A stretch of 24,987 nucleotides of DNA. Origin: Leptospiraceae bacterium (GTDB lineage: Bacteria > Spirochaetota > Leptospiria > Leptospirales > Leptonemataceae). This document shows, in pieces, positions 1 to 24,987 of the stretch (positions are counted from its first letter, which is position 1; each line of letters begins with the position of its first letter). Below the pieces are notes generated by a model, which had not been told where the DNA came from, did no database searches, and saw only the letters and a list, made by a program, of their open reading frames with translations. Location of the stretch: contig JAGRNC010000001.1 in assembly GCA_020440935.1 (NCBI GenBank), positions 1 through 24,987 of the forward strand. Reading direction: 5' to 3'. Made by a program: the position numbers and the translations under genes.

Positions 1-309
1 GAATAACGGGTGCGCAAATAATCGTTCTTCGTGCTCGGCTTCCAGCCCTTCGGCGCGGATCCATCGGCGAAGAGTGGAAGATAAATCCAGCATGCAGCCG
101 CGCAGAGTACCTCCCGAATCGGCTTCATAGAGCAGGCTGCCTTCTTCTGTAATGGCTCTGCCCCCAAAGGCGGATTGCAATCGCTTTGCCGGGTCAATGC
201 TGATTAATCCGGTGCGATATCCTCTTTCTGCAAGATAGGCCGAATAGGAGGCACTGAGTGTGGTTTTTCCCACGCCACCGGCACCGAGAAAGACTACCAG
301 AGTGGGCAT
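1..309 (-). CDS. ArsA/Get3-family ATPase, Rv3680/BagB-like (5' part only; runs off the window edge)
   Basis: Not in the ORF track; translated by hand from the ATG at 309: MPTLVVFLGAGGVGKTTLSASYSAYLAERGYRTGLISIDPAKRLQSAFGG..., open to position 1. P-loop GAGGVGKT and switch I IDPAKRL are present. Starts 7 nt after the stop of the upstream ATPase. Confidence 0.9.
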   Translation of the reverse strand, partial: MPTLVVFLGAGGVGKTTLSASYSAYLAERGYRTGLISIDPAKRLQSAFGGRAITEEGSLLYEADSGGTLRGCMLDLSSTLRRWIRAEGLEAEHEERLFAHPLF

Positions 310-316
310 CTTCTTC

Positions 317-1267
317 TCAGACAATGGCTTTCTCCGAGGCAGCAATTAATTGGCGGAAGTTTGCATTCCGTGCAACGCAATGAAGTATTCCTTCGCCGCT
401 CAAGGAAGGCTGTTCGATCATAAAGTCCGGCACGGAAATCACAGGAACGGGGCTTTCCGTATGCAATCGGTCTTCCATAGTAAATCGCCGATGCAGGTCG
501 GCCAGTAATGCGCGGTACTCGGAGGCCAATTCTCCGGAGGCCTCCGGCAAAGTAATTTGGCCGGTATCCAATGTTTCCGATTGCAGGCGAGCGCTTCGAT
601 TTGCAATAAGGGCTACCGGCAGATGGCCTGGCTCTTTGCTATAGCGTGGTAACGCTTCCAGAGTCTCTTCTACCGGCAATTCTTCGGGCAGAGCAACGGT
701 GATGATGGCCGTTCGTTGGGGGTCTGCAAGTAGTTTGCTTACTCTTCGCGTTTCATCTACCAGAGGTCCTGAGAATTCAAATGCGCTAATCGTGGATGCA
801 ATGCCAAACAATGCGGCCCCATGCCCGGTGGCCGGTGCATCTACAATGATTCGATCAAACTTCAGGTTTCTTTCTTCTTCAGCCAATTCAGCCAGCCAGA
901 ATAGGCGGCCCACAAAGAAAAGCTCCTCCAATCCAGGGGCGGATTGCAGCAGTTTTTGCACTTGCTGGTTCTGCAATACAAGAGTATACAGAAGTTTCAT
1001 ATTTAGATGATCCACAAAATACTCTCGCATGGCCTCCGATGGGTTGAAGTTCATGACCGAAAGGTTTTCCCGCAGAGCTTCCTGCTTGTGACCTGCAGGA
1101 GCGACCCCAAACAGGGGGGAAATAAAATCGCGAAAGGACCACTGAACCAACAATGTGTTCTCACCCTGTTCGGCGAATGCCAGTCCCAGGCTGGCAGCGA
1201 TGGTGGTTCGACCTACGCCGCCTTTGCCGGTAACAAAAATGAGCTTTTGCTTAATAGGCCAGCTCAT
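317..1267 (-). CDS. ArsA/Get3-family ATPase, Rv3679/BagA-like (degenerate nucleotide site)
   Basis: FVTGKGGVGRTT deviant Walker A, PGLEELF motif and IIVDAPATGH (Walker B/switch II). GGAGG precedes the ATG, which overlaps the upstream stop (ATGA, 1264-1267). Confidence 0.9.
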   Translation of the reverse strand: MSWPIKQKLIFVTGKGGVGRTTIAASLGLAFAEQGENTLLVQWSFRDFISPLFGVAPAGHKQEALRENLSVMNFNPSEAMREYFVDHLNMKLLYTLVLQNQQVQKLLQSAPGLEELFFVGRLFWLAELAEEERNLKFDRIIVDAPATGHGAALFGIASTISAFEFSGPLVDETRRVSKLLADPQRTAIITVALPEELPVEETLEALPRYSKEPGHLPVALIANRSARLQSETLDTGQITLPEASGELASEYRALLADLHRRFTMEDRLHTESPVPVISVPDFMIEQPSLSGEGILHCVARNANFRQLIAASEKAIV

Positions 1268-3687
1268 GCAGCGCCTCCGGATCGTTCTTCTTTCGGCAGC
1301 AATCCTCGGACCGCCGCCCCCTCGTTCGGTGCCTGCTGGATCGCGCTCCAGCGACGCAGAAAATCCATTTGCTCATGGGTCTCGATGGCGCGTTCCGAAC
1401 GCGCTCTGCGTACCGATTCTACCGCCGATTCCAGATCCAGGCCGCCTTTCATTAGATAGGAAGCGGCCACCAATCCCGAGCGCCCAAGTCCGCCCACACA
1501 ATGGATCAGAACACTTTGCCCATTCTTTATGCGGCTGTCGATCCAATCCAGAGATCGCTCCAGTGATTCCAGGGAAGGCGCATGCTGATCGAGGATCGGA
1601 AAATGCAAAGCCTCCAGGTTATGGTTTTGGTACTGTTTTAACAGATCGCTGGTTCCGTAGTATTCCAGTTCATCGGGGGTTACCAGGCAAACTACGCAGC
1701 TTACTAGATTTTCGATTACTTCTAGATCATCGGCTATATCGCGGTTTCGATCTTTGCGGCCGGGCAAAATCGTAATATAAATCTTTCCGATCTCCGGATT
1801 CTTTTGAGGTTCAGTAGAGCGTCGATGCGAGTCCTCATCGAGGGGAACTTCATCCAGTCGAAGCCGTTGACTGGCCGCAATGGTAGCGCTCACTCGCCGG
1901 GTCAAATGTCCGCTGGCATAAAGAGCCCACTTCTTCTGGTATAGATTGCATTCATCAAAACTAAGAGTATGCACCGCATAGCGCAGGTAAGCAACGTGAA
2001 ACTGGTAAGGATCACGATCCGAACCGATGAGGCTGCGATAGTAGGATCGCAGAATGCAGAGAGTTTTCCAGGCTTTTCTAAATTGGGGAAACCCAAAGGA
2101 TTCTGCCAGTGATTCATCGGGTACTATGCCCAGGTCGGAGTGCCCAAGTTGCAAGTCCGTGAATCGAAAAGCTTCGGCCAGTTCTGCGTCGCTGTCAACG
2201 TTGGTCATTATGAATAGTATGTCGTTTTCCAGTTTGACCAGGTCGCGAATAACATGACCTCTATGAGTGTGAAAGAAATCGATGAGCCAGACATTGTCGC
2301 GGCTGTCCAGGATAATGTTTCGGCCATTCAAATCGCCATGGATGAAGCCAGTCGCATGCGAAGCGGTGGTTTCCTTTAGATGTGGTAAGTCGTTGCGGTA
2401 GAAATACGCCGGGTTTGGCGTTTGATGGCCTGGTAGGATTTCAATTTCGCTGCCGCATTCCTGCTCCATGATGGCGTTGACGCGTTTTGTTACTCCGTCG
2501 GCATACCTGGGCTGGAAATCGTAGTATTGCAGCAGGTTGAGCTGCTCGGGCTCAGAGGCGGCGTACAGTCGGCCAAGCTGCTTCTTGAAAACAGTGTCCA
2601 GAATATCTCGTAACAGTTCTCCGTTGCTTTCGCATTCTTTCGAAGTGTAGAACTCTTGAAAGGTGCGAACGTTCCCTTCCAGCATGGAAGCATATCGGTA
2701 CAGGATGGCTCCCCGGTCGGAAAGTTCGCAGGAGTCTACGATGGCGGGGGCGCTATTGCCCAGCACTTCCTGGATTCGTTCGAAGGAAGCTCTTTCCTGA
2801 GCGATTAGATCCCGCGGACCAATCTTTGCAACCAGGGGCACCTGACGATGTCCCATATGATCGGTGGCCCGGGCGCCCAGAACCAGGTTGCCCGAGTAGC
2901 CACCGTCCAGTACGGACAAATCCACTTCTTTGCTATTTCTAAATAGATAGAGCAGCAATTCTTCGTCGGTTTCGCTGGCATGGGAAGGTTTATCCCAATG
3001 GAGCCGCGAATGATCCACACGACTGTGGGTCATCTGCACCAGTCGGGGTGTTGTTCCTACCAGGAATTCGGCAAACGAGGAGGGCGAGCTGATTACCTCA
3101 ACGCCCAGGATATTGCGGATCTGATCCAGTGCATAAAAATGCATGCTCCTGGACGAGGAAGCGCAAAGCGCCGAACAAATAGCAATTTGAAACTCCGGGT
3201 ATCTGGTCGCTATCTCGTATGTTAGAAAGTAGACTTTTGCTTCCGTCCAGACCCCCATGATGCCCACTCGCAGGGGCTGCCCGCGATACTGATCGAGCAA
3301 CTTTGCAATCTCCGTATCATGGAAATCGTTCAGCCCTGTGGCATCCAGGATGGTATGCTGTCTGTTGTTCTGTATCCGATCGCTAAAAACAAAGTCTGCG
3401 CCCGGAGTATTTCTGATGCAGTGACTGCCAAATTGCCGCAAATGCGCGGCCTGCGTGGAATCATCGGGATTGTGCCAGTCGCGAATATGAACGATTTCAA
3501 GGTCGGACTCTGGCTGGTTGTACGCCCAGCCAACAATAAGCCGCACCGGATCGTCTTCCAGTTGTCCCATCAGCAAACGGCGGGATTCTTCATAACCTAC
3601 GTGCAGCTGGTTTGGGAGCGGATCATAACGATCCAGCGGTTGCACAAAATCATTCTGTAGACATTGGGTTATGAGTATACCTTTCAA
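1264..3687 (-). CDS. Tri-domain protein: isochorismatase/nicotinamidase (PncA)-like fold + APH/TCAD9-like kinase + CDKN3-like dual-specificity phosphatase
   Basis: N-terminal region: CLQNDF, RDWH, HCIRNTPGADF, GVWTEAKV. Middle region: GGYSG, VAK, HGDLNGRN, LIDF, DLVKLEND. C-terminal region: HCVGGLGRSG. The ORF track starts at TTG 3735; TTG 3687 (GGAG 8 nt upstream, N-terminus matching the PncA start) is preferred. Confidence 0.88.
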   Translation of the reverse strand: MKGILITQCLQNDFVQPLDRYDPLPNQLHVGYEESRRLLMGQLEDDPVRLIVGWAYNQPESDLEIVHIRDWHNPDDSTQAAHLRQFGSHCIRNTPGADFVFSDRIQNNRQHTILDATGLNDFHDTEIAKLLDQYRGQPLRVGIMGVWTEAKVYFLTYEIATRYPEFQIAICSALCASSSRSMHFYALDQIRNILGVEVISSPSSFAEFLVGTTPRLVQMTHSRVDHSRLHWDKPSHASETDEELLLYLFRNSKEVDLSVLDGGYSGNLVLGARATDHMGHRQVPLVAKIGPRDLIAQERASFERIQEVLGNSAPAIVDSCELSDRGAILYRYASMLEGNVRTFQEFYTSKECESNGELLRDILDTVFKKQLGRLYAASEPEQLNLLQYYDFQPRYADGVTKRVNAIMEQECGSEIEILPGHQTPNPAYFYRNDLPHLKETTASHATGFIHGDLNGRNIILDSRDNVWLIDFFHTHRGHVIRDLVKLENDILFIMTNVDSDAELAEAFRFTDLQLGHSDLGIVPDESLAESFGFPQFRKAWKTLCILRSYYRSLIGSDRDPYQFHVAYLRYAVHTLSFDECNLYQKKWALYASGHLTRRVSATIAASQRLRLDEVPLDEDSHRRSTEPQKNPEIGKIYITILPGRKDRNRDIADDLEVIENLVSCVVCLVTPDELEYYGTSDLLKQYQNHNLEALHFPILDQHAPSLESLERSLDWIDSRIKNGQSVLIHCVGGLGRSGLVAASYLMKGGLDLESAVESVRRARSERAIETHEQMDFLRRWSAIQQAPNEGAAVRGLLPKEERSGGAA

Positions 3688-3731
3688 AACTCCGACTCCG
3701 TCCAGGTTTGCCGGCACGATATTAGATTCTA

Positions 3732-5150
3732 TCAATAGACATCAACGCTTTTAAAGCTGGAAATCTCTCCCAGTCGGCGCCTCGAGATTTTCTCGGTTAC
3801 CGTGAGCCCCTCAAAAATGAACTCCATCCCGACTGCAAGGTCCTGATCGTCTTGATCCCATTTCTTATCGCGGAGTAGATCAAAGAGCGCCGGTACAGTC
3901 TCCATTAGCTCTCTATAAGCGGATGCTGGCATGGAATCGCTAATCTCTACATTGCCGGCCTCGTAGATTTGACGAGTGATTTGCTCGAATGTGGCATCGT
4001 ACTGGGCCGGCGGGAAGTATTCCAGAAATACTTCCTTTATGGCCAGATCGGCAATCTTCATGACAACCTGATACTCGGTTACCGCCTCATCGCGGTAGGG
4101 ATCCAGTTCTATTTTGCCGGAACTGGATGCGAAGAGATTCCCCAGGTCTGTGGGCCGCACCACGCCACGCTCCTCACCCAGCAGCAACGCTCTGCGTCGA
4201 GCCGATGCAACACAGGTTTCGTAGTTCGCTATACTGAGTCGCGCAGATACTCCTGATTTCTGATTCACCATTGGATGATGCCTGGCCTGCACGGTAATTT
4301 CCTCGATGATTTGCTCCATAAAATCGGGAAATACCACCGGAGGCTCCACGTCCGGGTTGGCCGCTTCCTGGCGGGTAATTTCCAGTCCCACAGCTCGCGT
4401 CTTGGGATAGTGAGTGCGGATCTCAGCGCCGATTCGGTCTTTTAGCTGAGTAATGATCTTTCCCGATCTGGAGTAATCGGCAGGATTTGCGGTAAAGCAA
4501 ACGAATACATCCAGAGGTATTCGCAATGGTAACCCACGGATCTGGATATCTTCCTCTTCCAGAATATTGAACATGGCAACCTGCACCAGATAATCGAGGT
4601 CGGGAAGCTCATTAATGGCAAAGATTCCGTGGTTCATGCGCGGAAGTAGTCCAAAGTGCAGGGCTTCTTCTGCCCCCATACTTTTGCCTTCCATAACCTT
4701 GGCCGGGTCCAGATCGCCTATGATATCGGCAATGCGGGAACCGGGAGCCAGCCGTTCTCCGTACCGCTCATCGCGATGGATCCAATGGAGCGGGGCCTCA
4801 TCTCCATGCTCGGAAAGTATTTCTTTGCCTCGTCGCGTGATGGGACGGAAGGGGCTCTCCGGTATTTCCGTTCCCGCAATTACCGGAAAGTACTCATCCA
4901 GCAAATGATTCAGGTTTCGCATGATCCTGGACTTGGCCTGGCCCTTTTCGCCCAGGATGGCGATGTTGTGTCCCGCAAGTATTGCATGGTATAGCTGCGG
5001 CATAACGGTATCCTCGTAGCCATGGATCCCTGGAATGACCGGATCATGACTGCGGAGGATGCGGCTCAAATTCTGAGCCATTTCTGATTTGATATTTCTG
5101 TAAATGTATCCCGATGCTTTTAGTTGTCCGAAGGTCTGTATATCTTTCAT
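3732..5150 (-). CDS. AAA+ ATPase of the MoxR/Mg-chelatase-I-like clade (Rv0958-like)
   Basis: GEKGQAKS Walker A, FAINE Walker B variant, FTANP sensor 1, LKDR arginine finger, GVSAR sensor 2. ATG 5150 is preferred over 5171. Confidence 0.85.
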   Translation of the reverse strand: MKDIQTFGQLKASGYIYRNIKSEMAQNLSRILRSHDPVIPGIHGYEDTVMPQLYHAILAGHNIAILGEKGQAKSRIMRNLNHLLDEYFPVIAGTEIPESPFRPITRRGKEILSEHGDEAPLHWIHRDERYGERLAPGSRIADIIGDLDPAKVMEGKSMGAEEALHFGLLPRMNHGIFAINELPDLDYLVQVAMFNILEEEDIQIRGLPLRIPLDVFVCFTANPADYSRSGKIITQLKDRIGAEIRTHYPKTRAVGLEITRQEAANPDVEPPVVFPDFMEQIIEEITVQARHHPMVNQKSGVSARLSIANYETCVASARRRALLLGEERGVVRPTDLGNLFASSSGKIELDPYRDEAVTEYQVVMKIADLAIKEVFLEYFPPAQYDATFEQITRQIYEAGNVEISDSMPASAYRELMETVPALFDLLRDKKWDQDDQDLAVGMEFIFEGLTVTEKISRRRLGEISSFKSVDVY

Positions 5151-5177
5151 GCATTTCCCTGTTTTCGTCAATTAGCC

Positions 5178-5205
5178 AAAAAAAAAGCGTATCGGCCATA
5201 CCCGC
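5178..5205 (-). terminator. Possible weak intrinsic terminator downstream of the APC transporter gene
   Basis: Minus strand reads GCGGGTAT-GGCCG-ATACGC followed by a T9 run. The stem is short and bulged, and lies over 100 nt past the stop codon. Confidence 0.25.
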
Positions 5206-5324
5206 CTTGAAACATTGCGATGCCCCGGCGTTCCACTTTCCATGCGCAAGACCAGGTACAGAATCTCGCCCGAATGGGCTATGGAATCGCAAAAGAATTC
5301 AGGGGCGATGCTGCGGCAACCATC

Positions 5325-7247
5325 CTACTCATGCAGTTTTTCTTGCACACGGAACCAGCGCGATGGTAGAAACGGAAAAATATGTAGCAAAATGTCCGAT
5401 GCATGCAGTACGATTCGTTCGCGGTTGTATTCCACCTGCAGATCTGCATGACGCGAAATGGCATATTTCAATCGTTCAATGGAGTTTCCAAAGTACAGAT
5501 TAAGAATGGGGCCAATCCCGCGAACCATGAGCGGAATTAGATGCACCCGATCCGGCTTTTCTTTCTGGATAAACTGATTTATGGCGGTGATAGTATCGGT
5601 GTCAGGAGGCACCGGTACATTCAAGAACCAATCGGGTAATTCGGCGGACTCAATTTGTCCAGGGTCGCTTTGAAAATGAACCACCAGCGGCATCTGTCCG
5701 CTTCGCACAAAGTTACGTAGAAAATGCACAACTCCTGGATGGAACTTTGACACCAGCACAATATGTTTGCGATTTACCGGATGATTCTGAAATGCCGGGT
5801 ACCAAAGGCCGAGCTCCAGTGGCACTACTTTCAGCTTTTCTTCCCAGATTTGATAGATTGCCTCCGAAACCTGGAACATCATAAAATAGAGGACCATTAA
5901 TATGACGATGAACCACGCCCCTTCGAAGAATTTATTGTACGTAATGTTCCAGAACATTCCATGCATAACGACCAGGGCAACAAGCGTTAGCAGAGAGAAT
6001 TTACGCGTTCGGATCTGGCGTAAGAAATAGCTTGTAAGGTCAATATTCATGGCCGCTACAACGGCCAGGCCGTACATCCCTTCGATGTCATGGCTGGAAG
6101 GGAAGAAAACCAGGATAATGACGCTAAGGATGCCCAGAAGAATGGTGGCCCGTGGGTTGTACACACCTTCGTGGCCGCCCAGTATGAAAGCAGGCTTGGT
6201 GCGTTTCCAGGCCATATCTCCCACGCCGCGCGGAAAGAATCGGCTACGTGCTGCCCGGAGGATTTCCAGGGGGAAGTCAGTCTGTGCGGTCTGCGCAGCG
6301 AGCAAGAGCATAATCGCAGTTAAGACTCCAAAAGGCCGACCAACCCAGGCTCCGCCAAGATGCGAGGCAATACTCATGGGAACGGGAATATGTTCGTCAT
6401 AGACGATACCCAGGCCCATGAAGTTAATGAGCTGCATGAAATAGGTAGTGATTACAAGGGCGAATAGAATCCACATAGATATGCGAATCGCTTTGCCTTT
6501 ATGGTAGGGCAGATTCACCGAACTGTATCCAACCTCAACGCCGGTGATGAGAGTGGCTCCGTTGGCTACGGAAGCCAGGATCACCGGAATCATACTAACC
6601 ACGCCGGCTTCTTTGATGTTTTCTCCGATGACAGGCGCCTGCCAGCCATTTTCAAGAATGGTGAAAATTCCGTACGCATTGATGGAAAGGTTTGATACGT
6701 AAAATGCCAGAACGGGCCAGATCATGAATCTGGACAGGTTACCCAGGCCGTATCGTTGGACTACGGACAGAAAAACCACAAATCCCAGCGCCCACTTTAG
6801 CCGGTCGTCCACCGGAATGAAATACAGGTTCTCCACGCCAGCGATGAGACTGATGGCCTGGGTTGCAGGAAAGTCCGCCAGCAGGCTGGCTGTGCCCAGC
6901 TTTCCCATATTGTGGATGAATGCCTTTAGCCGGGGATGACGGCGAATATGCTGCGAAGTGAGTAGCGCAGAAACGAAGGCGCCGCCGCCCAGCACCGGAT
7001 GGGTGTGGTGACGGATCATGCTATTGTAGACCAGAATGGCGATGAGATACACCCCCATAATGATACAACCAGCGGAGAGCGTTGCGGTCATCCCCAGCTC
7101 GAAGCTGGTGGCGAATAGCGCAATGGTCACTGCGATGACCGCATCTGCACCATAGGCCAGCGAAGACCCCGGGTCAGTGAGGATGGTTGCAAAGATTATG
7201 CGGATATCGCTAAGTAAGCTAGGTGGTTTCTCTGAGGAGTGGTCCAT
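5325..7247 (-). CDS. APC-superfamily transporter, KimA/YdaO-like K+ importer
   Basis: About 12 hydrophobic segments plus a cytoplasmic C-terminal domain. TDPGSSLAYG matches KimA SDALSSVAYG with the same Asp-Tyr spacing; GGGAFV and ITGVE motifs are present. Confidence 0.8.
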   Translation of the reverse strand: MDHSSEKPPSLLSDIRIIFATILTDPGSSLAYGADAVIAVTIALFATSFELGMTATLSAGCIIMGVYLIAILVYNSMIRHHTHPVLGGGAFVSALLTSQHIRRHPRLKAFIHNMGKLGTASLLADFPATQAISLIAGVENLYFIPVDDRLKWALGFVVFLSVVQRYGLGNLSRFMIWPVLAFYVSNLSINAYGIFTILENGWQAPVIGENIKEAGVVSMIPVILASVANGATLITGVEVGYSSVNLPYHKGKAIRISMWILFALVITTYFMQLINFMGLGIVYDEHIPVPMSIASHLGGAWVGRPFGVLTAIMLLLAAQTAQTDFPLEILRAARSRFFPRGVGDMAWKRTKPAFILGGHEGVYNPRATILLGILSVIILVFFPSSHDIEGMYGLAVVAAMNIDLTSYFLRQIRTRKFSLLTLVALVVMHGMFWNITYNKFFEGAWFIVILMVLYFMMFQVSEAIYQIWEEKLKVVPLELGLWYPAFQNHPVNRKHIVLVSKFHPGVVHFLRNFVRSGQMPLVVHFQSDPGQIESAELPDWFLNVPVPPDTDTITAINQFIQKEKPDRVHLIPLMVRGIGPILNLYFGNSIERLKYAISRHADLQVEYNRERIVLHASDILLHIFPFLPSRWFRVQEKLHE

Positions 7248-7281
7248 TCGATCTTTTTCTTTCTATGTTCGCTAGAGGGCG

Positions 7282-7575
7282 CTAGTCCTCCTTCATCCAG
7301 TGACGAACTACAGAGGCAACCTTTTTGGGATTGTCCCGGGCAAGATTTCGAACTCCATCGAGCATCTCATCACGGTCCCGGGGATCGATTTTTTTTTTTT
7401 TTTTCGTCTCCTCGGTGCTTCCCGGGGTTGCAGGCGAAATCTCTTTTTCCGCCATCGACGCCGATTTTGTCCGACCTCGTTTGGGTTCTGTTTTCTTTGC
7501 GCTCCTGCCCAGCCAGGGAAATAGGGCAAGCCCCGTCAAAGCCAGTACCGCGGCGACGATCCAAAGCCAATCCAC
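7282..7575 (-). CDS. Small N-terminally membrane-anchored protein with a FliF C-terminal-like motif
   Basis: GTG start (weak RBS), one TM helix (WLWIVAAVLALTGLALFPWL), a Lys-rich linker, and the C-terminus VRNLARDNPKKVASVVRHWMKED. Stop lies 34 nt before the transporter start. Confidence 0.75.
   Translation of the reverse strand: MDWLWIVAAVLALTGLALFPWLGRSAKKTEPKRGRTKSASMAEKEISPATPGSTEETKKKKKIDPRDRDEMLDGVRNLARDNPKKVASVVRHWMKED
7389..7404 (-). repeat. A16 homopolymer (T16 on + strand) inside the CDS
   Basis: 16 consecutive T on the + strand, read as ACG AAA AAA AAA AAA AAA ATC (TKKKKKI) on the minus strand. Confidence 0.95.
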
Positions 7576-7653
7576 ACAATCAGGCTGATCGAATCATACA
7601 GCGGGTCAATTCATATTTCCATTGACTGCTGGGAGCCCGAATAGCCTCAGTCA

Positions 7654-7950
7654 ATGGTGATTTCAGAAAAGGAATTCAAAGACCTGTGCCGATTGGCTCG
7701 CCTGGATCCGGAGGACGAAAGCCTCCGAAATCTCATGAACGATTTTAATCGAATTCTAGAGTCTGTGGAGAAGATCAACGAAATCCAGACTTCGGACACA
7801 GATACCGGCCATTCTGAGCTGGATACCCGCGATATGAGCAGGCCGGATGAGCCTGGCAAAACCCTGGGCACGGAGGCCATCGCCAAAATCGCTCCTGATT
7901 TCCAATCCGGCCATTTTGTTGTGCCTGGCGTTATCGAATCCGAAGGTTAA
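7654..7950 (+). CDS. gatC: Asp-tRNA(Asn)/Glu-tRNA(Gln) amidotransferase subunit C
   Basis: 98 aa with LARL near the N-terminus and HFVVPGVI at the C-terminus; immediately upstream of gatA. Confidence 0.92.
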   Translation: MVISEKEFKDLCRLARLDPEDESLRNLMNDFNRILESVEKINEIQTSDTDTGHSELDTRDMSRPDEPGKTLGTEAIAKIAPDFQSGHFVVPGVIESEG

Positions 7951-7990
7951 TCGTCGCACAGAACCACCACTCGCACCCTGGTATTATAAG

Positions 7991-9463
7991 ATGATAGAAA
8001 AAACGGCAACGGAACACAGCAAGGCTCTGGAAAAGGGCGAATACTCCCCGGTGGAACTGGCGGAGGCTTATATTCAGCGAGCGGCGCAGACGAAGCCGCT
8101 GGCTATGTACAATGAGCTAAATGAAGAACGCATTCGAGCGCAGGCCCAGGAGTCGGCGAAGCGCCGTAAAGCTGGAAAGCCCCTGTCTGCTCTGGATGGC
8201 ATTCCGGTAAGTATTAAAGATAACATATGCGACGTTGAAGAAAAGACCACCTGTAGTTCGGCCTTTTTGAAAGACTATCGTTCGCCCTATGATGCCACAG
8301 TAATCGAGAAATTGAAGGGCGCGGGGGCCATCCTGTTCGGGCGCACAAACCTGGACGAATTTGCCATGGGTTCGTCCACGGAGAACTCTGCCTTCGGCAC
8401 TACTCGCAATCCTTATGATCCCGAACGCGTTCCAGGCGGTTCGTCCGGGGGCTCTGCAGCAGCTGTTGGATCGCTAACCGTGCCGCTTGCGCTGGGAAGC
8501 GATACCGGCGGATCCATTCGGCAGCCTGCCTCATTCTGTGGCATCGTTGGAATGAAGCCCACATATGGCAAAGTGTCTCGCTATGGATTGGTGGCATTCG
8601 CTTCCAGTTTGGATCAGATTGGTCCCATGGCGGGAAGCGTCGAGGATGCGGCGCTCCTTTTGTCTTCCATCGAAGGAAAGGACCATCGCGATTCTACGTC
8701 GCATCCAATGGCCGACGAGCGTCCCACTCCTGCATCGATCAAACCCATGACGTCGGCTGCTTTGAAGAAGAAGAAGGTGGGAGTTTTTTTTCCGGACAAG
8801 ACCGATGGTTTTGACGATTCGGTGTTAAAAGCCTGCGATGCTACGCGCACCTGGCTGGAAAAGCAGGGCATGGAAGTAGTGCCCATCGAAAGCAAGCTCT
8901 GGGAGTATGCCATTCCAATCTATTACATTCTGGCCACCGCAGAAGCATCGAGTAACCTCTCCCGATTCGACGGAATTCGCTATGGAACCAGAAGCGGCCA
9001 GGCAAACCTGCTCGATGTATACACTCGTAGCCGCACCGAAGGATTTGGCCCGGAGGTAAAACGTCGAATTCTGCTGGGAACGTTCGTTCTTTCCTCGGGC
9101 TACTACGATGCCTACTATAACTCCGCGCAGAAGGCGCGGCGCATGATTCGGGCCGAGTATCTGGAGTTCTTTAAGAAGCTGGATTTCATTATGCAGCCTA
9201 CCAGCCCATCCACGGCATTCAAAATCGGGGAAAAGGCAGCGAATCCCATTGCAATGTATCAGAGCGATCTGATGACAATCTCGGTAAACTTGGGAGGCGT
9301 TCCCGCGCTCAGCTTACCTGCAGGGATAGACAACGATGGGCTTCCCATCGGGATGCAGATTACCGGCGCACACTTCGAAGAAGAGAAGTTGCTTCAGTTT
9401 GCTGCGGCTTTTGAGAAGGATTTTCCTCTGGATCGATCTAAGATCGCGCAGAAAACCTATTAA
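7991..9463 (+). CDS. gatA: Asp-tRNA(Asn)/Glu-tRNA(Gln) amidotransferase subunit A
   Basis: Amidase signature GGSSGGSAAAV...LGSDTGGSIRQPASFCG, plus KDNI and GPEVKRRILLG. The track ORF starts at 7847 inside gatC; ATG 7991 (MIEK) is the plausible start. Confidence 0.96.
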   Translation: MIEKTATEHSKALEKGEYSPVELAEAYIQRAAQTKPLAMYNELNEERIRAQAQESAKRRKAGKPLSALDGIPVSIKDNICDVEEKTTCSSAFLKDYRSPYDATVIEKLKGAGAILFGRTNLDEFAMGSSTENSAFGTTRNPYDPERVPGGSSGGSAAAVGSLTVPLALGSDTGGSIRQPASFCGIVGMKPTYGKVSRYGLVAFASSLDQIGPMAGSVEDAALLLSSIEGKDHRDSTSHPMADERPTPASIKPMTSAALKKKKVGVFFPDKTDGFDDSVLKACDATRTWLEKQGMEVVPIESKLWEYAIPIYYILATAEASSNLSRFDGIRYGTRSGQANLLDVYTRSRTEGFGPEVKRRILLGTFVLSSGYYDAYYNSAQKARRMIRAEYLEFFKKLDFIMQPTSPSTAFKIGEKAANPIAMYQSDLMTISVNLGGVPALSLPAGIDNDGLPIGMQITGAHFEEEKLLQFAAAFEKDFPLDRSKIAQKTY

Positions 9464-9489
9464 TCTACGCTCTGCTCAATGAAGGGCTT

Positions 9490-9927
9490 CTATAGGCCTT
9501 CGATAATCGCAAGGACCTGCCAACCTTCGCCCTGACGCACGGGACTTCCATCAGAATTTGTGGGATAGCTGCTTCGCGGATCGGGTAGGGTGCCTTCGGT
9601 GTAGCGTATGGAAATGGTGATTTGTTTGCCATCGAATGCCCTTAGATCTTCGGCGCTGACATCGTCCGTAGGACGTAGAACGATTCGCTGGGGATCAAAG
9701 GGGTTGTTCGAGTTATGATAACGCGCGCTGCTTAAAAAGAACTCTGCGCCGGTGTAAGCGGCCATGCTTTTGCGCGTGGAATCCACCGGTCGATACTCCA
9801 ACTTGCCATAGACCACGAATACATCGGACGGCTTCTTGTTACCGGGATTGGGACTCAGACAGGACAAAATACTACCGATCGAAATCAGGATGGCGAGGAT
9901 TCCCGCAAATAGACCAATCCGTTTCAT
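9490..9927 (-). CDS. Hypothetical lipoprotein
   Basis: MKR + hydrophobic stretch + ILSC (spirochete-type lipobox). ATGA overlap with the tyrS stop. Confidence 0.75.
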
Positions 9928-11183
9928 GATCGGGATTCTACGACCAGGTACTTCTTTTTGCCAATCTTTATTTCGTAGCGCCCCGGAAAAGTCATGGTGA
10001 ACTGTTTGTCCTGGATTACCTCCAGGGATTCTCCCATGCGAATGGCGCCGGAATCGATCAATCGTTTTACGGCGCTGGCGCTTTTTTCCAGGCCTGCATC
10101 CACAATGGCCTGCGTTAGCATCAGTTCTTTGGCATCTACAGACAATACGGGGGTGTCGGGTGGCAATATGAGCTTTTCGCGACCATCTTTGCCCTTTTCT
10201 TTGTCCCAGGCATCGCGCGCTTCCTGACCTCTGGATTTCCCATCGGATCCGGCTTCTGGATGCAGGAAATCGACAAGCTCGGAAGCAAGACGCTTCTTCG
10301 CCTCCAGCGGATCTTTCTTGAGGTCATCCATTTCATCGAATGGGACCGAAGTGAGCAAAGTGTAATAGTCCCACATCAATTCATCGGAAACGCTCATTGA
10401 CTTTGCGAAAATGGAGTAAGGAGTTTCGTCGATTCCGATGTAATTGTCATAGGACTTGGACATCTTCTTTTGTCCGTCCAGGCCCACGAGCAACGGAAGA
10501 GTTAGGATGCATTGCGGTTCCTGGCCGTACTGGCTCTGTAATTCGCGTCCCACCAGGAGATTGAATTTTTGATCGGTTCCGCCCAGTTCTACATCGGACT
10601 CCAGAACAACGGAATCGTAACCTTGAAACAGCGGATAAATGAATTCGATGATGCTGATGCTTTCGCCTGCCTTCATTCGTTTGGAGAAGTCATCCCGCTC
10701 GATCATCCGGGCTACTGTATAGCGAGCGGTGAGTCCCAGGACTTCGTCCACTTTCAGCGGCATACACCACTTTGAGTTAAAAACTATCTTGGTTTTTTCC
10801 CGATCCAGAATTTTAAAGACCTGATCTTCGTAAGTCTTTGCATTTGCTTTTACTTCATCGGGAGTTAATCGCTTCCGCGTGGCCGATCGACCGGTGGGAT
10901 CTCCGATGGTGGCGGTGAAGTCGCCGATTAGAAAGGTTACCTCATGGCCCAGATCCTGGAATTGACGCAGCTTTCGCAATAGTACCGTATGGCCCAGATG
11001 CAAATCCGGAGCGGTGGGATCAAAGCCAGCCTTGATCTTGAGCGGTTTTCCGGTCTTGATTGACTTTTCCAGTTTTTCTAGAAAGGACTTTTCCGGAAGT
11101 ATCTCATCGGCGCCCCGTTTCAATATCTCATATTGGTCCAGAGTGGCTTTATCAAATTTCCGTTCTTCTTTCGAATCGGTCAT
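9924..11183 (-). CDS. tyrS: Tyrosine--tRNA ligase
   Basis: [13 protein letters not shown] (HIGH), [13 protein letters not shown], and a C-terminal S4-like domain (IKIGKKKY). Confidence 0.98.
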
Positions 11184-11378
11184 CCTGCGATAATTGAAAT
11201 AGGCTCTGCTCGCTCAATCGCTTTTTGGACGGTAACCTGAGTTGCCGCACTGGCCTGTTGTAAGAATCTGGGCTGATTACCAGCGAAGTTCTGACACCGT
11301 CCCTCCAACGATTCACGGTTATCTGGCGCATGGGAGCACAAAGCGAACCTTGGGCCGCGGAGCCGGGCAGGGCTTAAG

Positions 11379-12017
11379 CTAAGAATCGCCATCCCACGGA
11401 GGAATCAACTCTAGACGAACTCCAAGAGCAGAAAGCACTCTACCGGCAATGAATCGTCCAAGATCATCGAATGAGGCAGGTCGATGGTAGAAGCCAGGGC
11501 TAGCAGGCAGAACGATCGCTCCGGCTTCGGTAAGCGATGTCATATTTCGCAGATGGATGAGGCTGTACGGAGTCTCGCGTGGAACGACTACCAGGCGGCC
11601 TCTTTCCTTTAGCGTGACATCGGCGGCGCGTTCGATCAAATTTCCGGACATACCATGTGCGATCGATGCAAGAGTCTTCATGCTACATGGCACAATAGCC
11701 ATGCCGTCATGATGACTGGATCCGCTGGCTGCCCGGGCTCCAATGTCTGCAAAATTCTGAATTTCGAACTGATGGATTCCTGGGGCGGGCGAACGCTCCT
11801 GAATCCAGCCCAGAAGGTCCGAGGCACTGGAAACATTGGCTTCCATTTCCTGACGAAACACTCGAATAGCCGATGGACTGACGATTAGCTGCGTGGTTCC
11901 TCGAATACGGTTCAGCGCCTGGATTAAATGCAGCGCGTACAAAGAACCACTGGCCCCACTGATGGCGATAACCAGGCGCTTTTCGTTTTCCACCTCGGGT
12001 AGTTCGCTTTCGCTCAA
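11379..12017 (-). CDS. ubiX: Flavin prenyltransferase UbiX
   Basis: AISGASG, ASGS, PCSMKTL, RAADVTLKERGRLVVVPRETP, PASPGFY. TTG start overlaps the upstream stop (TTGA). Confidence 0.96.
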   Translation of the reverse strand: MSESELPEVENEKRLVIAISGASGSLYALHLIQALNRIRGTTQLIVSPSAIRVFRQEMEANVSSASDLLGWIQERSPAPGIHQFEIQNFADIGARAASGSSHHDGMAIVPCSMKTLASIAHGMSGNLIERAADVTLKERGRLVVVPRETPYSLIHLRNMTSLTEAGAIVLPASPGFYHRPASFDDLGRFIAGRVLSALGVRLELIPPWDGDS

Positions 12018-12658
12018 TTTAGACTTTCTCCTTGCTGCAATCCCGGTCCTGGACTGGAACGAATGAGCAGGTTCTTTCTTCGCATCAGGTTGATGGTCTT
12101 TCGCATTCGATCCGCCAGCGTGGGAATCTCCAGAAAAGCCTGGCGATCGGGCAGCGGTAATCCGCTATTCTGGATGCATAGATGACAGAGCAAGTCGGCT
12201 TCTTCGGGAAGCTCGACCTGCGTCTTAATTTGAAGAAGCGACAGGTAATCCGAAAGCTCTCTACGCAGAGTAAGCGCAAGATCGGCCTTCTCCACCGTGG
12301 CCTGTCCTTCGTCTTCATCGGGCCAGGGATCCAGGTCGGCTTTCCAGAATGGGTCTTCGGAAACGGCACGATCCCATCGCAGCCTTTGCGTTCCTGTGAC
12401 CAGAAGATTCATGCGACCATCCTGCATTCGCTCTACTTGGTCCAGAGTCACAAGAGTTCCGACAGCGGCCGGCCGGGCCAGTCTTCCCAGCGCTTCCTGT
12501 CCATCTTCAATGGAAAACACTGCCAGAGGCAGCCCCTGCAGCACTTCTTCCATCATCAATCGATAGCGCGGTTCGAAGATGTGCAAAGGCAACGGCATAC
12601 CTGGAAACAGTACGGTTCCCAGCGGAAAGACTGCTACTGTACGATTGCCTGATACCAT
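12014..12658 (-). CDS. Stand-alone Lon N-terminal (substrate-binding) domain protein
   Basis: FPLGTVLFPGMPLPLHIFEPRYRLM, DGRMNLLVTGTQR and RQAFLE motifs; no ATPase or protease domain. Confidence 0.9.
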   Translation of the reverse strand: MVSGNRTVAVFPLGTVLFPGMPLPLHIFEPRYRLMMEEVLQGLPLAVFSIEDGQEALGRLARPAAVGTLVTLDQVERMQDGRMNLLVTGTQRLRWDRAVSEDPFWKADLDPWPDEDEGQATVEKADLALTLRRELSDYLSLLQIKTQVELPEEADLLCHLCIQNSGLPLPDRQAFLEIPTLADRMRKTINLMRRKNLLIRSSPGPGLQQGESLN

Positions 12659-13545
12659 CGATCCGCCAGTAAGATAACAAATACCACCGAACTTACCCAG
12701 GCATTTAAATTGAAAAAGGCCACAGGGATTTTATCCTGCCTGCCTCCGCGAACCAGGTAATGCTCCGTGAAGAACAAAGCCGCAACAATGGTGAGGCCTG
12801 CAAAGAACACAATTCCGTTGTTCGCTTCGATCCCGGCGCGTACAAAGCAGGCCAGAGCAAGGAGGTGGCTAATCCGCGCCATCCAGAGGGCATTGGAAAC
12901 GCCCATGGAGGCTGGCAAAGAGTGGAGGCCCTTATCCTTATCGAATTCCATGTCCTGGCAGCTGTAGATAATGTCGAAGCCGGCAATGTACAGCGCAAGT
13001 CCCATGGACCAATAGACTGCAATCCAGGAAATGGTTCCCGTGAAGGCAACCCAGACGGCGGAGGGAACGATTCCAATGGCCAGTCCCAGAAAAAAATGGC
13101 ACAGTGGAGTAAACCGTTTTGTCCAGGAGTATCCAAGAACGAGCACTATGGCAACGAAAGAAAGTAGTCCTACAGTCAACCCCATGGTAAACGCCGCGCC
13201 CACAAATAGAAGCAGCCCAAACACAGTAAAAATAATGGCATCGCGCAGAGGGATGGCGCCCGACGGTATCTCGCGATTAGCCGTTCGCGGATTGGCCGCA
13301 TCGTAATGACGATCCACGATTCGATTGAAACCCATGGCCGCGCTCCGTAAACTGACCATGCAGACCAGACAGGCAATGATCCGATGCAAAACCACCGCGG
13401 TGGAGGGCACCATAAATCCATGCCAATGCAGAACTTCCACTATGCCGATGCCTGCAAAAGGCAGCGCAAAAATGGAATGGGAGAATTTGATCATCCCCAG
13501 ATAATTTCTTGCGGTCTGGTAAATTTCGGAGGCATAGGTGGCCAT
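12634..13545 (-). CDS. ubiA: UbiA-family prenyltransferase (MqnP-like, futalosine menaquinone pathway)
   Basis: IKFSHSIFALPFA, FNRIVDRHYDAANPRTANREIP, YSWTKRFT, FDIIYSCQDMEFD, multiple TM helices. ATG 13545 is preferred over the track start at 13683. Confidence 0.93.
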   Translation of the reverse strand: MATYASEIYQTARNYLGMIKFSHSIFALPFAGIGIVEVLHWHGFMVPSTAVVLHRIIACLVCMVSLRSAAMGFNRIVDRHYDAANPRTANREIPSGAIPLRDAIIFTVFGLLLFVGAAFTMGLTVGLLSFVAIVLVLGYSWTKRFTPLCHFFLGLAIGIVPSAVWVAFTGTISWIAVYWSMGLALYIAGFDIIYSCQDMEFDKDKGLHSLPASMGVSNALWMARISHLLALACFVRAGIEANNGIVFFAGLTIVAALFFTEHYLVRGGRQDKIPVAFFNLNAWVSSVVFVILLADRWYQAIVQ

Positions 13546-14314
13546 GAGAAACAGAGCCAGGATTGGATCTTCTGGAGCAATACAATTTCCACGGATCGGT
13601 GGCCTGGGGGCCGTGCTTCTGGGAATTCTACTTTTTCTGCCGCAATGCTTCGAATACGAAGAAGATTTGCATCTTGCGCCCAACTACGGCGGCTACGTTG
13701 ACTATAAATACAAAGTCCCTCTGCAAGAGCGGTCCGGAAAATCGCTTATAGCCTTTTTGCCCGCAACGAAAGAGAACGTAATCCAGAAATATGGCATCGA
13801 TCCGGATGATAAGGAACTGATTCTGGAGGATTTCGCATCCGAAGAAGTGTACGAAACCGACACCCGATTTCCCCGGAAGAAAGTTGTGCGATTCAGAATC
13901 CGATTCAAGCGGCCCGAATTGCTGGAAAAGCTACTAATTGGACAGACGAGCGTCTACTATCTGGATCAGCGCCTGGTTATTCAGCGAGGGTTCCCAACCA
14001 GCGGCGGATTGCAGGAGAACTCGGGCAGGATCGCCACAAATTTTCACAAGTACGTGGAGGATTCGCTGAAATCCAGGGCGCTCAAACTGTCGGTTTCTGC
14101 TCCGTGGTATTACAATGTTTATGCCAATGTGGGAGCAACTGCCGGGCCTGGCCGCATCTATTACAATTTGCCGCTGGAAGCGACTGTGAATCGCCCCAAT
14201 CCCAGCCTCTGGAGAATCGAGATTAAAGCAAATCCCATGCCCGAAGATGGTCCTGGAAACGTTCCAGGGCAGCCCATTCTCCTGGACCCAGCCGATAGTG
14301 GAGCAACTGACTGA
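13544..14314 (+). CDS. Hypothetical lipoprotein/exported protein, antisense within the menaquinone cluster
   Basis: Basic N-terminus, hydrophobic core GLGAVLLGILLFLPQ-C, then a protein-like globular domain. No competing long minus-strand ORF covers its body. Confidence 0.75.
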   Translation: MRNRARIGSSGAIQFPRIGGLGAVLLGILLFLPQCFEYEEDLHLAPNYGGYVDYKYKVPLQERSGKSLIAFLPATKENVIQKYGIDPDDKELILEDFASEEVYETDTRFPRKKVVRFRIRFKRPELLEKLLIGQTSVYYLDQRLVIQRGFPTSGGLQENSGRIATNFHKYVEDSLKSRALKLSVSAPWYYNVYANVGATAGPGRIYYNLPLEATVNRPNPSLWRIEIKANPMPEDGPGNVPGQPILLDPADSGATD

Positions 14315-15005
14315 TGTATTCCAGAGCAAAGGGAAAGTCGGACCGGGCTGCAATGCCATCGAGATTTTTCAGACCTGTGGCCAAAGAGTCTTCGAAATAG
14401 GAGTCCTCCAGGGGTGCGCTTTTGGGGTAAGCCCAGAGCGCGAATACGAAGGGAAGGCTTTCTTGCTGGAGCCACCATTCGCCCAGGTCCTTTACTCTGA
14501 ATTGATCTAGATCTTCGCGCATGGAAAAGCGAAGAGCCGCATCGCCAATCAACAAACCGCCTGCCGTGCCTTCCGATACCACTCGATCTGCAATCTTCTC
14601 TGGATTCTCGGGAAGAACGGAAGGCAGTCTTCCAAATTTATTTGCAAATAGTACCTGAAGTAGGGCAACGCTGCTTCGCGATCCATTATCAGTGTAGATC
14701 TTTTGGGCGGGGATGGTCCAATCCTGTTCTTTGCTCTTGAAATACAGAATGCTGCGCAGCGCTCCATTGCAGCAAACTCCCACTGTTTTACAATAGCCAA
14801 AGTTCGGATTGCGAAGACATTCCACCGAGCTAATTAACGCAGCATCTAGCTCTCCAGACGAAAGCATTTCGAAGAGCCGCGCCGGAGTATCGTCGAACAG
14901 CTGTAGTTCCTTTTGTTGCCTGAATCCAAAGGTAAGCGGATGCGCGTTAAGGTGCTGAACAAGGCCCAATCTCACCTGGACCAGGTTCTGCTGTGCCGGG
15001 ACCAT
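14223..15005 (-). CDS. mqnA: Chorismate dehydratase MqnA (menaquinone biosynthesis, futalosine pathway)
   Basis: RLGLVQHLNAHPL, PARLFEMLSSGELDAALISSVE, SRSSVALL, LLIGDAAL, DLGEWW...LPFVFALW. Confidence 0.92.
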   Translation of the reverse strand: MVPAQQNLVQVRLGLVQHLNAHPLTFGFRQQKELQLFDDTPARLFEMLSSGELDAALISSVECLRNPNFGYCKTVGVCCNGALRSILYFKSKEQDWTIPAQKIYTDNGSRSSVALLQVLFANKFGRLPSVLPENPEKIADRVVSEGTAGGLLIGDAALRFSMREDLDQFRVKDLGEWWLQQESLPFVFALWAYPKSAPLEDSYFEDSLATGLKNLDGIAARSDFPFALEYISQLLHYRLGPGEWAALERFQDHLRAWDLL

Positions 15006-15082
15006 GGAAAGACAGAATCAATGCTCGAGCAAAAAAACCGCTTCCTCGCACAGCGGCCTCTGCGGGACTGTAGTTTCAAACC

Positions 15083-15721
15083 ATGCAGAAGATAGAAAGA
15101 CAATTGGATGCTGGATCGCTCGGTCTTCGGGCCGAGATCTACTTGCCGGATGGCGCCAGCATTCAAGAAGATCAGGGGAATCTTTGTATCCGATCGGAGC
15201 TGCCCAATGGAGTAGGTCTTCTGGAAATGCACGGCGGAGACCGCATGCAGGTTTTTCTGGGGCTATTACAGGGTCTGGATGGAGCCGATGCTCGCGGCGA
15301 CGTGGCCGATGAAATCCTCGCCGCACTCAAGGCGGATCCCAGGGCTTCCATGGATAGATTATCCGATATCGCATGCCAGGGGCATCAGGCTTTAAAATGT
15401 TTAGTTCTTGAATTAGATTCCGGGCAACAGGAAGATCCGGATGATTATTATCTTGCCCGGGTTCATGCCGCAGGAATGCCGCCTTTGCTTCTAATTGATG
15501 CTGGAAACTATCGAATTCCCACCAGGTCGGGCATTCCCCTGGGAATTTCCCCGGATCTGGAGCAACCATCGCAATCTCTGGAATGGGATCGGGGTGGAAT
15601 CTTACATCTTCACACCGAGCCGGTTTCCAACATTGATATGGAAACCCTGCATCAAGGATTTATCGAATTTGATCCTGCGGCCAGCAATGCAGAAGGTCTG
15701 CACATTCGCCTGTATGCATAG
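15083..15721 (+). CDS. Hypothetical protein; degenerate SpoIIE/PP2C-like phosphatase fold
   Basis: HAAGMPPLLL and GIPLGI resemble the SpoIIE NAGHPP and GLPLGI motifs; the TDG position reads TEP. Confidence 0.55.
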   Translation: MQKIERQLDAGSLGLRAEIYLPDGASIQEDQGNLCIRSELPNGVGLLEMHGGDRMQVFLGLLQGLDGADARGDVADEILAALKADPRASMDRLSDIACQGHQALKCLVLELDSGQQEDPDDYYLARVHAAGMPPLLLIDAGNYRIPTRSGIPLGISPDLEQPSQSLEWDRGGILHLHTEPVSNIDMETLHQGFIEFDPAASNAEGLHIRLYA

Positions 15722-16361
15722 TAGAGTCTTGAAAATAGCACTGATGGGCCTGGTTCTAAGTCTGGGAAGCACCGCCTGCTCGAAGGTCTCAGTTCCTCCT
15801 CCGTTTGAATCCGAATATGTTCTTCCGCCTTCGAAAGATGCCCTGGCGGTGGGATTTAGATGGCAGGGAAATCTGCTTACCGATACCGACTGGATCCGAT
15901 CCTACACACAGTACAGGATCGTCTATGACGATATGGAGAATACGACAGGGTCCATCATGGAATTGATGAAGCCGGCGGTGAAGCAAGCTCTACATCAGAA
16001 TGATCTGATGCTTGCCGATTATACTGACCTGGATCGAGAACCGGCAGAAGAAGCGACCCCCGATGCGGCGCTGCCCTGCACCGTAACATTTGACCTGGTC
16101 ACCAGAGACCTGAACTGGTATCCAAGAAGGGAGTTCATTCAGACTACCAATGGGATTCGGCCGGGCTACATAGTAACCTACTTTGAATACCGCTACTGCC
16201 TGAATCAGGAATGCCAGGATTTCAAAATTGATCGTAAGACCCCGGCCCATTCCCTCGATGCAAAAGATCGTATCGAGATTGAGGCAGGGCAGGTGCTAAA
16301 GAAGATGCAATCCGATTTGAGCGACTTTCTAAAGAAGCATCGAAAAATCTGCGGGGAATAA
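15714..16361 (+). CDS. Hypothetical lipoprotein
   Basis: ATG 15714: MHSRVLKIALMGLVLSLGSTA-C, overlapping the upstream stop by 8 nt. The track extension to 15495 overlaps the previous gene and is unlikely. Confidence 0.75.
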   Translation: MHSRVLKIALMGLVLSLGSTACSKVSVPPPFESEYVLPPSKDALAVGFRWQGNLLTDTDWIRSYTQYRIVYDDMENTTGSIMELMKPAVKQALHQNDLMLADYTDLDREPAEEATPDAALPCTVTFDLVTRDLNWYPRREFIQTTNGIRPGYIVTYFEYRYCLNQECQDFKIDRKTPAHSLDAKDRIEIEAGQVLKKMQSDLSDFLKKHRKICGE

Positions 16362-16363
16362 CT

Positions 16364-16759
16364 ATGAGCATGGATCATCCTCTTCTAATGTGGGGCTCCC
16401 TTTCTCTGGCCATCGTTCTGGGAGCATTTGGTCAAATATTAATGAAAGAAGCCATGAAAGTGGCGGGCCCGGTGCCTCTGGAGAAGTCTGTTACAGAGAT
16501 ATTTCAATACGGGATCCAGATACTGTTCTCCTGGCGCATCCTGGTACTGGGTATTTGCTACGGCCTCAGTATTGTATTCTGGCTTGGCGTGCTCAGCGTA
16601 GCCGATTTAAGCCTTGCTCGTCCTATCATGTCCGCCGGGTATTTAATTACCCTGGCCTACGGAATGTATATGGGCGAGTCGGTAACATGGGAAAGGATTC
16701 TTGGAACGTTTTTGATCATCGCAGGCCTTTTTTTCGTTGCGAAAAGTCAGAATGGCTGA
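16364..16759 (+). CDS. DMT-superfamily small transporter (EamA/ArnE-ArnF-like)
   Basis: 131 aa with 4 TM helices; GQILMK, DLSLARP and GESVTWERILGTFLIIAG motifs. Confidence 0.85.
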   Translation: MSMDHPLLMWGSLSLAIVLGAFGQILMKEAMKVAGPVPLEKSVTEIFQYGIQILFSWRILVLGICYGLSIVFWLGVLSVADLSLARPIMSAGYLITLAYGMYMGESVTWERILGTFLIIAGLFFVAKSQNG

Positions 16760-16768
16760 CACAATTCA

Positions 16769-17815
16769 ATGCAGATGAAAGCGGCGGTTCTGGAGAAAGG
16801 CAATCCCATCCTGGATATTAGAGATGTGGACGAGCCTCCACTGGGAGACAATGAAGTACGGGTGGCAGTAGAGGCATGCGGCATCTGCGGATCCGATCTT
16901 CACATAACTCTACACCCAATCATTCGAATCAAACATTACCCGCTCATTCCAGGGCATGAGTCTGCGGGTCACATTCTGGAAATGGGAAAGAATGTGACCG
17001 ATCTCAAAAAAGGTCAGCGAGTCGTTATTTCTGCCGGAACAAGTTGCGGCAAATGCCCGGCCTGCCTGGCGGGTCGCGAAAACCGATGCCCCGAGGTAGG
17101 TGTTCTGGGCTTTGATAGGGATGGTTCTTTTGCTGAGCGCATCGTGGTAGAACGAAGAAATGTCTTTCCTTTGCCCGATGGGGTTCCCATCGAACAGGGA
17201 GCTATTCTGGCGGATGCCGTTTCCACCCCGTACCATGCCATCCGCTTTGTTGGCGAACTGCAGCCGGGCCAGACAGTGCTGGTGGCTGGTTGCGGCGGAC
17301 TGGGCATTCATGGAGTGATGATTGCAAAAGCGCTGGGAGCCGGAAGAGTGATCGCCCTGGATGTGGATGAAGGCGCGCTGTCCAATGCGCAGAAAGCGGG
17401 CGCCGATGAAACCTACAATGCCCGAGAACTCAAGAAAACAATGCAGGACATTCGAAAGCTCGGCGATCTGGATCTGATCGCCGATTTTAGCGGAGTCTAC
17501 CGCAACGCAGAGTATTTGATTCGCGGGCTAAATCCGGGAGGCCGCTACGTGATGGTGGGCCTGGGCAGAGGCGAGCTTGGCTTTTCCATGCCTACATACA
17601 TGATATACAAAGAGCTTTCTATCCGCGGTTCCTATGGAAGCGACCGTAGAACGATGCCGGAGCTAATCGAACTACTGAGCACAGGTAAGCTGAACCTGTC
17701 CCTGTCGATTACATCCATGCATCCATTGAGCGAAATCAATGAATGCCTCAAAAAGCTGGATTCGCGGGCGGAGAACCCCATCCGTTACATCATTCAGCCG
17801 CAGAGACTAAACTAA
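16769..17815 (+). CDS. Zinc-binding alcohol dehydrogenase (MDR family)
   Basis: CGICGSDLH, GHE, structural-Zn motif CGKCPACLAGRENRC, and Rossmann GCGGLG. Confidence 0.95.
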   Translation: MQMKAAVLEKGNPILDIRDVDEPPLGDNEVRVAVEACGICGSDLHITLHPIIRIKHYPLIPGHESAGHILEMGKNVTDLKKGQRVVISAGTSCGKCPACLAGRENRCPEVGVLGFDRDGSFAERIVVERRNVFPLPDGVPIEQGAILADAVSTPYHAIRFVGELQPGQTVLVAGCGGLGIHGVMIAKALGAGRVIALDVDEGALSNAQKAGADETYNARELKKTMQDIRKLGDLDLIADFSGVYRNAEYLIRGLNPGGRYVMVGLGRGELGFSMPTYMIYKELSIRGSYGSDRRTMPELIELLSTGKLNLSLSITSMHPLSEINECLKKLDSRAENPIRYIIQPQRLN

Positions 17816-17822
17816 AGAGAGT

Positions 17823-17844
17823 TTGCACCCCAAAAAAAGTGCAA
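17823..17844. promoter_or_regulatory. Perfect inverted repeat TTGCAC-N10-GTGCAA in the intergenic region upstream of phhB
   Basis: Read directly from the sequence; function unknown. Confidence 0.3.
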
Positions 17845-17878
17845 TACCGCATCATGCGCCAGAGAGACAGGAAGAGAA

Positions 17879-18181
17879 ATGGAAAGAACGAAATTGAGTG
17901 AAGCTGACATCAAGAATGCCCTGGCAGGGCTCAAGGATTGGGAAGAAAAAGAAGGAAAGCTATACTGCGAAATCCAATTCGAAGATTTTAACGAGGCTTT
18001 CTCTTTTATGACTTCTGTGGCCATGATGGCCGAGAAACTGGACCACCATCCCGAATGGTTCAACGTTTACAATCGACTAAAGATCTGGCTTCATACGCAC
18101 GATGCCGGCGGAATCACCGACTACGATCTGGCGCTGGCTCGCTACATTCAGCAGCGCCAGGAATTCATTGAAAGGGACTGA
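17879..18181 (+). CDS. phhB: Pterin-4-alpha-carbinolamine dehydratase
   Basis: [37 protein letters not shown]. Confidence 0.95.
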
Positions 18182-19136
18182 TCTGGTCGATAGAATCGGC
18201 GCCCTGAATGGCCATAAGTAAGCGATCCAGGCCCAGGGCGACACCGCAGCCATCGGGCAGAGGTGATTCTTCCATCACTTCCAGAAGTTGTTCATCCATT
18301 GGTTGGCGGGCCTTCCTGCCTTCCTCGGCGAGTAGAGCGTCTTTTACCGTGGCCTCCGATTGCATTCTTTTTCGTTGCTCCCTTGCATGGCGCACCTCCA
18401 CGTATCCGTTGGCCAATTCCAGGCCCTTCCAGTAGACTTCAAAGCGTCTTGCGCGACCATTTTCGATTCTGGCGTAGGCAGCCAGCTCTTCGGGGTAATC
18501 GTAGATGGCAACAATGTGTTCAGAATTCAGGGATGGCTCAACATAGTTCAGAAATAGAGTAAAGAAGTACTCTTCGTACCGTCGCTTCGCATCGGGCGCA
18601 TCGTGGGCAAAATGACCTCGTTTGAGGCAGTAGATTCGAATGGTCTCAAAGTCCAGAGATAGTCCAAGGATACTCTGAAAAAGCTCTTCCATTCGAAATA
18701 CTTGCAGTTGCGGAATTACATCCTGGGCCGACCGCGACTCCTGATTTTCAAGAAGGCAGGCTATGAGCGCATGGATTAGCTGAATCGAATTCTGTTCGTC
18801 CGTTTCGGTGGCGTACCATTCGAGCATCAGAAACTCGGATGTATGCAGCGGACCGGATTCGCGACCCCGAAAGCAATGGGCGATCTCGAACAGATTGCAT
18901 CGTAGATCGGCCCATAGAACCTTTAGATTGAATTCGGGGCTCGTTATTAACGTTGCATGTCCTTTGCCCGCTTCCTGCAGAACTTCAAAGGGGTACAGAA
19001 AGGGCTCCGTCGTTGCCCAGGGATTCAGAATGGGAGTTTCGACTTCCAGAAATCCCCGATCCTCGAAGAATGTGCGCACTCTTCGAATGCTTCGGGAGCG
19101 CTGCTTCCAGGCTTCCGGCGCCAGGCGACGTATCAT
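18165..19136 (-). CDS. epmA: EF-P lysine aminoacylase (LysRS2 paralog lacking the anticodon domain)
   Basis: [58 protein letters not shown]. 3' end overlaps phhB by 17 nt (convergent). Confidence 0.93.
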
Positions 19137-20389
19137 TCTGCCTCCATAAAGATTTCAACCTTCGCCGATTCAGGACTCAGGTCGTCCAGAGTCAGCCCCG
19201 CCCGAAATCCAGCCACAGAAAAGAGCAGGCTGGGGCTTACTCCTTGCGGCAACCGAATCAATTCAAAATCATTAACCGAATCCTTGAACATAGTTGTACT
19301 TCCCTGCGAAGTCTGGCCGGGCGGCCCTGGAATCAATGGATCTGAATCGATGCGGTATAGATCGTGACACTTTAGATTCTTTTTCCAGTCGATGGGGCCC
19401 GTCTGTGCATTTACATCGCATCCATCGCGATCCACTTTTGTTGGCAGGCTATCATTTCGGAACAAATAGTTCACGGAACGCAAGGCCACGGGTATGCGAA
19501 ACTCCAGAATGCCCGATTTCTGAGTTCCATCGGGTCGCAAGATTAGCACCCTGGTGGAATCGGCCAGATACGTCACCTCCCAGTTTTTTCCGGAGGAAAG
19601 CATAGGATTACCCACCCGCTGGGATCGGCTGGAAGAAGGAAGCACAACGGCCAATGCACGATTGGATTGTTGCCAGTGGATTCGATACAACAAGGACCGA
19701 TTCTTTTCCTGGCCCGCAATAAAGTAGGGCCCTTCGGAGAAGAAGAGCGACTCCAGCCGCAGGGTGTCCCGGTTTAGAATCCAGAGTTCACCGCGAACAA
19801 ATGCCAGACCTCGTAGTTGGGCGCATGGAGCTTCGAGACTACCGGTTAACTGAAATGTCTCTGGATCGAAGCGTTGGATGCTGCCGGACGCGCCATCGGT
19901 AATCCATAGCTGACCTCTATAAAAAGCAATGTCCCGGGCCTCTGGCATATGCGTTTCGCCTGAATAGGCAATACGACCGGTTTCCGGATTGTACACATGT
20001 ACCTTGCCATTTCCTTTTTCCAGTAAATAGATTACCCCCGGACCGAAGGCAATTCCGGCAACCCGGTCTACCTTTACAGATAGGCGATCCACCTGTTTGC
20101 CGGTAATCGGGCTGTAACGGAAAATTGCATTTCTGGACCCTGCGTAGATGTAACCATCAAAGGGCGAGAATCGAATCCCGTAGATATATCGGTTACCGTA
20201 GAAATGGCCCTGTAAGCGGCCTTTCGTATCGGCCCGGTATAGTTTGCGGCCGCTGAGCTCGGTGAACCAGAAATCCTGCCCATCATGGGTTAGGCCATAG
20301 GGTATACCGGGTACCGGAAATCCGGTGGTTTCGGCGGCGATGGGAAAGGCAAATAGTAGTGCGGCGAAAATTAATCGATAGCCTGGCAT
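19133..20389 (-). CDS. Exported beta-propeller protein (NHL/YncE/glutamine-cyclotransferase-like repeats)
   Basis: Signal peptide (MPGYRLIFAALLFAFPIAA). Repeated blades: GLTHDGQDFWFTE, GIAFGPGVIYLLE, DIAFYRGQLWITD, GLAFVRGELWILN. ATGA overlap with epmA. Confidence 0.75.
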   Translation of the reverse strand: MPGYRLIFAALLFAFPIAAETTGFPVPGIPYGLTHDGQDFWFTELSGRKLYRADTKGRLQGHFYGNRYIYGIRFSPFDGYIYAGSRNAIFRYSPITGKQVDRLSVKVDRVAGIAFGPGVIYLLEKGNGKVHVYNPETGRIAYSGETHMPEARDIAFYRGQLWITDGASGSIQRFDPETFQLTGSLEAPCAQLRGLAFVRGELWILNRDTLRLESLFFSEGPYFIAGQEKNRSLLYRIHWQQSNRALAVVLPSSSRSQRVGNPMLSSGKNWEVTYLADSTRVLILRPDGTQKSGILEFRIPVALRSVNYLFRNDSLPTKVDRDGCDVNAQTGPIDWKKNLKCHDLYRIDSDPLIPGPPGQTSQGSTTMFKDSVNDFELIRLPQGVSPSLLFSVAGFRAGLTLDDLSPESAKVEIFMEAE

Positions 20390-20513
20390 GCTAAACACCC
20401 TTTAGTAATCCAGGGTCACATCGGACATAAATTTTTTTTTCTTGCCGCCAGAGCCTTTTGTTCGTCTATTGATTTAGAATGATTTTAAATCCAAAGCGCG
20501 TTTAAAACCATTC

Positions 20514-20519
20514 GGGAGG
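20514..20519 (+). promoter_or_regulatory. Shine-Dalgarno sequence for the sigma factor
   Basis: GGGAGG 5 nt before TTG 20525. Confidence 0.75.
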
Positions 20520-20524
20520 TTGCC

Positions 20525-21409
20525 TTGAAAGCAGAAAATACCACAAAGCGGCGAACCCGAACCCAGGGGAATACTGATTCAGATGCTAGCGATTCCATTC
20601 TGAATTGGTATCTCAATGAGATCCACAAGATCCCCATGTTATCGCGAGAGCAAGAGTTCGAAGTGGCCACGAAAGCCCGCGAGGGCGACCGGCCTGCTCG
20701 GGATTTGCTTGTGCGATCCAATCTGCGATTTGTGGTCACTGTGGCGCGTCGTTACCAGTCCTACGGACTGAGTATGATGGACCTGATCAACGAAGGCAAT
20801 CTCGGCTTGATTAAGGCGGCAGAACGCTTTAATCCTGATCGCGGCTTTCATTTTATTTCCTATGCGGTCTGGTGGATCAAGCAGTCCATACTGTTTGCAA
20901 TCCAGCAGAAGTCGCATCTCATTCGCCTTCCGCTGAATCGAACGGCTGACCTTCGACGCATCGAAGAGGCCGAGCGCTGGATGGACAACCAGGACGACGT
21001 AGAATCGAATCTGGAAAATCTGGCCCAGTACGTAGATATGAAGCCAGAAGATCTCAACCACTTGCTTCGCATGAGTCGAGATCATTTGAGCCTGGATGCT
21101 CCCTTTGCCGATGCCGAGGACTTTACGCTAGGCGAAAACATCGAAGACGTCGGTGACCCAGGTCCCGAGTACACTATCGAAACCGATCAGCTGAAACGGG
21201 AGATCGAAGCGAGCCTGGATGAGCTAACTCCGCGGGAGAGAAAGGTGCTCACTCTTCGGTTTGGTCTTGGCGAAAGCCCCGTTTACTCTCTGCAAAAGAT
21301 CGGGAAGATGGTGGGGCTGTCCAAAGAGCGAATTCGCCAAATTGAAAAGAAAGCAATTCGAAAGATTCGCACCGGAAAGTTTGGCCAGAAGCTGAACGCG
21401 TATTTATAG
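20525..21409 (+). CDS. RNA polymerase sigma-70 family factor, RpoD/RpoS-like, lacking region 1.1
   Basis: Region 1.2 YLNEIHKIPML; region 2 NLRFVVTVARRY...DLINEGNLGLIKAAERF...FISYAVWWIKQSI; region 3 IRLP...SLD; region 4 ERIRQIEKKA. Confidence 0.95.
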   Translation: MKAENTTKRRTRTQGNTDSDASDSILNWYLNEIHKIPMLSREQEFEVATKAREGDRPARDLLVRSNLRFVVTVARRYQSYGLSMMDLINEGNLGLIKAAERFNPDRGFHFISYAVWWIKQSILFAIQQKSHLIRLPLNRTADLRRIEEAERWMDNQDDVESNLENLAQYVDMKPEDLNHLLRMSRDHLSLDAPFADAEDFTLGENIEDVGDPGPEYTIETDQLKREIEASLDELTPRERKVLTLRFGLGESPVYSLQKIGKMVGLSKERIRQIEKKAIRKIRTGKFGQKLNAYL

Positions 21410-21432
21410 ACAATAACTAGTCTGTTCCCTGC

Positions 21433-21463
21433 AAGAGGCGGTCTTCTGACCGCCTTTTTTTTT
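21433..21463 (+). terminator. Rho-independent terminator after the sigma factor gene
   Basis: AGGCGGTC-TTCT-GACCGCCT perfect 8-bp stem followed by a T run to 21463. Confidence 0.9.
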
Positions 21464-21499
21464 GAATTGATCGGTCCAGGCTTTGGAGGAGTCTGGGGC

Positions 21500-22603
21500 A
21501 TGCTTCGGATTGGCCTGATACTCACTCCGCTCATTGCATTGATTTTGTTTCGGTATCCTGCCGAATCCATAGAATCCATGCCGCGTCTGGAATTATTGGA
21601 GTCCAGCTCCGTGGAGTATCCCGGGCCAGCTGTTAAAGATCTGCATCTGCAGTTGTTACACAAAGAAGAAGGTGTTCGCAAGATCTATCAAAGCGGCCGG
21701 GAATTCTCCATTCCGGAAAGTCTTAAAGAGTGGTCCCTCAGTGTTCCCTACGAGGGGCAGGGCTACTTTGCCTACCAGACCATCGGCTCCGAGATCGAGC
21801 ATCGTAGTAGTAGCGGCGAATTATTCTGGCGCAGGGATAGTTCTTCTTATCCCATTTCCAATCCTTCGGGAACTCTTATTTTGCTCATTACCGGCGACTC
21901 AAACCGCGTGGATGTGATGGATCGAAACGGGATTCTGGTAAAAGGGGCTTCTCTGTCAGGCAGTCTACTCGTCGACTATGCATTTTCTAACCCTGAGCCA
22001 GACCAGGAAGGTCCGGCAGCCGCAGCCATTGTACTGTTTTCCGATGGCCGTTATTATTTGATTGATGCAGCCGGGAAGAAGCTGGCTTCGGATTCCATTT
22101 CCGATGACCCGGTCTTTGCCCGAAGCGTAGGGCTTTCCATTGATGGTCGTAGCTTTGCCATTCATTATGAACAGGATCGAAAGGATTACCTGGCCGCCTA
22201 CGAGTGGAAAGATGGCGCTGTAAATCTGCTCTATAGGTTTAAGCTGGAGAAGAATTATCCGTACACTTTGCCTCTCGATTGCGAAGATGGCCGAATCCTC
22301 TTTGCTCCGCCGGGAGAATCGCTGGCTGTGGATGACGGAGATCTGACTCTCCATAAAAAATACGACCCGCCTGGCGATTCGCTCTATCGAGCTCAGGCCT
22401 TTGTGCCGTCTGGAGCATTGATGCAGCAACAGAATCAGATTCTTGTACTCGACCGTGAGGGTAGGTATCTGGGTCACTTCACGATGCCCGAAGCGAGTAC
22501 TCCGGGCCGCTTTTTGCCATTCGAGGGACGCAAGGTCTTGTTTCAAAATCTGGCCGGCGCGTTTCGGCTGTTTCGCTACGGATCCGAAAGCGAAGCTCCC
22601 TAG
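21500..22603 (+). CDS. Hypothetical membrane-anchored/exported protein, possibly beta-propeller
   Basis: GGAGGAG precedes ATG 21500; N-terminal hydrophobic helix; beta-rich repeats (e.g. RVDVMDRNG, YYLIDAAG, ILVLDREG). Confidence 0.75.
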   Translation: MLRIGLILTPLIALILFRYPAESIESMPRLELLESSSVEYPGPAVKDLHLQLLHKEEGVRKIYQSGREFSIPESLKEWSLSVPYEGQGYFAYQTIGSEIEHRSSSGELFWRRDSSSYPISNPSGTLILLITGDSNRVDVMDRNGILVKGASLSGSLLVDYAFSNPEPDQEGPAAAAIVLFSDGRYYLIDAAGKKLASDSISDDPVFARSVGLSIDGRSFAIHYEQDRKDYLAAYEWKDGAVNLLYRFKLEKNYPYTLPLDCEDGRILFAPPGESLAVDDGDLTLHKKYDPPGDSLYRAQAFVPSGALMQQQNQILVLDREGRYLGHFTMPEASTPGRFLPFEGRKVLFQNLAGAFRLFRYGSESEAP

Positions 22604-22642
22604 CGGCCATTCGGGCGCGGGGGCGAGGCGAATCATTATCCA

Positions 22643-23587
22643 TTAATCAGCGGTAGAGTAGATGGAAACTCCCCGGTTGCGCACTTCCAGGTCGCTGAGC
22701 AGCATTCCTATAACTTCCGTGCAATGACCGGGCTGGATATTAAAGATTAGATGATCCAGATTCTCGCGACTGATAAAAAGACCCCGTCCATGATTATCGC
22801 TCAATCCTACGGGAAGGCCGCGCTCATCCAGAGTAACCTGCCGCTCCAATCGCTGCAAAATATCGGTACGGTTTAAACCTCCGGAAAAGTCCCGAACGAC
22901 AAGCACACAGTAATTGCGAATGATTCCGGCTTCCAGCTCAATGCGATTTCGGCCCGGCTCATCGCTTCTGCCATATACCATGGCATTGCTCATCAATTCT
23001 TCCAGAATTTGGCGCACGATCGAAGGAGCGCCCGCCCGCGCTAACAATTCGGTAGCCAGATCGCAGCTCCGATCTTTCTCTTCCGGCGTTTCGATTGTCA
23101 GTCGATAAAGCTGCCCCGGCGAAGGCACGAATTCTTCCTCTTTCAGCATTCGGTGCGCTGCCGCAAAGCTCAGCGCCTCCACATTGCTTTCCGGGAAATA
23201 CTCTCCGATCCCAAAGATCCGCTTATCCAGGAGTTTCCGGATCATTACGTAGATGAAGTGCAAATCCAGGAATGTTGACTTGGGTATGACGTTCCAGATG
23301 GATAGTTCGCGACAGTATCGGATATAATCGTTGATGTCGTAGGCGGTCATAAGCGCAAATGGCCGGCCAGGGAAGGACTTTCGGTAGAGTTCGATGAGCT
23401 CGAGTCCGCCCATTTGCGGCATCCGTATATCGGTGAGCAGGAAATCCACAGATTCATTCTGGCAGATATCCCAGGCGTCGACGCCATCGGCCGCCTGCAG
23501 CACATCGAAATGCAGCGAAAGAAAATCGGCGATGGCCGTCCGAATCGACGGAATGTCATCTACGACCAGTATCTTGTGTTTGTTCAA
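22643..23587 (-). CDS. Response regulator: REC domain + RsbW/SpoIIAB-like HATPase domain
   Basis: REC: VVDD, LTDIRMP, MTAY. C-terminal: EELMSNA (N box), VRDFSGG (G1), HGRGLFI (G2). No HisKA His. Start overlaps the kinase stop by 4 nt. Confidence 0.88.
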   Translation of the reverse strand: MNKHKILVVDDIPSIRTAIADFLSLHFDVLQAADGVDAWDICQNESVDFLLTDIRMPQMGGLELIELYRKSFPGRPFALMTAYDINDYIRYCRELSIWNVIPKSTFLDLHFIYVMIRKLLDKRIFGIGEYFPESNVEALSFAAAHRMLKEEEFVPSPGQLYRLTIETPEEKDRSCDLATELLARAGAPSIVRQILEELMSNAMVYGRSDEPGRNRIELEAGIIRNYCVLVVRDFSGGLNRTDILQRLERQVTLDERGLPVGLSDNHGRGLFISRENLDHLIFNIQPGHCTEVIGMLLSDLEVRNRGVSIYSTAD

Positions 23588-24720
23588 CCGTCTACCTCTG
23601 TCTTTCTAAATGGCAGGGAAACCAGAAACCGTGTGCTTTTGCCGATGGTTCGGACCCGCAATCGACCGTTATGCTCGCGCACAATTCCCAGAGAAATGGA
23701 CAACCCCAGGCCGGTACCCCGTCCGTCTGCAGACCTGGTATAGAAGGGGACAAAAATCCGTCGGATCTGATCGTCGGGTATACCGCCTGCATCGTCTTCG
23801 ATGATGATATGCACATAGCGTTGGGACCGACGCATATCTACACGAATCTCTCCAGGGGAGTAATCATACGCTTGCAGAGAGTTCCGAAAAAGATTGACGA
23901 GCATTCGTTCGATTTTTTCCGGATTAAAATAGAAAATCATAGTTTCATCCGGCGAGCGAATCACCCAGCGGATCTGTCGCGATAGAACGGGGTATAACCG
24001 GACGGTATTGGCTTTCGCACGCTGCACCACTCGTAGTAGATCGGCCCGATTTCTCCGGAGGTTTCCAGGGCGTGCAAGTCCCAGAATGTCCGAAACGATG
24101 CGAGCGGCCTGCCGCAGGTCTTTCTGCAATATTTGCAGCCGATGAAGAACCTCCCGACTGTCCATAGTGGTGAGGTTGGCTTCCAGGTTCTGAAGCGTCA
24201 GGCCCATACCGGTTAGCGGGTTATTGAGTTCATGTGCAATGCCGGAAATCATTGTGCCCAGGGATGCCAGGTTCTCCATGCGCAGGGATTCTTCCTGCTG
24301 TTCGCGTTGGGCCGTTATATCTTCGACAATTTCCACGAGGCGCACCCGCACGGTTTGACCCTGAATGAAATCCAGTTTTAAAGTTCGCTCGCCCTGATCG
24401 CTGGGACGATGAATGATCTTCTCTTCGCTGGGGCTGTCGATGGGGCGGTCTTCGTCGGATGTCCTTTCCGGCGTTGCGGCAACTTTCCATTCATTATCCA
24501 GCGGGCAAAAAGGACAAATAGAGTCTCGATCGTGGATCAGGCGATAGCAGGATTGACCGATGGCTTCCTTGTAGCGTTCCATTCCGGTTAATTGAAGCGC
24601 TGCTCGATTTAATCGAACGATACGATAGGCGCCGTCAATAGCAAAGGTGGCCGATGGCTGGGAATCGAGAATTGCCTCGGTTTCTTCTAACCTGCTTTTG
24701 GACAAATCCGATTCTGACAC
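23584..24720 (-). CDS. Cytoplasmic PAS-domain sensor histidine kinase
   Basis: PAS with CYRLIHDRDSICPFCP; H box GIAHELNNPL; NLFRNS, EDDAGGI, FVPFYT, GTGLGL. No TM helix; GTG start. Confidence 0.93.
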   Translation of the reverse strand: MSESDLSKSRLEETEAILDSQPSATFAIDGAYRIVRLNRAALQLTGMERYKEAIGQSCYRLIHDRDSICPFCPLDNEWKVAATPERTSDEDRPIDSPSEEKIIHRPSDQGERTLKLDFIQGQTVRVRLVEIVEDITAQREQQEESLRMENLASLGTMISGIAHELNNPLTGMGLTLQNLEANLTTMDSREVLHRLQILQKDLRQAARIVSDILGLARPGNLRRNRADLLRVVQRAKANTVRLYPVLSRQIRWVIRSPDETMIFYFNPEKIERMLVNLFRNSLQAYDYSPGEIRVDMRRSQRYVHIIIEDDAGGIPDDQIRRIFVPFYTRSADGRGTGLGLSISLGIVREHNGRLRVRTIGKSTRFLVSLPFRKTEVDG

Positions 24721-24752
24721 AGTCCAAAGGTGCGAGGGGCGGGGCGGGTTAC

Positions 24753-24784
24753 AAATAAAAAAGGCCAGCCCTTTCGGGCCGGCC
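24753..24784 (-). terminator. Rho-independent terminator for the gene at the right edge
   Basis: Minus strand: GGCCGGCCC-GAAA-GGGCTGGCC (one G-U pair, GNRA loop) followed by TTTTTTATTT. Confidence 0.88.
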
Positions 24785-24816
24785 CACGGCTGATATCCAG
24801 GCCTTTCGGATGGAAA

Positions 24817-24987
24817 TCAATACTTGTTGTGGTCTTCCATGTATTCGATGACGGTTTCGTTGTATTTCTGTCCGTCTTTCTTCGAATATCCGTCCACCAG
24901 GCGATAGAGCATGTTAAAATGGTCCATCAGTTTGACATAGAACTTCTGCTTGAACTGATTCCGAAGCGGAAAGTTAGCAGTGTTATG
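24817..24987 (-). CDS. Hypothetical protein, 3' end only
   Basis: Manual translation: ...HNTANFPLRNQFKQKFYVKLMDHFNMLYRLVDGYSKKDGQKYNETVIEYMEDHNKY*, open to the window edge and followed by a terminator. Confidence 0.75.
   Translation of the reverse strand, partial: HNTANFPLRNQFKQKFYVKLMDHFNMLYRLVDGYSKKDGQKYNETVIEYMEDHNKY

Follow-up and report, generated by a model that had tools for sequence, protein, structure and literature searches.

The window, the whole stretch of 24,987 nucleotides analysed here, carries at its left end four co-oriented genes, tightly packed on the minus strand (Table 1). In the direction of transcription they encode an AAA+ ATPase, a three-domain protein (1264-3687) and two ArsA/Get3-fold ATPases, here called ArsA1 and ArsA2. 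A preliminary description of this DNA had reported a nearly gapless array, with the AAA+ gene ending at 3732, an ATGA coupling and a 7-nt spacer, and both the ORF listing and a direct reading of the junctions agree with it. The AAA+ stop codon (TGA) occupies 3734-3732, and ATG 5150 (MKDIQT) is the likely start of the gene because homologues begin likewise. The three-domain reading frame is open from TTG 3735, but alignment favors TTG 3687 (MKGILITQ), with a GGAG 8 nt upstream, as the likely start; the gap behind the AAA+ gene is therefore 44 nt. At the other end of this gene, the ATGA at 1267-1264 is the overlap of its stop codon with the ArsA1 start. The ArsA1 stop codon (319-317) is followed by a 7-nt spacer (gaagaag) and the ArsA2 ATG at 309.

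Table 1. Features at the left end of the window.
Feature	Position	Strand	Evidence
K_trans-like integral membrane protein, 640 aa	5325..7247	-	Pfam K_trans 48.5 bits
ChlI/BchI-like AAA+ ATPase, Rv0958-like family, 472 aa	3732..5150	-	ChlI 8osf, E 1.5e-8
Spacer of 44 nt between AAA+ stop and likely three-domain start, with GGAG	3688..3731	-	Sequence reading
Three-domain protein: N-terminal nicotinamidase (PncA)-like domain	3043..3687	-	Pfam Isochorismatase, PDB, Foldseek
Three-domain protein: central TCAD9/APH-type kinase domain	1858..3015	-	Pfam TCAD9 and APH, Foldseek
Three-domain protein: C-terminal KAP/archaeal-type Cys phosphatase and tail	1264..1800	-	Pfam, PDB, Foldseek
ArsA1, BagA-like ArsA/Get3-fold ATPase, 316 aa	317..1267	-	Pfam ArsA_ATPase, NCBIfam BagA
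ArsA2, BagB-like ArsA/Get3-fold ATPase, first 103 aa	1..309	-	NCBIfam BagB best match

As the window is a whole contig and ArsA2 runs off its end, this gene is incomplete. A further piece of it (residues 164-340) lies on a 532-bp contig of the same genome (G000:C921), and full-length proteins of 366-391 aa are encoded in same-genus loci (L008, L009, L011). A contig from run X2 reaches 1093 nt further left than the window edge. The suggestion that the operon continues past this edge does not hold beyond ArsA2, which is its last gene in complete same-genus loci. Upstream of the AAA+ gene, on the same strand, is the K_trans-like gene, which is conserved in the genus only (85% identity, same place in L008-L011); L088 and L089 lack it beside the AAA+ gene. 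The genes that flank the cluster are housekeeping genes.

The four genes are probably expressed together. A promoter-like match (TTTAAA-18-TAGAAT) at 3755-3726 spans the 3′ end of the AAA+ gene, with a match total no higher than the shuffled expectation, and scans of the locus for sigma-70-like promoters and for terminators stay at background level. A search of RNA runs gave none that contains the region. Two nominal metatranscriptomes contain a single matching contig of 166 nt, inside the three-domain gene, and these runs are flagged as probably DNA.

Domains were assigned with Pfam, NCBIfam and a PDB sequence search, together with a confident AlphaFold model and Foldseek, and these sources agree on the PncA-like, kinase, Cys phosphatase, Get3/BagAB-like and AAA+ assignments of the preliminary description. 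The subclass of the AAA+ protein had to be revised. No Pfam family reaches its cutoff on this protein, which carries a variant Walker A (GEKGQAKS) and a variant Walker B (FAINE), both invariant in the alignment of homologues; its best solved relative in the PDB search is ChlI (8osf, E 1.5e-8). It had been called MoxR-like, but it has no match to AAA_3 (PF07726) or AAA_5 at E <= 0.01, whereas AAA_3 gives 210 bits for a genuine MoxR from L030. The MoxR identity is accordingly rejected in favor of a ChlI/BchI-like protein of the Rv0958-like family. Magnesium chelatase subunit I itself (BchI/ChlI, TIGR02030) is rejected as well, at 26 bits against a cutoff of 467, and no ChlH- or ChlD-like gene occurs in the cluster. 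The homologue search returned at least 8000 proteins. Members of the genus share 89% identity in this protein, and the most distant of the aligned relatives still have 51-55%; among the matches listed is a Candidatus Nitrosotenuis protein with 54% identity.

The Rv0958-like AAA+ family is widespread, and its usual partner is a vWA protein of the Rv0959 type, usually encoded next to it. An Rv0959-like vWA homologue (E 1e-112, VWA_2 33 bits) is present in the same genome on another contig (G000:C204). The AAA+ and vWA genes co-occur phyletically (15/41 genomes, in the same genera) and lie side by side in one distant lineage (L005), while in the window's genome they are unlinked. The AAA+ gene is found in 44 of 156 Leptospirales genomes, ArsA2 in 18. 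Two further AAA+ candidates, a 415-aa gene upstream of a Bacteroidota copy of the three-domain gene and a 477-aa gene near the L095 ArsA pair, proved unrelated to the window AAA+.

The three-domain protein fuses a PncA-like domain, a TCAD9/APH kinase and a KAP-type Cys phosphatase in one chain of 780-800 aa. Its N-terminal domain only just passes the cutoff of Pfam Isochorismatase (PF00857, 27.1 bits against 27) and matches PDB 1ilw at E 1.8e-4; the AlphaFold model superposes on PncA structures 6a8l and 3s2s with TM 0.80-0.83 in Foldseek. The motifs TQCLQNDF, RDWH, HC and GVWTEAK are invariant, and RDWH and HC preserve the metal site. The PncA consensus has an Asp-Lys-Cys catalytic triad. Motif comparison with it places an invariant Cys at the position of the Asp (in TQCLQNDF) and an invariant Lys at that of the Cys (in GVWTEAK). 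As judged from these motifs, the domain lacks the amidase triad. It would keep a metal and a ligand pocket and may serve as a small-molecule sensor.

The central domain is a clear TCAD9 member (PF19974, 220 bits against a cutoff of 40) with an APH score of 38.6 bits, and Foldseek matches it to maltokinase, choline kinase and APH(3′). Across 62 sequences its catalytic motif HGDLNGxN never varies, nor do the Asp of IDFFH and the Lys of VxKIG. The C-terminal domain is recognized by Pfam Tc-R-P, CDKN3, DSPc (48.5 bits against a cutoff of 33.5) and PTP-SAK, matches PDB 9e9l, 5z59, 2i6i and 1fpz, and superposes on KAP (1fpz) with TM 0.88 in Foldseek. Both the HCX5R(S/T) loop (HCVGGLGRSG) and the upstream general-acid DQ loop are invariant. 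With these motifs intact, kinase and phosphatase are predicted to be active, and they may write and erase the same phosphate. The protein ends in a short tail specific to the genus, which overlaps ArsA1. It is about 50% identical across phyla, and in a tree the genus copy falls inside the Leptospirales radiation.

ArsA1 belongs to Pfam ArsA_ATPase (PF02374, 94.6 bits against a cutoff of 24.3). It remains below the cutoff of the Get3-TRC40 subfamily (TIGR00345, 88 bits against 135) and below the equivalog cutoff of NCBIfam BagA (NF053622, 110 bits against 400); the ArsA2 fragment likewise remains below that of BagB (NF053621, 51 bits against 521). The best PDB match of ArsA1 is Rv3679 (6bs3, E 2.4e-23). 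The P-loops of the two proteins differ: ArsA1 (GKGGVGRT) retains the signature Lys but has Arg in place of the P-loop Lys, while ArsA2 has GAGGVGKT. This complementarity recurs in 8/8 pairs examined and predicts a heterodimer with one catalytic site. A modeled ArsA1-ArsA2 complex scores 0.68, a level reached by 51/78 solved complexes and 2/108 mismatched pairs, against 0.00 for the best control, and places both P-loops in the interface. ArsA1 and ArsA2 are thus predicted to form a heterodimer. The surroundings of the window pair contain no ArsB or ars genes.

The neighborhoods of the four genes differ widely between lineages. All four are adjacent only in the genus of the window (g1, Leptonemataceae), where they are so in 7/7 genomes. 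The three-domain gene alone has relatives in 362 species genomes; it is widespread in Leptospirales, including named Leptospira loci, and scattered in other phyla. Among the best 80 of these 362 loci, 76 have no AAA+, ArsA1, ArsA2 or K_trans gene within 8 kb, and the four exceptions are all same-genus loci. De novo clustering of its neighbors gives at least 33 neighborhood types and no shared partner. No AAA+ or ArsA match is found in the two most sampled Leptospiraceae genera (14 genomes). In the sister genera g2 and g10 the order is AAA+-ArsA1-ArsA2, directly adjacent and with no three-domain gene between, and this gene is undetected in 6/7 of the g2 and g10 genomes (92-97% complete). Within the genus itself, the AAA+ and three-domain genes are separated by gaps of between about 9 and about 286 nt.

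The preferred explanation, to which we give a probability of roughly 0.6, is an operon peculiar to this genus, made up of three units that evolve separately and most likely also work separately. Because the four genes stand together in one genus only and the parts occur alone elsewhere, the cluster is better described as a local operon fusion than as a conserved new system. The first unit would be an Rv0958-type ChlI-like AAA+ remodeling motor, whose Rv0959-type vWA adaptor is encoded on another contig. The second would be a self-contained three-domain signaling enzyme, and the third a BagA/BagB-like pair whose asymmetric heterodimer would have a single composite ATP site. Since two sister genera show AAA+-ArsA1-ArsA2, the three-domain gene was probably inserted between AAA+ and ArsA1 in the ancestor of the genus and then became translationally coupled to ArsA1. 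The modules may well be dispensable to one another.

The preliminary description had instead suggested a single module in which the three-domain switch would control the AAA+ remodeler, the Get3-like heterodimer or both by phosphorylation. Several features fit this proposal. The gene order is kept in 7/7 genomes of the genus, the ATGA joins the three-domain gene to ArsA1, and such constancy in every species, together with the overlap, is expected of co-translated partners and speaks against separate units. Furthermore, the three-domain gene has been juxtaposed a second, independent time with an AAA+/vWA operon: in L030, L036, L037 and L054 it heads a MoxR-DUF58-BatA/B operon with a 14-nt overlap. 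In its fold the phosphatase most resembles KAP, an enzyme that removes phosphate from a protein kinase. On the other hand, these partners are missing from 76 of the best 80 of the 362 three-domain loci, Leptospira-type genomes have the three-domain gene and no AAA+ or ArsA match, and six genomes carry AAA+-ArsA1-ArsA2 with no detectable three-domain gene. The variable gap behind the AAA+ gene (about 9 to about 286 nt) leaves room for a separate promoter, and kinases of the APH, choline kinase and maltokinase fold class act mostly on small molecules. Adjacency confined to this lineage, with the genes separate elsewhere, had been named beforehand as evidence against a common module, and this is the pattern found. 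A single module of four genes is thus unlikely.

A somewhat better, though still doubtful, alternative is that the true unit is an AAA+-ArsA1-ArsA2 machine, in which the AAA+ protein (with the distant vWA protein) and the BagAB-like heterodimer would act together, for example in the extraction or handover of hydrophobic or membrane clients, with the three-domain gene as a passenger. AAA+, ArsA1 and ArsA2 are co-oriented and adjacent in 14 genomes of three genera (with the three-domain gene interposed in g1), and where they abut directly (L088, L089) the AAA+-ArsA gaps range from about -1 to 27 nt. In Leptonemataceae the AAA+ gene and the ArsA pair are adjacent in every genome where both occur, and this persistence across three genera counts against fully separate units. 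The ArsA pair of Silvanigrella and relatives, in another phylum, lies between TatA and MlaEFD, which fits a membrane or envelope role. However, the three genera all belong to one family, and the adjacency may therefore be a single event retained by descent. The pair is missing from 30 of the 44 AAA+-bearing Leptospirales genomes; G019 and G047 have the pair and no detected AAA+ gene, and among the loci examined outside Leptonemataceae, where the pair also occurs in other phyla, no AAA+ gene lies beside it. In M. tuberculosis, Rv0958 is far from Rv3679/Rv3680, as judged by locus numbers. A weaker form of the module idea survives nevertheless, because the AAA+-ArsA unit occurs in three genera and the three-domain gene stands beside the Bat operon.

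The kinase domain offers a further link. TCAD9 owes its name to its presence in vWA-MoxR-VMAP systems (PMC10910872; PMC7159879), where it was first noted, which again favors a module. The recurrence of the three-domain gene, or of TCAD9, with MoxR-class AAA+ systems is more than we would expect by chance. In a more speculative and improbable scenario, the PncA-like/TCAD9 kinase/KAP-phosphatase fusion would be a metabolite-gated regulator recruited repeatedly to MoxR-class AAA+/vWA remodelers (the Rv0958-type AAA+ here, the MoxR-DUF58-BatA/B operon, the vWA-MoxR-VMAP systems) and would here couple the remodeler to a Get3-like heterodimer with a single site and with membrane or hydrophobic clients. 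If this is true, it would offer a first clue to the function of three orphan families: Rv0958/Rv0959, the BagAB-like pair and the TCAD9 fusion. The same link raises the possibility of an anti-phage or conflict system akin to the NTP-dependent ternary systems from which the TCAD9 domain was defined. The TCAD9 score of 220 bits and an adjoining AAA+ protein of the same broad clade as MoxR are in line with it, but PADLOC gave no meaningful match for any of the five proteins, vWA, VMAP, EAD and effector genes are absent from the cluster, the proteins are highly conserved and single-copy, unlike fast-evolving conflict genes, and the flanking genes are housekeeping. A defense function is therefore very improbable.

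The cluster thus fails as a conserved new system, and its value lies mostly in clarification. A literature search found no paper describing the three-domain architecture or the cluster, and no described pathway joining the three families, as had been supposed. The three-domain protein appears to be an autonomous, strongly conserved enzyme, with many named Leptospira species among the 362 species genomes, and it is open to study on its own, e.g., in the saprophytic Leptospira biflexa. Mycobacteria, too, have the Rv0958-like AAA+ and the BagAB-like pair, both of them orphan families, and the AAA+-ArsA operon of Leptonemataceae and the TatA-ArsA pair-Mla operon of Silvanigrella hint at ArsA action at the membrane or envelope.

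Each unit resembles a known system and departs from it. Like the Rv0958/Rv0959 pair, the locus encodes an AAA+ protein of about 470 aa with GEKGQAK[ST] and NE motifs that are invariant among the homologues aligned here, and the genome encodes a vWA protein homologous to an Rv0959_3rd-domain protein. In contrast to that pair, the Leptonemataceae genes are unlinked, and ArsA genes follow the AAA+ gene instead. The ArsA pair shares with BagA/BagB (Rv3679/Rv3680, Mycobacterium tuberculosis) the same order of two neighboring ArsA-fold genes, BagA and BagB as the top NCBIfam matches of ArsA1 and ArsA2, respectively, and a predicted heterodimer. It differs in scores far below the equivalog cutoffs and in the preceding AAA+ gene, joined in this genus by the three-domain gene. 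Work cited in PMC10597346 reports a role of BagAB in glycerol and nitric-oxide tolerance in M. tuberculosis. With Get3/TRC40 and the ArsA arsenite pump ATPase, the pair has in common the ArsA_ATPase fold, a deviant Walker A and, in the model, a dimer with facing P-loops; unlike them, it falls below the TIGR00345 cutoff and is predicted to be an obligate heterodimer with one intact site.

The vWA-MoxR-VMAP ternary systems also combine an active-type TCAD9/APH-like kinase domain with an AAA+ protein of the helix-2-insert clade. The window cluster differs from them in having no MoxR, vWA or VMAP gene and no effector-associated domains, in an AAA+ protein that is not MoxR, in slow-evolving, single-copy proteins, and in a kinase fused to PncA-like and phosphatase domains. 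In the MoxR-DUF58-BatA/BatB operons of another Leptospiraceae clade, the three-domain gene stands beside an AAA+ gene, as it does here; that operon is missing from the window, and its AAA+ protein is of the AAA_3 family, with no ArsA genes. Within the three-domain protein, the end domains superpose on KAP/CDKN3, TkPTP, SsoPTP and PncA with TM 0.77-0.88, with the CX5R motif intact, and the kinase domain has the fold of APH, choline kinase and maltokinase, with intact catalytic motifs. Unlike KAP, PncA or any of these kinases, it holds all three folds in one chain of 780-800 aa.

The window is a complete contig of 24,987 bp. It belongs to a MAG of 3.66 Mb, 77% complete and broken into 930 contigs, and the DNA sequencing runs containing its sequence are wastewater and activated-sludge metagenomes. 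Its ORF listing holds five co-oriented ORFs, all on the minus strand. The junctions reported in the preliminary description were confirmed by direct reading: the AAA+ stop codon, the ATGA at 1267-1264 in which the stop of the three-domain gene overlaps the start of ArsA1, and the spacer of 7 nt that separates the stop codon of ArsA1 (319-317) from the ATG of ArsA2 (309). Aligned with its homologues, the three-domain protein (PncA-like, kinase and phosphatase domains in one chain) most likely starts at TTG 3687 (MKGILITQ...), with GGAG 8 nt upstream, which would leave 44 nt between the AAA+ gene and the three-domain gene. A contig of 2434 nt from one DNA sequencing run (X2), about 95% identical, spans positions 1-1341 and reaches 1093 nt past the left edge, giving room for the remainder of ArsA2. 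The K_trans-like protein matches a K+ transporter model weakly (48 bits; kup equivalog, 19 vs 540) and is extended at its C-terminus by a soluble region of about 180 aa; its gene is kept upstream of AAA+ in the window's genus only.

Genes of the cluster in the window and the unlinked vWA gene of the same genome
Feature	Position	Strand	Basis
K_trans-like membrane protein	5325-7247	-	ORF listing
AAA+ ATPase	3732-5150	-	stop at 3734-3732, junction read
Three-domain protein	1264-3687	-	ORF open from 3735
ArsA1	317-1267	-	stop at 319-317
ArsA2, first 103 codons	1-309	-	ATG at 309
Rv0959-like vWA protein, 564 aa	G000:C204:1281-2975 (L092)		VWA_2 domain

The cluster is a genus-specific operon of three modules whose catalytic or nucleotide-binding motifs are intact. 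The order AAA+, three-domain, ArsA1, ArsA2 occurs in each of the seven genomes from the window's genus, the region being divided across contig ends in two of them. The preliminary description had envisaged the four genes as possibly one module, in an operon that might run on past the left edge. As a set of four the genes are not a conserved system: in tblastn searches of the best 80 of the 362 stretches of the species-genome collection that encode a three-domain relative, AAA+, ArsA1, ArsA2 and K_trans lay within 8 kb only in the four loci of the window's genus, and in the three complete loci of that genus, where the K_trans-like gene is first in the block, an opposite-strand gene follows ArsA2, so that the operon ends there. 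Inside the genus, AAA+ and the three-domain gene are separated by as little as about 9 and as much as about 286 nt. The three-domain gene overlaps ArsA1 by 4 nt in two of the three complete loci and in the window. A role of the cluster in defence is unlikely, because PADLOC returned no meaningful match, the genes evolve slowly and are present in single copy, and housekeeping genes flank them.

Seven genomes from two further genera of the family Leptonemataceae carry ArsA1 and ArsA2 immediately after AAA+; in L088 and L089 the genes overlap or lie no more than 27 nt apart. The three-domain gene was not detected in six of these genomes (92-97% complete), and in the seventh it lies about 1.3 Mb away. 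The simplest history is therefore that AAA+-ArsA1-ArsA2 is the older arrangement, into which the three-domain gene was inserted in the ancestor of the window's genus. Outside the family the ArsA pair stands alone (L095) or in a TatA-Mla operon. In two genera the pair is present and AAA+ was not found, with an opposite-strand rhomboid gene upstream in one. Among 156 Leptospirales genomes, AAA+ occurs in 44 and ArsA2 in 18. Whole-genome searches of 41 relatives recovered the three-domain gene in 24, AAA+ in 17 and ArsA1 in 9; the two most-sampled Leptospiraceae genera (14 genomes) have the three-domain gene and gave no AAA+ or ArsA match.

Relatives of the three-domain protein number more than 1000, with about 50% identity across phyla, and in the tree the genus copy, whose stem is of unremarkable length, branches inside the radiation of the Leptospirales. 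When all flanking ORFs were clustered, the three-domain loci fell into at least 33 neighbourhood types without a common partner; by Pfam tally, the immediately adjacent co-oriented genes have unrelated housekeeping functions. In Leptospira brenneri the gene stands by itself between divergently oriented genes. A Band_7/SPFH gene and a gene of about 310 aa without a Pfam match recur beside it, with side and orientation varying, in Leptospira perolatii, Leptospira MAGs, a Pseudomonadales MAG and two Bacteroidota MAGs (L046:5979-7995, also L061, L074, L084, L087). The Brevinematales MAG contig CAYRWR010000003.1 carries two identical copies of the three-domain gene with the same flanks, about 100 kb apart in opposite orientation (L025, 20364-38646; L026, 121455-139737), which points to a large inverted duplication or else to an artefact of assembly.

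Sequence matches and predicted structure agree on the three domains. The N-terminal domain is a borderline Pfam Isochorismatase (27.1 bits vs 27), the middle domain matches TCAD9 (220 bits vs a cutoff of 40) and also APH, and the C-terminal domain matches several Cys-phosphatase models. The AlphaFold model (62-sequence alignment; mean pLDDT 87.6, pTM 0.75) retrieves with Foldseek PncA and isochorismatase-like hydrolases for the N-terminus (TM 0.77-0.83), maltokinase, choline kinase and APH(3') for the middle, and KAP/CDKN3 and archaeal PTPs for the C-terminus (TM 0.85-0.88). No variation occurs in the kinase motifs HGDLNGxN, IDFFH and VxKIG or in the phosphatase loop HCVGGLGRSG. The same holds for the metal-site motifs RDWH and HC of the PncA-like domain, in which the alignment places an invariant Cys at the triad Asp position and an invariant Lys at the triad Cys position. 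TCAD9 is the Pfam name of an APH-like kinase that occurs, though rarely, in vWA-MoxR-VMAP systems (PMC10910872; PMC7159879).

The AAA+ ATPase, initially taken as MoxR-like, proved not to be a MoxR (AAA_3) protein: it falls below every Pfam cutoff, no Pfam model covering its family, its closest solved structure in a PDB sequence search is the Mg-chelatase subunit ChlI (E 1.5e-8), and its NCBIfam matches to BchI/ChlI are weak. The family is very large (at least 8000 homologues) and highly conserved, with 89% identity inside the window's genus and, among the matches listed, 54% to a Candidatus Nitrosotenuis protein. Its invariants are a variant Walker A, GEKGQAK[ST], with the last Gly replaced by Ala, and a Walker B with Asn-Glu for Asp-Glu, from the MAG through the most distant aligned relatives. 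A distant lineage has, next after the AAA+ gene, a gene for a 582-aa vWA protein annotated with an Rv0959_3rd domain, and the two appear to be an Rv0958/Rv0959-type pair. The vWA protein, the usual partner of this AAA+ family, tracks AAA+ across genomes: it is present in 15 of 41, from the same genera, and the sole two mismatches are in genomes 78% and 81% complete. It is unlinked to AAA+; in the window's genome it lies on contig C204 between an LpxD-like hexapeptide transferase gene and an endonuclease/exonuclease/phosphatase-family gene.

ArsA1 and ArsA2 are ATPases of the ArsA/Get3 fold. Their top NCBIfam matches are BagA for ArsA1 and BagB for ArsA2, both far below equivalog cutoffs, and the closest solved relative of ArsA1 is Rv3679. 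In all eight pairs compared, from three lineages (window, L001, L088, L089, L090, L093, L094, L095), the P-loops are GKGGVGR[ST] in ArsA1 (P-loop Lys to Arg) and GAGGVGKT in ArsA2 (signature Lys to Ala), so that each lacks the lysine kept by the other. This conserved complementarity predicts one composite ATP site per heterodimer. A complex model of a complete same-genus pair, with both P-loops inside the predicted interface, scored 0.68 (best control 0.00), a mark reached by 51 of 78 solved complexes and 2 of 108 mismatched pairs, although the pass may partly reflect memorised structures, since Get3 and ArsA dimers are already solved. Silvanigrella aquatica and a related lineage have a compact co-oriented block, TatA/B/E-ArsA1-ArsA2-MlaE-MlaF (ABC ATPase)-MlaD (L093:5766-11214; L094:5644-11401), an arrangement that suggests a possible membrane or envelope function of the BagAB-like pair.

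The three-domain protein may be a self-contained switch. Its metal-containing PncA-like pocket would sense a small molecule and bias the APH-type kinase against the KAP-type phosphatase, both working on the same phosphate, whether on a small molecule, a protein or the enzyme itself. The ArsA1/ArsA2 heterodimer would be a Get3/BagAB-like ATPase that has one site and serves a membrane-related client, and the AAA+ protein a remodeller acting together with the distant vWA adaptor. Co-location would bring co-expression rather than obligate partnership.

A parallel is found in a separate Leptospiraceae clade (L030, L036, L037, L054), where the beginning of a canonical MoxR-DUF58-unknown-BatA-BatB operon and the three-domain gene overlap; at L037:7992-15026 the overlap is 14 nt and the genes encode MoxR (AAA_3), DUF58, a 283-aa unknown protein, and BatA-like and BatB-like vWA proteins. 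The three-domain gene thus lies directly beside a MoxR-class AAA+ gene of a vWA-using system in two of the at least 33 neighbourhood types. Two such adjacencies are unlikely to arise by chance on a rough, post hoc estimate that assumes 1-3 such AAA+ genes per genome of about 4000 genes. The ATGA coupling, the two MoxR-class adjacencies and the name TCAD9, which itself derives from MoxR-vWA systems, speak for an action of the three-domain protein on its neighbours in the cluster, and on their account this is given roughly one chance in five.
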